Shown: positions 1-64,000 of the stretch, piece by piece
How positions within the stretch are numbered: position 1 is the first letter of the stretch
Layout of the letters: every line of letters begins with the position of its first letter
Origin: Candidatus Moraniibacteriota bacterium
Lineage (GTDB): Bacteria > Patescibacteriota > Minisyncoccia > Moranbacterales > UBA9337
Direction of reading: 5' to 3'
NCBI GenBank assembly: GCA_029865125.1
Contig: JAOUHN010000001.1
Span: 1,360 to 65,359 of the forward strand
DNA: 64,000 bases
The notes under the pieces: model-generated
Databases searched by the model: none
Seen by the model: the letters and a program-made list of their open reading frames with translations, nothing else
Told to the model about the DNA's origin: nothing
Program-made: the position numbers and the translations under genes

Positions 1-190
1 TTCCTCAGTTGAAGAGCTCATGAAAATACACAAAAAAAGAAATGACTCTGACAATTACAGATACAAAAAATATTACGGCAAAGATTGTTATGACAAAAAG
101 AATTTCGACTTTATCATCGACACCACAAATCTAACCCCGCAAGAAGCTTTGGAAAAAACGCTAGAGTACATCAAGACAAAACAATCCTAA
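1..190 (+). CDS. cmk: 3' end of probable cytidylate kinase-like P-loop kinase (partial)
   Basis: Frame 2 is open to TAA 188-190: ...KKRNDSDNYRYKKYYGKDCYDKKNFDFIIDTTNLTPQEALEK. This resembles the R..SD..RY..YYG.D...D.IIDTT.L C-terminus of archaeal/CPR-type (d)CMP kinases. Confidence 0.6.
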   Translation, partial: SSVEELMKIHKKRNDSDNYRYKKYYGKDCYDKKNFDFIIDTTNLTPQEALEKTLEYIKTKQS

Positions 191-192
191 CC

Positions 193-223
193 AAAAAAAA
201 CAGGCGCTCAGCCTGTTTTTTTT
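193..223 (+). terminator. Intrinsic terminator
   Basis: A8-CAGGC-gctca-GCCTG-T8 hairpin directly after the stop codon. Confidence 0.8.
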
Positions 224-235
224 GTTCCACTATTT

Positions 236-386
236 GTTCATGTTTCATGTTATACGCTTTATGTTATATGTTTCATGCTATATGTTTCATGTTATACGCT
301 TTATGTTATATGTTTCATGTTACGTGTTTCATGTCGTGTGTTTCATGCTTCATATTTCATGCTCCATGCTCCATGTTCCATGCATT
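236..386. repeat. Degenerate 7-bp tandem repeat (TGTTTCA/TGTTATA type), about 20 units
   Basis: tgtttca tgttata cgcttta tgttata tgtttca tgctata ... with clear period 7. Confidence 0.9.
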
Positions 387-484
387 ATATATTTCCCGAT
401 ATCTTTCTCATATGTTAAAATAAAAAAATGAAAGCCTCCCTCTTGTGAGGATTACTTCGTTTAAGAAATAAACACAAAAACAAA

Positions 485-1447
485 ATGGGAAAAGTCTTAG
501 AAAGACAAAGGGTTAGAAAAACAAAATTGAGCGTAAACTCAATCATAGCGCTCACACTCGCACTATCATCAATTGCAATTATTGGAAATCTGATCTATGA
601 AAAAAACAAAAGTTTTCAAGAAGCTGAGGAATGTGATCAGGAGCTCCAAGAGAAAATCAAAGAAGATTTTGAAGAAAATGCCGTCACAGACATTCAAACC
701 ATTCAAAGTCAAATCAATATGGATGATTGGAAAAATTATCAAACATCTTGGTATGGATTCAAAATACAATACCCTTCCACATGGAAAAACCCTGTTCCAA
801 GAAGCGCTGACAGATATTCACTTGCGGAATATTATTATGAATTTCGGAGTCCTTTGGACAATCCCGGACTATACAGCGGATTTGATGTTGTTGTGTACAA
901 CGTCTCAAAAGTTGAAGAACTTTCCAATACAAATGAATTTCCAAAACTGAAAGATCCCGAAACAACCGAATCAACGTGTCAAACGCTCGATGGACACCTG
1001 CTAGAAACAGGAGAATATCCCGCCGAAGAAATCTACATCCCTTCGATCAATAGATGCTACAACCCTGTTTTGTTTTTCAGTGTCACAAAAGGAGATTACA
1101 TATTCAACATCGTTCCTAAAACAAAAGCTAATGTTGAACCTTCAGGTGACCCAATGAAGGAAATTTCCGATAGTATCCCTGAATTCTTTGCAGCTATTTC
1201 CACATTTGAAAACATCGACATCGTACGAGTAGCCAAACGTTCCACAGCTACCATAAAGTCGCCAAGGCCTGTTTCATACAAACTAGACTCACTTGGACGT
1301 TTTGTGTGTGAAAAGAAAAACGACAAACCCGGAAAAAGCAAAAAAGGGAAAGGGAAGCATCTTGATATGGAATGTTGTCTCGATCCAGATGAATACGCAA
1401 ATCCACATTGTTATTATGATCCAGAGAAATACGGAAAATATCTTTAA
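485..1447 (+). CDS. Membrane-anchored hypothetical protein (PsbP-like CPR surface domain, Cys-rich C-terminus)
   Basis: N-terminal TM helix; WKNYQTSWYGFKIQYPSTW motif typical of CPR PsbP-like proteins; C-terminal C...MECCLDPDEYANPHC. Confidence 0.75.
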   Translation: MGKVLERQRVRKTKLSVNSIIALTLALSSIAIIGNLIYEKNKSFQEAEECDQELQEKIKEDFEENAVTDIQTIQSQINMDDWKNYQTSWYGFKIQYPSTWKNPVPRSADRYSLAEYYYEFRSPLDNPGLYSGFDVVVYNVSKVEELSNTNEFPKLKDPETTESTCQTLDGHLLETGEYPAEEIYIPSINRCYNPVLFFSVTKGDYIFNIVPKTKANVEPSGDPMKEISDSIPEFFAAISTFENIDIVRVAKRSTATIKSPRPVSYKLDSLGRFVCEKKNDKPGKSKKGKGKHLDMECCLDPDEYANPHCYYDPEKYGKYL

Positions 1448-1495
1448 AACACTGGACAAAAGACTTGAAAGGCTATACACTGGCACTAATTAAAT

Positions 1496-2488
1496 GTGCA
1501 ATCAATGAGAAAAAATCTCATCAAAAATATTCAAAATTTTGCCTTTCAGCATGAACTTTGGAACAAAAATTCAAAAATCCTTGTTGGGGTTTCAGGCGGG
1601 CCGGACAGCGTGTGTCTTTTGAGTGTGCTTGTAACTCTTCAAAAAAAATATAATTTCAAAATTCACGTTGCTCATGTGAACTATGGACTGCGAAAAAAAG
1701 ATTCTGATGTTGATGAAAATTTTGTGAAACTTCTTTGCGAAAAAAATAATCTTGATTTCACTATTCTCAATGTCTCAAAAAAAGAGCTGGGAAACAATCC
1801 ATCTGAAAACAAAATGAGAGACGTTCGATATAATTTTTTTGAAAAAACCAGAAGACAGCTTGAATTCAATCTTATTGCTGTTGCTCACAATCAAGATGAT
1901 CAAGCAGAAACAATGCTCATGAGAATCATCCGCGGATCCGGGCTTCAAGGACTCAGAGCAATTCAACCGAAATTAGGGGTCATTATCCGCCCTCTGCTGG
2001 AAACTAGCAGAAAAGACATTGTGGCCTATCTCAAGCAAGAAAAGCTGTCCTATCGCATCGACAAAACAAACAAGGAGTCCGTTTTTCTTCGAAACAAAAT
2101 TCGAAACAAACTCATCCCCTATCTTGAAAAAAACTATAACCCCAAAATCAAACAAACCCTGTCTTCAAACGCATCCATCATCTCATGTGATTATGATGCG
2201 CTTTCCAAAAGCGCTCAAAAAAAGTTGCCCTCAATTTCATTTGAACTATCCAAAAAAAATGTCGCTTCTTTTGATTGTCAAAAATTCAATCAACTTCACA
2301 TTGCTTTTCAGCGACAAATTTTGAGAATTATTATTGAAACGCTAAAAAGTGATCTTAAAAAAATTGAAAATAGACACATCGAAGAGATCATCAAAATTTC
2401 AAAAAGCACCAAAAAGAAAAGTCAATTGGCCGATTTCAAAGGGTTGAAAATTAAGCGAAAGGGTGCTAAAATCTATATGAAAGTTTAA
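1496..2488 (+). CDS. tilS: tRNA(Ile)-lysidine synthetase
   Basis: VGVSGGPDS PP-loop, HVNYGLR, AHNQDDQAET, IIRPLL, RNKIR; directly upstream of ftsH. Start may be ATG 1505. Confidence 0.97.
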   Translation: MQSMRKNLIKNIQNFAFQHELWNKNSKILVGVSGGPDSVCLLSVLVTLQKKYNFKIHVAHVNYGLRKKDSDVDENFVKLLCEKNNLDFTILNVSKKELGNNPSENKMRDVRYNFFEKTRRQLEFNLIAVAHNQDDQAETMLMRIIRGSGLQGLRAIQPKLGVIIRPLLETSRKDIVAYLKQEKLSYRIDKTNKESVFLRNKIRNKLIPYLEKNYNPKIKQTLSSNASIISCDYDALSKSAQKKLPSISFELSKKNVASFDCQKFNQLHIAFQRQILRIIIETLKSDLKKIENRHIEEIIKISKSTKKKSQLADFKGLKIKRKGAKIYMKV

Positions 2489-2599
2489 AAATTTTAATTA
2501 TAATCATTTTTAAATATTAAAACTTTGAAAAAATAAAAAGGCACCTTGAGATGCTCGATTGTTTTCATGTCTTAATATTTTCATGATTTCATTTACACC

Positions 2600-4426
2600 G
2601 TGGACAAATTCATCAAAAATTTCATTATTCCGTCTCTCCTATTCTTTGTTCTTGTGTCTGGGATTCTTGTTCTCTATAAATCTCCCGATAAAAAACCAGA
2701 GAAAATATCCATCAGCAAACTTGCAGAGCAAATCAACAACGGACAAGTGTCTTCCATAGAAGTGAAAAACAATAAACTCAGCATTAATTTAAACGATGAG
2801 ACTCTTGAGGAGGCCGTCAAAGAATCTGAGAGCTCTCTTAGTGAATCTTTGAATAACTACGGCGTTGATCAGGAAAAACTTCGAAATATCAAGATTGAAG
2901 TGCAAGAAAACAGCTCCACAACTGTTTGGGCTGGAATGATTTTGCCTTTTCTTCTTCCATTTCTGCTAATTGCAGCTTTTTTCTGGTTTATGATGAAACA
3001 AGCCCAAAAAGGAAATTCTCAAGCAATGTCATTTGGTTCAAGTAGAGCCAGAATGACTGACCCTAAGGACAAAAAGAAGAGAACGATGTTTAAAGATGTT
3101 GCTGGAGCCAAAGAAGCCAAGGAAGAGCTGGGTGAAGTTGTTGATTTCTTAAAGCATCCGAAAAAATTTCTTGATATGGGAGCCAAAATTCCAAAAGGTG
3201 TTTTGCTTTTAGGCCCTCCTGGTACAGGAAAAACACTGATGGCCAAAGCGGTTGCTGGAGAAGCAGGCGTTCCATTTTTTAACATTAGTGGTTCCGAATT
3301 CGTGGAAATGTTTGTTGGTGTTGGAGCATCCAGAGTAAGAGATCTTTTCAAGCAAGCAAAGAAAAATGCACCTGCTATTGTTTTCATTGATGAAATCGAC
3401 GCTGTTGGAAGACATCGAGGCGCTGGACTTGGAGGAGGGCATGATGAAAGAGAGCAAACGCTAAATCAAATTTTAGTTGAAATGGATGGATTTGAAACGG
3501 AAACCAACATTATCGTTTTGGCAGCAACCAACAGACCTGATATTCTTGATCCTGCACTTCTAAGGCCGGGAAGATTTGACAGAAGAGTGACTTTGGATCT
3601 TCCAGATATCAATGAAAGAGAGGCTATTCTCAAAATACATGCTCAAAACAAAAATCTTGAAAAGGATGTTGAGCTCAAAAACATTGCGCAAAGAACTCCT
3701 GGATTTTCAGGAGCTGATCTTGGAAATCTTGTCAACGAAGCTGCGATTTTGAGTACTCGAAGAAACAAAAAAACCATCGGGATGCAAGAATTGAGAGAAT
3801 CCATCGAAAAGGTGATCATGGGGCCGGAAAGAAAAAGCAGGGTGATTAGTGAAAAAGAAAGAAAAATTGTAGCCTACCACGAAGCTGGTCATGCTCTCGT
3901 GGCTGCAAGTCTCAAAAATGCTGATCCTGTTCAAAAGGTTTCCATTATTGCCAGAGGAAGTGCTGGAGGATACACAATGTCAGTTCCAACAGAAGACAGA
4001 AGCCTTCACTCCAAGAGAGCATTTATCGATGAGCTAGCCACTCTTCTTGGTGGATATGTCAGTGAGGCTGCCACATTTAATGATGTCACCACAGGAGCAT
4101 CTAACGATCTTGAGAGAGCTACTCACATGGCAAGAAACATGGTGACTCGCTACGGAATGAGTGACCTCGGACCAAGAACATTTGGAAAAAAAGAAGAGCT
4201 TGTTTTCCTTGGAAAAGAAGTTAGCGAAGAAAAAGACTATTCTGAGCAAACCGCTCAAAAAATTGATGAGGCAGTTTCAATATTTATTAACAATGCAAAA
4301 GAAACGGCCCACAAAATCATCACCGAAAAGAAAGACTTGCTAGACAAAATATCCGATACACTTCTTGAGAAAGAAAATATTGAAAAAGAAGAATTTGACG
4401 AAATCATAAGTGGAATTAAGAAGTAG
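2600..4426 (+). CDS. ftsH: ATP-dependent zinc metalloprotease FtsH
   Basis: Two TM helices, [38 protein letters not shown]. Confidence 0.99.
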
Positions 4427-4437
4427 TCACAAAAAAT

Positions 4438-5388
4438 ATGACTCTCAAAAAAGATATCGAGAAATCTGTTGAATTAATGAAAGAAGCAATCCAAATTACC
4501 TGGAAAAATGGATATCTTTGGTGGTTTGGATTGGTCATTGCTATTAGTGAAGACTTAATTTATTTTGCAACAGGTGCTGCAGTAGACCAAAAGTCCCAAG
4601 AAGCACTTACTCAGCTCAATATTGCTCCTCTTATTGAATTAGTTAGGGTAATCAATCAAAATAAAGAAGAAGCTATTTTAGGGCTTATTTTAATATCTTC
4701 AATTCTAATTATTATTAACATCGCTTCTTATTCTTCAATATTAATATCTTTAAAAAGAATACTAAAAAACCAAGAAAGCACCTTGAAATCTAGCATCATC
4801 GAGGGAAGAAAATTCGTCAAAAAAATTATTGGATTTGAATTATCTCTAGCTATCTTTTTATTGTCAGTTCTCGTGATACTCGCTCTTCCAATCTATCTTC
4901 TCAAAAATGCTAACCTTCCCATCATAGCGGATTTCATGTTTCTCGGAGCCATTCTTATTTTCATTCCAATTGCAATAATTTCATATTTCACAAGAATATT
5001 TGGACATCTCTATTTGGTGCAACACCGTCTTAGCATCAAAGAATCATTTCGAAATGCTTATTCCGTTTTCAGCAATAACCTAAGATCATCTTTCACACTT
5101 TTTGCATCACTCATTATTATTTTGATGACTCTTACACTGTTTCTAGTATTGCTAGTTAATATTTTTTCTGCTATATTGTTACTCACTGGTTCAGAAGTAA
5201 TCGTAAAGCTAGGAATGGCTATCTTGATCATATTTGATATTATTGTCAAAGCTGCAATGATAGTATTTCAAAGAACTTTGTGGGTTATCTTTTTCAATAA
5301 GATCACAATTCGTAAAGATGACTTGAAAGAAAAAGTGCTCGCATCCGAACTTCAAGAATCCACTGCAATTGCAAAAGAGCAGGCATAA
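4438..5388 (+). CDS. Polytopic membrane protein, hypothetical
   Basis: 316-aa ORF with about 6 hydrophobic segments, 11 nt after ftsH. Confidence 0.8.
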   Translation: MTLKKDIEKSVELMKEAIQITWKNGYLWWFGLVIAISEDLIYFATGAAVDQKSQEALTQLNIAPLIELVRVINQNKEEAILGLILISSILIIINIASYSSILISLKRILKNQESTLKSSIIEGRKFVKKIIGFELSLAIFLLSVLVILALPIYLLKNANLPIIADFMFLGAILIFIPIAIISYFTRIFGHLYLVQHRLSIKESFRNAYSVFSNNLRSSFTLFASLIIILMTLTLFLVLLVNIFSAILLLTGSEVIVKLGMAILIIFDIIVKAAMIVFQRTLWVIFFNKITIRKDDLKEKVLASELQESTAIAKEQA

Positions 5389-5396
5389 GAAAAGTT

Positions 5397-5470
5397 GCGC
5401 GTGTAACTCAGCTGGCTAGAGTACTTCCTTGACATGGAAGAAGTCCCTGGTTCGAGTCCAGGTACGCGCA
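5397..5470 (+). tRNA. tRNA-Val(GAC)
   Basis: GCGCGTG/TACGCGC acceptor stem, CTTCC-TTGACAT-GGAAG anticodon arm, CCTGG-TTCGAGT-CCAGG T arm; CCA not encoded. Confidence 0.97.
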
Positions 5471-5477
5471 CAAAACA

Positions 5478-5511
5478 AAAACTACTCCGAACAATCGGGG
5501 TAGTTTTTTTT
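5478..5511. terminator. Bidirectional intrinsic terminator
   Basis: aaaactactccga-acaa-tcggggtagtttt between tRNA-Val and a convergent CDS. Confidence 0.75.
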
Positions 5512-5525
5512 AATCTTAACTATTG

Positions 5526-6503
5526 CTACCGAAGTGTACATCCACCAGAAGAAGAGGTTCTTCCAAGAGATCCGATTCCCAAATCTCCAAACAAACTTCC
5601 GTCTGGACTAAGATTTCCCAATTCATCTGATATATTTTGAAAACTACTACAAATCTTTTCGTTTATTGCTTGCTGCGCGTTTTTCTGAGCATTTCCAACT
5701 CCTTGCTTGATGACTGATGTCAAAATTTTTCCAACAGTCGCACCTACGACCCCGCCAACAGAATCGGCATTTGCTAATGACTCTCCTGACATAGCTAGTG
5801 AATCAGCTTGAATATCTTTTGTTAATGAACCAGGAGTCAAAACAGTTTTTCCATCACTACCAACAGTCGCTTTGTATCCATGATATGCAATCGCTTGGAT
5901 TTCTGCTTCTTTTTCGAGTTCTTCCTGTCTTTGAGATTTAATATCTTCCGCTATCAATGCATATGCGGGAGGAAAGTTATTTGGCTCAAAAAGAGCATCA
6001 AAAGCTGCCCATCCACCCTCTTCAATTGCATTTTGAACACTACAAGCGTATTCTTCAAAATCACTTTGCAGATTGCTCCAATCAACCACAATATCCGTAG
6101 ACTGCCTGGCTCCTGCTGAACGCCATTTTGTAAAATTGTCTTTGCCGCAACCAGAAGCATAGCCAGACGAAGAAGATCTTCCTCGATTTGTCACCGTGAA
6201 AAAATCATTCATATACATCGAAGACCTGGCTTTAGGAGAGGAAAACAAATATTCTTCCCAATCAGTAATGAATAATGCGCTTGTTTGAGTTGCTCCGGAT
6301 ATCAGATTGTTTACAGTATCATTGATCATTTCAATTGCTGCTGTTCTCAATGCACTAACCAATGCTTCTTTTACTTCATCAAAAATTCGTTGTGCAGCAA
6401 AATTAGCTGTAGTTTCTCCATACCAAGCCATGGATTTTTGAGTTGGCGCAAAGCAAAAAAACACCACAATAAAAACAATTACTATTTTCTGCATATAGTT
6501 CAT
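5526..6503 (-). CDS. Secreted hypothetical protein
   Basis: 325-aa ORF with signal-peptide-like N-terminus; co-oriented with and 6 nt from the upstream gene. Confidence 0.8.
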   Translation of the reverse strand: MNYMQKIVIVFIVVFFCFAPTQKSMAWYGETTANFAAQRIFDEVKEALVSALRTAAIEMINDTVNNLISGATQTSALFITDWEEYLFSSPKARSSMYMNDFFTVTNRGRSSSSGYASGCGKDNFTKWRSAGARQSTDIVVDWSNLQSDFEEYACSVQNAIEEGGWAAFDALFEPNNFPPAYALIAEDIKSQRQEELEKEAEIQAIAYHGYKATVGSDGKTVLTPGSLTKDIQADSLAMSGESLANADSVGGVVGATVGKILTSVIKQGVGNAQKNAQQAINEKICSSFQNISDELGNLSPDGSLFGDLGIGSLGRTSSSGGCTLR

Positions 6504-6509
6504 ATATTT

Positions 6510-7526
6510 TTATATTCCTAATCCAATTTCTTCAATTTGATCAAGCCCTAATTCATTCATTTTTCCTGAAATCTCATTTTGAAAATCTGCAAATAACGCT
6601 AACATATTTTGAGCTTTTCCCAGAGAAACTATGGATCCGATAGGGTCATCAGGATTAATTTCAACATTTTCTTTGAGTGTGATCGCTTTGTTCAAAAGTT
6701 TCAATCCTTTTTTGTGCATTTCAACCATATCTTCTGGAACCTCGATTTTTTCAAATTGTGTCAAAAAGTTATCACCTTTTTCAGCCATATTTTCAAAATA
6801 TTCCATTTTTGAAGAAACTCCTTCCAAACTTGAAAGAGATGAAATTTTTGAAATAATTTCATCCTCAAAACCACCCAAATCATCTGGTTTTGTTATTTTA
6901 TATGGAGAATTCTCCACTGCTAGATAATATACTGCTGTGACATATTTTTCATTATCTTCCTTTTTTTTTCTGGCTTGTTTTTCTTCGCTAAACTCAGAAT
7001 AATTTTGTTTTTTTATTTTTATTGAAGATTCATCAATTTCTTCAATTTCATCAAGATCATCAAAAGCGCTGTTTTCAGATAGGGCCCCCTCAACAAGCAT
7101 GTTTATATCATCTATCGTGGCTATATCTTCTTCATTATTATTTGAATCAGAAATCATTTCTGAAATCTTTTTTGCAATTTCCTGAGTGAGATTTGCATCG
7201 TTTTCATCTTCTTTGTTTTCCTCGTTACCATCCACAGAAGTCTTTGCTTTTTCTTGAACAATTTTGTCTCCTGGCGCCGGCTTTAGCGGATCATATCCAC
7301 TTTGAACCTCTGTTCCATCGGAATATCCATCACCATCGCTATCTTTATTATTAGGATCCGTTCCATACACAACTTCCTCATCATTTGAAAGACCGTCTTG
7401 ATCGAAATCAGCAAAAACACCCTCCGATGATGAAGAGTTGCTTTGCGCATATACAGAAAAACCAATTCCAAAGAAAAATAATACTAAAAAAATTCCAATA
7501 GATTTTTTTGTTTTCGATAAATTCAT
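6510..7526 (-). CDS. Secreted acidic protein with bacterial thrombospondin type-3-like Ca-binding repeats
   Basis: Signal peptide, then DFDQDGLSNDEEVVYGTDPNNKDSDGDGYSDGTEVQSGYDP. Confidence 0.85.
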   Translation of the reverse strand: MNLSKTKKSIGIFLVLFFFGIGFSVYAQSNSSSSEGVFADFDQDGLSNDEEVVYGTDPNNKDSDGDGYSDGTEVQSGYDPLKPAPGDKIVQEKAKTSVDGNEENKEDENDANLTQEIAKKISEMISDSNNNEEDIATIDDINMLVEGALSENSAFDDLDEIEEIDESSIKIKKQNYSEFSEEKQARKKKEDNEKYVTAVYYLAVENSPYKITKPDDLGGFEDEIISKISSLSSLEGVSSKMEYFENMAEKGDNFLTQFEKIEVPEDMVEMHKKGLKLLNKAITLKENVEINPDDPIGSIVSLGKAQNMLALFADFQNEISGKMNELGLDQIEEIGLGI

Positions 7527-7592
7527 TTTTGTTTTACATAATCACAACCTCAATGCTATTATACTAAATAATAATCCAGTAAGCAAACAAGA

Positions 7593-9248
7593 ATGAAAAA
7601 ATTCCTCGATATAGCAGGCTCTCTTTTAACTGAGATAGAAAACAGCAAAACCAATCTTTCTATTTGGATCATTTCCTTCCTTGCACTAATCTCAATCAGA
7701 CTTCTGATCATCAGATTTTTGACTGAATCATGGGCCAAAGTTCCTCTGGCAAAAAAAGACTTGTGGTTTTTCTATGAATTTTCACACACATTTTTATTTT
7801 TTCTGATAACCTATCTTCTTTTTTTGATAATTTTGAAAAAACTACTGAAGTTATCTATTAAAAAAGTTTCCAATATTCTTTTATTTGGATATATCATCAT
7901 TCTCACGCCACCAGTGACAGATCACATTATTTCCAAAGGAAAAGGATTTTGGAGTTTCTATGAATTTGACAATCTATATGGACTTTTGATCAGATTTTTC
8001 ACTTTTTTTGGCTCCACTCCTGAATCTGGAATGACTTATGGCGTCAGAATTGGAGTGGCCATATCATTGCTATTCATCTTCATCTATGGATACGCAAAGA
8101 CAAAAAAAGTTCTCGCATCTTTGAAATTACTCCTTGTGTCCTATGTGATTTTCTTTATTCTTGGAACACTCCCATCATGGATCGCGATCCTGGTTCAAGG
8201 AGCAAGCAAAGGATTTCTTTCGGTAGATGCAATTGACACCGCACAAATGTTTTTGTCTCCTCCTTCAATATTTTCAAGGGAAGTCGGAGACACTCTGAGC
8301 GCCATAAGCGTCAAAATGAGTCTGGTTTTGACACCAGTTCTCATTCCAACAATTCTGCTCTCGTTCTATTCTGAATATTTTGAAAAAATAAAGCTGTTCA
8401 TGAAAAACATACGTGTGGCTCAAATTTTTCTTCATGTTGGAATGTTGCTCACTGGAATAGGACTTGCTATGATTTTTTCTCCAAGTGATTGGGATTTGAA
8501 TTTTTTCAATGCATTGGCAATATTGATTGCGATTCAAGCTGTTGTTCTTTCATGGATCACTTCCATTGTCGTTAATGACATTTTTGATCAGAAAATAGAT
8601 GAAATTTCAAACTCATCTCGACCACTTGTTCTCAAAAAGTTTTCTGTCGTTGAATATCAAGTAATTGGAATCGTCTCTTTTGTCTTAGCAATCCTTTCTG
8701 CCTATACCATAAGCACAAAAGTAGCCTTATTTCTTGTTGTATATCAATCACTCGCATGGCTATATTCCGCTGCGCCTTTTCGCCTCAAAAAATTCACTGT
8801 CATTTCAACTTTCATAAGCTCAGTTGCACTAATAATAATCATGTTTTGTGGATTCATATTAGTTTCTCCAACACAAACAATCACCAATCTTCCTCAAAGC
8901 ATCATCTTGCTACTTTTGATTTCTCTCACAATATCCCTCCCCGTCAAAGATCTCAAAGATATCAAGGGAGATGCGAAAGACAAAATTCGCACTATTCCTG
9001 TTGTTTTTGGAGAATATTGGGGGAAGGTTATCATTGCCAGTGGAATCTTTCTCTCATTCATCCTGAGTGTTTTCTTTTTGAATGAGTTTCAACTTCTCTG
9101 GTGGGCAGCCCTATTTGGAGGAATATCTTTTTGGGTGGTTCTTTATTCAAATCAAAATAAATACATCACTCACAGAAATATCAATTGGTGGCTTCTTTCG
9201 ATTCTTTTTGCCTACACTGTAATTCTCATCTTCACAGTGTTTGTATAG
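7593..9248 (+). CDS. UbiA-family prenyltransferase with extra N-terminal membrane domain
   Basis: NDIFDQKIDEISNSSRPL and KDLKDIKGDAKDKIRTIPV Asp-rich motifs, YSAAPFRLK; about 270 extra hydrophobic N-terminal residues. Confidence 0.88.
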   Translation: MKKFLDIAGSLLTEIENSKTNLSIWIISFLALISIRLLIIRFLTESWAKVPLAKKDLWFFYEFSHTFLFFLITYLLFLIILKKLLKLSIKKVSNILLFGYIIILTPPVTDHIISKGKGFWSFYEFDNLYGLLIRFFTFFGSTPESGMTYGVRIGVAISLLFIFIYGYAKTKKVLASLKLLLVSYVIFFILGTLPSWIAILVQGASKGFLSVDAIDTAQMFLSPPSIFSREVGDTLSAISVKMSLVLTPVLIPTILLSFYSEYFEKIKLFMKNIRVAQIFLHVGMLLTGIGLAMIFSPSDWDLNFFNALAILIAIQAVVLSWITSIVVNDIFDQKIDEISNSSRPLVLKKFSVVEYQVIGIVSFVLAILSAYTISTKVALFLVVYQSLAWLYSAAPFRLKKFTVISTFISSVALIIIMFCGFILVSPTQTITNLPQSIILLLLISLTISLPVKDLKDIKGDAKDKIRTIPVVFGEYWGKVIIASGIFLSFILSVFFLNEFQLLWWAALFGGISFWVVLYSNQNKYITHRNINWWLLSILFAYTVILIFTVFV

Positions 9249-9383
9249 ATTATTCACTCTGCTTGTTTCTCCATAAACCATCACATATGCTCTGTGTCAT
9301 CTCGAGCGAAACAAAATGAGAAACGAGTGAAGTGAAGTTAAGAGACCTCGCACTTTTGATTAACTGAGACCTTATCAAGCCAC

Positions 9384-9417
9384 AAAAAAAATCCTGACGC
9401 CTCCGTCAGGATTTTTT
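9384..9417. terminator. Bidirectional terminator
   Basis: aaaaaatcctgacg-cctc-cgtcaggattttt between convergent genes. Confidence 0.75.
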
Positions 9418-9515
9418 GCTATATATCACATGTCCCATGCCCTATGTTTCGTGTTCCATGCTATATGTTCTATGCTCCATGTTATGTGCTGCATGCTCCA
9501 TGCTCTACGCTGCCT
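9417..9515. repeat. Degenerate 7-bp tandem repeat (TGYTNYA), about 14 units
   Basis: tgtccca tgcccta tgtttcg tgttcca tgctata tgttcta tgctcca. Confidence 0.85.
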
Positions 9516-10337
9516 CTATTCATTCAGTGCTTCAAAAGCGTCTCTTAGCTTCTTCCAATTTTCAACCGAAAGCTCTTGAGCTCTTGTATAAATATTAAAC
9601 CCATTGTTTTCCAAAATATTTTGAACCACCACCTTTTCCAGATGAAGTCCATTGGCCAAATTGTTTAATAATGTTTTTCTCCTCGCAGAAAATCCGGCTT
9701 TGACAATTCTAAAAAATGCTTTGTTTTTTTCTTTGTCACGAACATCTTCTGAATTTTTCGGAATAATTCTCACAACAGCGCTGTCCACTTCCGGAACCGG
9801 CTCAAAACATTCTCTGTCCACTTCAATCAAAAACTCAACGTCTGCATAATATTGAACAGACACAGCCAAAATACTCATCTGTCCAGACTCCGCCAAAATC
9901 CTGTTGGCCACTTCAAGTTGCATCATGAGAATCATTTCCTTGGGTGGATTGTCTGATTCTAAAAACAAACGGATTATTTTTGAAGTGATGTAATATGGGA
10001 TATTGGCCACTACCTTGTATCCGTCATATTGATAGGGTGCCATCATGTCAGTAAGATTGATTGTCAAAATGTCACCGTGAACAACCTCAAAGCCTTCTTC
10101 ATCCTGAAACTTTTTCTCCAAACCTTCCACAAGATTTTTGTCCAGTTCAACTGCCACAACCTTCCTCACATATCTCATCAACTCCTGAGACAAAACTCCC
10201 TGCCCTGGACCGATTTCAAGCACAACATCATCCGGATCAAGATTGGCAGAAACAGCAATTCTTTCCACCACACTATTATCCTTCAAAAAATTCTGCCCCA
10301 ATGATTTTTTAGGCTTCGCCTTAAATTCTTTTTCCAT
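9516..10337 (-). CDS. rsmA: 16S rRNA adenine dimethyltransferase RsmA/KsgA
   Basis: KKSLGQNFL, VLEIGPGQG, VVANIPYYITS, F.PVPEVDSAVV, GFSARRKTL. Confidence 0.98.
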   Translation of the reverse strand: MEKEFKAKPKKSLGQNFLKDNSVVERIAVSANLDPDDVVLEIGPGQGVLSQELMRYVRKVVAVELDKNLVEGLEKKFQDEEGFEVVHGDILTINLTDMMAPYQYDGYKVVANIPYYITSKIIRLFLESDNPPKEMILMMQLEVANRILAESGQMSILAVSVQYYADVEFLIEVDRECFEPVPEVDSAVVRIIPKNSEDVRDKEKNKAFFRIVKAGFSARRKTLLNNLANGLHLEKVVVQNILENNGFNIYTRAQELSVENWKKLRDAFEALNE

Positions 10338-10377
10338 ACTATTAAACTTAATTAACTATTTATAACAAACTCCTTTA

Positions 10378-10415
10378 CCCCTCCCTCCTCGGGAGGAGGG
10401 GGTTGGGGGGAGGTG
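10378..10415. repeat. REP-like GC-rich palindrome, left flank of the DUF559 gene
   Basis: cccctccctcctc-gg-gaggagggggttggggggagg; resembles the reverse complement of 10780-10813. Confidence 0.65.
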
Positions 10416-10427
10416 CGAAACGTCACA

Positions 10428-10769
10428 CTACTTCAAGCTTTCCAATATCTTAAAAATTACCCCGTCTAAATTATTATTTATTTCGTTATTCCAAAATCTC
10501 AAAACTTTTAAACCTTTTCTCTGCAAATACTCAGTTCTTTCAGTATCATAATTCTGATGCAAATCTTTTTTATGTTGACAGCCATCAATTTCAATAACCA
10601 AACCCTTCTCTTTGCAATAAAAATCTACAATATATTTCCCAAATGAATGCTGTCTCCGAAATTTATATCCTAATTGCTTTCTTTTCAATCTTGACCATAA
10701 AACTATTTCTTGGGGAGTAGAATTGTTTCTTAGTTTTTTTCTCAATTGTTTAGCCTTGCAATTATTCAT
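10428..10769 (-). CDS. DUF559 / Vsr-like PD-(D/E)xK endonuclease domain protein
   Basis: LR.NST.QE..LW..L, KFRRQH, YIVDFYC, LVIEIDG.QH, D..RT.YL..GLKVLRFWN. Confidence 0.93.
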   Translation of the reverse strand: MNNCKAKQLRKKLRNNSTPQEIVLWSRLKRKQLGYKFRRQHSFGKYIVDFYCKEKGLVIEIDGCQHKKDLHQNYDTERTEYLQRKGLKVLRFWNNEINNNLDGVIFKILESLK

Positions 10770-10779
10770 AAGTTTCTAA

Positions 10780-10813
10780 CCCCTCCCTAACCCTCCCCTT
10801 CAAAGGGGAGGGG
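10780..10813. repeat. REP-like GC-rich palindrome, right flank of the DUF559 gene
   Basis: cccctccctaa-ccctcccctt-caa-aggggagggg. Confidence 0.65.
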
Positions 10814-10869
10814 AATAAAAAACACATCTAACACAAAATTACTATAGCTACCGAACTAATTAACTAATT

Positions 10870-11253
10870 TTATCTTCTAGCATCCATTATCAAAAAGTCT
10901 GCAAAATCAAATGTAATTACTGCTACCCAAAAAATAAGGATGGCGGACCGAAAAACAAAAACATTTCCAATCATTAAAACAAGTAAAATATCTAGGATTA
11001 CAAATAACATTCCCACCACTAGCATAGAAAAAAATGTTGTGATATGTCCCCAAACTAGTGACTTTTGATCTTCTGAGTTCTTATAGCTATAGATAAAATT
11101 AGAAGTAATAGGAGCAATCACAATCAAGCCAACAAAAAGCAATAGTGTGTCCAGCTTATCCGTCGGCATCTTAATAATCTCATTTAAAGCAACAAAATAA
11201 AATGGAACCAAAAAAATATGGATTAATACATTTTTAATTATCAATAATTTCAT
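10870..11253 (-). CDS. Small 4-TM hypothetical membrane protein
   Basis: 127-aa hydrophobic ORF. Confidence 0.7.
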   Translation of the reverse strand: MKLLIIKNVLIHIFLVPFYFVALNEIIKMPTDKLDTLLLFVGLIVIAPITSNFIYSYKNSEDQKSLVWGHITTFFSMLVVGMLFVILDILLVLMIGNVFVFRSAILIFWVAVITFDFADFLIMDARR

Positions 11254-11313
11254 TGAGTTTTAATTTTATTAATTAATCAATAACTTAACAATACAATAAA
11301 TTGAAAATTCTTG

Positions 11314-12312
11314 CTAATTCTTCACTTCTTCCATTCGAATGTTGGCTACTCCTGCGCCAATTGAGGCGATTTTACTGAAAGCTAACTTGTCGAGATCAAT
11401 GATTCTGTCCGGAACGAATGGTCCACGATCATTGATGACAGCCACGATTGCTTTTCCATTATCTTTGTTTGTCACTCGAACGTAACTTCCTTTTGGAAGC
11501 CACGGGTTGGCTGCATAATATCCTGTAATTGAAGGATATTGATTTTTCAAGTGTTGTGGCTGGGCATACCAAGAAGCAAGGCCTGTGTGTTGTTTTCCGG
11601 TTTTGACATATGTTCCTTGAACCACTTCTTCCTTTTTTGGCTCCTTGATAACCTCGCTTCCCAAAAGCTTTCTGGAAATCTCCTTTCCATCATGATACAC
11701 AACACTATATTTCATTTCCGTCACCCCTTTCTCGCCCTTTTCTTTCACCACCTCTTTTCTCCAACTCATCTCCTCATCTTTTTTCACGATTTTTTCAAAA
11801 TCAATTTCTTTTTTGACAACCTCTTCCACTCTTTCCACCCTGGTCACCTTCACCTCCAATTCATCATAGGCAAAGGACTCTCTTGGCTCTGACAAAATGT
11901 CAAATTCGTCTAATTCCACTCTCGCACCCAAAACAGCACTTTCAACTGTATTTTCGAAAGTGAAGTCCTCAATCTCATTTCCATCTACCAAGATTTTAAT
12001 TTTTTTAGCTCTTTCAACAATCACTTTTGAGCCAGAAAATATTTTTGATTCTGATTGCGGATACACTCTGTCAATTTCTTCAAGTTTAACATTTTGTTCA
12101 ATCAAAAACTGTTCTACATTTTTTGCACTGGAAAGAACCATACTTTCAATTCCTCCATCACTAAAAATAACTTTCCTTTCTGTCGCACTCAAATCCAACT
12201 CTCTTGTATGAAAAAAAATATTTTTCACGACAAAAAAGCAAGTTATCAAAAAGATAATTCGCCCAAAATAATTTTTCTTTTTTGTTTTTTTATTTCTAAA
12301 ATCTCTTCGCAT
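11314..12312 (-). CDS. YabE/RpfB-like cell-wall protein: TM + DUF348 repeats + G5 + RlpA-like DPBB domain
   Basis: Ubiquitin-like DUF348 segments; G5 (VKEKGEKGV...PKKEEVVQGT); C-terminal GLASWY...VRVTN.DNGK...INDRGPF..DRIIDL. Confidence 0.88.
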   Translation of the reverse strand: MRRDFRNKKTKKKNYFGRIIFLITCFFVVKNIFFHTRELDLSATERKVIFSDGGIESMVLSSAKNVEQFLIEQNVKLEEIDRVYPQSESKIFSGSKVIVERAKKIKILVDGNEIEDFTFENTVESAVLGARVELDEFDILSEPRESFAYDELEVKVTRVERVEEVVKKEIDFEKIVKKDEEMSWRKEVVKEKGEKGVTEMKYSVVYHDGKEISRKLLGSEVIKEPKKEEVVQGTYVKTGKQHTGLASWYAQPQHLKNQYPSITGYYAANPWLPKGSYVRVTNKDNGKAIVAVINDRGPFVPDRIIDLDKLAFSKIASIGAGVANIRMEEVKN

Positions 12313-12682
12313 AAGCTCTCTGCCTCTATTCTATCACCAAATTCAATATCATTCTACCTTTTCAACCATCCACATCACATTAATACTCATTTTTTTCAAA
12401 AGAAACTCATACGAAATGGAAACAAGGCAAAAATACTCGAAATGACCGCTGCTTTGTGTTTGAGATTGTGTTTTTTGTGATGAGTTATTTCATTGCAACT
12501 CAAAACATTCATCAATTCATCTTCAAATTGAGCAAAAAATATTCCTTTTCCAAACAAAATCACAATCGTCCACATTGAAAAAGAATTTTTCAAAATATGT
12601 CAAAAAAACGCCTAGGACGAGCATGCACTTCATCAATGTGTGTTTATATATCTCATGTATAGTTTTTTCCGTACAGCTCAGT

Positions 12683-14209
12683 TTATTCACTTTTAAAACG
12701 ATATTGAATAGACTCTGCAATGTGATTATCTCCAATTTCTTGTGATCCATCCAGATCAGCAATTGTTCTGGCCACTTTGATGAGTCGGAAATATGACCTG
12801 GCGCTGAGTCCCAATGAGGCTATGGCGTTTCGAAGAAGCATCTTACTGCTTTCCTTGAGAGGACAAAATTTCTTTATTTGATGAGAATTCATTTCACTGT
12901 TTGTGATGATATTTTCATTTTCAAATCTTTTCTCCTGGATTTTTCTGGCTAACTCCACTCTCCTCTGGATATCTTTGCTCGATTCACTAAGGCTTTCACT
13001 TTCCAACTTATCAATTTTAACTCTTGGAACCTCAATTTGAAGATCGATTCGGTCCATAATGGGTCCAGAAATTTTTCTTTGATATCTCGCAATTTGCGAA
13101 GGAGAACAAGAACACATTTTTTCCGGATCAGTTGCATTCCCACATGGACACGGATTCATTGCAGCCACCAAAGTGAATCTTGCTGGAAACTCCAAGGTTC
13201 CTTTTGCGCGAGAAACAGTGATAAGTCCGTCCTCCAATGGTTGTCTCAAGCTTTCCAAAACAACTCTTGAATATTCCGCAAACTCATCCAAAAACAAAAC
13301 TCCTCTGTGTGCCAAGCTTATTTCTCCTGGCTTAGGATAACTTCCTCCTCCAACCAAAGAAACTGCACTGGCACTGTGATGTGGCGCTCGAAACGGTCGA
13401 CTACTTACCAATGAAACACCTTTGGAGAGATTACCTGAAATGGAAAATATTTTTGTCACTTCCAGTGATTCTCCAAGTGTTAATCTCGGAAGAATTGTCG
13501 GCATCGTCTTTGCAAGCATGCTCTTTCCTGACCCAGGAGGACCGTTTAAAATGATATTGTGTCCACCAGAAGCTGCGATCTCCAAGGCTCTCTTCACATG
13601 TTCTTGTCCTCTCACGTGCGACATGTCAAAACCTCCTTTGACTTCTTCTGTGAAAAATTCCTTATTTTCATTTTCAAACGGAGTAATTTTTCTTTCTCCC
13701 ACAAAATGCTCCACCAACTCACTCAAGGTGCTGACAGGAAAAACCTGCACATCTCCAACAACACCAGCTTCAGGAGCGTTGTCATGCGGGACATAGATTT
13801 CTTCAAACCCCAACTTTTTTGCCATCAAGGCAATGGGTAACACTCCTTGAATTGAACGAACCTTTCCATCCAAAGAAAGTTCCCCGATAAAAATTCTTTT
13901 TTCAAAAGAAAAATCAATTTGATTCGTAGCCAAAAGAAATCCGAGTGCAACAGGAATGTCATAGATAGGACTATTTTTTGGCAAATCTGCCGGAGCAAGA
14001 TTGACAGTTACTCTTCCGCATTGATGTGGTGGCTTGAATCCACTATTCTTAATAGCACTACTCACTCTATCTCGAGATTCTTTGATTGACGTGTCTGCAA
14101 GTCCCACAATAGTGAAAGCATGAAGTCCACTTCCCAAAATGTCCACTTCAACTTCAACTACCTCACTATCCAGCCCAACAGTAGCTGCAGAAAATATTTT
14201 AGACGGCAT
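12683..14209 (-). CDS. comM: YifB/ComM Mg-chelatase-like AAA+ ATPase
   Basis: VTVNLAPADLPK, GELSLDG, GPPGSGKS, RPFRAPHHSAS, GEISLAHRGVLFLDE, AAMNPCPCG; start taken at MPSKIF. Confidence 0.95.
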   Translation of the reverse strand: MPSKIFSAATVGLDSEVVEVEVDILGSGLHAFTIVGLADTSIKESRDRVSSAIKNSGFKPPHQCGRVTVNLAPADLPKNSPIYDIPVALGFLLATNQIDFSFEKRIFIGELSLDGKVRSIQGVLPIALMAKKLGFEEIYVPHDNAPEAGVVGDVQVFPVSTLSELVEHFVGERKITPFENENKEFFTEEVKGGFDMSHVRGQEHVKRALEIAASGGHNIILNGPPGSGKSMLAKTMPTILPRLTLGESLEVTKIFSISGNLSKGVSLVSSRPFRAPHHSASAVSLVGGGSYPKPGEISLAHRGVLFLDEFAEYSRVVLESLRQPLEDGLITVSRAKGTLEFPARFTLVAAMNPCPCGNATDPEKMCSCSPSQIARYQRKISGPIMDRIDLQIEVPRVKIDKLESESLSESSKDIQRRVELARKIQEKRFENENIITNSEMNSHQIKKFCPLKESSKMLLRNAIASLGLSARSYFRLIKVARTIADLDGSQEIGDNHIAESIQYRFKSE

Positions 14210-14316
14210 ATTAATTTGCTCACAAAAACCCACATCTCACTTTGCAATCAGTTGCAGGAATTCATTCTGATAATTTAACTTTACTTAGAAAACTATGAGC
14301 ATCTAATGCCTCTTTT

Positions 14317-14829
14317 TCACTTTTTTAATTTACTAATCCCCAATATCATCATTATAGCACCAAAGGAAATAAAAACATCTGCGATATTGAAAACAGGAAA
14401 TGATCCTATGCTAACAAAATCAGTGACACATCCAAAAGCAATTCTATCCGTCAAATTGGAAATACCTCCCCCTAAAAGAAAATAGAAATATTTGTTTTCA
14501 CACCAATCTACTCCAATCAATCCCCACAAAACAACCTTATTCTTTTTCTCTTCTAAAAATTTATACTTACTCTCATCTTGAATTCCTTTTTCTTTTGACT
14601 TTTGACTTTCGACTTTCGACTCATGCCCACAGGTACCAAAAAAGCAGCATCCCACAAAAATGACAAACAATACCCACAAAATGACAAACATCAAAGCGGG
14701 CAATTGAATTCCAAAAGCGATCCCTTCATTGCAAATATAAAATCCGCCCGTAGAGCGGATAATATATTTTGAAATCTGATCAATCAATAACACAAAACAA
14801 ACAATGGTCAATTTTTCAATTCTTCCCAT
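14317..14829 (-). CDS. lspA: Signal peptidase II (lipoprotein signal peptidase)
   Basis: DQISK, N.GIAFG, GGGISNLTDR..FG.VTDF, FPVFNIAD. Confidence 0.92.
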   Translation of the reverse strand: MGRIEKLTIVCFVLLIDQISKYIIRSTGGFYICNEGIAFGIQLPALMFVILWVLFVIFVGCCFFGTCGHESKVESQKSKEKGIQDESKYKFLEEKKNKVVLWGLIGVDWCENKYFYFLLGGGISNLTDRIAFGCVTDFVSIGSFPVFNIADVFISFGAIMMILGISKLKK

Positions 14830-14846
14830 TTTGTTTATTGAAAAAA

Positions 14847-15200
14847 TTATTGATTACATTTCATGCATTTTTTCGCAGCAGGATAAATCTCCAATCTTTC
14901 TCTTCGAATAGCTTCGCCACACTCTTCACAAGCACCAAAGGTTCCGTTTTCAATTTTCTCCAAAGCACTTTTGATGTCTTTCAGTCTTTGTTCCAAACTA
15001 CTCTCCACTGAAATATTATCAACATATTCCTCAACCTCAGTTGCACTTTCATCTTTGTGTGTTCCCAACTCATCATGTCTAGTCTTAAAGTCATCTGAGT
15101 TTTCTGAAGGATTCGCAAATTTGCTCAATTCACTTCTCAGCTTGTCTCTTTCTTCTTCTAACATTTTTTTGAATTTTTCTTGCTCCTTTTCATCGAACAT
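14847..15200 (-). CDS. TraR/DksA C4 zinc-finger protein
   Basis: Coiled coil then ALEKIENGTFGACEECG...RLEIYPAAKKCMKC. Confidence 0.93.
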   Translation of the reverse strand: MFDEKEQEKFKKMLEEERDKLRSELSKFANPSENSDDFKTRHDELGTHKDESATEVEEYVDNISVESSLEQRLKDIKSALEKIENGTFGACEECGEAIRRERLEIYPAAKKCMKCNQ

Positions 15201-15295
15201 ATTTTTTGATTTTATTTCTTATTTAAATTTGCGGTTCACTAAAATTATTCAATTTCCGCTCACATTATTATAATATCAATAAAAAAAATTAATGT

Positions 15296-15691
15296 CTACT
15301 CGATAAAAATGCTTTCCAGGTGCTTTATTTTTTCACACCTTCGCTCTTCATCTAACCACACTGAAACTGCATCAAATCGATAATCACTTTCTGTCAGTTT
15401 ATTTTTCCTCAAATAAAAATTAGCAATTTTTTCCAGCTTGTGCAATTTCCTTCTGTCAATATTTTCTTCAGGAACAACCACTTCCCCAGGACGAACCATT
15501 CTTGTTTTCACCTCCACAAAAACAATACTATTTCCATCTTTGGCGATCACATCAATTTCTCCCAACCTTCTTCCTTGAGTATTTGAAAAATTAAACTCAA
15601 GAATCCTATAGCCTTTTTTCTTGAGATGTTTGGCCGCCAATTTCTCACCTAATTCTCCCGGACTATTTTCTTTTTTTCTCCAAAAAATCAT
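15296..15691 (-). CDS. yraN: YraN-family (UPF0102) endonuclease
   Basis: GELGEKLA..L..KGY.IL, GEIDVIA, VFVEVKTR, YRFDAV. Confidence 0.95.
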   Translation of the reverse strand: MIFWRKKENSPGELGEKLAAKHLKKKGYRILEFNFSNTQGRRLGEIDVIAKDGNSIVFVEVKTRMVRPGEVVVPEENIDRRKLHKLEKIANFYLRKNKLTESDYRFDAVSVWLDEERRCEKIKHLESIFIE

Positions 15692-15786
15692 AATTTTGGC
15701 GCATAATATAAAACATGAAACACTTCCTTGCAACTCCAACTACACTTCCTAATTTACTAATCAACTATTTCACTAATTAACTAAAA

Positions 15787-16400
15787 TAAAAAAACACCCT
15801 TTCGGGAGTCCACTTTCCTCTTTTTCAAAAAATCTTTTCTTCAATGACCCGGTTCAAATGAGGTATTGAAACCGGGCGCGAGGCCCAATATATTAAAAAT
15901 GTGGCTGCGCCCGGGATTTCACATGTACTAACGTGAAAGCCGGAAACTTTTTAGCCTGGGTGAAGAGGCATCGAAAGTTATGAGCCACACGTACTTTATG
16001 TACATGTCTTTATTTGTCACTTGCCCTAGCTTGCAAATGATATCTTTTACTGTCTTAAGGTTTATTACCTTTTTTAAAGAACTTATTTTTTTGTTTTTCT
16101 TTTTGTTTTTTTTCTTTTTCTTTTTCTTTTTTATTTTTGTTTTTGTTTTTTTAGTTCCCTGACTAGGATCAGGGAGGTCTTAGCTAACATGCTAGCCTCT
16201 TTGTCACCGAAGTGACAAAAAGTTCAGCTAACACTATCTGCTAAGACCAGAAAAACAGTAAAAGATCTTTCAACCACAATTAGGGGGTAGTTGTGGCTGA
16301 AAAAACTTGCACCGTTTATGGTGTTTTTTCAATTATCCGTGAATTTAATCCACAGGATTTTTATTTAGTTTTCAATGTTCTGCCCTCTCTCAACCTCACA
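15787..16400 (-). ncRNA. Candidate large structured non-coding RNA (~610 nt), family unknown
   Basis: Near-consensus promoter at 16406-16434; no credible ORF; many helices including GTCAC-TTCG-GTGAC and a long-range ATCTTTTACTG/CAGTAAAAGAT pair; terminal CCC-GAAA-GGG hairpin followed by a U tract. Confidence 0.6.
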
Positions 16401-16405
16401 ATACA

Positions 16406-16434
16406 ATTATAACAAAAAAATGGGTCTTGGTCAA
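16406..16434 (-). promoter_or_regulatory. Sigma70 promoter TTGACC-N17-TATAAT
   Basis: Reverse complement reads ttgacc aagacccatttttttgt tataat. Confidence 0.8.
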
Positions 16435-16583
16435 CACTGAAATACCTGCAGTCCTTTATTTAAGCCATTTTTGACAACTTATAAAAACTTTGTCATTTTT
16501 CAGAAAACAGCATTTTTTTGTCATTACTTTGCCTTATTTGCGCCTTCATGTCAATTTTTCTCCCCAGCTTATCCACAGAAAAA

Positions 16584-18152
16584 CTATTGATTCATATTCA
16601 TTTCTGCATTCATATTTTCATCCTCATCACTTTGCGTTGTATCAATGTTATCATTTGGCATTATTGTTTCATTCTCCACTTCAATAACAGGACTATCTAA
16701 AATAACAGGACTATCTAACATCCTATCAATAATCGCTCGCATGGAATTTTTGCTTGTTGCAATTACCAAATATCCGTTCATGAATGAATAATCAACAGAC
16801 AAAGCATTGTTCGTATCGATATTAAAATATCTGATATTCATTCCTCTATATTCACTATCAGAAAAGTTAATATTTTCTCCTGCAGAACTGAGCCCGGTAG
16901 CAAAAAACTCAGGAATCATACCAGGAATATCAGACTCTGATGCCATCAAAAGATTTTTTAGATCATTTTTATTTTCCTCTGTAACTTTCATGGAGATTGA
17001 TACTCTATCCACTCCATTGTCTCTAAATAAGAATAAGGAAAAATTATCAGTCAATTTCTCCATGGTTTGATCTGAAAAATTAAATTTTGTGATCGCAAAA
17101 AAATTGCCGAGTTTCATATCCGCATATTTGTTATCTGCCAAAACAAATTCAAATGGACCTGATTCACCAGCAGGAAATTCAGCAAATATTCTTTTTATTT
17201 CATTTCCTATGGTTTCACTCGTAGCAGCTTCAATGTCAACATTCAAATAATTTGGCATAGTAAGAGAATACTTGAATTCTTCTTTGACCACTTCTTCTTC
17301 TACTTCCTCGGTAACAGCTTCTTTTTCAACTGCAATTTCTTCAACTTCTGCACCCTTCATAAAATAGAAATAATATCCACCAAAAGCTGCTCCTCCCACA
17401 ATAATCAAAATTACAACACTCACAAAAACTTTTCTCCAACCAACTCTGGGACCTGGCTTGAATTCTTCTACTGGTTCCTGAGATGGAATGTCAACAACTT
17501 CAGCTCTCATTTCTACAGGTGCAGGAGTCGCCAATATTTCTTCTTTCTGTTCTGGCTTTACCGTTGATTGCAAATCATCACCAAAAGCCCCCACAAATCT
17601 TCCTGGTTCTTCTTTTCCAAATACACTTTTTTCTTCCACTGGAAGTTCTTCAGTAACTGACGGCTCTGGATAGGCTAAGATATCTTTCTCTGGAGAAATT
17701 TTCTCTTCTTCTGCAACTTCAACTGGCTCTAGTTTGGAAATATCTCTTGCTGATCTCATGTCCATAGATGGTGCAGGTTTTGGGCTCCACCCTGCTAATT
17801 CTGGCTCTTTTATTTCAGCTACTTCTTCGATTGGTTCTTCTTCTTTGATTTCTTGAGCAAATGGAGATTCTGCGCCAATAACTTCTTTTGTGCTCTCGAT
17901 TTCTCTTTCCAAAAATGGACTGTCTTGAGCAAGAACACCTTTGCCACCACCCATTTCTTCTGAAGTTCCTAGAGCACTCATTGAAGTTTCCGCGACTTCT
18001 CCTGAAGATATTTTTCCGCCTCCCTTAGTCACTTCCAAATCACTTTTCATGGTAAAAAATTTAACATCACTTGAATTGATTTTTTCATCTCCAGCTCCAA
18101 AAGGAGATTTGGAATCTCCTCGGGATTGTTTTATGTTTGAATTATTATCCAT
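16584..18152 (-). CDS. Hypothetical bitopic membrane protein with acidic low-complexity N-terminus
   Basis: 522 aa; E/P-rich N-half, single TM (VFVSVVILIIVGGAAFGGYYFYF); in-frame 18-bp duplication LDSPVI-LDSPVI. Confidence 0.85.
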   Translation of the reverse strand: MDNNSNIKQSRGDSKSPFGAGDEKINSSDVKFFTMKSDLEVTKGGGKISSGEVAETSMSALGTSEEMGGGKGVLAQDSPFLEREIESTKEVIGAESPFAQEIKEEEPIEEVAEIKEPELAGWSPKPAPSMDMRSARDISKLEPVEVAEEEKISPEKDILAYPEPSVTEELPVEEKSVFGKEEPGRFVGAFGDDLQSTVKPEQKEEILATPAPVEMRAEVVDIPSQEPVEEFKPGPRVGWRKVFVSVVILIIVGGAAFGGYYFYFMKGAEVEEIAVEKEAVTEEVEEEVVKEEFKYSLTMPNYLNVDIEAATSETIGNEIKRIFAEFPAGESGPFEFVLADNKYADMKLGNFFAITKFNFSDQTMEKLTDNFSLFLFRDNGVDRVSISMKVTEENKNDLKNLLMASESDIPGMIPEFFATGLSSAGENINFSDSEYRGMNIRYFNIDTNNALSVDYSFMNGYLVIATSKNSMRAIIDRMLDSPVILDSPVIEVENETIMPNDNIDTTQSDEDENMNAEMNMNQ

Positions 18153-18226
18153 GATTTTATAAATTTAAAAGCAACTTAAACAAGTTGCTTTTATTTTACA
18201 ATAATATTGATTTATTGCCAAATGAC

Positions 18227-20341
18227 TCATTCTTTTTTGGCATCTTTCATAGACAAATTTATTCTTCCTTGTCGATCAATTTCTTTCACTTTCACCGAAA
18301 CAATGTCTCCGACTTTCACCATATCTTCAACCTTCTCAACTCTCTTTTCAGAAAGCTCTGAGATGTGAATCAATCCTTCTTGTCCAGGCAGCACTTCTGC
18401 AAATGCACCAAAATTCATAATCTTTGTCACTCTCGCACTAAATGTTTCTCCGGCCTTAACTTCTCGAGTCAAGTTTTCAATCCATTCCTGCGCTTTCAGT
18501 GCAGATGTTTCATCAGGTGATGTCACAAAAACTCTTCCATCATCTTCAATATCAATTTGAACTCCGGTTTCATCAATAATCTCATTGATTACTTTTCCTC
18601 CTGGTCCAATGACATCACGAATTTTATCCGGATTAATCTTGATGATAATAATTCGAGGAGCATATGGTGACATATTTTCTCGAGGAGCAGCAATTGTTTC
18701 TTTCATTTTTTCAAGAATATGCATTCTTCCCTCACGAGATTGACTAAGTATTTTTTTGAGCATTTCAGTTGTGACTCCTGCAACTTTCACATCCATTTGA
18801 ACGGCTGTAATTCCTTTCTCACTTCCCGTTGCCTTGAAATCCATATCTCCATAATGATCTTCTAGCCCTTGGATATCGCTAAGAATTCGATAATTTTCAG
18901 GTTTCTTTTGATCAATGACAATTCCCATTGCGATTCCACTCACAGGTCTTTTGATCGGAACACCCGCGTCCAAAAGAGCCAGTGTTGAACCACAAGTTGA
19001 ACCCATTGATGAAGATCCGTTGCATGCAAGCACCTCACTAACCAACAAAATAGTATATGGAAATTCATCTTTAGAAGGAAGCACTGGAATCAACGCCTTT
19101 TCAGCAAGTGCTCCGTGTCCAATTTCTCTTCTTCCTGGACCACGCATGAATCTCACTTCTCCGACTGAGTAAGGAGGGAAATTATAGTGATGGATATATC
19201 TTTTCTTTGTATCCACTTCCATGGTATCAATGATTTGCTCATCTCCAGGGGAACCTAAAGTCGCTACTGTCATTACTTGAGTTTCTCCTCTATTGAAAAG
19301 TCCTGTTCCGTGAGTTCGTGGCAAAATCCCAACCTCACACCAAACATCTCTGATTTCTTCCATTTTTCTTCCATCAGGACGTACACCTTTTTCCAATACA
19401 TGGCTATGAACAACCTCATCAGAAGCATCTTCAAAAACTAATTCAGCAATTGCTTTGAATCTTTTCTCATTTTCAGGATATTTTTCTTCAATATGAGCAT
19501 TAATTTTTTCAGTAATAACCTTTGAAGCTTTTTTCACTTCTTTTTTATCAGCTTGATATAATGCTTTTTCCAATCCCGCAGCAAATGCAAGGTCTCTAAT
19601 TTCTTTTTCAAATTCAGGAGTTCCTTCCAAAAGTTCAACCTCCACTTTTTCTTTTCCAACTTCCTTTTGAATATCTTCAATGAAAGTGGCAATTTTTTTG
19701 ACAGCATCGTGAGCAAATTCAAAAGCCTCCAACATTTTTTCCTCTGGAACTTCTTTTGCTCCAGCTTCAATCATGTTAATACTATCTTTTGTTCCAGCCA
19801 CAATCAGATCAAGATCGCCTGATCCTGATTCTTCTTCTGATTTCACAGGATTCAAGATAAGCTCACCGTCAACCATTCCAACTTTCACAGCACCAATAGG
19901 ACCACTCCATGGAATATTTGAAATTGAAAGAGCTGTTGAAGCTGCAATCATTGAAACAATATCCGGATCACTTTCTCCATCAATAGAAAGCACGGTGATA
20001 ATCACCTGCACTTCATTTCTCATTCTATGATTAAAAAGAGGTCGGATTGTTCTATCCACCACGCGACCAGTAAGAACCGCTTCATCAGAAGGACGTCCCT
20101 CTCTTTTGATGAAACGTGAACCCTTAATTTTTCCAGCAGCATAATATCGCTCCTCGTAATCTACCATCAAAGGAAAATAATTCATTCCTTCTGAAACCTT
20201 GTCACTCATCACAGCAGTGGCCAAAACCATTGTGTCGCCATAGCGAACAGTAACTGCTCCACTAGCTTGACCAGCAAGAGCACCGGTTTCCACCTTCAAC
20301 TCTCTTCCCGCAATTTGAAGAGTCCATTGTTTCTTTTTCAT
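18227..20341 (-). CDS. pnp: Polyribonucleotide nucleotidyltransferase (PNPase)
   Basis: Two RNase PH domains (RREIGHGALAE, GDMDFK), KH (VIGPGGK), S1; start taken at MKKKQW. Confidence 0.99.
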   Translation of the reverse strand: MKKKQWTLQIAGRELKVETGALAGQASGAVTVRYGDTMVLATAVMSDKVSEGMNYFPLMVDYEERYYAAGKIKGSRFIKREGRPSDEAVLTGRVVDRTIRPLFNHRMRNEVQVIITVLSIDGESDPDIVSMIAASTALSISNIPWSGPIGAVKVGMVDGELILNPVKSEEESGSGDLDLIVAGTKDSINMIEAGAKEVPEEKMLEAFEFAHDAVKKIATFIEDIQKEVGKEKVEVELLEGTPEFEKEIRDLAFAAGLEKALYQADKKEVKKASKVITEKINAHIEEKYPENEKRFKAIAELVFEDASDEVVHSHVLEKGVRPDGRKMEEIRDVWCEVGILPRTHGTGLFNRGETQVMTVATLGSPGDEQIIDTMEVDTKKRYIHHYNFPPYSVGEVRFMRGPGRREIGHGALAEKALIPVLPSKDEFPYTILLVSEVLACNGSSSMGSTCGSTLALLDAGVPIKRPVSGIAMGIVIDQKKPENYRILSDIQGLEDHYGDMDFKATGSEKGITAVQMDVKVAGVTTEMLKKILSQSREGRMHILEKMKETIAAPRENMSPYAPRIIIIKINPDKIRDVIGPGGKVINEIIDETGVQIDIEDDGRVFVTSPDETSALKAQEWIENLTREVKAGETFSARVTKIMNFGAFAEVLPGQEGLIHISELSEKRVEKVEDMVKVGDIVSVKVKEIDRQGRINLSMKDAKKE

Positions 20342-20641
20342 AAAACTTTTTTCACTTTCAGCAAGAATTTGAAACATGAAATGTAATCTAAAAAAATTTA
20401 GTTCGCATTTCAAGCTTCAATCACATCTCTCTTCGAGAGATATCAACCTTGCTGAAATAAATATTAAATACTTAACTGACTTTACTATATTTCAATTCCA
20501 ACCATTAGTCAATTAAAGATCAAATGGCATAGAACATAGAGCACGTAACATACAGCACAGAACATGAAACGCGCAACAAAAAAACAGGGTTGCGCAAACC
20601 CTGCTTTTTGTATTTTGAAATATTTTGATTTCGAAGAAATC

Positions 20642-20920
20642 TTATCTATCAAAATCTCTCTTAGGTCTCTCTTCCATAGGACGAGCCTCATTAACGGTAA
20701 TGTTTCTTCCATCGAAGTCTTTACCATCAAACATTTCAATAGCTGCTTGAGCTTCTTCATCTGTTGACATTTCAACGAATCCGAAACCTTTTGAACGACC
20801 AGTTGCTCTATCCATAATTACGATAGCTGATTCAACTGTTCCAGCTGCTGAGAAAGCTTCTTTCAATGCATCTTCAGTAGTTGCATATGGAAGTCCTCCT
20901 ACATATAGTTTCTTTGCCAT
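20642..20920 (-). CDS. RRM RNA-binding protein
   Basis: KLYVGGL (RNP2), RSKGFGFVEM (RNP1), VNEARP. Confidence 0.97.
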   Translation of the reverse strand: MAKKLYVGGLPYATTEDALKEAFSAAGTVESAIVIMDRATGRSKGFGFVEMSTDEEAQAAIEMFDGKDFDGRNITVNEARPMEERPKRDFDR

Positions 20921-21065
20921 AACGATTTTTTCTTACTTTTAATTAGTGAGCGCGTGATAAACATTTTTCCTTAAAATACGTTCACTTGGATATGTCAATT
21001 TGCGCAAAAATCGCCAACCCAAAGAAACCAACTAATGAAAAACTTACACTTACTCTTACGCGTAC

Positions 21066-21094
21066 AGTATACACTATCGCGCCTCAAAAGTCAA
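21066..21094 (-). promoter_or_regulatory. Sigma70 promoter TTGACT-N17-TATACT for the RRM gene (about 140-nt leader)
   Basis: Reverse complement ttgact tttgaggcgcgatagtg tatact. Confidence 0.7.
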
Positions 21095-21192
21095 TGGCTA
21101 CGCCCACTGGCAATGTCTGAATTCAAATACTCGTACTTATTACATTCCCAGTGATTCATGCTATATGTTCTATGTTATATGCTACGTGACTA

Positions 21193-22605
21193 TTAATATC
21201 TATAATGATCCGCTTTATATGGTCCATTCATTGAAACTCCCAAATATTCAGCTTGCTCCTTTGTCATTTTTGTAAGCTTCACTCCTAATTTTTCAAGATG
21301 AAGTCTTGCAACTTCTTCATCAAGAATCTTTGGCAAAGTGAAGACTCCAATTTCATAATCATTTTCCCAAAGCTCAATTTGAGCCAAAACTTGATTTGTG
21401 AAAGATGCGCTCATCACAAAACTTGGGTGTCCTGTTGCATTTCCAAGATTCACAAGCCTTCCACGAGACAGAAGAATGATTGAGTGCCCATCAGGAAAAA
21501 CAAACTTGTCCACTTGAGGTTTGATGTTGATTTCCTTGATTTTCGGATATTTTTCTAGAGCTTCCACTTGAATTTCATTATCAAAATGTCCAATATTACA
21601 AACAATTGCCTCGTCTTTCATTTTTTCCATGTGATCAATTCTGATGATATCCTTGTTTCCTGTTGTTGTCACAAAAATGTCACCTTCTTTCACAGCTTTC
21701 TCAAGTGTTGTCACTTCAAATCCTTCCATTGCTGCTTGAAGAGCACAGATTGGGTCAATTTCGGTCACAATAACTCTAGCGCCAAAACCTTTCATGCTTT
21801 GAGCGCATCCTTTTCCAACATCACCATATCCACAAACAACAACGATTTTTCCAGCAATCATCACATCTGTTCCGCGCTTGATTCCATCCGCCAAACTTTC
21901 TTTGCAACCATACAGATTGTCAAACTTACTCTTCGTTACAGAATCATTTACGTTGATCGCAGGGAAAAGAAGCTCTCCTTTTTCAAAAATTTGATACAGT
22001 CTGTGAACTCCTGTTGTAGTCTCCTCTGAAACTCCTCGAAGCTCTTCAGCTATTCTGCTCCAATAAGTCTTGTCTTCCTTATACTTTCTCACAATGACGC
22101 TCATCAACTCTCTTTCTTCCTCGTTTTTTATTTTTTTCACATCACTGATGTTCGTTGGACTTTCTTCAATCTTCACTCCTTTGTGAATCATGAGTGTTGC
22201 ATCTCCTCCGTCATCAACAATCAAATTTGGACCTTTTCCTTTTCCAAAATCAAGTGCTTTTTCAGTGCACCACCAATATTCCTCAATTGTTTCTTCTTTC
22301 CAAGCAAAAACAGGAATTCCAGCAGCCGCAATTGCAGCAGCAGCATGATCTTGGGTTGAAAAAATATTGCAAGATGCCCATCTCACATCCGCTCCAAGTT
22401 CTACAAGTGTTTCAATGAGAACTGCCGTTTGAATTGTCATATGAAGACTTCCGGTAATCCTTGCACCTTTCAAAGGTTTTTTCTTTCCATATTTCTCACG
22501 CACAGCCATAAGTCCCGGCATTTCTTTTTCAGCCATTTCAATTTCTTTGCGTCCATATTCTGCCAAACTCATGTCTTTCACTTTGTAATTCTTTGTTTCG
22601 TCCAT
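21193..22605 (-). CDS. ahcY: Adenosylhomocysteinase (SAH hydrolase)
   Basis: [56 protein letters not shown]-terminus. Confidence 0.99.
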
Positions 22606-22688
22606 TGCTTTATATTTAGTAATTAGCAATCCGTAACTAATAACTAGGAATTCCTAGGAAAACCATATTACCGATTACTGATTACGCG

Positions 22689-23684
22689 TTACGAGTTACT
22701 TATTTTATACTTCTCAATCTCTCCATGATATTTCTCATCCATTCTTGCTCCTGGACTTGCCACCACGAGTGCGGCCAAATGGCTGGCAATTTTCCCTGTC
22801 TCATCCATATTGATTCCATTTACAATCCCATGAAGAATTCCAGCTGCATACATGTCTCCCGCTCCATTTGTGTTCACTTCTTCAATTACATAGGGGTCAA
22901 TTCTGTGAAGCATTCCATTTGATTTGATGATACTTCCTTTTTTTCCAAGTTTCACAATTGCCATGTCACACATGCTTGCAATTTCATGCACCGCTCCTTC
23001 AGAATCAAGTCCTGTAAATTTCTTAGCTTCATCCTCATTGGCAAATACAATGTCTACATGCCTGTCCACCACTTCCTTGAAAAGATCTCCGGTTCGCTCA
23101 ATGAGCCCTGGATCCGAAAGATCCAAACTAATCTTTGCTCCATTTTCCCTGGCAATCTCGATTGCTCGAAACATTGCTTCTCTGGTCAACGGATCTTCCA
23201 ATTGATATGCCTCCACATGAAGAACCTTTCCGCTCTTAATGTCATCTTCCAAAATATGTTCATCTCTGATGGCTGCTGCTGCACCCAAGTGCGTGGCAAA
23301 TGTTCTTTCTCCATCTGGAGTAATGAAAGTGATTGCGTGACCCGTTGCGTGATCATCGTGCTTGTGAAGCGCACCACAGATTCCATCCTTGCAAACTTGT
23401 GCTTCATAAATTTCCCCGTGCTCATCATCACCCAAAACTCCAATGAGCGCTGTCTTGTTTCCCAAAAGACTGGTTCCTGCAATCGTGTTTGCAGCGCTTC
23501 CACCGCTCACAATGTCTTTTTTGTGGTTCTTGATATACTCTAAAATTCTGTCACTGTCTTCTTTTGTGATCAGATTCATTCCTCCCTTCTCAAAACCAAG
23601 CGCTCGGAGCACTTTTTCTTCAACATTCACAATTATATCCAAAAGCGGGCTTCCAATGCCCACCACATCATGTTTTTTGTTCAT
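22689..23684 (-). CDS. PfkB-family adenosine kinase-like protein
   Basis: GGSAANT, DGERTF.T.LGAA, FANEDEA, NTNGAGD; co-oriented upstream of ahcY. Confidence 0.9.
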   Translation of the reverse strand: MNKKHDVVGIGSPLLDIIVNVEEKVLRALGFEKGGMNLITKEDSDRILEYIKNHKKDIVSGGSAANTIAGTSLLGNKTALIGVLGDDEHGEIYEAQVCKDGICGALHKHDDHATGHAITFITPDGERTFATHLGAAAAIRDEHILEDDIKSGKVLHVEAYQLEDPLTREAMFRAIEIARENGAKISLDLSDPGLIERTGDLFKEVVDRHVDIVFANEDEAKKFTGLDSEGAVHEIASMCDMAIVKLGKKGSIIKSNGMLHRIDPYVIEEVNTNGAGDMYAAGILHGIVNGINMDETGKIASHLAALVVASPGARMDEKYHGEIEKYKISNS

Positions 23685-23867
23685 TTGTTTTCTATTAAGA
23701 AATACTTAAACATGTTCTAGTGTACCACACTCATAAAATATGCCAAATCCGAGTCACGGAACATGAAACACATAACATAAAACATGCACCACAAAATTCA
23801 TTGACACGCTAACAAATTTACCCTATATTATCAACAATCCCAAAACTCAGCTGATAAGAGGTGCTCT

Positions 23868-24113
23868 ATGTATTTTATTACAGGCAGTTTAACTCAATCC
23901 GGAACAGGAAACTATTTTTTGGAGGCTATTTATGCGCCAAATCATCCTGAATCTCAGGATGTTGCCTCCATCTATCACAAAACTCGCCAGGATACAAACG
24001 AAAGAAAAACCTGGGGATGTGACGACAAAAAAAGAAATGTCATCGGGATTCAGATGCACGGCAAAAACGGCACCAGAATGGTGTTTTTCCCCAGAGCAAT
24101 AAGCTCTAAGTAG
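23868..24113 (+). CDS. Small hypothetical protein (81 aa)
   Basis: TTGACA-N17-TATATT promoter at 23802-23830, GAGGTG SD, and a downstream hairpin/T tract at 24154-24195. Confidence 0.6.
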   Translation: MYFITGSLTQSGTGNYFLEAIYAPNHPESQDVASIYHKTRQDTNERKTWGCDDKKRNVIGIQMHGKNGTRMVFFPRAISSK

Positions 24114-24232
24114 CCAGCACCCTTTGAGCAAAAACTAATCACACGACAATACAAAAACCCCGCAGCTCGAACCAGAGCCGTGGGGCTCTTTTTTTATCTC
24201 CATCTTTTCTCTCAAATCTCAACTCTCCCATC

Positions 24233-24886
24233 TCAAATACACCTCTTCACCAAATCTCTCAATTCACAATCTTCAAGCTCTTTCAAAATTCTGTCATGCG
24301 TTCCTTCAATCTTTTTTCTGACCTCATCATCCTTTTGAAGCTTAGCAAATTCTTCTCGCATCTTTTTCCACAACTCTTCTCCGATTCCCATGTCAAGCCA
24401 CAAACCCTCATAATCCTCAATGCCTAGCTTTTTCTTGCTAGCATACATGCCAACAGTCAACTCATAGTGCTCTTTGAGTTTTTGAGTGTCCTCGCTGTTG
24501 GGAATTTGGGTTACCAAAACACCTTCTTTGATGGCCTCAAAGTCAACTTTCTCAAAATCAAACATGTCTTGAATCATTTTTGCCGCAGAAAATGCAATCC
24601 AAACGCTGTTTCCAGCCGCAATTTCAGAAAAAGACATTCCCAAAATTTCTTCCATGATGTTTCCTTGAGCCAAGTCCAAAGCCAAATGAGTGTACCAGCC
24701 TTTTCTAAAGTCACTGTCTCCATACTCAAACTCCTCAAACACAGGATGGGCCAATCTCCGATCAATCCCGGTGACATATCTGCTATCCGGATACACTGAA
24801 CCTGAGACGTATTCTTTCAAATCATTCACGCCCATCCTTTCTTTCAATTCCAGTGCAAATCTAATGTGTGATGCTTGCAACGCCAT
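24233..24886 (-). CDS. Hypothetical protein, Zn-dependent phospholipase C-like fold suspected
   Basis: N-terminal SH, GSVYPD and GWYTHLALD motifs; start taken at MALQASH. Confidence 0.65.
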   Translation of the reverse strand: MALQASHIRFALELKERMGVNDLKEYVSGSVYPDSRYVTGIDRRLAHPVFEEFEYGDSDFRKGWYTHLALDLAQGNIMEEILGMSFSEIAAGNSVWIAFSAAKMIQDMFDFEKVDFEAIKEGVLVTQIPNSEDTQKLKEHYELTVGMYASKKKLGIEDYEGLWLDMGIGEELWKKMREEFAKLQKDDEVRKKIEGTHDRILKELEDCELRDLVKRCI

Positions 24887-24959
24887 ACGATTATTTTTAA
24901 AATTAATCCTCCGTATTTTCCTTTTTCCTATCTCAAATCTCAACTCTCCCATCTCAAAT

Positions 24960-26147
24960 CTATTTCCTCCCTGTCATTCCCTTTCCGACAAAATAGCTGA
25001 GTGCTGCCACAACAAACATGCTGAGAGCTGCCAAGATGAAGCTGGTGTGAAAAACATTGACCAACACCGCAAGAACCCCGAACAAAATGGCATTGGCAAA
25101 CATGTGCGATGTGTTCATATACATTGATGCTGAAAGAGTATCAACTTTCTCTCCTTTTTCAAAAATGTTGCTGTCCAATGGAAGCGCTACGAAAATAGTG
25201 AAAAATCCAATCAAAAACACGCTAATATAATAGAAGTAGCTATTATCCACAAACAGTCTCGAAATCCAAACCACCGCAATAGCCATGCTCGCCATTGCCA
25301 TGATAGTGTTTCTTTTTTCTTTTTTGGTTTTACTGGCAATATAGATGAAAAATACCGCTGTCACAGAAACAATGATTGGAAGCACTGCCACAGATTCCAC
25401 TGTCACAAAAAGCAAATAAATAAAAATCGGCCACAAAATGCTTTCGGTCGTATTGTGAAATGTGATGAAAATTGAAGCAACATAATCACGTGTCACATCC
25501 CAAGTAGAAAAAAATTCTTTGTAACTCTTCTGTTTTCTCTTTGGCTTGTCATCAATCTCTTTGATTTTGACCAAAGGCACAATGGACACAGCCAAAATCA
25601 ATGCGCTCGCAAGCAAAAGTGCTTCTCGACCCCAAGAAATCAAAACAACTGCTCCAAGTGCTGGTGCAACCATTCCTGCCACTCTCCTCACCATCCTCAA
25701 TGTTCCAGCGTCTTTTGAAACATCCTCATCGTTTTTGCTACATTTCATGAAGAGATACAAATGAGCCACCCAATAGAAGGTGTCATAGAGTGCTGCAAAA
25801 AGAGCAATCAAAACCAACAAAGGCCAGTTTCCTGCACTCAACGCAAAGAGTCCCACAAAAAATGCCACTGCAAAAGCAGATCCCCAAACAACAACCCACT
25901 TAGCCCCAATTTTCCTGGTCAAATACCTGGCAAAAAAATTCAAAGGGGTGTCAAAGAGATTAAACAAGAAATAGTAAATCATCACTTCTCCAATGCCGTA
26001 GCCAATCTGCAAAAGAAAGATTGGAACAAAAATGGAAACCATTGAAGTTGCGAAAGTGTGAAGCCAAACAGAAAACTCAAACAACCAAAAATCTGAATGA
26101 ATGAGCCTTTGAATGGACTGCCTATGATGAAAATGAAATAACTGCAT
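24960..26147 (-). CDS. MFS transporter-like membrane protein
   Basis: 395 aa with about 12 TM segments in two halves. Confidence 0.85.
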   Translation of the reverse strand: MQLFHFHHRQSIQRLIHSDFWLFEFSVWLHTFATSMVSIFVPIFLLQIGYGIGEVMIYYFLFNLFDTPLNFFARYLTRKIGAKWVVVWGSAFAVAFFVGLFALSAGNWPLLVLIALFAALYDTFYWVAHLYLFMKCSKNDEDVSKDAGTLRMVRRVAGMVAPALGAVVLISWGREALLLASALILAVSIVPLVKIKEIDDKPKRKQKSYKEFFSTWDVTRDYVASIFITFHNTTESILWPIFIYLLFVTVESVAVLPIIVSVTAVFFIYIASKTKKEKRNTIMAMASMAIAVVWISRLFVDNSYFYYISVFLIGFFTIFVALPLDSNIFEKGEKVDTLSASMYMNTSHMFANAILFGVLAVLVNVFHTSFILAALSMFVVAALSYFVGKGMTGRK

Positions 26148-26256
26148 TTTTTGTTTTTTTAAAACTAATTAACTTTTCAAGTATACCACATCCCGCACCC
26201 TCATCCATTACTGCCTATTATCAAATATTCTCTTTTTTATATTATTCAAAAAACAC

Positions 26257-26304
26257 TGTCATCCTGAACTTGCTTTGCCTCGCCTTGGGCGGGATTCAGG
26301 ATCC
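26257..26304. repeat. REP-like palindrome TGTCATCCTGAA..TTCAGGATCC with nested insertion
   Basis: Same arms as the copies at 45293, 47308 and 54320, but the loop is expanded by gctttgcctcgccttgggcggga. Confidence 0.8.
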
Positions 26305-26580
26305 CGTCATAACAGCGCAACTCAGCTATATCACCCCAAAATAACTTCATCAAATATAAAATAGGTATAACTTTACCTAAATTATACCTATTTTATACCT
26401 ATTTATCTTTCCCCGCTTTTGCTCAAAAAACACCTACTTTCACTTATTTTCAACGGCTCATACGGTCGTGTGAGCCGTTGAAATCCCGAGTTTTGCCTCA
26501 TTTTTCCCATTTTTGAGAAAATAAAAACGAGGTGCCGGGGAATTTCCCTAACACCTCGTTCAAGCCTTTCTGGCTTATTT

Positions 26581-26946
26581 TTATCGAATCGTCCACCAAA
26601 GGGCTTTCTCTCCGTATCGAGCCACAAAACCTCTGTCTTCCTTTAATAAACCCTCAATCAATGGGATCAACTCATTCATGCAATCAAACAATTGATTGTT
26701 TTTTGAGCTAATATCCAGTATTTTATCGCCAATATAGAGAAGTGCCTCTACAACGCGACCTTGATACAGTATCCTAACCATAATCGGACCCATCAAGGAA
26801 GGGTCACTACACCCCCCAGCAATGTATCTGGCAACGTCATTCGAATCATGCGCCTCATGAATCACGCAAGGAGTAGCTCTATTTTTAGCCATGTCAATCC
26901 TCCTTTTAGCCCCTTCTATCTCTTCTTCAGTTCGACCTCTGACCAT
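26581..26946 (-). CDS. Hypothetical protein
   Basis: AGAGGGGG SD before MVRGR; TTGACA-N17-CAGAAT promoter at about 27034-27062; downstream hairpins. Confidence 0.65.
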   Translation of the reverse strand: MVRGRTEEEIEGAKRRIDMAKNRATPCVIHEAHDSNDVARYIAGGCSDPSLMGPIMVRILYQGRVVEALLYIGDKILDISSKNNQLFDCMNELIPLIEGLLKEDRGFVARYGEKALWWTIR

Positions 26947-27115
26947 GCATCCCCCTCTATAGGTTTCGTCTTTATTTACTAGCACTTGTTAGTGCTCTAT
27001 TTGCCAAAAACACTTTTTTCAAAGTGAGGTTCTATTCTGTTACAATATTCAATTTTTGTCAAACAAAAAACACCCTGCTTTGTCGGGGTGTTTTTTGTTC
27101 TGTTCCAAGTATGTT

Positions 27116-28291
27116 TTATTTCTCAGCCAATTTTCTTCTAAGTTCCTCTAATTCTGCCTCTTGTCGCGCAATTATTTCTTTCTTTTTCTTATCTTCTTTT
27201 TTTAGATTCTCATTTTCTTCAGTCAAGCTATCAATTTTTTCCTGATCACTTCTTCCGGAGCGATAAATTGACTCAGTGAGTCTTTCCTTTTCATCTTCTG
27301 ATTCAGCTCTTCTTTCTTGATCCTTTTCCTTATTAACACTCATTTCCTTATCAGAAATACTAATCATCTTTTCAATAACATTCACTAATAATTCCTCATA
27401 TCCTTTGCCTTCAATATTTTCACCATCTAAAACATCCCTCAAAGCATCCTTCAAAATTGCCACCCCACCGCTAATGCTCGCTTTGAAACGAAAATCCCGT
27501 GGCCACGAGTCTGTGTCGAAACCTATTTTATCATAGGCTGCTTTCTGTTCATCATTAGAAAAATCCTGAACATCATCCATATCCAAACTTCCAACGTCCT
27601 CTTGGATTTTTTCAATAACATATTCAATAAACGTCCTATCTTTCACATTTTCTCCATCTATTCCAACAAAATCACTTTTTTCATTGAGTGATTTGCTCGC
27701 CTTAATCGCACACATAAATTCATCTCCTGATCTTCTTGCTGGATAAAACTTAATTCCAGATTCTCTCAACCACATTGCAGTTTTCCCTCCATTGAAAACA
27801 TCCGCGATTTTTTTCAAGAACAAGTCACCCGCATCATGCTTTCCTAGTGCATGATCATTGACTGATTTGAGGCCATCCACGTCAAAAAAAATCATGGCGC
27901 TTTTGCTCAAATCCTCAAAAGATCCCTCCCTGCTTTCAATTAAGTTGTCATCTACAAGCTCCAGAAGCTCCGCTTTGAGAAAATTGAAATTGGCAATTCC
28001 AATTCGATCATCATAATAATTCGCAAGAGCGTCCAAAACAAACCATCTGGAAGTTTTTCGCAAAGCCCCTTCATTTACCTCCATCTCCCTTAGCTCTTTT
28101 ACCCTGTTACTAATAATCTCAACAGCCCCCTCAGGAAGACTACACCTTACTTCAAGATCCTTCAAAATCTTTTCAATTTTCACCTCTTCTCTATCCCTTT
28201 TCTTTGTCATCCCTTCAACTAACTGTTCTATTTTTTCATCTCTCTCGGGAACATTTTCTGCACTAGGCATCATTCCTTGTTCTTTCATCAT
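27116..28291 (-). CDS. GGDEF-domain (diguanylate cyclase-like) protein
   Basis: FFDVDGLKSVND..G.HDAGD.FLKKIA, RRSGDEF, SISGGVA, D..M...K. Confidence 0.85.
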   Translation of the reverse strand: MMKEQGMMPSAENVPERDEKIEQLVEGMTKKRDREEVKIEKILKDLEVRCSLPEGAVEIISNRVKELREMEVNEGALRKTSRWFVLDALANYYDDRIGIANFNFLKAELLELVDDNLIESREGSFEDLSKSAMIFFDVDGLKSVNDHALGKHDAGDLFLKKIADVFNGGKTAMWLRESGIKFYPARRSGDEFMCAIKASKSLNEKSDFVGIDGENVKDRTFIEYVIEKIQEDVGSLDMDDVQDFSNDEQKAAYDKIGFDTDSWPRDFRFKASISGGVAILKDALRDVLDGENIEGKGYEELLVNVIEKMISISDKEMSVNKEKDQERRAESEDEKERLTESIYRSGRSDQEKIDSLTEENENLKKEDKKKKEIIARQEAELEELRRKLAEK

Positions 28292-28356
28292 ATTTTCTTA
28301 TTTTATCTTATCATTAATATTCTACCACAAAACGAAAATTTCAGTGATTCTAGGAC

Positions 28357-29250
28357 CTATCTCTTTGATTCAAGCACACCGTTTCTAGTGCTTCCATTTT
28401 TTCTCCATTCGCTACATTTCAAAACCTTGTCCCCACCCTGAAAACACTTATTATAGGAATCTAGACGACCCTCATACAAATAACTTTCTGCGTCAACAAT
28501 TTCCCCATGCATATACAAATGCCTCGAATCTTTCCCAAATGGCCCGCAAGCATCAAAAGTCCTGGCGTCAGCATTTTCAACTTTGACTCGACATCCCTCT
28601 GCTGTTTTTCCAATTTCTTCTGTTCCAATGTAATACACATTCTTTCCATCACTCGCATAATCATTGCTGCACTCAAACAAACTGAAGTTTTCAAGCAATG
28701 GGTATTGTTTGTTGTCACAATAATAATGTTTGTTGTCCAAACCACGATTAGACTCCGCATCCATCACAACAAAGGACTTCGGGTCAGAACCATCAAAAGC
28801 AATCAATTCTTTTGAATTATTCAAAAACACCTTGTCTCCATCATCAAAAAATGAATTGCATTTCCCTTCTCCCACCATGCTAAACTCAGAGGCCTCCACA
28901 TCGTCAACTACTGTCAACGCATTGAATACATATCCATTGCCATCACTTCTATCATCAAGAAAAAAAACTTTTTCATTGTCTCTTGCTATCATTCCACTGC
29001 AGCCAACCGCTTCAAATGAGTCCACTTGTGCTTGAGGAATGGTTTTGACAAGTGGCAACGCTGACTGCATGCCAAAACGACTCATGTCAAAATGAATCAG
29101 ATACCTGTCCACATAATACACCTTAAAAGAATCCTTATAATACCCTGCTTTTCCTATCTTCTCCTTGCCAAAAGGAGTGAAGACATAGGCAGCAACCAGT
29201 GCCACCACAGAGACCGCAATCAAATAGAACACCCATCCTCTTTTGTTCAT
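28357..29250 (-). CDS. DKNYY-repeat family protein, membrane anchored
   Basis: Repeated D.(N/K)VY(Y) units: KDSFKVYY, LDNKHYY, SDGKNVYY, ADARTF. Confidence 0.8.
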   Translation of the reverse strand: MNKRGWVFYLIAVSVVALVAAYVFTPFGKEKIGKAGYYKDSFKVYYVDRYLIHFDMSRFGMQSALPLVKTIPQAQVDSFEAVGCSGMIARDNEKVFFLDDRSDGNGYVFNALTVVDDVEASEFSMVGEGKCNSFFDDGDKVFLNNSKELIAFDGSDPKSFVVMDAESNRGLDNKHYYCDNKQYPLLENFSLFECSNDYASDGKNVYYIGTEEIGKTAEGCRVKVENADARTFDACGPFGKDSRHLYMHGEIVDAESYLYEGRLDSYNKCFQGGDKVLKCSEWRKNGSTRNGVLESKR

Positions 29251-29318
29251 AGCGAAAGATTTTAAATTTTACTTTTCTATTCTACCATAAAACGAAAAAC
29301 CGAGCATGAATGGTGTTG

Positions 29319-29346
29319 TTGACAAAAACTGAAATTTGTATATAAT
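29319..29346 (+). promoter_or_regulatory. Consensus sigma70 promoter TTGACA-N16-TATAAT for the tRNA cluster
   Basis: ttgaca aaaactgaaatttgta tataat, about 40 nt before the first tRNA. Confidence 0.85.
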
Positions 29347-29388
29347 GAAGTGTAGCTTTTGTGGTTTTTTTATTACCCAAAAAATTAT

Positions 29389-29462
29389 AGCGGGGTGGAG
29401 CAGTCTGGCAGCTCGTGTGGCTCATAACCACAAGGTCGCAGGTTCGAATCCTGCCCCCGCAA
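29389..29462 (+). tRNA. Initiator tRNA-fMet(CAT)
   Basis: AGCGGGG-TGGAGCAG...GCTC; TGTGG-CTCATAA-CCACA; GCAGG-TTCGAAT-CCTGC; unpaired 1:72 and an A11:U24-type D stem typical of initiators. Confidence 0.92.
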
Positions 29463-29518
29463 CACGAAGAATTGAGAGTGAGTTTTACAAGGAGTGAAAA
29501 ATACTCCTGGGCATATTT

Positions 29519-29592
29519 GCCAGGGTAGCTCAGTTGGTTAGAGCGCGGGACTCATAAGCCCGAGGTCGTGAGTTCAACTCTCACTCCTGGTA
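29519..29592 (+). tRNA. tRNA with CAT anticodon (elongator Met or Ile2/lysidine)
   Basis: GCCAGGG/TCCTGGT acceptor stem, CGGGA-CTCATAA-GCCCG, GTGAG-TTCAACT-CTCAC; identity not resolvable by eye. Confidence 0.9.
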
Positions 29593-29675
29593 CAAAAAAC
29601 ATACAGCACATAACATGCAACATGCAGCAATTTTTTTGTTCTATGTTTCATGAGATGTGTTTCATGAATAAACAC

Positions 29676-29749
29676 GGGGGCGTAGCTCAGCTGGTTAGAG
29701 CGATTGCCTGTCACGCAATAGGTCGAGGGTTCGAGTCCCTTCGCTCCCG
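29676..29749 (+). tRNA. tRNA-Asp(GTC)
   Basis: GGGGGCG/CGCTCCC acceptor stem, ATTGC-CTGTCAC-GCAAT, discriminator G. Confidence 0.97.
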
Positions 29750-29945
29750 CAGAAGAAACTTGAAACAGAGTCGCCTTAGCTCTGTTTTAAGTTTTCTATT
29801 AGACAGAAAAGGATGAAAAGGGTATTTTAAAAAGACACCTGATCCTTTTCTTCAAGCATCCATAAGGTAAAAGCTCTTTGTAATAGAAAAGGTTTTTAGT
29901 TAGTAGCTATTGTCATCCTTTATTATCAACAGTGAAAAGACACAT

Positions 29946-30428
29946 TTAGCAAAAAATGCTTCCCATTATGTTCTGAAAAAAAACTAACTTATTTTTATAA
30001 AAAACCTGCTCCTTAGCAATGAAATAGCTCCAGTCACCATTTTTTTCAAAGACGTATTTCCAATCCTCAATTTCATATTTTTCAGGACCTCTAAGAGGAT
30101 TATTTTCATCAGTATTTCTAAGGGCTTCTTTTAGAAAAGCATAAGATTGATCTGGTTTTACTAAATCGTTTTCAATAAATTGTCCTTGATAAGCCATTGT
30201 CCAAAATGGCTTATTTTTATAGAAAACAATCTCTTTTCCGGGTGGAAAAATGTGGCCAGAATAGCTATCGTAATAAAGCCAATCATCTTTGGAAAATGAA
30301 TATTCAGTGTGTCCCAACATCTTTACCTTCTTACATCTGGTTAATGCTCTGTCTTCATCGGTTCCGGCATAAGTTTTTGAATGAGCTAAAAATAAAAATT
30401 TTTTAAACGCAGCTTCTTTTTTTATCAT
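29946..30428 (-). CDS. DUF5680-like protein
   Basis: TYA...DW.Y.DSY.G...G.E.V.Y...P.W.M.Y.G...FLK.AL...P.RGP pattern. Confidence 0.8.
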   Translation of the reverse strand: MIKKEAAFKKFLFLAHSKTYAGTDEDRALTRCKKVKMLGHTEYSFSKDDWLYYDSYSGHIFPPGKEIVFYKNKPFWTMAYQGQFIENDLVKPDQSYAFLKEALRNTDENNPLRGPEKYEIEDWKYVFEKNGDWSYFIAKEQVFYKNKLVFFQNIMGSIFC

Positions 30429-30554
30429 TGACTTAGATTGAATTTAATGCTATATTTTTTTATCGAGCTCCTTAAGCCCGATAGTATCTTAATAATAGAA
30501 TAAACGTGAGAATAAGGCAATAAGCCAAAAACAAAGTCTTAGAGGAGATGATTT

Positions 30555-31523
30555 ATGACGAAACGAAAGAATGTGGTATGGAACTTAACTAAACTGTGTC
30601 CATTTGGATGCACCTTCTGCTGTGTGTCAGCAACTTACGTTAAAGGTTTTAAACAAGTTTTTTCTGTCAATGATGATACGCCTGTGATTGAAAGTGAATT
30701 ATCCTTCAACAAACAGTTGCAAGTAATTGATCAATTGGATGCTGAAAAGTTTAGGATCGACTTTTCAGGAGGAGATGTATTGATAAATCCACGAAACATT
30801 GATCTAATTATCTTGGCGTCTGAAAAATTTGGAGCGGAAAATATTGGGTTAAGCATCCCTGGCACATTTACAACTCCAAATAATTTAAGTAAGTTAACTG
30901 GAAGGATTAATGATGTTGAGATTACGATGGATACTACGCCGGATATAAATTATTCTTATCGTCCGCTAAATTATGCTGAACACGCTTCTGATGCTATAGC
31001 AAGATTGGTAGACGCAGGATTTTTTGTTGGAGTACAAACCGTGTTGCGCAGGGAAAATATGTTTAAAGAGACGATTAAAAGACTACACAAGCACTTATTG
31101 CTGCTTGGGGTAAAAAAATGGAGTTTTTTAAAATTTGCTCCTGTGGGAAGAGGCTATAGTAAGTGTGAAAATCATCCCAGTGACGAAGAATACCGTAAAT
31201 TTTCTGACGTCATAAAACACGTAACCCTGAACTCAATGATTGAGGTACATTATCAATACCTGATGCCGTTGAGTCCTGCAAGAGACTTTTATTGTCGTGC
31301 AATTAAAGATTCTATCGGCATTGCGCCAGACGGGACTGTAAGTTCTTGCTTTTGGGCTTTTAATCAAAATGGAAAACCTTTTGATGATGTTGTGTTAGGC
31401 AAGGTTCCAGAGGATAACATCCTTGATATTTTGAAATCTGAAAAAGCAAGAGAATGGCTTTCATATGGTAAAACCAAAAATTATTGTCCCCTTAAAAAAA
31501 TTCTCAGAGGAGGAGTGATATGA
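30555..31523 (+). CDS. Radical SAM protein with C-terminal SPASM/twitch-like Cys
   Basis: WNLTKLCPFGCTFCC (CxxxCxxC), FSGGD, PVGRG, C...IAPDGTVSSC; AGGAG SD. Confidence 0.9.
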   Translation: MTKRKNVVWNLTKLCPFGCTFCCVSATYVKGFKQVFSVNDDTPVIESELSFNKQLQVIDQLDAEKFRIDFSGGDVLINPRNIDLIILASEKFGAENIGLSIPGTFTTPNNLSKLTGRINDVEITMDTTPDINYSYRPLNYAEHASDAIARLVDAGFFVGVQTVLRRENMFKETIKRLHKHLLLLGVKKWSFLKFAPVGRGYSKCENHPSDEEYRKFSDVIKHVTLNSMIEVHYQYLMPLSPARDFYCRAIKDSIGIAPDGTVSSCFWAFNQNGKPFDDVVLGKVPEDNILDILKSEKAREWLSYGKTKNYCPLKKILRGGVI

Positions 31524-32494
31524 ATTATGCATTGATGACTTTTCTTTACAATTTTTTTGACCTAGGTTGCTTTTTATGGAGCATGCAACTTTTCGGACTA
31601 AAAGAAGGGTCCATTATTTTTGTCTTTGCAAAAATTGGAAGACTCTCTGTAGAAACCATCAAAGTAAAGTCGTTCCACATTGTTTTTGGAGTATTCTTCT
31701 TCGGAATAGTTTTGGGAATAATCTCCGTGTACACTACCTGGTTATTTACTTGCCTAGGAGCCCCTTTTGTTATATTTGGCATATCCAAAATAAGGGAATA
31801 TTTTGGGATATTAGAAAAACCGCCCAGAAGGTACAAAATACTATCCAGAATGGTAGGGTTTTGTTTGGCTCCACTATTTAACTTTTGGGTTTTAATTCCA
31901 TTTTTTTGCTATTTAGCTTTTAGCTTGCGCAATCAAAATGAGATTAAAAGTGAGAGGAGAGCACCCCTTTTCCCTTATTTAGAACAACACGAATGGCAAT
32001 ATACATTACTAATCACTCATCAGATTCATTATTTTGCATACGCATTTCTGGTGCCGTACACAGCATGTGCCATTTTCAACGTAAATATCATGTTTGCTGG
32101 AATCATTTTTTTTATTGGTTGGGGCGCATATAACCTGTACGAAAAAATTCTAGCGCATAAATTAAAATACGTTGCTTATGGGCACTTCATTGCCGGATTT
32201 GGAGTTTGCATCATATTATTCTTTCAGCAAAGCTTACTGGCGTTAATTATCGGTTGGTTTATAACTGGAATTGGTGGTGGAACTTTTTATATTATAAAAA
32301 GTAAGCTACCAGATGACATCGGGAAAGCAGAAGTTGTAGAGCTTTGGGGTCAGTTACTCGGAATGGCCTTATTTGCTATAGGAGTAAATTTCGCAAATAG
32401 TAGTTATCTCTATTTTTCTGCTATAATATTTGCAACCGCAACATCCGTAATCGCATTATTTTTAGAGAAAGACTATGTCAGAAATAACAGCTAA
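31520..32494 (+). CDS. Polytopic membrane protein (MFS-like)
   Basis: About 10 TM segments; ATGA overlap with the upstream radical SAM gene. Confidence 0.8.
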   Translation: MNYALMTFLYNFFDLGCFLWSMQLFGLKEGSIIFVFAKIGRLSVETIKVKSFHIVFGVFFFGIVLGIISVYTTWLFTCLGAPFVIFGISKIREYFGILEKPPRRYKILSRMVGFCLAPLFNFWVLIPFFCYLAFSLRNQNEIKSERRAPLFPYLEQHEWQYTLLITHQIHYFAYAFLVPYTACAIFNVNIMFAGIIFFIGWGAYNLYEKILAHKLKYVAYGHFIAGFGVCIILFFQQSLLALIIGWFITGIGGGTFYIIKSKLPDDIGKAEVVELWGQLLGMALFAIGVNFANSSYLYFSAIIFATATSVIALFLEKDYVRNNS

Positions 32495-33275
32495 AACAAT
32501 AATTACCAAGAGTAAGCTTCCAGAAGTGGACTACTGTTTTAATCCCTACATCGGCTGTACTCATCGTTGTGCCTATTGCTATGCCAGGTTTATGAGTAGA
32601 TTCACTGGGCACACAAACGAAAAATGGGGCACCTATCTGGATTGGAAGATTAATGCCCCAGAACTCTTAAGAGAGGAGGCTTCTCGAATCAAAAAAAAGG
32701 GCGGTGTGGTTATTCTTGGCAGTGTAACTGATTGCTATCAACCCATAGAAAGCAAGCTTGAGTTGACACGTAAGTGTCTGGAAGTGTTTTTGGAATACCA
32801 GATCCCAATTTCTATCCTTACAAAAAGTAGTCTGGTTGAGCGAGATTTTGACTTACTCAGTCAGCTTAAATATTGTGAGATAGGGATTAGCTTAAGTATT
32901 CTTAACAAAGAACAACAAAAAGCTCTCGAGCCCGGAGCTTCGAGTCCAATGGAGCGAATTAGGGTTCTGAAAAGAGCTTTCGATTTAGGCTTAAACACCT
33001 ATGCCTTTATTGGGCCAATTCATCCATTCCTTGGAGAAACGGAGAAGGTTATTAGGGAAGTTTGTCCATATGTTAATTTCATTATGGGTGAAATTCCAAA
33101 TCTCCGTTGTGGCAACTGGAAAGACTTTAGTCAAACATTGAAAGAGCTAAAGATTAATCCAGTAGATTATAGAAAAGTCGCCGAAAGCGATGAATTTTAT
33201 AAAAAAGCCGATGGACTGCTTAAAAAATTGTGCGAAGAATGTTCCGTAGAATATAGAGGCACATTTAAGCACTAG
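32475..33275 (+). CDS. Radical SAM protein, spore photoproduct lyase-like (SPL/Rv2578c-like) family
   Basis: FNPYIGCTHRCAYCYA, GSVTDCYQPIE...TRKCL, ILTKS, LEPGASSP.ER. Confidence 0.92.
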   Translation: MSEITAKTIITKSKLPEVDYCFNPYIGCTHRCAYCYARFMSRFTGHTNEKWGTYLDWKINAPELLREEASRIKKKGGVVILGSVTDCYQPIESKLELTRKCLEVFLEYQIPISILTKSSLVERDFDLLSQLKYCEIGISLSILNKEQQKALEPGASSPMERIRVLKRAFDLGLNTYAFIGPIHPFLGETEKVIREVCPYVNFIMGEIPNLRCGNWKDFSQTLKELKINPVDYRKVAESDEFYKKADGLLKKLCEECSVEYRGTFKH

Positions 33276-33292
33276 GCTCTTAAATTTAACGC

Positions 33293-33330
33293 TCCCCAGT
33301 AAGATGTATCTTACTGGGGAGTTTTATTTT
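33293..33330 (+). terminator. Intrinsic terminator
   Basis: ctccccagtaagat-gt-atcttactggggag followed by a T-rich tail. Confidence 0.85.
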
Positions 33331-33714
33331 TGGGTAATCAATAAAACAAATCTGTCGAGGTTAATAGCTTAAAATTTTCTTTATTTTCAAGCAAAAAAGT
33401 TCGAACTTCGTTCACTTGTCCCCGCAAACGAATTGAGGCTTTTTTAAGCCTCTTTTTTGATACAAAATTTTGGACAAAGATACAGACTCGAATTTTTAAA
33501 GCGAACAAGAAGAAAGAAACTCTGATTCAAAAAATGAGCCTAATTTATTGATTTCCTCTTGTTTTTTTGAAAAATTCCTTCATACTAAAGGCGCTAAGTT
33601 AGTCAGAGAAGCACGGCTCAAAAAGACAACTAACTCCTTAAAGCAAATGACTGAAAAGAGGCTGAAAAATGAGTGCCATAATAATAGTGTGCTTAAAACA
33701 CAGCAGTAACATTT

Positions 33715-34203
33715 ATGACTATTAAAAAATATATAATTTCTGCAGGATTGATATTTAATAAAAAAAATCAAATTCTTTTAGTCAAACACACCCCAGAGTT
33801 TGGATCGGATTATTATTGGACTGTCCCTGGGGGCTCGGCTAACGAGAATGAAGATAAGATAACCGCTCTGTTAAGAGAAGTCAAAGAGGAAACAGGAGTT
33901 GATATATGTAAAATAAGCAAACTTGTTTACAAAGTTAAGCACATTAATTACAAAAGAGAGTGGGATCATGACATTTACACTTATAAAATTGATAATTGGA
34001 AGGGTGACTTGGTGATAAATGATCCCGATAATGACACAGTTGATTTGAAATGGTTTGATATAGATAAAGCAATTAATGTGCTTAAGAAAAATCCATTTAG
34101 AGTTATAAAAGAGCCGTTGATTGATTATCTAATTGGAAAAGAACGAATAAAAAACTGGGATTATTTAGAAGATAAAAACGGAAAAATAGCGCGCATTTTA
34201 TAA
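33715..34203 (+). CDS. NUDIX hydrolase
   Basis: PGGSANENEDKITALLREVKEETG Nudix box. Confidence 0.93.
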   Translation: MTIKKYIISAGLIFNKKNQILLVKHTPEFGSDYYWTVPGGSANENEDKITALLREVKEETGVDICKISKLVYKVKHINYKREWDHDIYTYKIDNWKGDLVINDPDNDTVDLKWFDIDKAINVLKKNPFRVIKEPLIDYLIGKERIKNWDYLEDKNGKIARIL

Positions 34204-34369
34204 AAAGCCTATTTTAGGGATAGTTTTGTTTAAGTGCTAGCTTATTTTTTATTCCCCCAAAACCAACCTCTCTCACAACAAAAAAGTGAATAAGATGAAA
34301 TACATAGGTAACACTATAAATTTAGTAAAATTAAAAAATAATAACTTAAAATAATTAAAATTCCATACC

Positions 34370-34559
34370 TGTCATTCCGGAAAATATATTTTTCAGTCTG
34401 AGTAATCGAAAACTTGAAAAATAGTTTATCCGGAATCTACGCTAACAATAGCCCCAGAATTACTATATCATCTCAGATTATATACAGCGTAGATTCCGGA
34501 TAAGTTAATTTCTTTGAGCTCGATTACTCGCTCAAGAAATTATACTTTCCGGAATGACA
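34370..34559. repeat. Long composite inverted repeat (REP/MITE-like)
   Basis: Nested arms tgtcattccggaaa/tttccggaatgaca, gagtaatcga/tcgattactc and ttatccggaatctacgct/agcgtagattccggataa. Confidence 0.85.
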
Positions 34560-34632
34560 AGATAAAGAGAAAGGCTTCAATTAATTCTTAAACTTAGTAT
34601 ACCATGCGTGCTATTTTAATACTCAAGAGAAA

Positions 34633-34806
34633 ATGAAGGTGATTGCTAATCTCACGGACAAATATCTGAATGAAAAAAGCATAACACCTTCTAAAGTTTT
34701 AGAGTTCATGGGATGCGCACCTGCGGCCATAAAGCAAATTGAATCCGGAATCACCCTCCAGGATCCCTATGTAAAGTTTCTTATGCTGATCGTTAAAAGT
34801 GATTAA
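34633..34806 (+). CDS. Small (57 aa) XRE/Cro-like HTH protein or remnant
   Basis: MKVIANLTDKYLNEKSITPSKVLEFMGCAPAAIKQIESGITLQDPYVKFLMLIVKSD; below the ORF-track cutoff. Confidence 0.45.
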   Translation: MKVIANLTDKYLNEKSITPSKVLEFMGCAPAAIKQIESGITLQDPYVKFLMLIVKSD

Positions 34807-35055
34807 AATCACACGACAAATACAAATCTTTACTTCCACCTAGAACATAGATTAACATCTTAGTTCCAGGCGGTTTTTTATTTCCCAAAAACCAATTTCT
34901 CACACAACAAAAAAGGCTTCGGGGTTTGAATTCGGGGTTTGACGTTTAGCATTGACATTTCTTCTTTTTTGGCCTATCCTGGACTATCTGATTTAATTCC
35001 ACCACACCGCGCAATACTTTATCAATCCAATTATTTCTGCTACCATATAAACATT

Positions 35056-36216
35056 ATGAAAACTTTTTTACTTCGTTATCAAAAAAAAATCGTCTTCTCT
35101 GCGCTAGCTTTATTATTGCTTGCGCTTTTTGGCATTGGCGCTTTTTGGGTTGATTCCAAAACTCACCCTTTTTCTTCCAAGCAACAATCCATTGAAAATA
35201 CTCAGGTCGATTCACCCAGCATAACTCCTGAAATTGAGATCCTCCCCTCAACACCCGAAGCTCCTGAAGAATCAATGGATGCTCCAACTGAAGAATTAGT
35301 GGAAGAATCAACCGAGGAGACTACTCTTGAAAATGAAGAGGGAGAAGAAGAATTGGCAACCACAGAGGAGCTAGAAATGTTGCCACCTGTCACAAAAACT
35401 CATGGATCAGACGAACTTCGAATTGGTTTTTTGACGGATCTTCATGCAAGATCCAATGCTGGGATTCCAGAATCTAATCGAGTCATCAAGCCATTCTTTA
35501 AAAACATAATCACTTCTTTTGTCACACAAATGAATAATGATTTCGGGGCTGACTTCTTGCTTCTCAATGGAGATGTAATTGAAGGAACAGGAAGAAATGC
35601 CACTGTTGGAATGGGCGAGTTGAAATCACTGAAAAAATTGTTCGATCTCACTCAAATCAAAAAATATTGGGTCATCGGGAATCACGATGTTCGCGCTGTG
35701 AACAAAAAACAATGGCAGCAAGCACTTGAAATTGACTATTTGTACGACTACTTTGATAAAGGTGACTACAGAATCATCATGCTGGATAGTAATTTTGATG
35801 ACCTAGACAAAAACATCGCACCTGGAGATTATTTTACTCGAGGAGGTGTTTCTCAAAAACAACTTCAATGGCTAGAAAGAGCTTTGGACACAAAAAAAAC
35901 AAAGATTGTTTTCATGCACCACCCTCCGCTTAAAAATATCGGGATTCATCCTGATTCAGGATTACTCTACAATGCCCCTGAGCTTCAAGAGATCTTTTCA
36001 AAAAACGAAGTAACCGCTGTATTTTTCGGACATCTTGAATATTCCTATCAAAGCGAAGTGAATGGTGTCAAATATTTCATGATTCCCGGCGCCACAAAAA
36101 ATGAGAACTACCAAGGAACTTTTGCAGAAATCAAAATCAAAAACCAGACTATTGAACTAACTCTCAACTATCTCGACAAAAGTGGATTCTATAAATCAAA
36201 AAAGGTTTTTAACTAA
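35056..36216 (+). CDS. Membrane-anchored calcineurin-like metallophosphoesterase
   Basis: TDLH, NGD, GNHD, MHHP, FFGHLE motifs; N-terminal TM and acidic linker; start taken at MKTFLL. Confidence 0.92.
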   Translation: MKTFLLRYQKKIVFSALALLLLALFGIGAFWVDSKTHPFSSKQQSIENTQVDSPSITPEIEILPSTPEAPEESMDAPTEELVEESTEETTLENEEGEEELATTEELEMLPPVTKTHGSDELRIGFLTDLHARSNAGIPESNRVIKPFFKNIITSFVTQMNNDFGADFLLLNGDVIEGTGRNATVGMGELKSLKKLFDLTQIKKYWVIGNHDVRAVNKKQWQQALEIDYLYDYFDKGDYRIIMLDSNFDDLDKNIAPGDYFTRGGVSQKQLQWLERALDTKKTKIVFMHHPPLKNIGIHPDSGLLYNAPELQEIFSKNEVTAVFFGHLEYSYQSEVNGVKYFMIPGATKNENYQGTFAEIKIKNQTIELTLNYLDKSGFYKSKKVFN

Positions 36217-36291
36217 ACCCACCTCTATTTCAGTTTAAACAAAAACAAGGTTTTACACCTTGTTTTTGTTTTTCCAAAAATATTTTTCAAT

Positions 36292-37512
36292 CTAATTAAT
36301 GTTTTCCATAAGACCATACATTGGTTGAAGCATGGCTACTGCAAAGAATCCAACGGCACTTCCCATGACAACCATAAGCACTGGCTCGATCACAGAAGAA
36401 AGGTTTTTTGTGATCTGATTTACTTCCTCCTCATAGAACTCCGCTAATTTCAAAAACATAGACTCACTTTTTCCTGTCTCTTCTCCAACCTCAGCCATTT
36501 GACCCACCAATGGAGGAAATATTTTCTTGTTCGAATTGATAATACTACTCAAAGAAACACCTTTTTGAATGTCTTCGGAAGCTTTGGCTAAAACACTCTT
36601 ATATTCATAATTTGAAAGAGTATTAGAAATAATGTCTAGCGCATCAAGAACTGACACACCACTCTTGAGAAGAGAGCTATAGATTCTGGAAAATCTAGCA
36701 CAATTCACCTTAATAACAATATTCTTCGTTATTGGAGCATTCAACACCAAAAAGCTCAGTGTTTTTTTTCCAGGAACGGTTCCCAAAAAAATTTTCAAAA
36801 ATATTCCTCCGACTACAACCGCAATGGCAATAGCAACGAGATTATTTCTGAGCAGATCACTCGCATCCACAATGAATTGAGTGCTGGCTGGAAGCTCTAC
36901 ATCCATGTCAGCAAATACTCCTGTGATTTTAGGAAGAATATACGTGAGCATCAAAACTCCAACACCACTCATAGCCACAACAATCACAGCTGGATACATC
37001 ATCGCCCCCTTCACTTTGCTCCGAAGCGCGCTTTCTTTTTCAAGCTGAATTGCAACAATTGTGAGTACTTCTTCCAAATTTCCTCCGATTTCTCCAACTC
37101 GCACCATGTTTACAAATAAATCATCAAACGCGTTTGGATGTTCTGCCATTGATTCACTCAAACTTTTTCCCGCTTGAATGTCTTTATACATCTTTGCCAG
37201 GATTCCTTTGAAAGTCTTGTTCTGTACCTGAACTGAAAGATTGTCCAATGCTTTTCCGATGCTGAGCCCTGATTCAACCATCACGGCAAGATTTCTTGCA
37301 AATATCATCTTTTCCTTAAGCGGAACAGAAAACAAATTGAAATTCATCTTAGTTTTGATTCCTTTTTCCTGGTCTTTAGACTCTTGAATTGAAGTCACCA
37401 AAAAACCCTCGGCCTTAATTTGAGCAACCGCTGATTGTTCAGTTTTTGCTACGATTTCTCCCCCTTTGGTCTTTCCATCATAGCTTTTTGCTGTATACAA
37501 AAACTTTGCCAT
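36292..37512 (-). CDS. pilC: Type IV pilus/T2SS inner-membrane platform protein PilC/GspF
   Basis: GEIGGNL, AMMYPA, GEETG, IEPVLM..MG..VG...AMLQPMY. Confidence 0.95.
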   Translation of the reverse strand: MAKFLYTAKSYDGKTKGGEIVAKTEQSAVAQIKAEGFLVTSIQESKDQEKGIKTKMNFNLFSVPLKEKMIFARNLAVMVESGLSIGKALDNLSVQVQNKTFKGILAKMYKDIQAGKSLSESMAEHPNAFDDLFVNMVRVGEIGGNLEEVLTIVAIQLEKESALRSKVKGAMMYPAVIVVAMSGVGVLMLTYILPKITGVFADMDVELPASTQFIVDASDLLRNNLVAIAIAVVVGGIFLKIFLGTVPGKKTLSFLVLNAPITKNIVIKVNCARFSRIYSSLLKSGVSVLDALDIISNTLSNYEYKSVLAKASEDIQKGVSLSSIINSNKKIFPPLVGQMAEVGEETGKSESMFLKLAEFYEEEVNQITKNLSSVIEPVLMVVMGSAVGFFAVAMLQPMYGLMENIN

Positions 37513-37533
37513 ATTTTTTTACCCTACACTAAA

Positions 37534-39318
37534 TTATTCCTTTGTTACTCTCAACACCTCTTCTACGGAAGTAATTCCTTGAAGTGCTTTCAAAAATCCG
37601 TCTTCAACCATGGTTGACATTCCATTTTCTTTAGCTTGCTTCTCAATAACTTCCGTTGCAGCGGCCTGTGAAACCAATTTTCTAATCGATTCATCCATTT
37701 CCAAAACCTCATAGATTCCCATTCTTCCTTTATATCCGTCACTACATCTCTCACATCCTTTTTTCCTAAAAAAACTAACCGTTGTCCATGTGTCTTTTGG
37801 TTTTATCTTTCCCTTGAGCGCATCAGCACTCTTAACAAATTCTAGAATTTCATCCATATTATAACTATCTCGAAGTGTAGCAAGTTCTTTTTCGTTTATC
37901 TTATATTCTTCGCGACATTCTGGACATAGTTTTCGAACCAAACGTTGCGCGATTATAACATTTACCGTTGAAGCTACCAAAAAGGGCTCCGCACCCATAT
38001 CCAAAAGACGAGGAAGTGTAGCTGCAGCACTATTTGTGTGAAGAGTGGAGAGAACCAAATGACCTGTCATAGCAGCATGCATGGCAATTTCCATAGTTTC
38101 TTGATCGCGAATTTCTCCAACCATGATAATATCCGGATCTTGACGAAGAAGCGAACGCAAAGTAGCTGCAAAAGTAAGATTTATCTTAGGCTTAATTTGA
38201 GTTTGATTCACTCCGCTCATTCGATATTCAACAGGATCTTCCGCAGTACTAATGTTTACTTCAGGAACATTCAAAATATCCAAAACGGTATACAGAGTGG
38301 TTGTTTTTCCGGATCCCGTAGGTCCAGTCACCAAAATCATTCCGTTTGGCTTATTAATTTCTCTATGAATAATCTCAAGTGGTCTTGGCTGAAATCCCAT
38401 CATTTCCAAAGTGAGACCCTTGGAAGACTCATCCAAAAGACGCATTACGATCTTTTCTCCATCAAAAATAGGAAGGATGCTAACACGAAAAGAAATTTTA
38501 TACCCCTCTTTTTCAATTTTAAATCTTCCGTCTTGAGGAAGTCTGTGTTCATCTAACTTTAAGTTAGATAAAACCTTAATTCTCGCTACAATTCCCGGCA
38601 AAACCTGCTTTGGAAGAGTCATGGCTTCGTGCAAAATTCCATCAATACGATAACGAACGCGCACTTCTTTTTCATCTGGCTCAATGTGAATATCACTTGC
38701 TGACTGCAAAATAGCATGCTTAAGAAGTGTGTCCACCACACGCACAACAGGAAGATCTTCTGCAACCTTTGCCAAATTTTGATCCTTATCATCACCTTCC
38801 TCATCACCTTCTTTGCGAATACCTGTTGTAACTCCCTCCAAATCCTGCGAATCAGTGTCGATAATATCTCCAAATTCTGCTTTTAAACTCTTTTCATATT
38901 GCTTAATCGCAGCCTCTAGCGCTTCTCTTGAAGCAATACAAGGAACGATTTTGAGTCCTGTCTTTTTCTTAATAAAATCAATGGTTTGCAAGTCATCCGG
39001 GTGAAGCATTGCCACTCTCAATTCTCCTCCTGTCTTTTCAAATGCAACAATGTTGTGTTTTTTTGCAATGGGCTCAGGAATAATTTGCAAAATTTCCGGA
39101 TCAATTTGATTTTTTCCCAAATCGACATATGGAATTCCCAAAATATAAGCACGCATTTTCCCCAACTCTGCCTCATCCACAAGCTCCGCTTCCAGCAACA
39201 AGTCACCGAGTTGCTTCCCGGTTTTTTCTGCATCTTGAAATTTTTGCTCCAAAACCTTCGGATCTACTAATTCTGCATCCAAAAGGAATTCTTTTAACTG
39301 TTGATTTCCGATTCTCAT
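37534..39318 (-). CDS. pilB: Type IV pilus assembly ATPase PilB/GspE
   Basis: ASDIHIEP, PQDGR, GPTGSGKTTT, LRQDPDIIMVGEIRD, TGHLVLSTLHTN, Zn-binding Cys. Confidence 0.96.
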   Translation of the reverse strand: MRIGNQQLKEFLLDAELVDPKVLEQKFQDAEKTGKQLGDLLLEAELVDEAELGKMRAYILGIPYVDLGKNQIDPEILQIIPEPIAKKHNIVAFEKTGGELRVAMLHPDDLQTIDFIKKKTGLKIVPCIASREALEAAIKQYEKSLKAEFGDIIDTDSQDLEGVTTGIRKEGDEEGDDKDQNLAKVAEDLPVVRVVDTLLKHAILQSASDIHIEPDEKEVRVRYRIDGILHEAMTLPKQVLPGIVARIKVLSNLKLDEHRLPQDGRFKIEKEGYKISFRVSILPIFDGEKIVMRLLDESSKGLTLEMMGFQPRPLEIIHREINKPNGMILVTGPTGSGKTTTLYTVLDILNVPEVNISTAEDPVEYRMSGVNQTQIKPKINLTFAATLRSLLRQDPDIIMVGEIRDQETMEIAMHAAMTGHLVLSTLHTNSAAATLPRLLDMGAEPFLVASTVNVIIAQRLVRKLCPECREEYKINEKELATLRDSYNMDEILEFVKSADALKGKIKPKDTWTTVSFFRKKGCERCSDGYKGRMGIYEVLEMDESIRKLVSQAAATEVIEKQAKENGMSTMVEDGFLKALQGITSVEEVLRVTKE

Positions 39319-39379
39319 TTTGTTTTTATTTTTTTATAAGATGCCGATATGTGTCTAGAATAGCTTGCATTTGCAAAAA

Positions 39380-39751
39380 CTAACTCATGATGGATCTTAT
39401 TTTTTCCACAATTTCTTGCAACTTATAATCTCCTTTTACTAAATAGTTAGTAGCACCGAGCTCCAGTGCTTTCTCAATATTATCTAAACCAGCCAAATTA
39501 GTCAGAATTACAACAGGAATATCTTTGATTTTCTCATCTTTTTTTATTTCCGCCAAAACTTCATATCCATTCTTTCGAGGAAGCACAATATCAAGCAAAA
39601 TCAAATCAGGCAACTCTTTCTTTGCAACCTTAACTCCCATTTCACCATCTGATGCAGCCATTGCTTCGAAATCTTCTTTTTTCAAAAATTCCATCAATGT
39701 ATCTCTCAGTATAGCGTCATCTTCTATTAACAATATTTTATTTTTTTTCAT
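39380..39751 (-). CDS. Single-domain response regulator
   Basis: LIEDD, PDLILLDIVLP, VVILTN, YLVK. Confidence 0.95.
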   Translation of the reverse strand: MKKNKILLIEDDAILRDTLMEFLKKEDFEAMAASDGEMGVKVAKKELPDLILLDIVLPRKNGYEVLAEIKKDEKIKDIPVVILTNLAGLDNIEKALELGATNYLVKGDYKLQEIVEKIRSIMS

Positions 39752-39759
39752 ATTTTTCC

Positions 39760-40725
39760 TTATCTCTGGGCATCTTTCTTATTTATTGGAAAAGAAAAGC
39801 AAAACAAACTTCCCACATGTTCAATTGACTTGAACCACATATCACCACCAGATTGATCGATTGTATTTTTAGCAATATATAACCCCAATCCAGTTCCTGA
39901 TGTTCGAAGCTTCACTGCATTCTCACTTCTAAAAAACTTTTCAAAAATGTTATCCTGCTGATCTTCTGGGATTCCTACTCCATTATCCTTCACGCAGCAA
40001 ACAACTTTATTTTTTTCTTTTCTCAAAGTCACCTCAACAAAGCCGTCTCGATCCGCATATTTAATCGCATTGGAAATTAAATTTTCAATTACAATTGCAA
40101 TTCTTCTCTTATCTCCCGTAATAGACGGAATTTCTTTGTCAATAATCACATTTATCTTAGCCCCGAATTTTTTGGCCAAATCCTTATTATTCGCAACTAC
40201 CTCTTCAACAAGCTTATCTAATTCTATTTTTTCATTTGCCAAAAAAAGGTTTCCTTGATCAATTCGAGCAACATCCAGCAGGTCTTTCACAAGTCGACTC
40301 ATTTCATCATTAGCAGAAACAATCCTGCTAATAATCTTTTCTTGTTCCTCATTCAATCCCTCTCTGTGCTTGAGAAGCAACAACTCAGCTGCCCAACTCA
40401 CTTTGGAAAGTGGAGTTTTCAATTGATGAGAAGCAATGGAAACAAATTCTGACTTCATCTTATTTGCCTGCGCTACCACTTCAAAATTTCGAATAACCAC
40501 ACTACCTAGAGCAAAAATAATCGCAACTGTCAAAGCTTCCGTAACCACTAGTGTTTCTACGGATCTATTGTCTCGAAGAAGATAATATAAAATCAACATT
40601 GAAGAAATACTCACCACTCCCATCATGATAAACATGAGGCTCGGAGCTTGCCAAACGCTTACTCCAAGATTTTCTGCCTGCTTTTTTATATTAAACTCAT
40701 TTGCAAGTCTTCGTGCTAATTTCAT
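39760..40725 (-). CDS. Sensor histidine kinase
   Basis: Two TM helices, ASHQLKTPL (H box), NLISNAIKY, DNGVGIP, FEKFFR, GTGLGL. Confidence 0.96.
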   Translation of the reverse strand: MKLARRLANEFNIKKQAENLGVSVWQAPSLMFIMMGVVSISSMLILYYLLRDNRSVETLVVTEALTVAIIFALGSVVIRNFEVVAQANKMKSEFVSIASHQLKTPLSKVSWAAELLLLKHREGLNEEQEKIISRIVSANDEMSRLVKDLLDVARIDQGNLFLANEKIELDKLVEEVVANNKDLAKKFGAKINVIIDKEIPSITGDKRRIAIVIENLISNAIKYADRDGFVEVTLRKEKNKVVCCVKDNGVGIPEDQQDNIFEKFFRSENAVKLRTSGTGLGLYIAKNTIDQSGGDMWFKSIEHVGSLFCFSFPINKKDAQR

Positions 40726-40894
40726 TTATTTTTGTTTTTATTTTTATCTCTCGCTAATATCACCCGTTCAATTTTTTCATGCTATGTTATGAAAATATTA
40801 TACCACAATTTTATTTAAAAACATAACACAAAAAAATCCCTTGCTAGCAAGCAAGGGATTTTTTGTTTTCCATTTTCTTTTTTAGATCTCAAGA

Positions 40895-42583
<1,689 letters not shown>

Positions 42584-42588
42584 TTACT

Positions 42589-42615
42589 TTAGCACTCTTG
42601 CTTTCCAAGTGCTAA
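42589..42615 (-). promoter_or_regulatory. CIRCE element (HrcA operator)
   Basis: TTAGCACTC-N9-AAGTGCTAA, one mismatch to the TTAGCACTC-N9-GAGTGCTAA consensus; 38 nt upstream of groL and just downstream of TTGACG-N17-TAATAT. Confidence 0.93.
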
Positions 42616-42776
42616 TTCATATTATTAAATTTTATTTTTCTCGTCAAGAAGGCTCTGGAAACATGAAGCATAGAGCATAAAACATGGAACACAAATCAAA
42701 ACTCATCAGTTAGCTTACACGTACGTGCTGCATATCCTATACTACCCCCCCCCAATCAACTTTGCAGACCTCAATA

Positions 42777-42859
42777 ACTTTACGGACTTTATGGACTTTA
42801 CGGACTTTATGGACTTTACGGACTTTACGGACTTCCAGGACTTTATGGACCTTACGAAC
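42777..42859. repeat. 9-bp tandem repeat (ACTTTAYGG), about 9 units
   Basis: actttacgg actttatgg actttacgg actttatgg actttacgg actttacgg acttccagg actttatgg. Confidence 0.92.
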
Positions 42860-42863
42860 CCTA

Positions 42864-43916
42864 TTATTGTCCCACTCTAAATTCAATAACGTCTCCATCT
42901 GCAACAACATAGTCCTTTCCGACTGACTTCAATTTTCCAACCTCTTTTGCTTTTGATCGAGAACCGGCTTTCATTAAATCATCAAAAGAGACCACTTCTG
43001 CACAAATAAACTTATCTTTAAAATCATTGTGAATTGCAGTCCCGGCTTCTGGAGCGGTCCATCCTTTTTTGATTGTCCATGCTCTTGTTTCCATTTTTCC
43101 TGTAGTAAGAAAAGTGATGAGTCCCAAAAGCTCATAAGACTTAACGATCAAATTATCCATATTTGAACTCAATCCCAACTCTTCCTTCTCTTCGTGAGTC
43201 ATCTCATCCAATTCTTCTTCCAGTTTAATATCCAGCTTCACATGCGGTCTGTTTTCTAGCTCATCTCCGAGCTTTATATCAATATCAGAAACATTATAAA
43301 CATACAAAAACGGCTTTATTGTGAGAAGCGCCAATTCTCTCACTGCAATTTTTGTAAATTCATCTTTCATGTTTAATTCGGCTTTATTTGCCAACTTTCC
43401 AGTTTCAAGCACAGCCTTTATTCCCTTGGTCACTTCCAATTTTGCATTCGCTTCTTTGTCCCCAGTCTTTGCTTCTCTTTCAAGCCTTTCAATTCTCTTG
43501 TTGACTGTTTCAAGATCAGCCAAAATGAGCTCTGTGTTGATCACATCAATGTCATCCACCGGATCAATTTTGTTGTGAACATGTATGATATTTGGATTTT
43601 CAAAAACACGCACAACTTCAACAATTGCGTCAACTTCGCGGATGTTAGCCAAAAACTTATTTCCAAGACCTTCTCCTTCAGAGGCCCCTTTCACAAGTCC
43701 TGCAATGTCCACAAATTCAACAATAGCCGGCACAAGCTTTTCACTCCCAGACATCGCTGAAAGCTTAGCCAATCTTTCATCTGGAACCTCAACAACGCCT
43801 ACATTTGGTTCAATGGTGCAAAAAGGATAATTATTAATATCAACAGCTTTTTTGGTCAAAACCTTAAACAGCGTAGACTTTCCAACATTTGGAAGTCCAA
43901 CAATTCCAATTTTCAT
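42864..43916 (-). CDS. ychF: Redox-regulated ATPase YchF
   Basis: [45 protein letters not shown]-domain C-terminus. Confidence 0.98.
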
Positions 43917-44002
43917 ATATATCAAATTTAAAATTTAAAATTCTCAATTTAAAATCAATTTTCAAATTCTCTAATTTTCAATTGATCATTATTGAGGATC
44001 TC

Positions 44003-44662
44003 CTATATTAAATGCATTATAACCTCTTCAAAATCATTTGCTACTGCGTCAGCGTGCCGAACTACTTTGTCTCGTCGCACATTCTCAGTGAAAGCAATGA
44101 ATTTTTCAACACTTGCGCATTCTTTTGTTTGACAATCAGTCCATCCATCACCTACCATAACAGCTTTCTGATCCAATTCTAATTCATTAATTTGTTTGAT
44201 CTTGCCACCTTCTTGAGACATAAAATTGTCTTTGTTAACGCCACACACACAGTCATTCTCATCAAAAACAAACTCGTTAGCCAAAATATTTTCTCTCGCA
44301 ATTCCCAGTTTTTCTGCAGTTGGGACAATCAAATCAACAAATCCTCCTGAGATAATGTAAATCTTACCCGCATTCTCTCTAAAAAAATCCGCGTTTCGGA
44401 TCACAGAATCAGAAATATTGTCCAAGATATGCTGCGCAGCCTCAGAAATAATGCGCTTGTCAGCACTGACAAGCTGAATCCTTCTTTCCAGTGACTCCGA
44501 AAAAGAAATTGCCCCTTCCATTCCGAGATTCGTAAGCTCAATAATCTCCTTCACCTTCCTGTCTTTCTCAGCGTCTCCCTCCAAAGCCTTCTTTGCAAGC
44601 TCATCTAAGCCCTCCACTTTGGAAATAGTGCTATCAAAATCTAAAATCAAATACTTCTCCAT
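44003..44662 (-). CDS. HAD-IB phosphatase (phosphoserine phosphatase-like)
   Basis: DFDST motif I, ISGGF, GK, VGDGWTD. Confidence 0.9.
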   Translation of the reverse strand: MEKYLILDFDSTISKVEGLDELAKKALEGDAEKDRKVKEIIELTNLGMEGAISFSESLERRIQLVSADKRIISEAAQHILDNISDSVIRNADFFRENAGKIYIISGGFVDLIVPTAEKLGIARENILANEFVFDENDCVCGVNKDNFMSQEGGKIKQINELELDQKAVMVGDGWTDCQTKECASVEKFIAFTENVRRDKVVRHADAVANDFEEVIMHLI

Positions 44663-44922
44663 ATACTTTCTTTTTCTTCCCCTCTTTCACTCAAGGGAAA
44701 TCCGCCAACTGACGGAGAGGAGGGGTTTTATTTTACATTCCTATCTCAAATCACAAATCTCATCTCTCAAATCTTATTGTTACTTGTAAAAAAGGAAATG
44801 TCAATGTAAGATACTAATTGCAAGTAAAAAGTAATATTTGATTTTCTATTTTTAATTGAAAAAATTTAGACATCGAAAATTGACTCTTAAATTTTAAATT
44901 GAAAATTGAAAATTTTACGCTT

Positions 44923-45177
44923 ATGTTAGACAAAATGAAACAACTGTATCAAATGAAAAAAATGCTTGAAGGTATCGCTTCAACAGAAGACTACAAAGGA
45001 GTGAAGGTAACCGTCAATGGTTCCATGAAAGTTTTGAGCGTTGAAATCAGTGACCAAGCCCGAGAAAGTCAGGATTTGGAAAAAAACATCGTCAAATCAA
45101 TCAACAACGCGATGAAGAACGTTCAGAAGAAGATGCAAAAGGAAATGAAAGCCGGAAATCTAGAAATGCCGTTTTAA
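44923..45177 (+). CDS. YbaB/EbfC nucleoid-associated protein
   Basis: GVKVTVNGSMKV.SVEI...LE..I..SIN.A.K pattern. Confidence 0.85.
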   Translation: MLDKMKQLYQMKKMLEGIASTEDYKGVKVTVNGSMKVLSVEISDQARESQDLEKNIVKSINNAMKNVQKKMQKEMKAGNLEMPF

Positions 45178-45292
45178 GACTAGCAATCAGTAATTCATAA
45201 CTGGTAACTAGAAATTGAAATAAAAAAAATAGAGCGTTTGCTGCAGTAGTACAGCAAACGCTCTTTAATATATCCTTCAACCTCCCGTTGCT

Positions 45293-45320
45293 TGTCATCC
45301 TGAACTTGGTTCAGGATCCC
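45293..45320. repeat. REP-like palindrome TGTCATCCTGAACTTGGTTCAGGATCC
   Basis: Dispersed copy followed by a shared ..CTAGCAC..ACTC tail. Confidence 0.85.
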
Positions 45321-45489
45321 GTAATACTAGCACGCACTCAGTTTTACTTCTAAATTCTCACCTTCTAATTCCCATTCCCAAATTCGCATATTCATGAATT
45401 CTCAGCTTCCTCGCGCGTACTAATTTGGCAATAATGCACAAAAAGTATAGAATACATATGCTTAAGAAATAAACATTTATCAAAAAACT

Positions 45490-46842
45490 ATGCTAGACAC
45501 AATTTTCAAAGCCTACGACGTTCGAGGAATCTATCCGGAACAAATCAATGAAGACATCGCCTATAAGATTGGACGTGCTTTTGTTCGCTTTTTGGGGGCC
45601 AAAAAGGTGGTGATTGGATGCGACATCCGAGAATCCAGCCCAGCCCTTTTTGAAAAATTGCAACAAGGAATCGTTGACGAAGGTGCGGATGTATATGACC
45701 TAGACCTTGTGACCACTCCAATGCTGTACTACGCATCTGGAAAACTAGACGTGGACGGAGGAATCATTCTCACCGCTTCTCACAACCCAGGGGAATACAA
45801 TGGAATGAAGTTTTGCAGAGCTGAGGCTGTTCCAATCGGAGAAAACAGTGGGCTTTTGGACATCAAAGAAATTGTTGCCAACGGAAAATTTCCGGAACCT
45901 ACTGAAAGAGGAACGATCATCAAAAAAGATATCAAAGATGAATTCATTGACTATCTTGCCTCTTTCATGAACATTGGGGACAAAAAATTCAAGGTTGTGG
46001 CTGATTTTGCCAACGCCATGAGTATTCTCGAAATCGGACTATACAAAAAATTTGAAAAAAACATTGAACTTATCACTCTTTTTGACGAATTTGACAGCAC
46101 TTTCCCAAATCATGAGGCCAACCCGCTCAAAACAGAAACATTAAAAGACCTTCAAGCAGTAGTGTCTTCTCAAAAAGCTGACATCGGAATCGCCTATGAC
46201 GGAGACGGAGACAGAGCTGGGTTTGTGGATGAAAAAGGAGAAGTTATTTCTATGGATCTCACAACAGCTCTAATCGCAAAGGTGATTCTTGAAAAACACC
46301 CTGGAGCAAAAATCCTATATGATCTTCGCTCCTCAATGTCTGTGAAGGAAGTAATTGAAGAAAACGGAGGAGTTGCTGGAGAATGTCGTGTTGGTCACGC
46401 TCTTATCAAAAAACAAATGCTCGAAGAAAATGCAATTTTTGCTGGAGAATTGTCAGGACACTACTATTTCCAAGAAAACTTCCGCGCAGAAGCAGGGTCA
46501 TTGCCAATGGTGTATCTTTTGAATCTCATGGCTGAAACAGGAAAATCTATTTCTGAATTAGTTGCCGACGTGAAAAGATACTATCACAGCGGAGAAATTA
46601 ACAGCGAGGTCAAAGACAAGGACGCGATTATTGCCACTTTAAAGGAAAAATATGCCGCTGGAGAAATCACAGAGCTCGATGGAGTGAAAATCAGTTTCTG
46701 GAGCAACAAACAAGGAGAACGCTGGTGGCTCAATGTTCGCCCTTCCAACACAGAACCCGTTCTCAGACTCAATCTTGAAGCTGACAACCAGGAACTAATG
46801 GAACAAAAAAGAGACGAGATCTTGGCAATCATCAGAGGATAA
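45490..46842 (+). CDS. Phosphomannomutase/phosphoglucomutase
   Basis: IFKAYDVRG, TASHNP, DGDGDR, AGELSGH, RPSNTEP. Confidence 0.97.
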   Translation: MLDTIFKAYDVRGIYPEQINEDIAYKIGRAFVRFLGAKKVVIGCDIRESSPALFEKLQQGIVDEGADVYDLDLVTTPMLYYASGKLDVDGGIILTASHNPGEYNGMKFCRAEAVPIGENSGLLDIKEIVANGKFPEPTERGTIIKKDIKDEFIDYLASFMNIGDKKFKVVADFANAMSILEIGLYKKFEKNIELITLFDEFDSTFPNHEANPLKTETLKDLQAVVSSQKADIGIAYDGDGDRAGFVDEKGEVISMDLTTALIAKVILEKHPGAKILYDLRSSMSVKEVIEENGGVAGECRVGHALIKKQMLEENAIFAGELSGHYYFQENFRAEAGSLPMVYLLNLMAETGKSISELVADVKRYYHSGEINSEVKDKDAIIATLKEKYAAGEITELDGVKISFWSNKQGERWWLNVRPSNTEPVLRLNLEADNQELMEQKRDEILAIIRG

Positions 46843-46969
46843 CAAAAAAATATTTAACAAAGCCTGCAATTGCAGGCTTTTTAATTTGACAAAAATCTAA
46901 TCTCATACAACAATTAAGTACCAGAAAAACAGCTCTTTATTCGCTAATCTCAACGAAAGCGAGGGTATC

Positions 46970-47215
46970 ATGTTTAAAATTCATCTTTGTCATGTACCTA
47001 CTGGAATTGGCATTATTGCAAAGCAAAAAAATATCAATGAAAATACTGTTCCCTCCGTTATCCTTGGATTTATCGATCATTTCAGGCAAAGCTTTCCTGG
47101 CGCAACAATACGTCCAGAGGAAGTAGTTGTCATGGTTCCGCAGCAGAAACCCCCGCCATTGCCAGCGCTCAACACTAAGCCTTTGCCACACAGTTGGATG
47201 ACTTTGTCACACTAA
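46970..47215 (+). CDS. Small hypothetical protein (81 aa)
   Basis: GAGGG SD, upstream TTGACA at 46886, downstream terminator-like cagcgatt...aatcgctg plus T tract. Confidence 0.5.
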   Translation: MFKIHLCHVPTGIGIIAKQKNINENTVPSVILGFIDHFRQSFPGATIRPEEVVVMVPQQKPPPLPALNTKPLPHSWMTLSH

Positions 47216-47307
47216 TCAAAGCTCCAACAACCAGCGATTCCCTTCATCTCACCTGAAGGCTGAATCGCTGTTTTTTTACCTACAAACTCACATCCACCAA
47301 AAAACAC

Positions 47308-47334
47308 TGTCATCCTGAATTTAGTTCAGGATCC
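47308..47334. repeat. REP-like palindrome TGTCATCCTGAATTTAGTTCAGGATCC
   Basis: Dispersed copy of the same family. Confidence 0.85.
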
Positions 47335-47488
47335 CCAAATACTAGCACCCAATTCTATTATCTTCCATTTCTCACCTCTCCTGTCTCAAATCTATCTTCT
47401 CATTCGTAATTCGTATATATAAAAAAAGCCCGGCCAGTAGTCCTCAACTACCAACCGGGTCTAAAATTTTTTGGAAAAATGCAAAAAC

Positions 47489-47947
47489 TCAGCCAAAAAC
47501 CTGATCAACGTTCACAAAGGATCCCGAAAATTTTGCACTGGCAATCAATTTGTCGTCCACATAAGCTTTTCCGGACAAAAAATACTTGCCCATTTTTACT
47601 TTTTCGATTTTCACCTCATACACAATGCGATCCCCGGGTTTCACCATTCCCTTAAAACGTGAGTCGCTCACCCCACTAAGAATTGGCAGCTTTTGACCCA
47701 CTTGACTGGGATTATGAAGGTAATAAAGCAACGCGCTTGTTTGCGCCATTCCTTCCACAGTCCACAACCCTGGAAAAATAGGATGTCCGGGAAAATGGCC
47801 CTGAACCAACGGTTCGTTTACGGACACATTTTTTTCTGCCCTGATGAACTCGTCATTAAACTCAATCACTTTCTCGACAAGCAAAATCGGGGGTTTATGC
47901 GGAAGAGTTGATAAAATCTCCTGAATTCCAATTGTTTTCTTTGACAT
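47489..47947 (-). CDS. fabZ: 3-hydroxyacyl-ACP dehydratase FabZ
   Basis: LPHKPPILLVE, KNVSVNEP..QGHFPGHPIFPG...EGMAQ, F.GMVKPGD; GAGGTG SD. Confidence 0.93.
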   Translation of the reverse strand: MSKKTIGIQEILSTLPHKPPILLVEKVIEFNDEFIRAEKNVSVNEPLVQGHFPGHPIFPGLWTVEGMAQTSALLYYLHNPSQVGQKLPILSGVSDSRFKGMVKPGDRIVYEVKIEKVKMGKYFLSGKAYVDDKLIASAKFSGSFVNVDQVFG

Positions 47948-47972
47948 TATATCACCTCGCAAAAAGATTAAT

Positions 47973-48074
47973 CTAAAAATCGAATAGTCCCACTTGCTCG
48001 CAAGCCATTGCGACACAAATTACCAAAAATACGATAGTGCCAATCATGCTGGCGTTTTTTAGTATCCAATTCAC
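47973..48074 (-). CDS. 33-aa single-TM peptide
   Basis: AAGGAGG SD and GTG start: MNWILKNASMIGTIVFLVICVAMACEQVGLFDF; fills the gap between neighbours. Confidence 0.55.
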   Translation of the reverse strand: MNWILKNASMIGTIVFLVICVAMACEQVGLFDF

Positions 48075-48093
48075 GATGATCCTCCTTTTATGG

Positions 48094-48252
48094 TTAAAGT
48101 TGTCCAAACCAGGCAACTATACTGTACAGGAATTCTTTTACGGCCTTGAAAAAACCCAGGCGATAAAACAAATCTGTTAATCCAGCCCAAAAAAGAGCTG
48201 TGAACACCAAAACGCCTATTCTTCCCAAACGTTTTTCTTTATTCGGCTCCAT
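48094..48252 (-). CDS. 52-aa small membrane protein
   Basis: GGGAGG SD before MEPNKEKRLGRIGVLVFTALFWAG. Confidence 0.6.
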   Translation of the reverse strand: MEPNKEKRLGRIGVLVFTALFWAGLTDLFYRLGFFKAVKEFLYSIVAWFGQL

Positions 48253-48631
48253 TTGCGCCTCCCTTGTCCGAATTGAAAAAAACATACCCACCCCAATACC
48301 GTCGGGGCTTTTGGTTGCTCTTCGATTGCTTGACTTCAACGATCAATTCGTTGACGTCGATGACCTTCCATCCATCCGCATTGCGTTCTCCAAATTCATA
48401 TTGAACATACCCCAGCATAGCCAGGATGCAACAAAAAGCGAGAATTTGCCATGTCCGTATCCCTTCGTCGGTGAACTCAAATAGTCTGTGTGTAACCGCG
48501 ACCAATAAAATCGCAATCGCAACTACGCCTATCCAGATCCAACCAGGGATCATGAAAAGCTTAAACAAGCCCATACCGCAATACAGGGCCACCAACAAAA
48601 GAATTCCTCCTCCAATCAGATACTTTTTCAT
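48239..48631 (-). CDS. Small membrane protein (3 TM)
   Basis: AAGGAG SD; hydrophobic N-terminal two-thirds. Confidence 0.7.
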   Translation of the reverse strand: MKKYLIGGGILLLVALYCGMGLFKLFMIPGWIWIGVVAIAILLVAVTHRLFEFTDEGIRTWQILAFCCILAMLGYVQYEFGERNADGWKVIDVNELIVEVKQSKSNQKPRRYWGGYVFFNSDKGGANGAE

Positions 48632-48658
48632 CGTCTGCTCCTTTCTTGAAAAAATTAA

Positions 48659-49645
48659 CTATTGTAGAAATCCCACCTTATTTTTCACCTCATCCATCTT
48701 GTTTTTCGCAATGGATGAAACTTTTTTTGCATTTTCCAAAAGAAGTTCAATGACTTCCTCATCTTTCAAAGAGCTATACTTTTCCTGAAATGGAATTATG
48801 AACTCTAAAACAGTTTCTGTCAATCCTTTTTTGAATTCTCCAAACCCTTTTCCTTCATATTCCGCGACAATTTCTTCTGGGCTTTTTCCTGAAAATGAAG
48901 AATATATGTTGATCAAGTTTTGAATCGCTGGCCTGTCGTCACTGTAGGTGATGTCTGACCCACTGTCAGTGACCGCTCTTTTGATTTTTTTCTCAACAAT
49001 TTCCGGCGAATCCAAGAGCGAGATGTAGTTCATTTCAGAAGTTGCAGATTTGCTCATTTTCTTGGCTGGATCATCAAGCCCCATCACTCGCATTGTTTCT
49101 TTCTTGAGATGACCCTTTGGAACCACAAAAGTGTCCCCAAACCGCTTGTTAAACCTTCTTGCAAGAGTTCTGGCAAGCTCAATGTGCTGCATTTGATCCT
49201 CTCCCACAGGCACCACCTCAGTGTCATACAACAAAATGTCTGCTGCCATGAGAACCGGATAATCAAAAAGTCCAACTCTTGCGCTCTCTAGCCCATCTTT
49301 CTGAGACTTATCCTTAAACTGGGTCATCTTCTCAAGCTCACTCATTCCCGTGATTGTGTTGAGAATCCATGCCAACTCAGCGTGCTCACTCACTTGCGAC
49401 TGGACATAGATTGTTGATTTTTTCGGGTCAATCCCCGCTGCCAAATACACCTTAGCCACTTCCAAAGTCTTTCTTCGAAGTTCTTCTGGATCTTGAGAAA
49501 CTGTGATTGCATGAAGGTCAACAATGCAAAAAATTGACTCGAACTCATCTTGAAGATCAACCCAATTCTTGATCGCACCCAAATAATTCCCAATATGCAC
49601 GTCTCCACTTGGCTGAACTCCTGAAAAAATCCTTTTTTTACTCAT
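48659..49645 (-). CDS. trpS: Tryptophan--tRNA ligase
   Basis: SGVQPSG.VHIGNY (HIGH), YPVLMAADIL, VPVGEDQ.QH, KMSKS. Confidence 0.99.
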   Translation of the reverse strand: MSKKRIFSGVQPSGDVHIGNYLGAIKNWVDLQDEFESIFCIVDLHAITVSQDPEELRRKTLEVAKVYLAAGIDPKKSTIYVQSQVSEHAELAWILNTITGMSELEKMTQFKDKSQKDGLESARVGLFDYPVLMAADILLYDTEVVPVGEDQMQHIELARTLARRFNKRFGDTFVVPKGHLKKETMRVMGLDDPAKKMSKSATSEMNYISLLDSPEIVEKKIKRAVTDSGSDITYSDDRPAIQNLINIYSSFSGKSPEEIVAEYEGKGFGEFKKGLTETVLEFIIPFQEKYSSLKDEEVIELLLENAKKVSSIAKNKMDEVKNKVGFLQ

Positions 49646-50083
49646 AAATATACGAATTACGAATCCGCTACAAATATACAAATGTACGAATTACTAATTT
49701 AAAATTATTTTTTTCAATCTCTTTCTTTTCACAAAGAGTTTTTAAATAAAAATTTTCACAAAAAATCCCGAGGGAGAGATGATTTTCCCAAAAAATGCGT
49801 GAGTCAGCACAAGTGTTATACGTATGTAAACGGAGTGGAGCATTTTTTGTTAGAAAATCGCGCCCGCCCCGTCTTTCGCGAATGACAGGGCCCGAGCATT
49901 TTTTTGAAAAATTTTATTTAAAAACCCTACCATCATCCTACCTCAAACCACCCATCAAATCAACAGCGACAGCAGTCAAACCCTATCGACAAGCACTTTT
50001 GAATATGCTAATCTACATAAAGAAAGTATCGATTGCATATGAAAAAATAATTTACCAATCAAACATTAAAATTACAAAATAAG

Positions 50084-50743
50084 ATGAACATTCAATACTA
50101 CGGGCATTCTTGCTTCAAAATCACAACAAAACCAGAAGGACGCGGAGCTGAAGACATTTCTCTTTTCATTGATCCATTTGAAAAAGAAGTGGGACTAAAG
50201 CCACCACAAGGACAAGCTGACATTGTCCTCATCTCTCATGGACATTTTGATCACAACAATACCAGCTCATTGAAAGGAGAGCCTGTGATCATCAACACTC
50301 CTGGAGAATTTGCGGTCAAAGGATTGCACATTATTGGTCTCGATACATTTCATGACAAAAGCGAAGGAGCTGAAAGAGGGCGAAATACGGTTTTTATCAT
50401 TGAAACCGAGGATTTACGCATTTGTCACATGGGAGACATTGGAACAGAGCCGACTCCTGAGCAACTTGATGAAATCGGAGAAGTTGATGTTTTGATGATT
50501 CCTGTTGGAGGAACATTCACACTGGATGGGAAAGAAGCCATGAAACTTGTTCACAAAATTGAGCCCAAAACAGTGATCCCAATGCACTACAAAACAAAAG
50601 ACAGTAAAATATCCGACATTCAAGACGAAAAAGAATTCTGTGACGAAATGGGAAACTGTCCGAAAGAAAAAATAAACAAAATCACACTGAAAAAGAAAGA
50701 TTCGGAAGAAAAGGGTATGGAAATTGTTCTTATGACTGCCTAA
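50084..50743 (+). CDS. MBL-fold metallo-hydrolase
   Basis: GHSCF, ISHGHFDH, HMGD, IPVGG, IPMHY. Confidence 0.93.
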   Translation: MNIQYYGHSCFKITTKPEGRGAEDISLFIDPFEKEVGLKPPQGQADIVLISHGHFDHNNTSSLKGEPVIINTPGEFAVKGLHIIGLDTFHDKSEGAERGRNTVFIIETEDLRICHMGDIGTEPTPEQLDEIGEVDVLMIPVGGTFTLDGKEAMKLVHKIEPKTVIPMHYKTKDSKISDIQDEKEFCDEMGNCPKEKINKITLKKKDSEEKGMEIVLMTA

Positions 50744-50760
50744 AAACAATTTGAGAAAAA

Positions 50761-51045
50761 ATGGACATCAACAAAAAAATTGAAGAGATAAGACAAAAAC
50801 CAGAGCACGTTCGCATGCAATATGTTTTGTTTTGCGTAGGAGCGTCCATGCTCATTCTTTTTTCTTTCTGGTTATTTTCCTTAAAAAGCACTTTGTCCGG
50901 CGCATTCTCTGGGAATACTCAGAGTGAAGGCACATGCTCAGGTGGAGACAAAACGTGCTCCACTCCATCCAAATCACAAGATTCATCCGGTTCCTCAGAA
51001 AATATTCCCAAAAAATCCATAAATGACCTGATTATTCCAGAATAA
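50761..51045 (+). CDS. Small hypothetical membrane protein
   Basis: 94 aa, one TM, co-oriented between the MBL gene and gyrA. Confidence 0.7.
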   Translation: MDINKKIEEIRQKPEHVRMQYVLFCVGASMLILFSFWLFSLKSTLSGAFSGNTQSEGTCSGGDKTCSTPSKSQDSSGSSENIPKKSINDLIIPE

Positions 51046-51173
51046 AAAACAAAAATATATTCTTGAAAAATAATCGTGCACAGCAAGTGCACCGTTGTTT
51101 GTTTGTTTGTCTTTTTTTGCTATTCTCATAGCAAAAAAACATAAACAAATAAAAGTAAAGATTCAAAAAAAAT

Positions 51174-53603
51174 ATGAAAGATAACATCAAACCACAACCG
51201 ATCGTTCAAGAAGTGCAACAATCCTATCTTGATTATGCCATGAGTGTCATCGTATCTCGCGCCCTTCCGGACGTTAGAGATGGACTGAAGCCTGTTCACA
51301 GAAGAATTCTGTATTCCATGTGGAAAACAGGACTCAGGCCAAGTGCAAAATTCAGAAAATCTGCAACCGTAGTTGGAGAAGTGCTTGGAAAATATCACCC
51401 ACATGGTGATAGTGCAGTATACGACTCCATGGTTCGTATGGCTCAAAGCTTCTCACTTCGATACCCTTTGATTTGGGGACAAGGTAACTTTGGTTCAATG
51501 GATGGAGACAGCGCAGCTGCTTATCGTTACACAGAGGCAAAGCTCAACAAAATCGCAGAAGAAATGCTTTTCGATATCGAAAAAGAAACTGTAAATTTTG
51601 TTCCAAATTTCGATGGATCTCACAAAGAGCCTTCTGTTTTGCCTGCCAAGCTTCCTCAATTGCTCTTGAACGGAACTATGGGAATCGCTGTTGGAATGGC
51701 AACCAACATCCCTCCACACAACCTAAATGAATTAGTTGATGCCATAGGTCACTTAATTGAAAATCCAAAAGCCAGCATTGATGATCTCATGCAATTTATC
51801 AAAGGTCCTGATTTTCCAACAGGAGGAGTGATCTACAACACCAAAGAAATCAGAGAAGCCTACGCTACAGGAAAAGGAAAAATCACCGCAAGAGCAAAGG
51901 CCACAATTGAAGAAAAGAAGGCGGGTCAATTTCAAATTGTCATTAACGAAATTACCTATGCAACCAACAAGGCAACTCTTTTGATGAAAATAGCCCAACT
52001 AGTCAAAGACGGAAAAATTCAAGGAATCAAAGATCTCCGAGATGAATCTGACAAAGATGGAGTGAGAATTGTAGTGTATCTAAAAAAGGATGCTTATCCT
52101 CAAAAAATTCTCAATAAGCTATATAAAGCAACTGATCTTCAAAAGAATTTCAACATGAACATGTTGGCGTTAGTCAACGGAATTGAGCCTCAAATTCTCA
52201 ACCTCAAGGCAGTTTTGGAACATTTCATCACTCATCGGGTGGAAGTTGTAACCAGAAGAACTCAGTTTGATCTTCAGAAAGCAAAAGAAAGAGCTCATAT
52301 TCTCGAAGGATTGAAAAAAGCGCTTGATCACATTGATGCAGTCATTGAAACAATCAAGAAATCAAAAAACAGAGAGGTTGCTCACAAAAATTTGATGCAG
52401 AACTTCAAGCTGTCTGACATTCAAGCCACCGCTATCTTGGAAATGAAACTTCAGACACTTTCTGGACTTGAAAGAAAAAAGATTGAAGACGAACTGAAAG
52501 AAAAAATGAAGCTTATTGCAGAACTTGAAGCGATTCTTCAAAGTGAAACCAAAATTCGAAACATCATCAAAAAAGAACTTCTTGAATTGAAAGAAAAATA
52601 TGGTGATGCTCGAAAAACCAGAGTGATCAAATCTGGAATCACTGAATTCAAGCAAGAAGATCTTGTTCCAAATGAAGAGGCTATCATCACTCTTTCTCAA
52701 GATGGCTACATCAAAAGAATGCAACCATCCGTCTATAAGGTTCAAAAGAGAGGTGGAAAAGGTGTGATCGGTGCCAGCACTAAAGAGGGCGATATCATCA
52801 ACCAAGTAAACTCAATTATGTCTCACGATGAACTCATGTTCTTCACAGACAGCGGAAAAGTGTATCAAACCAAAGCCTATGAAATTCCAGAATCATCAAG
52901 AACCGCAAAAGGACAGTCTATCGCAAACTTCCTAGAACTATCCAACAAAGAAAGAATCACAGAAGTAATAGCCTACAACAAAAGCGATAACTACAAATAT
53001 CTATTCATGGCAACAGAAAAAGGGCTCATCAAAAAAGTAAAAATTGATGATTTCGCAAATGTTCGCCGAAGTGGCCTCATTGCCATCAACTTGAATAAAG
53101 ATGATAAACTTGGATGGGTAAAGCCAACCACAGGAACCGACAATATCATCATCACAACAGCCAATGGACAAGCGATACGATTCAAAGAAGCTGACACGAG
53201 AGCCATGGGAAGAAATGCAACTGGAGTTCGCGGAATAAAATTGAAAGGAGAGGACAAGGTTGTTGGAATGGACGCGGTGCTTTCCACTCAAAAAGGTAAC
53301 CAATTATTGATTATCACACAAAAAGGATATGGAAAAAGAGCTAACCTGTCATTATACAAGATTCAAAAACGAGGCGGATCTGGAATAAAAACCGCAAAAA
53401 TCACTCCAAAAACAGGAACTATCGCAGGAGCAACCATTGTCAACACTGAAGACCTGGACAGAGATGTGATCATAACATCCACCAGAGGTCAGATCATCCG
53501 AATTCCACTCAAGAGCTTCTCCACCCTAGGAAGAGCTACTCAAGGAGTCCGAATGATGAGACTAAAAGCAGATGACCACGTAGCAGCTTCAACAGTGCTA
53601 TAG
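51174..53603 (+). CDS. gyrA: DNA gyrase subunit A
   Basis: [30 protein letters not shown], GyrA-box QKRGGKG, C-terminal beta-pinwheel repeats. Confidence 0.99.
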
Positions 53604-53978
53604 TCCTTGAGCTAACTTTCTGAGAACAATAAAAAGTTATTTACTAAGTGAATAGCTTTTTATTATATCCGAGTAATTCAAAGTGCAAAATGCAAAAATC
53701 AAAACCACATTTCAAAGATCAAAACTCTCCATTACCCTATGCATTCTCTAAAAAAATAACTTTTCATAATTAACAAATGAATTCACTGATTTGATATGAC
53801 TACCTGATTTAAAGGTTTTTAGTTGTACATTGTGATTTTGAGTTTTGATCTTTGAGCTTTGATTTGAATTATCCTCTTGCCAAAAAAGAAAATTAATGTT
53901 AACGTACAAGTGTAATTTAACTTATAAGGCATGCATTGGTTTTCGGGAATACGGAACGAATGTTTAGCTGAAAAACGT

Positions 53979-54248
53979 ATGGCGCTTACAAAAAAGCAAA
54001 AAGACACAGTAACAAAGGGAGTAAAGAGACACGAAACTGACAGTGGTTCTCCAGAATATCAAATTGCCCTTTTTACTGAGAAGATCAAAAAGCTAACTAC
54101 TCACCTAAAGAAGAACAAGAAAGATTTTCATTCAAGACGTGGTCTTTTGAAAATGGTTTCAAAGAGAAAGAAGCTTATGGGATATCTTCAAAAAACTGAT
54201 GAGAAATCATACAAGAAACTTATCAAAAAACTTGAACTAAAAGGATAA
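53979..54248 (+). CDS. rpsO: 30S ribosomal protein S15
   Basis: DSGSPEYQIA, HL..NKKDFHSRRGLLKMV. Confidence 0.98.
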   Translation: MALTKKQKDTVTKGVKRHETDSGSPEYQIALFTEKIKKLTTHLKKNKKDFHSRRGLLKMVSKRKKLMGYLQKTDEKSYKKLIKKLELKG

Positions 54249-54319
54249 AACTTCAAATATACTTTAAAGCGAATGATTTTCATTCGCTTTAATTGTCTAG
54301 AGACCAACCTGCCGCCATT

Positions 54320-54405
54320 TGTCATCCTGAGCTTGATTCAGGATCCCTAAGTCCTAGCACACACTCGGCACCATACTGAGATTCTGAAACAAATTCAGAA
54401 TGACA
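54320..54405. repeat. Complete REP doublet (TGTCATCCTGA..TCAGGATCC ... GATTCTGAA..TTCAGAATGACA)
   Basis: Two inverted palindromic units forming a full element. Confidence 0.85.
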
Positions 54406-54470
54406 CAAAGATGCACGGTTCACACAAAAAACAAATTTCACTAAATAAACTTAGTATTTAATAAAACAAT

Positions 54471-54968
54471 ATGTCAAAATTCAAAGAACAACGCGTAGGA
54501 ATGCTAGTGGACATTCAAAATCTCTACTACAGCGCTCGCGTAATCTACAAAAAGAAAGTAAACTTCAAAAACATTCTCACAGAAGGAGTTTCTGACAGAA
54601 AGCTGATCAGAGCAATCGCCTATGGAATCAAAACACTCGAAGGATCCGAAGAAAAATTCCTTGAAGCAGTTGAAAAACATGGATTTGAAATCAAAACCAA
54701 AGATCTCCAAATTTTTCCGGGGGGAGCAAAAAAAGGAGATTGGGATGTTGGGATCGCAGTAGATGCAATCAAAATGTCCAAGAGTCTCGATGTTATCATC
54801 TTGGTCTCTGGAGATGGAGACTTCATTCCACTCGTTGAATATATCCAAAACACAACGGGTTGTCGTGTGGAAGTAATCGCTTTCAAAGAATCAGGAAGCT
54901 CCAAGCTCATCGAAGTGGCAGATGACTTCATAGACCTGTCATCCAACAAGAAAAAGTTCTTGATTTAA
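54471..54968 (+). CDS. NYN domain (LabA/DUF88) protein
   Basis: VDIQNLY, KGDWDVGIAVD, LVSGDGDF.PL, ADDFIDL. Confidence 0.95.
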   Translation: MSKFKEQRVGMLVDIQNLYYSARVIYKKKVNFKNILTEGVSDRKLIRAIAYGIKTLEGSEEKFLEAVEKHGFEIKTKDLQIFPGGAKKGDWDVGIAVDAIKMSKSLDVIILVSGDGDFIPLVEYIQNTTGCRVEVIAFKESGSSKLIEVADDFIDLSSNKKKFLI

Positions 54969-55015
54969 ACTATCAACAAAAAACTACTCATCAAATGAGT
55001 AGTTTTTTGTTATTC

Positions 55016-55100
55016 TGGTGCCGCGGGAGAGACTCGAACTCTCACGGGTTGCCCCACCAGTTCCTAAGACTGGCGTGTATACCAATTTCACCACCGCGGC
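55016..55100 (-). tRNA. tRNA-Leu(TAG)
   Basis: GCCGCGG acceptor stem, CCAGT-CTTAGGA-ACTGG, long variable arm, TTCGAGT, encoded CCA. Confidence 0.97.
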
Positions 55101-55401
55101 GTAATAAAAACCTGGGTTCACAGGTTTTTTCAAGTACCCTACGAGTGTAATACAATTTTTCAAACTTTGCAAGAGCCCCAAATTACGAATGTATGAATGA
55201 AAGAATATAAGCATTTAGGCATAATCCTAAATTCTCAACTTCCTATCCCAATACCTGGGCAATCCGCATCACTTCTTCCTTGAGCGCCCCATCATTCTCA
55301 TATTCCCCGCTTCAAACTTCTTTTTAATCAAAAAGCAAGCGCTTGTCCTACAAAAACAAACACTTGCTATATATCACCTCCCCGAAATAAAGAACTTTCC
55401 C

Positions 55402-56223
55402 TTAATGCTTAATCGACTCAAGCCCAACGCTTTTGACCCAAAAGCCGGTCTCGTCGTCTCGTTCGATGGAAACCGTCGAACCGACATTTTCCATCGTGGC
55501 CTTCCATTTTCGAAGATCGGCATACTCCCGATCATCAAAATGGACTGGCCGACCTTCCCTTTGGGCCAGCAATGCCCGACACATCATGTCGGCTGCCAAC
55601 CACTCGGCCTGTTCCTCGAGAGTGGCCTTGGAGTACTCAATGCTCCAATGCCAGCCCTCTTGGACAAACCCAGTCAAAAGGGTCGAGGGGTCGACCTGAC
55701 CCGGGAAAAATAGCTGGGTCCTGCCAGCAAATTTTCCCGAAGTCGCTGTGACGGAAATTCCGCGATAAACGCGGATTTCGTCAAAGCCCTCAGTTAGTTC
55801 CGGCAGATTATCGGCCAACTGACTGGCCATCTGCCGAATAGTATCCTCCGGGAGGGTCGCTTTCTTGCCCTGAGCCGCCCGCTTTTGCTGGCGCTCAAGG
55901 CAAACCTCCAGTGGTGTGTCCATCAGGACCGCCACCACTCGGGAAGCATGTGGCTTTCCAGCCAGGATGTTGTCCCGACGCCATTTCCGAATAATATTCG
56001 TGGCATCAAAAACGACATCCCGGCCAGCCTTGAGACTGCCGGCAATTTCTTGCCTAGCAATCTCGAAAGCCCTGTCAGACCCAACTCGGTGCTTCACCCG
56101 AATATCATCCGGGCAAATCACCGTCGCCTCGGTTGTTTCGGCAATCCATTTCGCATGAAACGACTTGCCAGAACCGGGGATGCCGACCATGAACCAAAAG
56201 GTTGGCCCTGTCATTTCTGGCAT
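55402..56223 (-). CDS. P-loop kinase (AAA_33 / polynucleotide kinase-like) with extra C-terminal domain
   Basis: MVGIPGSGKS, ICPDDIR, VVFDATN, DTPLEVCLER, EGFD; AAGGAGG SD. Confidence 0.88.
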   Translation of the reverse strand: MPEMTGPTFWFMVGIPGSGKSFHAKWIAETTEATVICPDDIRVKHRVGSDRAFEIARQEIAGSLKAGRDVVFDATNIIRKWRRDNILAGKPHASRVVAVLMDTPLEVCLERQQKRAAQGKKATLPEDTIRQMASQLADNLPELTEGFDEIRVYRGISVTATSGKFAGRTQLFFPGQVDPSTLLTGFVQEGWHWSIEYSKATLEEQAEWLAADMMCRALLAQREGRPVHFDDREYADLRKWKATMENVGSTVSIERDDETGFWVKSVGLESIKH

Positions 56224-56430
56224 CAATCCTCCTTTTTCCAATAAACCCGGAATTTGAATTTTTATTCCAAAGAACTCCTCTCATCTTTGAAACACCAATT
56301 TATTGGTATCTCAATAATGAGTTTCAAACGCCGCGCCGTTTGAACTGATTTTAACCCTTTTTTAAATTAAAGAACTATTTACCACACGCGGGTGACACAC
56401 AAATCAGTCCTCAGACCATATTGTTCCGTC

Positions 56431-56922
56431 TCAGAAAACATGGTCGCCTCCTTCGCCATTAAAGATTCGTATTGATGAGCGAAACTCTTCTTCATCCCGC
56501 TCCTCCTCATCATCAACTGAAGGACCGACTTGCAGTCGATCCCATTCGTAGTCGGTCACGGGAATCACTGGGCGAGCATCCCAAGTGACTCTTTCTGGGG
56601 GATAGACTTCAGTCCAGATAAATTCATCATCTGGGCTGAAATCAACGAATACCACCTTATAGGTGGTTCCGTCGAATGCTACAGCCTCCACGGTTTTTCT
56701 TTTTGCCTTCACCTCCTTCCGATATAGTATATCTATATCGTCCCGATACTGTTCATGATACTCCGCCAAGAGCATTCCCTCGATAAAGGACCTCTTGACA
56801 TCTTCGTCTTCTACGGTGTAGAGGACGTGAACGGTAGCAACCGCTCTCTCATGAAAAGCACACGGGTCAAAGTCCAGCCCAAGATCGAGCATCTTCGCTA
56901 CCTGCGCAGCTATTTTGCTCAT
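56431..56922 (-). CDS. Acidic hypothetical protein
   Basis: 163-aa ORF, co-oriented, ATGA-coupled to the upstream mini-ORF. Confidence 0.7.
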   Translation of the reverse strand: MSKIAAQVAKMLDLGLDFDPCAFHERAVATVHVLYTVEDEDVKRSFIEGMLLAEYHEQYRDDIDILYRKEVKAKRKTVEAVAFDGTTYKVVFVDFSPDDEFIWTEVYPPERVTWDARPVIPVTDYEWDRLQVGPSVDDEEERDEEEFRSSIRIFNGEGGDHVF

Positions 56923-56975
56923 AAACCAGGGTTATTCTCAGTTTTAGAAACAAATGAAGCGAGCATCTTTTTCAT
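56919..56975 (-). CDS. 18-aa mini-ORF MKKMLASFVSKTENNPGL
   Basis: GAGGAGG SD 8 nt upstream; its TGA overlaps the next ATG. Confidence 0.45.
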   Translation of the reverse strand: MKKMLASFVSKTENNPGL

Positions 56976-56983
56976 AACCATTC

Positions 56984-57153
56984 CCTCCTCAGAAAATTTT
57001 GCCCAAAAACGGGCGTTAAACTTTGCTCAAAACGAGCCTTTCTGTTACGAACCTAAAACAACTTTTTTGAAATTATCTTGGGTTCGTAGCAGAAGCCTGA
57101 AAGAAAATATATGATTTTCTCGGATAAATATTTTTTGATTCAAAGAACTTTTC
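56984..57153 (-). repeat. ~170-nt structured element, copy A
   Basis: Roughly 85-90% identical (by eye) to 61740-61910; starts with boxA-like GTTCTTTG and ends at an SD. Confidence 0.92.
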
Positions 57154-57228
57154 AACTATAAGCTTTCAATAAATTCAAAAGCTTAATAATCGGCAGGAGA
57201 ACGGATCGCTGTCCATTCTCCTGCTTTC

Positions 57229-58107
57229 CTACATTCTTCTTGCTATAGCGGCCTGCCTTACCGCTAGGCTAGAGGAGGAAGAGGTCACATTGGCGAGCTC
57301 AAAGACTCGCTTCACGCACCTCTCCGCCTCCTCACGAGACAAATGCGGTCCTAGTCCAATTCCTTCGCGCAAATACCACTCGCGCGGGGATAGAAGACTG
57401 AAACCTGCATCTGCTACTTTTTCCCGCCAACCATCCTCGGGTAGAATTTCTTCGTTTTCTTTCCCGATATAATGTCGGCGTGAGGCCTCCGGCATCCATG
57501 AACTCATCCGAGCATCGCAATACCGGAGACCTTTGACCGAGATCTCGCTATATCCGAGCTTGTGTAACTCGGACAGGAATCCGAGATCGGAAACTCCTGC
57601 TATATACGGATGCGCTATTGGCAAGGCGCGCACTCCATACTCTTTTGCCAATGCGAGAGTTTCGAGGTGCTGTTGCACCGAAACTCTTTCGATTGGTAAA
57701 TGGTTGCCCGTAATCCCGACTACTAAAAACAGATTGTGATATTGGGCGAGCTGTGCCATTTGCCAACGGCTTGCCGGCCACTTTGACACTAAAGTGACCA
57801 GTTTTGTCCGGGACGCCACCTGCTCAAGAAAATATTGCAAGTAGTAGTCGATTTTTGGCCAGAGAGGATCAGTGATGGCAGTAAATCCGACAAAATCCCC
57901 CTCAAGCACTTCCCAAGGAAAGTTGAAAAAGCGACGTTCAACTTCATTGTTTTCAATGATCCAAGGTGGCACATTGATATATGTGCATGCCTTGTTGATA
58001 CCCGCCACTGGATTTTGATTCCAGACTTCACGGCGGGTATCATGCTCGGTGATGAAACAGTATTTACAAGCCACTGGGCAAGCCGGATTTCCAGCAATGA
58101 ATTTCAT
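57229..58107 (-). CDS. Radical SAM protein (SPL-like fold)
   Basis: N-terminal CPVACKYC (CxxxCxxC), FTAITDP, TLVSK, HPYIAGVS. Confidence 0.85.
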   Translation of the reverse strand: MKFIAGNPACPVACKYCFITEHDTRREVWNQNPVAGINKACTYINVPPWIIENNEVERRFFNFPWEVLEGDFVGFTAITDPLWPKIDYYLQYFLEQVASRTKLVTLVSKWPASRWQMAQLAQYHNLFLVVGITGNHLPIERVSVQQHLETLALAKEYGVRALPIAHPYIAGVSDLGFLSELHKLGYSEISVKGLRYCDARMSSWMPEASRRHYIGKENEEILPEDGWREKVADAGFSLLSPREWYLREGIGLGPHLSREEAERCVKRVFELANVTSSSSSLAVRQAAIARRM

Positions 58108-59243
58108 TTTCTGTTTCCTTTGAAAAAATTTAATAATTCAGTCGGCATACACCCAACTGAACCTTTGTTTGGATACAACTCGCTCACGCAGTACTTGCAC
58201 CCAAAACAATTATCCAGCTGACGCGCCCAGACAAACCAAGAGTTTATGCAATGAATTGACATCTTCGTCAGTTCTTGCATTTTCGTGACATGCCCGACAT
58301 CCTTTCTTGCTCCGTCCACCATACCCGGCTTCACACAAAGCGTTCCACCAAGCACGAACCGACAAAAAGTCAAATCACCAAGGGTTTCGGCATTGTGAAC
58401 CATTACTCGCGGTTGCCTTTGTACGAAACAAGTCGTGCAACACGACTGACATTCTAACCTATTGTCAGTCTGAAACCCACAGACTTGCCTTGAGGCTGGT
58501 TGGTATTCAATATCATATCCAACCTGCCTGAGCCAGATCAAAACTTCCTGATCAGGCTCAACCGGACCACATGTTCCACGTAAGGGACATCCGATCGCCT
58601 CACAGCGCACTAATTGGGGTGAGCCCCAGTATGGATTGAGTGGCTTCTCCCGTCCAGTGAGATATGAAACAGCACAGTTCACTCTCGTGAACAACCGGAT
58701 TCCGTTCTCTTTCGCAACCCGCAAAATCTGATCAAATCCAGTCATCTGTTTCACACGCAAAACCCAGTCTATCGCATTGTCAGGGTTAACCGCCTCTACG
58801 AGAGAAGCGTCTCCGCGAAATCCTGAGACACAGGCCACTTTGCATCCCACTGCCTGAAGGCGAGTGAAAATGCGATTGATTACCTCCTCACTAGTGTTGT
58901 AAGGAGGAATGAGCGGCCGCACTGCTGCAAAACATTTAACTCCTGCTTCCCGAAGATTACGGAGTGTCTCATACCGATGATCGTGTCCGACTTTTTCAAA
59001 TCCGTCAGGAAGCTCACTAATGGAAACCATCACGACAAGCCCAGAAAGATTCAAAAAAGCTAACTCGTTTGCGCGAGATGGACCAATTGATCCTTTGGTG
59101 ATAACACTCACTGGGCCAGTGTGACCCGCCTCAGCCAATAACCGCAACTTCCTCATAGTGTCCTCCCACTGCAAAGTGGGGTCACCATAGTAACAATTTA
59201 TAGATACCGGCATAGACAGCAAAGCCCTTATTATCTTTTTCAT
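58104..59243 (-). CDS. Cys-rich radical-SAM-like protein, possibly circularly permuted
   Basis: Starts at SINCYYGDP...SVITKG...VSISEL...VRPLIP (SPL-like barrel); cluster-like CFGCKYC occurs only at the C-terminus; GGAGG SD. Confidence 0.7.
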   Translation of the reverse strand: MKKIIRALLSMPVSINCYYGDPTLQWEDTMRKLRLLAEAGHTGPVSVITKGSIGPSRANELAFLNLSGLVVMVSISELPDGFEKVGHDHRYETLRNLREAGVKCFAAVRPLIPPYNTSEEVINRIFTRLQAVGCKVACVSGFRGDASLVEAVNPDNAIDWVLRVKQMTGFDQILRVAKENGIRLFTRVNCAVSYLTGREKPLNPYWGSPQLVRCEAIGCPLRGTCGPVEPDQEVLIWLRQVGYDIEYQPASRQVCGFQTDNRLECQSCCTTCFVQRQPRVMVHNAETLGDLTFCRFVLGGTLCVKPGMVDGARKDVGHVTKMQELTKMSIHCINSWFVWARQLDNCFGCKYCVSELYPNKGSVGCMPTELLNFFKGNRK

Positions 59244-59360
59244 AACGCCCTCCTGCGTCATTATTTATATCAAAGAACCTCTAACATTAAATTCTTGCGC
59301 ACAATTGCGCTTTTGGAAAAACCAATTTTGCGTCCCCAAAAGCGCAATCAAGCGCTTATT

Positions 59361-60707
59361 TTATCTTTTTGTTATCTCCTTGATAGCCAAGATGAACCTC
59401 TCAACATCCTCATTGGTATTGCACAAAGAAAATGAAGCTCTGATAAATCCCGGCACCGCGCTTTTCTTTTCGTTTTTAATATTCTCAATAATTTCTTTTT
59501 CATCTTCAATCCTTAGCAACTTTCGAATCACATTATAAACACAGAAACTTCCATATCTTACACCAATACCGAATTCACTGTTCAATCTCTCTGCAACTTT
59601 TTTTGAATTCATACCTTTGATATTAAAAGGCAATACCGTATTTAAATGCTTTTCTGATACATATAACTCAATCTTTGGATTTGATTTTAAATAATCAAAA
59701 GCTTTCTTGGTTAGTTTTTTTTCATAACTTTCAATATTTTCAATCCCAATATTTCTCAATTCTTCTAATGCATACATCATTGACACCGCTCCAACCGCAT
59801 TGGGCGTCCCAGGATCATGAGCTAGCTGATTCTTATATCTCAGAAATTCACCTTCTTTAGTTATGTATGGCAAATTTCCACCACCGATCTCATAAGAAAT
59901 AAATTTGTCAAAGAAATTTTTCGGTCCAATCAAGAATCCTCCGCCATAAGGAGCATAGAACTTATGACCCGATGCCGCCAAAAAGTCGATTCCCATTTTC
60001 TGCATATCTATTTTATGGTGTTGAATGAATTGACAAGCGTCCACAATAAAATACGCCCCGTGTTTATGAACAATTTCTCCAATTTTTTTAATATCAGGAC
60101 AATAACCGGTTGCATTTGATGAGGCGGTCAACACAAAAGCTTTGATTTTATTAGTACTCAAAATATTTTCAATACTTTTCAAATCAAATTCAAACTCATT
60201 ATTAACATCATATTGCACAACCTGCTTTCTTCCTTCTTTTTGAATTTTTTCACTAACATTATCCATTTCAGATAAATCAAACTGCTTCTTGCCTATTTTT
60301 TTAATCCCCTCAGCTTTGATCCAAGGAAGCCACGAGGAAGAATGTTCTATTCCAGAAACAGCTACTTTTCCCTCCAAAAATGAAAAATAATGTGCAGCCG
60401 CATTCATTGCACCTGTTGTATTTCCCGTAAAAACAACGTAATCGCTCTTAGGAGCATTAACAAATTTTTTTATAACATCCCTACTTTTTTCATAAATATC
60501 TGTAGAAATTTTTGATTTTATTCCTGCACCTCTATGAACAGACCCGTAACTAGATAAATATTCATCAACTTTTTTCTGAACAGCTCTAAAGGGAGGTGTT
60601 GTAGCAGCATTATCTAAATTAACATAACGAACAACCCCAAGTTTACTTGTTTCAACTTGGTAATTATGAATTTTACTCAAAAATAATTTCTTTGGATTAA
60701 TTTTCAT
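59361..60707 (-). CDS. Class V PLP aminotransferase, cysteine desulfurase (SufS/CsdA)-like
   Basis: NLDNAATT, SVHRG, EHSS..LPW, DACQ, SGHK, GTPN, VRYGSFC. Confidence 0.92.
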   Translation of the reverse strand: MKINPKKLFLSKIHNYQVETSKLGVVRYVNLDNAATTPPFRAVQKKVDEYLSSYGSVHRGAGIKSKISTDIYEKSRDVIKKFVNAPKSDYVVFTGNTTGAMNAAAHYFSFLEGKVAVSGIEHSSSWLPWIKAEGIKKIGKKQFDLSEMDNVSEKIQKEGRKQVVQYDVNNEFEFDLKSIENILSTNKIKAFVLTASSNATGYCPDIKKIGEIVHKHGAYFIVDACQFIQHHKIDMQKMGIDFLAASGHKFYAPYGGGFLIGPKNFFDKFISYEIGGGNLPYITKEGEFLRYKNQLAHDPGTPNAVGAVSMMYALEELRNIGIENIESYEKKLTKKAFDYLKSNPKIELYVSEKHLNTVLPFNIKGMNSKKVAERLNSEFGIGVRYGSFCVYNVIRKLLRIEDEKEIIENIKNEKKSAVPGFIRASFSLCNTNEDVERFILAIKEITKR

Positions 60708-60812
60708 ATAAAAAAATATTAATAATTTTCTCTTCATCTCAAATCTTATTCGTATATTTGTAAATTTGTGAAAAATTTGTAATTCATATACTAAATAAGA
60801 TCTGAGAAAAGG

Positions 60813-60846
60813 GATAGAGCAGGCAAGCGCTGTTGCGTGCTCTATC
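60813..60846 (-). terminator. Terminator-like hairpin after the DHH-like gene
   Basis: gatagagca...tgctctatc followed by cccttttc on the minus strand. Confidence 0.55.
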
Positions 60847-60895
60847 TGTTGTGAGAGAGTTTAGTTTAGGCACTCTCTCGGAAGCCTTGAAATAT

Positions 60896-61732
60896 TTATC
60901 CTTTTACAACTACCCCGGCAAACCCACGAGTGGGATTGCCATAGGCATTTCCGATCCGATTTGGGAGTGAGTTTCCCCACCCCATAAACCGATTGACGAT
61001 CTCGGGCGTCGTATGTCCGCCGAGAACAATTTTCTTGTTCCCGGTTGGGTTCCGGTCGCGATCGACATCGTCGATCATGGCAATGTAGGCCTCGCCCGTT
61101 ACCAATGCCGCCTCAGGCAGTTCATCGATTAAACCGGCCTCGCGAAGATCGCGGACACCGTCCACGACCTTTGCCTCCTGAAGCTTGTCTTTGGCCTTGG
61201 CGATAAACTCCCGAATTTTTTCTTCATCTGCCTTTTGGGCAGTTCGAGGGTTAGTGGCATAAAATGCCGCCTTCCCCTTGATGCGAAACTCTAAAAACTC
61301 CTCCGGGTCAATCCCAGAGCAACGCCCAGCATAGGCATCCGCTGGGCAATGGTCACCGGCAGCAACCAATTCCAGCTGATGAGTACGCTCCACACCAAGG
61401 ATGGCGCAAAGCTGCCCCAAGGAGGAAGCGTCCCAGTACCGGTCGGCCCCGAGACCATAACCGAAATCGCCAGGATTGTGGTGGTCGCAAATGCCAACCA
61501 CCGACATGGAGCCGGCACAGTTCGGGTTGACCTCGAATATAATTACCTGTTGAACAAGAGCGAAATCACCCTCGTCAACAACGTAACCATCTGCCTGGTA
61601 AGCATTGCCCCCGTGGACTTTCGTCCCGGAGACAGTTGCTGTGGCCAGCACACATCCCGCTTCACGGGCCACATTGCGTGCTGCTTGCTCTTCGTTATCT
61701 TGGCCACCGAAAACTACCATTGTATTTTTCAT
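60896..61732 (-). CDS. Divergent DHH-motif phosphoesterase-like protein
   Basis: GGQDNE ... ICDHH ... SSLGQL...LG ... LVAAGDH pattern; GAGGAGG SD. Confidence 0.7.
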   Translation of the reverse strand: MKNTMVVFGGQDNEEQAARNVAREAGCVLATATVSGTKVHGGNAYQADGYVVDEGDFALVQQVIIFEVNPNCAGSMSVVGICDHHNPGDFGYGLGADRYWDASSLGQLCAILGVERTHQLELVAAGDHCPADAYAGRCSGIDPEEFLEFRIKGKAAFYATNPRTAQKADEEKIREFIAKAKDKLQEAKVVDGVRDLREAGLIDELPEAALVTGEAYIAMIDDVDRDRNPTGNKKIVLGGHTTPEIVNRFMGWGNSLPNRIGNAYGNPTRGFAGVVVKG

Positions 61733-61739
61733 CGCTTTT

Positions 61740-61910
61740 CCTCCTCGGGAAATATTTGCCCAAAAGCGGGCGTTAATTTTGCTCGAAAATGAGCTCTTCT
61801 ACTACGAGCCCAAAACAACTTTTTTAAAATTATCTTGAGTTCGTAGTAGAAGCTTGAAGGAAAATATATGATTTTCTCGGATAAATATTTTTTGATTCAA
61901 AGAACTTTTC
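61740..61910 (-). repeat. ~170-nt structured element, copy B
   Basis: Direct repeat of 56984-57153, immediately upstream of the first operon gene. Confidence 0.92.
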
Positions 61911-62457
61911 TCTCTGGTCAAAATAACCAAGAGATTCTTGAGTCCAACCACAAGGATTGTTCCCAAAAATAAAAAGCTTTCCAACCGGAAAGCTTTTTGC
62001 ATGACTCTTCAAGAGAAACTAAACACGACTAAAGTCCTCGAGAAAAGTCTTGCAAGAAACCTTCCTATTCGCCTGCATTGAAGCGAAGCTTTGTCGTGTT
62101 TTAGTTGTTATCAAAATACTGTTATAATAAACTCACTATTCTTCTTCCGAAGAATGGATGATCCGCCTATCTTTTTAGATCCTGTATTAAACAGGCTCCA
62201 TAGCCGGGACCAGTCCATTCATCGCAATGGATGAATAAATTGTAGGGTTACCGGGTTTCGGAATAGCCCGAGATCAATTGAACTTTGTCAATCACTATCT
62301 CAAACTGAGACACCACCCGGATTTTTATGAACTATCCTCTGCATTGAGAGGAGGTGATCTTTTAATATCACTGGATTGAAACTTATTATTCTAAGATTCA
62401 ACACCGCTAATATCAATGTGACTGCCTGTTGCCATAACTGTTTTTCTCATCTTGACT
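61911..62457 (-). ncRNA. Candidate long structured leader / ncRNA (~550 nt)
   Basis: No credible ORF; run of hairpins (aaaaagctttcc/ggaaagcttttt, attcttc-GGAA-gaagaat, tcctct/agagga, attcatc/gatgaat) between promoter P2 and the first gene. Confidence 0.55.
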
Positions 62458-62461
62458 CATT

Positions 62462-62490
62462 ACTATACCATAGCTTTACAAAATTGTCAA
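62462..62490 (-). promoter_or_regulatory. Sigma70 promoter P2, TTGACA-N17-TATAGT with extended -10
   Basis: Reverse complement ttgaca attttgtaaagctatgg tatagt. Confidence 0.8.
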
Positions 62491-62670
62491 TAGTTTGTGA
62501 ATGCATTTGACTATCTATCCTACTTTGGCTTAATACGGCCCTTTGTTCAGGAAGCATTCTGTCACAATGCATTCACAAATATTTGACACTATGTTTTCCA
62601 CTTAATTATCAATGTTCTTTTGTTCTCTTAATCACCCAGCCCTTACTGCCTTTTCTCATCTTGACTAGTC

Positions 62671-62699
62671 AGTATAGCATGCTATCACAATATTGTCAA
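62671..62699 (-). promoter_or_regulatory. Sigma70 promoter P1, TTGACA-N17-TATACT with extended -10
   Basis: Reverse complement ttgaca atattgtgatagcatgc tatact; same 16-nt start region as P2. Confidence 0.8.
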
Positions 62700-62792
62700 T
62701 ACCCTGTGACTGCTTTTTCCAACATTTCAGTATTATGGCTTAAATTAGGCTTATATCTCATTTTATTTTGCTTTAAAAATATTCACGATTGT

Positions 62793-62821
62793 TTGACAAT
62801 AGGCAAAAACAAGAGTATAAT
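62793..62821 (+). promoter_or_regulatory. Consensus promoter TTGACA-N17-TATAAT for the TrmB-like gene
   Basis: ttgaca ataggcaaaaacaagag tataat. Confidence 0.85.
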
Positions 62822-62928
62822 AGAAGCATAACTTATTTTCTTTCTATATAAGCGCCAAGTAAGACTCCCCATTAAAAAGCACTGTCAAAGAGTCACGTTT
62901 ATATAAAAATAGCCAAAAAAACAAAATT

Positions 62929-63717
62929 ATGTATGAAAAAATCCTGTCCGTTGCCGGACTTTCCCCAAAAGAAGCCGAGATATATGAAATTCTCCTAAAT
63001 ATCGGACAAGCCGAAGCAAGTGAGATATTCAAGCAAACTACCTATAAAAGAGGTTTATTATACAAGATTTTAGAGCAACTTATCGAAAAAGGGCTAATTG
63101 TTAAAATAGAAAAACCCCGCAAACCGGCCGTTTTCAGGGTAGAGCATCCCAACAAAATAACCGAGATGCTTGATTTGCAAGCACAAAAGGTAACTTACTA
63201 CAAAAAAAGTATTGAGGATTTGATGCCGCAGCTGATTTCCAACTATAATTTAGCCTTTCATAAGCCTGGAATCAGGTTTTTTGAAGGAAAAGAAGGCGTG
63301 AGAAGGGTTCTTGATGATACCCTCACCGCCAAAGAAACTATTTATACCTATGTTGACATGGAAGCCATTGTCGAACATATCAATGACATAAACAAGGCTT
63401 ATGTCAAAAAAAGAGAGAAATTGGACATCAAAAAAAAAGGAATCGTTCTAGACTCCCCTTTTACCCGAAAACTACTCAAGAATTATCATACTAGTGTCAC
63501 TGACACCAGATTCATGGACCACACTAAATATTCCTTCAGCTCTATAATGCAGATATATGACGACCGCGTTGCTTATATCTCCCTATCGGAAGATAGCTTC
63601 ACTTCAATCATCATCCAAGACAAAAACATTTATCAAATGCACAAACAAATCTTTGAATTCAACTGGCAAAATGCCAAAACCTATGAAGAGCTTACGCCTC
63701 TTTCTAAAGCGCAATAG
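62929..63717 (+). CDS. TrmB-family transcriptional regulator
   Basis: GLSPKEAEIY..LL..G...AS.I......RG..Y.IL..L..KGL winged HTH; P.IRFFEGKEG; IYDDRVA; IF...W. Confidence 0.92.
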   Translation: MYEKILSVAGLSPKEAEIYEILLNIGQAEASEIFKQTTYKRGLLYKILEQLIEKGLIVKIEKPRKPAVFRVEHPNKITEMLDLQAQKVTYYKKSIEDLMPQLISNYNLAFHKPGIRFFEGKEGVRRVLDDTLTAKETIYTYVDMEAIVEHINDINKAYVKKREKLDIKKKGIVLDSPFTRKLLKNYHTSVTDTRFMDHTKYSFSSIMQIYDDRVAYISLSEDSFTSIIIQDKNIYQMHKQIFEFNWQNAKTYEELTPLSKAQ

Positions 63718-64000
63718 ACACTCTTCTGGTCCTGGCTAAAAAAATATCTCGTGATCACAAAATGCTTCTTGTTCACCAACTCGTCAAGAAGCTTTCTTGT
63801 TTCATTTTCCCCAATGGGAAGAAACAGCACCATCCTGGAATCATCTTCGTTGTATGCATTCCCAAGATTATTTTGCATATGATATTCGGCAACATCTGCC
63901 TGAGACATCTTCTTGAAAAAATAATCCTTGCCCTGTCGTTCTTTTGCAAGACTAAATGTATATTCCCCCTCATACTCATATGCTCTAGTGGCCACAAATC
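63681..64000 (-). CDS. 3' end of a hypothetical protein (partial, runs off the window)
   Basis: Frame open to the window edge; convergent with the TrmB-like gene and overlapping its end. Confidence 0.5.
   Translation of the reverse strand, partial: FVATRAYEYEGEYTFSLAKERQGKDYFFKKMSQADVAEYHMQNNLGNAYNEDDSRMVLFLPIGENETRKLLDELVNKKHFVITRYFFSQDQKSVYCALERGVSSS

Follow-up and report, generated by a model that had tools for sequence, protein, structure and literature searches.

A structured RNA with features of rRNA precursors at a conserved chromosomal site in Moranbacterales and other Patescibacteria

Introduction

Several described RNAs and RNA segments resemble the gene that we study here. In the nut sites of phage lambda a boxA is followed by a hairpin, and the 6S RNA is a stand-alone, single-copy molecule forming a rod with a closing stem, a central bubble and a terminal stem. 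GOLLD and ROOL occur in phages and prophages near tRNA islands; with OLE they are large structured RNAs, and passages of PMC12286853 describe their kissing loops and disordered linker. In the precursors of ribosomal RNA (rRNA), NusB binds boxA and RNase III cuts the helices formed between leader and trailer, as set out in sections of PMC10250234.

Here, we analyse a window of 64 kb (the whole stretch of DNA examined, 64,000 nucleotides) from a Candidatus Moraniibacteriota bacterium with a genome of 1.03 Mb that is 92% complete. A first-pass annotation, made from the sequence alone, had proposed that the window encodes a stand-alone structured non-coding RNA of about 610 nt. Coordinates refer to the window, and all features of the RNA lie on its minus strand.

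Results

The RNA belongs to no catalogued family

Rfam 15, which the first-pass annotation had named as a check on its proposal, found no more than five tRNAs in the window and gave no meaningful match to the RNA; in homologous loci (20 searched at E<=1 and 18 at the gathering score) only chance-level matches fell on it. GOLLD, ROOL, OLE, raiA and the other motifs of Rfam 15 had no gathering-score match in the window or in the 38 homologous loci. The RNA is neither RNase P RNA nor tmRNA, as had been judged by eye: the RNase P model (RF00010) does not match the locus and the true gene (125 bits) lies on a different contig, while for tmRNA (RF00023) both ARAGORN and Rfam are negative at the locus, no tag frame is conserved, and the gene, like that of the 5S rRNA, is on another contig. 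The SRP RNA model (RF00169) found no match, nor did any SRP54 domain exceed the cut-off in this 92% complete genome. A phage collection held no match to the RNA, and the sole viral contig matching the motif of its hairpin L1 (see below) does so outside the context of the RNA gene. Full-text literature searches gave no description of such an RNA, although a partial motif could be listed in supplementary tables. This is a new class of structured RNA, matching no catalogued family.

One copy per genome across the order

BLAST searches of 101 relatives returned many noise matches to an A-rich tract together with 17 clear homologs sharing the promoter. A covariance model (R1) was then derived from 20 sequences of the 152-nt 3' core; its last short helix is one column out of register, which lowers the paired percentage. 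It matched once per genome in 112 of the 141 genomes of the order and in all 12 of its 12 families, with compensatory changes between them, so that the check on conservation and covariation named by the first-pass annotation came out in favour of its proposal. One family, f8, had a match to the core model in only 1 of its 18 genomes. The upstream gene was found in 14 of the 20 model-negative genomes queried, and where enough downstream DNA was available, 10 of 11 hold a variant recognisable by eye. The counts out of 88 given below come from a census covering 88 of the 112 matches, with patterns picked after the sequences were seen.

A gene with its own promoter in a fixed neighbourhood

The RNA gene fills the gap between a gene for a membrane protein and yraN, all on the minus strand. 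Its promoter (16406-16434), of the sigma-70 type with an extended -10, matches the consensus at 11 of 12 positions and is the best among 11 sites in 3.3 kb, a number of sites that is uninformative by itself (shuffle mean 10.5); the pattern recurs in 87 of the 88 loci. The 5' start would lie near 16399. At the other end, an imperfect intrinsic-terminator-like hairpin with one mismatch precedes a U tract (15788-15810); the hairpin is absent from the terminator-scan list, and a U tract occurs within 220 nt in 86 of the 88 loci. The RNA measures about 610 nt in the source genome and 393-719 nt in relatives (median 509, n=88). It folds with z = -9.1 relative to shuffles on the minus strand and -5.1 on the plus strand, and among 29 sampled members only 18 have the sense strand as the better-folding one. 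Homologs share no conserved reading frame, in line with the earlier finding of no credible open frame; a lysine-rich peptide encoded by the A-rich tract was rejected, ATG-led frames being present in 11, 6 and 5 of 79 members and scattered over three frames. Sixteen public sequencing runs carried only 0.04 of the words, and four of these, mapped at 80% likeness, left the RNA uncovered. We infer that the gene makes a stable RNA from its own strong promoter. Conservation, covariation, promoter and U tract leave little doubt that it is a real stand-alone RNA of the minus strand.

Upstream lies a single-pass membrane protein of no known family (16584-18152, minus strand; Pfam gave no family over the cut-off and only a faint match to DUF3352), with a homolog in the same position in 84 of 86 loci. 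This membrane-anchored family has matches at E<=0.001 in 227 of 251 genomes of the class, of which the weak ones may reflect low complexity. Downstream, the minus strand of the window carries yraN, a dksA-type gene, lspA and comM. The first-pass annotation had suggested looking for homologs upstream of yraN (UPF0102; 15296-15739), which follows the RNA directly in 61 of 85 loci of the order; the neighbour with the deepest conservation is instead the dksA/traR-type zinc-finger gene (14847-15200), next in 19 of 24 loci from other orders (proteins scanned; one locus added and one without an ORF in reach omitted). The RNA persists where the next gene differs. Genes for polynucleotide phosphorylase (pnp) and an RRM protein lie just upstream in the window. 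A DnaA-box-like site lies upstream of the promoter (16569-16578), and 46 of the 88 loci have an exact box no more than 260 nt away from it. Elsewhere in the genome, dispersed palindromic repeat families occupy intergenic regions (contigs C2, C13, C29, C48 and others), and the regions upstream of start codons are A-rich.

A strand-swapping stalk, kissing loops and a covarying 3' core

The minus-strand motifs of the first-pass annotation (promoter, boxA-like sites, three 5' hairpins and the terminal hairpin) lie within a base or two of where it had put them, and comparison added a 70-nt A-rich tract, kissing loops and two conserved C-rich loops. From the 5' end, a first boxA-like site (16369-16380; a loose pattern finds it in 76 of 88) is followed by strand A (16306-16316), by the hairpin L1 with a C-rich loop (16268-16302; loop present in 75 of 88 and missing in the other 13 and in short forms) and by strand B (16254-16267), which can pair with A or with the distant strand C (16042-16054). 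The B:C pairing corresponds to the long-range helix recognised earlier, at 16267-16254 with 16054-16042, and its pairs covary, as do those of A:B. Cognate duplexes are far more stable than permuted ones, both for A:B (-16.3 vs -8.5 kcal/mol, n=70) and for B:C (-17.9 vs -11.1 kcal/mol, n=70), and strands A and C both track changes in B. Database matches to the L1 hairpin are, among the matches listed (80 of at least 120), mostly to records of Moranbacteria, Parcubacteria or Patescibacteria. The hairpin also occurs in records titled Bdellovibrionales, Micavibrio and an archaeon (L142, L144, L176 and others), which are probably mislabelled or mis-binned Moranbacterales DNA.

The segment enclosed by B and C begins with a hairpin of lineage-dependent length (16176-16248) and a second hairpin (16156-16175) whose loop (16167-16162) kisses that of a hairpin on the far side of strand C (16017-16040; loop 16030-16025). 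The loop-loop pairs covary, an exact 5-nt complement is found in 36 of 53 testable members, and the cognate energy is -7.0 against -5.35 when permuted. Between them lies a single-stranded A-rich tract of six-base repeats (16083-16152; at least one block in 85 of 88), and then, in the loop closed by B:C, the second boxA-like site of the first-pass annotation (boxA 2, 16072-16083), close to the canonical consensus and present in 83 of 88. Directly 3' of it is a small hairpin with a covarying pair (16057-16071). This boxA 2, short spacer and small hairpin resemble a lambda nut site, the order of whose elements is given in part in PMC10250234, with the differences that the hairpin loop is variable here, that the RNA is free and that no N-like protein is known.

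The 3' core consists of a bulged rod (15922-16006) whose C-rich apical loop, L2, is nearly invariant (stem-loop 15969-15954; the full motif is found in 80 of 88 and the source genome departs from it at the last base), and of hairpin 3 (15872-15914), with a GC-rich stem, a 3'-side bulge, a short stem and an AU-rich loop, which is kept in all lineages seen. These replace the two 3' helices of the first-pass annotation (15989-15983/15906-15900 and 15876-15870/15854-15848), which belong to the lowest-energy fold of this sequence and are not among the covarying pairs. When 85 sequences are fitted to the model, two-sided changes affect 35 of the 36 modelled pairs of the core and pairing is seen in 89% of cells, compared with 71% in shuffles and 27-49% when slid, in an alignment that leans toward the model and among kin that are not independent. 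From a structure-free alignment of 87 full-length members the rod and hairpin 3 emerge again, along with L1, A:B, B:C, the hairpin after boxA 2 and the loop-loop pairing across B:C. A core folded as two local hairpins shows weaker covariation (7 of 27 pairs vs 18 of 36 for the rod). A pseudoknot between L2 and the loop of hairpin 3 was rejected, since the G run has its covarying partners inside that hairpin and L2 does not change. In the source genome, 15 bases of the rod (15977-15991) match exactly the anticodon arm of a tRNA-Met (29414-29428; E 0.5); the match is absent from relatives and likely due to chance. The structure of the RNA is under selection across Moranbacterales.

Shared design with rRNA precursors

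The rRNA-operon-like signals reported by the first-pass annotation have counterparts in the organisms' own rRNA leaders. The source genome has its 16S (C71:1624-3760) and 23S-5S (C44) genes in separate transcription units. Each of these has its own promoter, boxA and leader-trailer helix, and the 5S gene carries an insertion. The boxA 1 of the RNA is nearly identical to the boxA site of the 23S leader, and the 23S precursor has the same A/B/C design, in which an early hairpin can give way to a long-range helix. The stem of L1, leader-like in 57 of the 88 RNAs, matches a hairpin present in 24 of 25 16S leaders, which is the leader strand of the 16S processing stalk and pairs with the 16S trailer at -31.2 kcal/mol. 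The RNA thus has boxA sites, a strand-swap stalk and a hairpin stem in common with leader-trailer precursors (rrnTAC), but what it encloses is an A-rich tract instead of an rRNA, and the kissing loop that links this tract with the 3' side argues against a discarded spacer. BoxA 2 is close to the consensus, conserved and enriched, as for boxA sites of the rrn type, and is predicted to bind NusB-S10. The gene nusB is present and adjoins that of RNase III. Rho was not found in the genome; classical antitermination may therefore matter less. By eye, the RNase P gene of the source genome has a boxA-like leader too.

Some pairings of L1 with other RNAs were rejected. For the L1 loop with a G run in helix 11/12 of 16S rRNA, 50 of 300 shuffled versions of the loop performed equally well, and genomes with and without L1 both have the G run; a G run in the 16S leader of the source genome has no common place in relatives. 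L1 was also rejected as an anti-Shine-Dalgarno element, Shine-Dalgarno motifs being rare in this genome (five-base motifs before at most 4% of 580 long genes), although the 16S end keeps its anti-Shine-Dalgarno.

Reduced or rearranged relatives beyond the order

Under strict filters, the core model found no member outside the order among 150 genomes of the class except for one weak match (E 0.038), which sits directly behind a homolog of the upstream gene. Loci downstream of homologs of this gene in other orders contain related genes in 24 of 61 cases, mostly of 200-460 nt, with a promoter, a boxA inside or beside a stem, and hairpin 3; the shortest (about 200-250 nt) retain boxA, closing stem and hairpin 3 alone. 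Because a strict hairpin 3 pattern matched only 2 of 55 loci, these outer members were chosen by inspection and folding. Of the 24 loci, 19 have the canonical boxA heptamer, as against 5 of 124 promoter-downstream windows of the source genome; two of the others have a one-base variant and three were found by looser patterns. In f8 the canonical boxA is near the 5' end, not in the loop.

In other classes, a version of about 600 nt occurs in 4 of 17 loci behind the upstream gene (all in one family), two of them with the same L1 loop, and the architecture was recognised by eye in 5 of 28 loci preceding a dksA-type gene, one with a near-identical L1 hairpin and one with an L2-like loop. The core model gave these members E-values of 0.0013, 0.0023, 0.022, 0.046 and 0.55 (in 35 kb), one had no sense-strand match, and several lack the exact boxA heptamer. 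Many lineages have nothing at either the upstream-gene or the dksA anchor, and 19 of 30 dksA loci show no large upstream gap, so that the range is wide but patchy, or the gene has moved. Position and architecture weigh more than sequence in our assignment of the short and distant forms as homologous, and other Patescibacteria hold, at the same site, reduced or rearranged relatives of the RNA.

Discussion

Our preferred reading, to which we give a probability of about 0.35, is that the RNA mimics pre-rRNA, binds Nus factors and tunes rRNA synthesis in trans. Strand B would pair with A first and then swap to C, as in the 23S leader-trailer stalk, and the B:C helix and kissing loops would keep the A-rich tract and the near-canonical boxA unpaired. 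The boxA 2 loop thus displayed might bind NusB-S10, the A tract might bind NusA or S1-type domains, and factors needed by the rRNA operons would be stored or titrated, for instance when cells rest without a host; further contacts with protein or RNA could be made by hairpin 3 and by both C-rich loops. First, boxA 2 is retained in Moranbacterales and in other orders while its neighbours change partners. Second, nusB sits beside RNase III, and boxA 1, the A/B/C design and the L1 stem are common to the RNA and the rRNA leaders. Third, a DksA-type gene is a conserved neighbour, and DksA acts at rRNA promoters in E. coli. On the other side, so short a boxA might merely aid the synthesis of the RNA itself, as the boxA-like leader of the RNase P gene may remind us; boxA is displaced in f8 and the heptamer is missing in several members of other classes; Rho was not found; 13 of 88 loci and all short forms are without the L1 loop; the adjacency of dksA-like gene and lspA may be an ancient gene order unrelated to the RNA; and no reads cover the RNA in four runs poor in the words of this genome.

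A doubtful but serious alternative is that the RNA stands in for 6S or Ms1, binding RNA polymerase and, with its DksA-type neighbour, silencing transcription in resting cells. The 6S model (RF00013) matches neither the source genome nor the 101 genomes of the order searched, which leaves this slot empty, and the RNA is, like 6S, stand-alone and single-copy, with its own promoter, a long bulged rod, an AU-rich loop and the dksA-like gene next to it. However, its architecture is another one, without the closing stem, central bubble and terminal stem of 6S, it is two to three times longer in this order, and it matches 6S by neither sequence nor model. A permuted 6S was also rejected, as model R1 and a sequence profile went unmatched on doubled E. 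coli 6S, the one 6S sequence compared.

Rather unlikely, in our view, is an ornate scaffold, monomeric or multimeric, or a sponge that takes up A-binding proteins such as S1, the RRM protein or PNPase, as proposed for GOLLD, ROOL and OLE. The size, the kissing loops, the disordered A-rich linker and the two strands able to pair with B, possibly between molecules, are in keeping with it, and such features are described for ROOL and GOLLD in parts of PMC12286853; in one genome, that of the window, pnp and the RRM gene are close by. Yet members shrink to about 200-250 nt with only boxA, closing stem and hairpin 3, and no model of these families matches. The RNA differs from them in being chromosomal and single-copy, in a fixed neighbourhood across the phylum, with an internal boxA and with housekeeping neighbours in place of phage.

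The RNA could also act as an antisense in trans, with L2 pairing to a conserved seven-base site beside intrinsic terminators of rRNA leaders and switching read-through, much as in a T-box whose roles are exchanged. On the sense strand, 30 of 55 rRNA leaders (60 loci, of which 5 were dropped as unanchored or short) have the six-base core of this site that is complementary to L2, as against 1 of 55 on the other strand and an average of 4.9 for permuted hexamers. The site adjoins or competes with the leader terminators, and is found inside leader terminators of a few mRNAs; the short forms of other orders lack L2, and none of 14 16S leaders outside the order has the site at that distance. But cognate pairs have no advantage (-9.67 vs -9.57 permuted, with 84 of 300 permutations as good, n=44), RNA and rRNA leaders do not covary, two genomes have lost the L2 loop and keep the site, and changes on either side go uncompensated. 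23S leaders offer the site a partner in cis, complementarity between RNA and leaders in other orders is no higher than for non-cognate pairs, and kin are not independent. Genome-wide, the L2-complementary pattern is modestly above control, with at least 25 of 30 sampled loci in long open frames. Such a mechanism is therefore, on the whole, unlikely. The leaders deserve a remark of their own: in most rRNA leaders of the order (L369-L428), boxA is preceded by a hairpin resembling an intrinsic terminator, which in 23S leaders competes with an alternative pairing, and these terminators are possibly an undescribed attenuator of rRNA operons. In two genomes, a small gene (55-78 aa, two close cysteines and a hydrophobic tail; C3:42044-42400 and L440) lies behind a terminator holding the L2-complementary site.

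It is improbable that the RNA acts in cis, as a long 5' leader or attenuator for yraN, the dksA-like gene and lspA. The dksA-like gene or yraN is next on the same strand in most loci and the terminator is imperfect here, but in 17 of 87 loci the opposite strand carries the longest ORF of the 600 nt that follow, the downstream genes have promoter-like sites (15733, 15298), the RNA persists when the next gene changes, and there is neither a match to T-box or riboswitch models nor a fixed same-strand downstream gene. An untranscribed DNA element, origin-like or an array of protein-binding sites, is hard to credit, despite the DnaA-box-like site in 46 of 88 loci, the modest folding advantage of the sense strand (18 of 29) and the lack of reads in four runs with little of the genome's words, given the G-U pairs, the covariation of long-range and loop-loop pairs, a promoter and a U tract that lie in register, and a single exact DnaA box at this site among 46 in the genome.

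Neither SRP nor 6S is detectable in genomes of about 1 Mb that nevertheless retain a single copy of the RNA in a constant location, and this suggests a core function. It is rare for a widely conserved housekeeping RNA to be newly found in bacteria. Tentatively, this one might be an ancient and hitherto undescribed housekeeping RNA of Patescibacteria, with full-length forms in several classes and shortened ones in others, controlling ribosome synthesis in trans as a decoy for Nus factors, in Moranbacterales also by pairing with terminator-bearing rRNA leaders, and filling a role in growth control of the 6S type. Its covarying structure, natural short forms and named candidate partners make it tractable in vitro. 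Tied as it is to boxA, rRNA leaders and a DksA-type gene, it offers a handle on how these bacteria of the CPR switch between host-attached growth and a free resting state, and it may be an overlooked regulator of ribosome production in ultra-small parasitic bacteria.

Follow-up and report, generated by a model that had tools for sequence, protein, structure and literature searches.

The locus described here is probably two nested things: a platform that carries variable cargo and, as a passenger on it, a three-gene radical SAM module encoding a cysteine desulfurase and two radical SAM proteins (rSAM1 and rSAM2). We put this reading at about 60%. The locus lies in a 64,000-nucleotide stretch of Candidatus Moraniibacteriota DNA (the window) and is arranged as follows, from the head of the array to its boundary.

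62929..63717, plus strand: TrmB-family regulator gene, head of the array platform (Pfam TrmB, E 5e-12)
62793..62821, plus strand: sigma-70 promoter site pointing at trmB (12/12 consensus match)
62651..62717, minus strand: promoter P1 and start-site repeat (11/12, extended −10; 76–79% repeat of the P2 region)
62442..62508, minus strand: promoter P2 and start-site repeat (11/12, extended −10)
61911..62455, minus strand: structured non-coding leader, built as a mosaic from blocks of hairpins; one hairpin, at 61971–61998, is terminator-like
61725..61910, minus strand: reused 5′ head module, copy 1, with boxA-like motif (61897–61906), long hairpin and SD (z −7.3)
60896..61732, minus strand: DHH-superfamily protein, 278 aa, passenger cargo
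60708..60895, minus strand: reused 3′ tail module of two hairpins (look-alikes in contig C28 and relative G002; z −4.1)
59361..60707, minus strand: SufS-type cysteine desulfurase, AT-rich, trio gene 1 (start at 60707 inferred)
59262..59360, minus strand: hairpin spacer with boxA-like motif at 59270–59279 (z −6.4)
58104..59243, minus strand: trio gene 2, rSAM1, a circularly permuted radical SAM protein of 379 aa with C-terminal CxxCxYC and two additional Cys sets
57229..58107, minus strand: trio gene 3, rSAM2, a radical SAM protein of 292 aa with canonical CxxxCxYC
57154..57228, minus strand: 3′ tail hairpins after the trio (z −7.8)
56968..57153, minus strand: reused 5′ head module, copy 2, with boxA-like motif at 57140–57149 (from repeat comparison)
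56919..56975, minus strand: mini-ORF of 18 codons, joined to the 163-aa gene by an ATGA junction (from the sequence)
56431..56922, minus strand: 163-aa orphan, passenger cargo
56267..56376, minus strand: hairpin unit with no gene, flanked on both sides by boxA-like motifs (z −4.7)
55402..56223, minus strand: AAA_33/PNK-like P-loop kinase with a C-terminal domain, passenger (Pfam AAA_33, E 5e-20)
55334..55368, minus strand: terminator-like hairpin closing the array (terminator scan; z −3.4)
55016..55100, minus strand: tRNA-Leu(TAG), boundary only

Most of the layout given in a preliminary description is confirmed. Six co-oriented genes (minus-strand ORFs at 55402–61732) lie divergent from the TrmB-family gene. 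The two tandem near-consensus promoters are sigma-70 sites at 62699–62671 (P1) and 62490–62462 (P2), each inside its 67-nt repeat. About 720 nt separate the second promoter from the first ATG, and the segment 61900–62460 folds at z = −6.2, with 0 of 100 shuffles as good. Five of the six genes are GC-rich, as claimed (0.47–0.55, compared with 0.33 for the desulfurase and 0.38–0.40 for trmB and gyrA), and a strong GGAGG SD lies ahead of three of them, the DHH-like gene, rSAM1 and the kinase gene. ATGA coupling had been reported at two junctions; rSAM1/rSAM2 is one, but the other joins the mini-ORF to the 163-aa gene. The direct repeat of 186 nt, the five AGTTCTTT-type motifs and the hairpin spacers between genes were all absent from that account.

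Comparison with relatives assigns the TrmB gene, the promoters and the leader to a generic variable-cargo platform. TrmB relatives (E ≤ 1e-20) occur in 169 of the 301 genomes of the order, and 19 other TrmB-headed regions each carry different cargo. A block resembling the P1 promoter and start sequence is present behind TrmB in relatives. The first cargo gene of the arrays has a mean GC of 0.49, and 43 of the 55 cargo proteins scanned are without a Pfam match. At the opposite end, relatives keep the order rpsO–NYN–tRNA and differ in the genes upstream. The tRNA-Leu gene was rejected as an attachment site, since the array is 5′ of the tRNA and a duplicated tRNA end was not found.

These comparisons bear on the earlier view of the locus as one dedicated, inducible six-gene pathway equipped with a TrmB regulator and a regulatory RNA of its own. 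In its favour are the shared orientation of the genes behind a single promoter pair and the recurrence of DHH genes and kinases beside the trio. However, among 57 non-redundant rSAM1 loci the window's DHH-like gene and its 163-aa gene accompany none and its kinase one, while TrmB is found within 8 kb in 11. The window's DHH family, present at 29 loci, carries the trio in none of them and is near TrmB in 5. Unrelated cargo stands behind the same TrmB and promoter type in the 19 other regions, the leader is not conserved, and terminator-like hairpins and repeats divide the string into units. A single six-gene pathway is thus very improbable, and the notion that these genes and TrmB are self-contained finds no support.

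The leader had been taken for a dedicated RNA control element, which its distribution does not support: it is not conserved as a whole among 60 relatives, and only short blocks are common to it and relatives (7/60) or contigs C28 and C3. Rfam gave no match in the leader and, across 54–64 kb, nothing near the gathering score except the tRNA; a search of 8 + 13 related loci gave no riboswitch and one sub-threshold hammerhead, in L002. The idea of one conserved RNA or riboswitch was rejected on these grounds. The leader is a well-folding mosaic.

The hairpin modules recur within the array. Copies 1 and 2 of the head module are 83–87% identical, and head and tail modules combine combinatorially at the boxA-like motif. 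Across the TrmB-array platform the motif occurs 20 times in sense and 5 times in antisense orientation, compared with 4.8 ± 1.9 in shuffles, and 21 of 23 copies lie outside ORFs; its count in the window is circular, since the window, together with a few leaders, served to define it. The motif is 1–2 mismatches from the GYTCTTTAANA of rrn/suhB boxA, as given in the available text of PMC5725501 and PMC13753749, and likewise lies on the transcribed strand in non-coding RNA. It differs from rrn/suhB boxA in being repeated between protein genes and from the motif in the 16S leaders of relatives in sequence. The strict array motif is found in 0 of 25 16S leaders of relatives, many of which carry a related GAACTTTGACAA-type motif (CTTTRA core) instead, and Rho was not found in the 92%-complete genome; both results weaken a classical antitermination role. 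A NusB gene is encoded in the genome.

The observed architecture, cargo turnover and motif bias suggest how the platform may work. The TrmB-family gene, which may exert control, is divergent from a strong sigma-70 promoter or a pair of them, and these would drive a series of exchangeable genes. Each gene is flanked by reusable hairpin modules, a head and a tail, that meet at the boxA-like motif. Cargo would most likely be swapped by recombination between repeated modules, and the motif would most likely load NusB/NusE, enabling RNA polymerase to read through, or fold, the hairpin-rich transcript. If confirmed, the platform would account for where ultra-small bacteria store their accessory genes and trade them. 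It would also give boxA/Nus a function in protein-coding arrays, in genomes in which Rho is not found.

An improbable alternative is that the array consists of integron-like cassettes in which GTTCTTT, rather than being a Nus site, would be the point where a recombinase supplied in trans carries out site-specific crossover. It draws on the combinatorial joining of modules at the motif, on the gene-less unit at 56267–56376 and on the ends of shared blocks, which fall near the motif in 27 of 140 alignments compared with 10.2 ± 2.9 in shifted controls, an enrichment partly expected because the motif is itself shared sequence. The other 113 blocks end elsewhere, however, many at start or stop codons. 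No integrase was found in the ORFs of 50–64 kb or among the 55 cargo proteins. The integron attC core is GTTRRRY, which the array motif does not match, and the spacers belong to several unrelated families rather than to a single att-like site. Swapping by recombination between modules also recalls the PeSL cassettes of T4-type phages, which are described in the accessible text of PMC2839356 and PMC4122927 as modules of a strong sigma-70 promoter and a stem-loop, repeated between ORFs of hyperplastic regions that are unrelated and non-essential; recombination between the modules is proposed to shuffle the genes. The array shares the stem-loop repeats but sits on a cellular CPR chromosome, confines its near-consensus promoters to the head, next to TrmB, and carries the boxA-like motif in its internal modules.

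The desulfurase, rSAM1 and rSAM2 form, by gene-neighbourhood comparison, a conserved and mobile three-gene unit. The full trio is present in 46 of the 57 rSAM1 loci. Of the 11 remaining loci, 8 are cut off by a contig end no more than about 1.4 kb from rSAM1 and 3 are viral and without a desulfurase. Both radical SAM genes occur without a desulfurase in viral loci L088, L089, L090 and L123–L125, and unpermuted relatives in large phages (about 10) stand alone, which suggests that some hosts can do without the desulfurase. Trio hosts are CPR, DPANN and phages, mostly small-genome lineages. Fusion proteins connect all three genes: SufS–rSAM1 (P0322, P0329), rSAM1–rSAM2 (P0332) and ADK–rSAM2 (P0248, P0255). 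Pairwise identities across the trio genes are correlated (Spearman 0.62–0.76, 43 loci).

The desulfurase belongs to the Aminotran_5 family (Pfam, E 5e-78). Its best NCBIfam family is SufS, with 244 bits for TIGR01979 against a cut-off of 475. The PLP-lysine (SGHK-type) and RxGxxC cysteine motifs are present in 43/43 loci. In L002 and L079 a different SufS subfamily takes the usual one's place with the catalytic Cys kept.

The preliminary description had called rSAM1 a radical SAM protein. The barrel fold bears this out, but the canonical N-terminal CxxxCxxC is absent; CxxCxYC lies instead near the C-terminus (346–352) and is a putative [4Fe-4S] site. In relatives without the permutation, the homologous segment lies at the N-terminus. 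In the alignment with unpermuted P0337, rSAM1 residues 329–370 correspond to 30–81 (98%) and residues 3–310 to 80–392 (100%), which identifies rSAM1 as circularly permuted. In agreement, the N-terminus of the model (pLDDT 91) aligns after the cluster loop of PFL-AE (Z 10.8), NifB (9.8) and SPL (8.9). Against viral models Foldseek returned generic radical SAM rows only. A partial barrel and an xDP motif are shared with SPL-like families (SPL 4fhc, PA0069 NF033668, Rv2578c NF038135) and with DUF1848, one member of which also has CxxxCxxC near the C-terminus. Unlike these, rSAM1 has CX2CX2C spacing and extra Cys sets, and its scores are far below the cut-offs. DUF1848 was rejected as its family (1.5% probability against a fetched DUF1848 protein).

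In rSAM2 the radical SAM motif is intact, with C10, C14 and C17 invariant in 55 sequences, and radical SAM structures align to its model with Z scores of 10–11.5. SPL is the top row (Z 11.5), within 1 of PFL-AE, SkfB, NifB and viperin. Among GenBank phages, neither rSAM2 nor the unpermuted viral relative had a match.

The genes beside the trio hint at its substrate. DHH genes of six families other than the window's lie within 2.5 kb in 13/57 loci, a DHH C-terminal-like domain is fused to the desulfurase in 9/57, and an ADK-like (NMP) kinase is adjacent in 7/57. This recurrence makes a nucleotide-related product plausible, although arrays lacking the trio carry DHH-like genes at about the same rate (4 of 19), so that adjacency alone is weak. 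The earlier proposal of a system acting on a nucleotide is thus plausible for the conserved trio, not at the scope of six genes.

Considering the linkage, fusions, fold and permutation, the most likely chemistry, which we hold tentatively and at somewhat below even odds, is radical sulfur insertion into a nucleoside or nucleotide. The desulfurase would supply sulfur via an auxiliary Fe–S site of rSAM1, rSAM1 would insert it, and rSAM2 would carry out a second radical step. Interchangeable NMP kinases and DHH phosphoesterases would set the phosphorylation state, and the product would be used in conflicts with phage or host. Precedent for sulfur insertion into nucleosides by a radical SAM enzyme with a kinase is found in the available text of PMC12691670. 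The thionucleoside clusters (albomycin AbmM/AbmJ/AbmG; Photorhabdus thmABC) are similarly compact, pairing a radical SAM enzyme with a nucleoside kinase, and AbmM takes an Fe–S cluster as sulfur donor (accessible portions of PMC12691670 and PMC9092360); the available text of the former describes no dedicated desulfurase. The trio differs in its permuted enzyme with CxxCxYC and in its CPR, DPANN and phage hosts, and its link to AbmM is a low-ranked fold match of rSAM2 (Z 7.6, rank 39). Dnd/Ssp DNA phosphorothioation also draws sulfur from a cysteine desulfurase in a mobile module, but PADLOC 2.0 found no full system for the trio or locus, only DndA/SspA and weak CasR HTH matches; other Dnd/Ssp components are absent, with radical SAM partners in their stead.

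Alternatively, the desulfurase might build Fe–S clusters only, with the radical SAM pair repairing or modifying DNA or RNA directly, as SPL does, to give a sulfur-free product. The SPL ranking of rSAM2, weak NCBIfam matches of rSAM1 to the PA0069 and Rv2578c families, the viral loci without a desulfurase and the mostly small-genome hosts are consistent with this. Identity to SPL is 10–14%, however, and SPL family models in Pfam and NCBIfam gave no match at the thresholds used. No Fe–S scaffold gene recurs with the trio among the loci, the genome owns a separate class-V PLP enzyme adjoining an IscU gene (contig C64), and the fusions with an NMP kinase are suggestive of free nucleotides. We regard this alternative as unlikely, and sulfur insertion as the preferred chemistry.

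In keeping with the preliminary description, which recognised no described pathway, the trio matched nothing described in the libraries and papers that were searched, and no account of trio or platform was found in the literature covered (closed journals and bioRxiv supplements lay outside the search). A SAM synthetase was searched for and none was found. The trio is a compact, cloneable, uncharacterised radical SAM pathway of unusual architecture (permuted core, CX2CX2C, extra Cys sets), retained by organisms that shed most biosynthesis, and its product is open to search by expression and isotope labelling. The full combination is doubtful: that Patescibacteria have an integrase-free, TrmB-controlled, boxA-punctuated cassette array with rRNA-style promoters, in which phage-shared, GC-rich genes are swapped at the motif and a cargo trio makes a sulfur-nucleotide against phage or host through a permuted CX2CX2C enzyme and its partner.

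The window's DHH-like gene may be an interchangeable helper of the trio. Its DHH label stands on fold and motifs, namely invariant D12, E14, D83-H84-H85 and D127 and TM 0.59–0.60 to DHH/DHHA1 and RecJ models, but not on Pfam DHH, which it does not match; a PDB sequence search with its alignment gave chance matches only, and no viral contigs were confirmed for its family. The DHH consensus for motif 1 is DxD, and in this protein it is DxE. The 163-aa gene and the kinase are probably unrelated cargo. The former has no match in Pfam, PHROG, PADLOC or NCBIfam and occurs in 1 of 301 genomes, its own. The C-terminal part of the kinase is 28–36% identical to small ORFs that are stand-alone cargo in arrays L173 and L185.

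The window contains a real, uncharacterized enzyme module within a variable-gene array that recurs in related genomes. The elements on which this rests are the following.

55402–61732, minus strand: six genes (DHH-like, desulfurase, rSAM1, rSAM2, 163-residue orphan and kinase)
59361–60707, minus strand: SufS-type desulfurase
58104–59243, minus strand: rSAM1, a radical SAM protein
57229–58107, minus strand: rSAM2, a second radical SAM protein
62929–63717, divergent from the six genes: TrmB gene

The host genome is 1.03 Mb in size, ~37% GC and 92% complete, and the labels of its homologs put it among the Patescibacteria, of Moranbacteria type. The six genes, the divergent TrmB gene, the two promoters (11/12 match) and the 720-nt leader are all as given in the preliminary description; its observation is confirmed, and its interpretation as one inducible six-gene pathway is partly supported. 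Five array genes do have an elevated GC content (47–55%), with the desulfurase at 33%. One of the two ATGA junctions reported there couples rSAM1 to rSAM2, but the other involves an 18-codon mini-ORF (56919–56975) with a strong SD, coupled to the 163-residue orphan gene; this mini-ORF could be a leader peptide or a frameshifted start. Three features had been overlooked: a 186-nt direct repeat precedes genes 1 and 5, the spacer after each gene folds strongly (z −3.3 to −7.8; 8/8 tested) and RGTTCTTTRR occurs five times on the transcribed strand of 56267–61906, out of seven copies in the whole window. The leader is conserved only piecewise among relatives, and its end is formed by a terminator-like hairpin (61971–61998), 65 nt ahead of the first motif, so that a single transcript over all array genes remains putative. 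In the six loci read in relatives, rpsO, a NYN gene and tRNA-Leu are kept together and the genes upstream of the tRNA differ, indicating that the array is no fixed neighbor.

The desulfurase, rSAM1 and rSAM2 form a trio that travels together. An rSAM1 alignment used against genomes, metagenomes and viral contigs gathered 76 loci, merged to 57 at 95% identity. Of these, 52 have rSAM2, 49 have the desulfurase and 46 have the two together; among the 11 incomplete loci, eight end within ~1.4 kb of rSAM1 and three are viral and lack the desulfurase. Beside rSAM1, the DHH family of the window is found in 0/57 loci, the 163-residue gene in 0/57 and the kinase in 1/57, and TrmB lies within 8 kb in 11/57. 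Conversely, loci of the window's DHH family contain the trio in 0/29 cases and TrmB in 5/29. Among 301 genomes of the order, rSAM1 occurs in two, the 163-residue gene in one and TrmB relatives in 169. Trio hosts include Patescibacteria, a Micrarchaeota bin, bins labeled Proteobacteria and large phages. Fusions of desulfurase with rSAM1 (n = 2), rSAM1 with rSAM2 (n = 1) and an NMP kinase with rSAM2 (n = 2) tie the trio together, and the trees of its genes are broadly congruent, with partner swaps. At L001, L017, L018, L023, L026, L036–L038, L042 and the window, both radical SAM genes are higher in GC3 than the neighboring desulfurase, by 0.2–0.6; this gap is absent at other trio loci.

rSAM1 is a natural circular permutation. 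It begins at the xDP strand and carries the CxxCxYC segment, in its family, at residues 346–352; in relatives such as P0337 and viral L090 the same segment is N-terminal. The C-terminal 42 residues of rSAM1 correspond to residues 30–81 of P0337 (98%) and the remainder to residues 80–392 (100%). In the rSAM1 model (pLDDT 91), alignment to radical SAM barrels starts only past their cluster loop. A broad unnamed set of ~310-residue permuted radical SAM proteins without a Pfam match (P0357, P0365, P0367, P0372 and ~20 more) has a C-terminal CxxxCxYC, and the motif of a DUF1848 protein is likewise C-terminal, giving the permutation some precedent. Membership of rSAM1 in DUF1848 was rejected by direct comparison. 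Two further invariant cysteine sets (C190/C214/C219/C225 and C265/C269/C272) suggest auxiliary metal sites, judging from the sequence. In rSAM2, CxxxCxYC is invariant, and its model (pLDDT 96) matches SPL, PFL-AE, SkfB, NifB and viperin at tied Z-scores of 10.9–11.5.

The trio equals no system in PADLOC, one of the defense checks proposed earlier, no NCBIfam family matches it and the literature searched contains no description of it. By analogy to the albomycin and 4'-thiothymidine clusters (PMC12691670 and PMC9092360), we tentatively favor a pathway that would insert sulfur into a nucleoside or nucleotide (probability about 0.4) over Fe–S supply. That the desulfurase would simply supply Fe–S to an enzyme of repair or modification is somewhat less probable. 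The desulfurase retains both the PLP lysine and the catalytic cysteine in 43/43 loci, although the host genome has a second class-V enzyme, adjoining iscU. The notion of one nucleotide-related six-gene system is not supported for the window's own DHH, 163-residue and kinase genes, but other genes lend it some support: in 13/57 loci a gene from one of six further DHH-motif families is located no more than 2.5 kb from the trio, and an adenylate-kinase-like gene adjoins it in 7/57. In 9/57 loci the desulfurase itself bears a domain with homology to the DHH-protein C-terminus. Caution about this adjacency is warranted because DHH-like genes are also cargo in 4/19 arrays without the trio, several viral loci have the rSAM1/rSAM2 pair without a desulfurase and unpermuted rSAM1 relatives are often solitary in large phages. 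Viral loci L088, L089 and L123–L125 share the order cupin, rSAM1, adenylate-kinase-like, rSAM2, with no desulfurase. The DHH-family homolog of L092 (Absconditabacterales) looks broken under code 11, as expected if TGA is recoded in that lineage.

The array itself belongs to a recurrent platform headed by TrmB. For the best TrmB matches, 20 upstream regions were taken, of which one was dropped as too short. An extended −10 sigma-70 promoter points away from TrmB in 13/19, and the co-oriented ORFs downstream vary between genomes. One region opens with an ortholog of the window's DHH gene, and two encode the window kinase's C-terminal domain as a stand-alone gene. A Pfam scan covering 55 of the 60 cargo proteins left 43 without a family. 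First-cargo GC averages 0.49 (range 0.35–0.61) as an absolute value. The platform behaves like the PeSL-shuffled phage regions described in PMC2839356 and PMC4122927, yet is none of these, and it fails the integron tests run.

Array spacers consist of head and tail blocks that recur within one array, from array to array, and also on the host contigs C28 and C3. RGTTCWTTDR, a motif drawn from the window together with a small number of leaders (two belong to the 19 arrays, whose genomes are kin), occurs 20 times sense and five times antisense in the first 6 kb of the arrays, compared with 4.8 ± 1.9 (maximum 10) in 100 shuffles. With the window counted, 21/23 sense copies fall outside ORFs, though ORFs cover 60% of the sequence. 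Of 140 alignments of shared blocks, 27 end near the motif, where shifted controls give 10.2 ± 2.9, and 113 end elsewhere. The motif resembles the gamma-proteobacterial boxA, GYTCTTTAANA (PMC5725501). NusB is encoded in the host genome, and Rho was not found in this 92%-complete assembly. The strict array motif is present in 0/25 16S leaders of relatives, where GAACTTTGACAA-type sites often occur instead. In leaders L141 and L192–L215, the GAACTTTGACAA/AAACTTGACAA motif recurs 150–280 nt upstream of 16S and is likely a lineage-specific boxA. The rrn complex is also reported to interfere with intrinsic termination (PMC13753749).

Additional arrays on C28 and C3:4780–8600 share the spacer blocks and have cargo that is short or GC-rich, with no TrmB gene in view. 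A 550-residue gene convergent with trmB runs from 63681–64000 of the window through position 66692 of host contig C69 (minus strand); its homologs flank TrmB in L143, L144 and L147, and they are the large AT-rich genes at the end of six arrays; one of them has a weak GNAT match. Two TrmB-headed arrays contain hammerhead-ribozyme-like cores, one at L002:6610–6651 (Rfam 31 bits, below cut-off) and one in the L094 leader, by pattern only.
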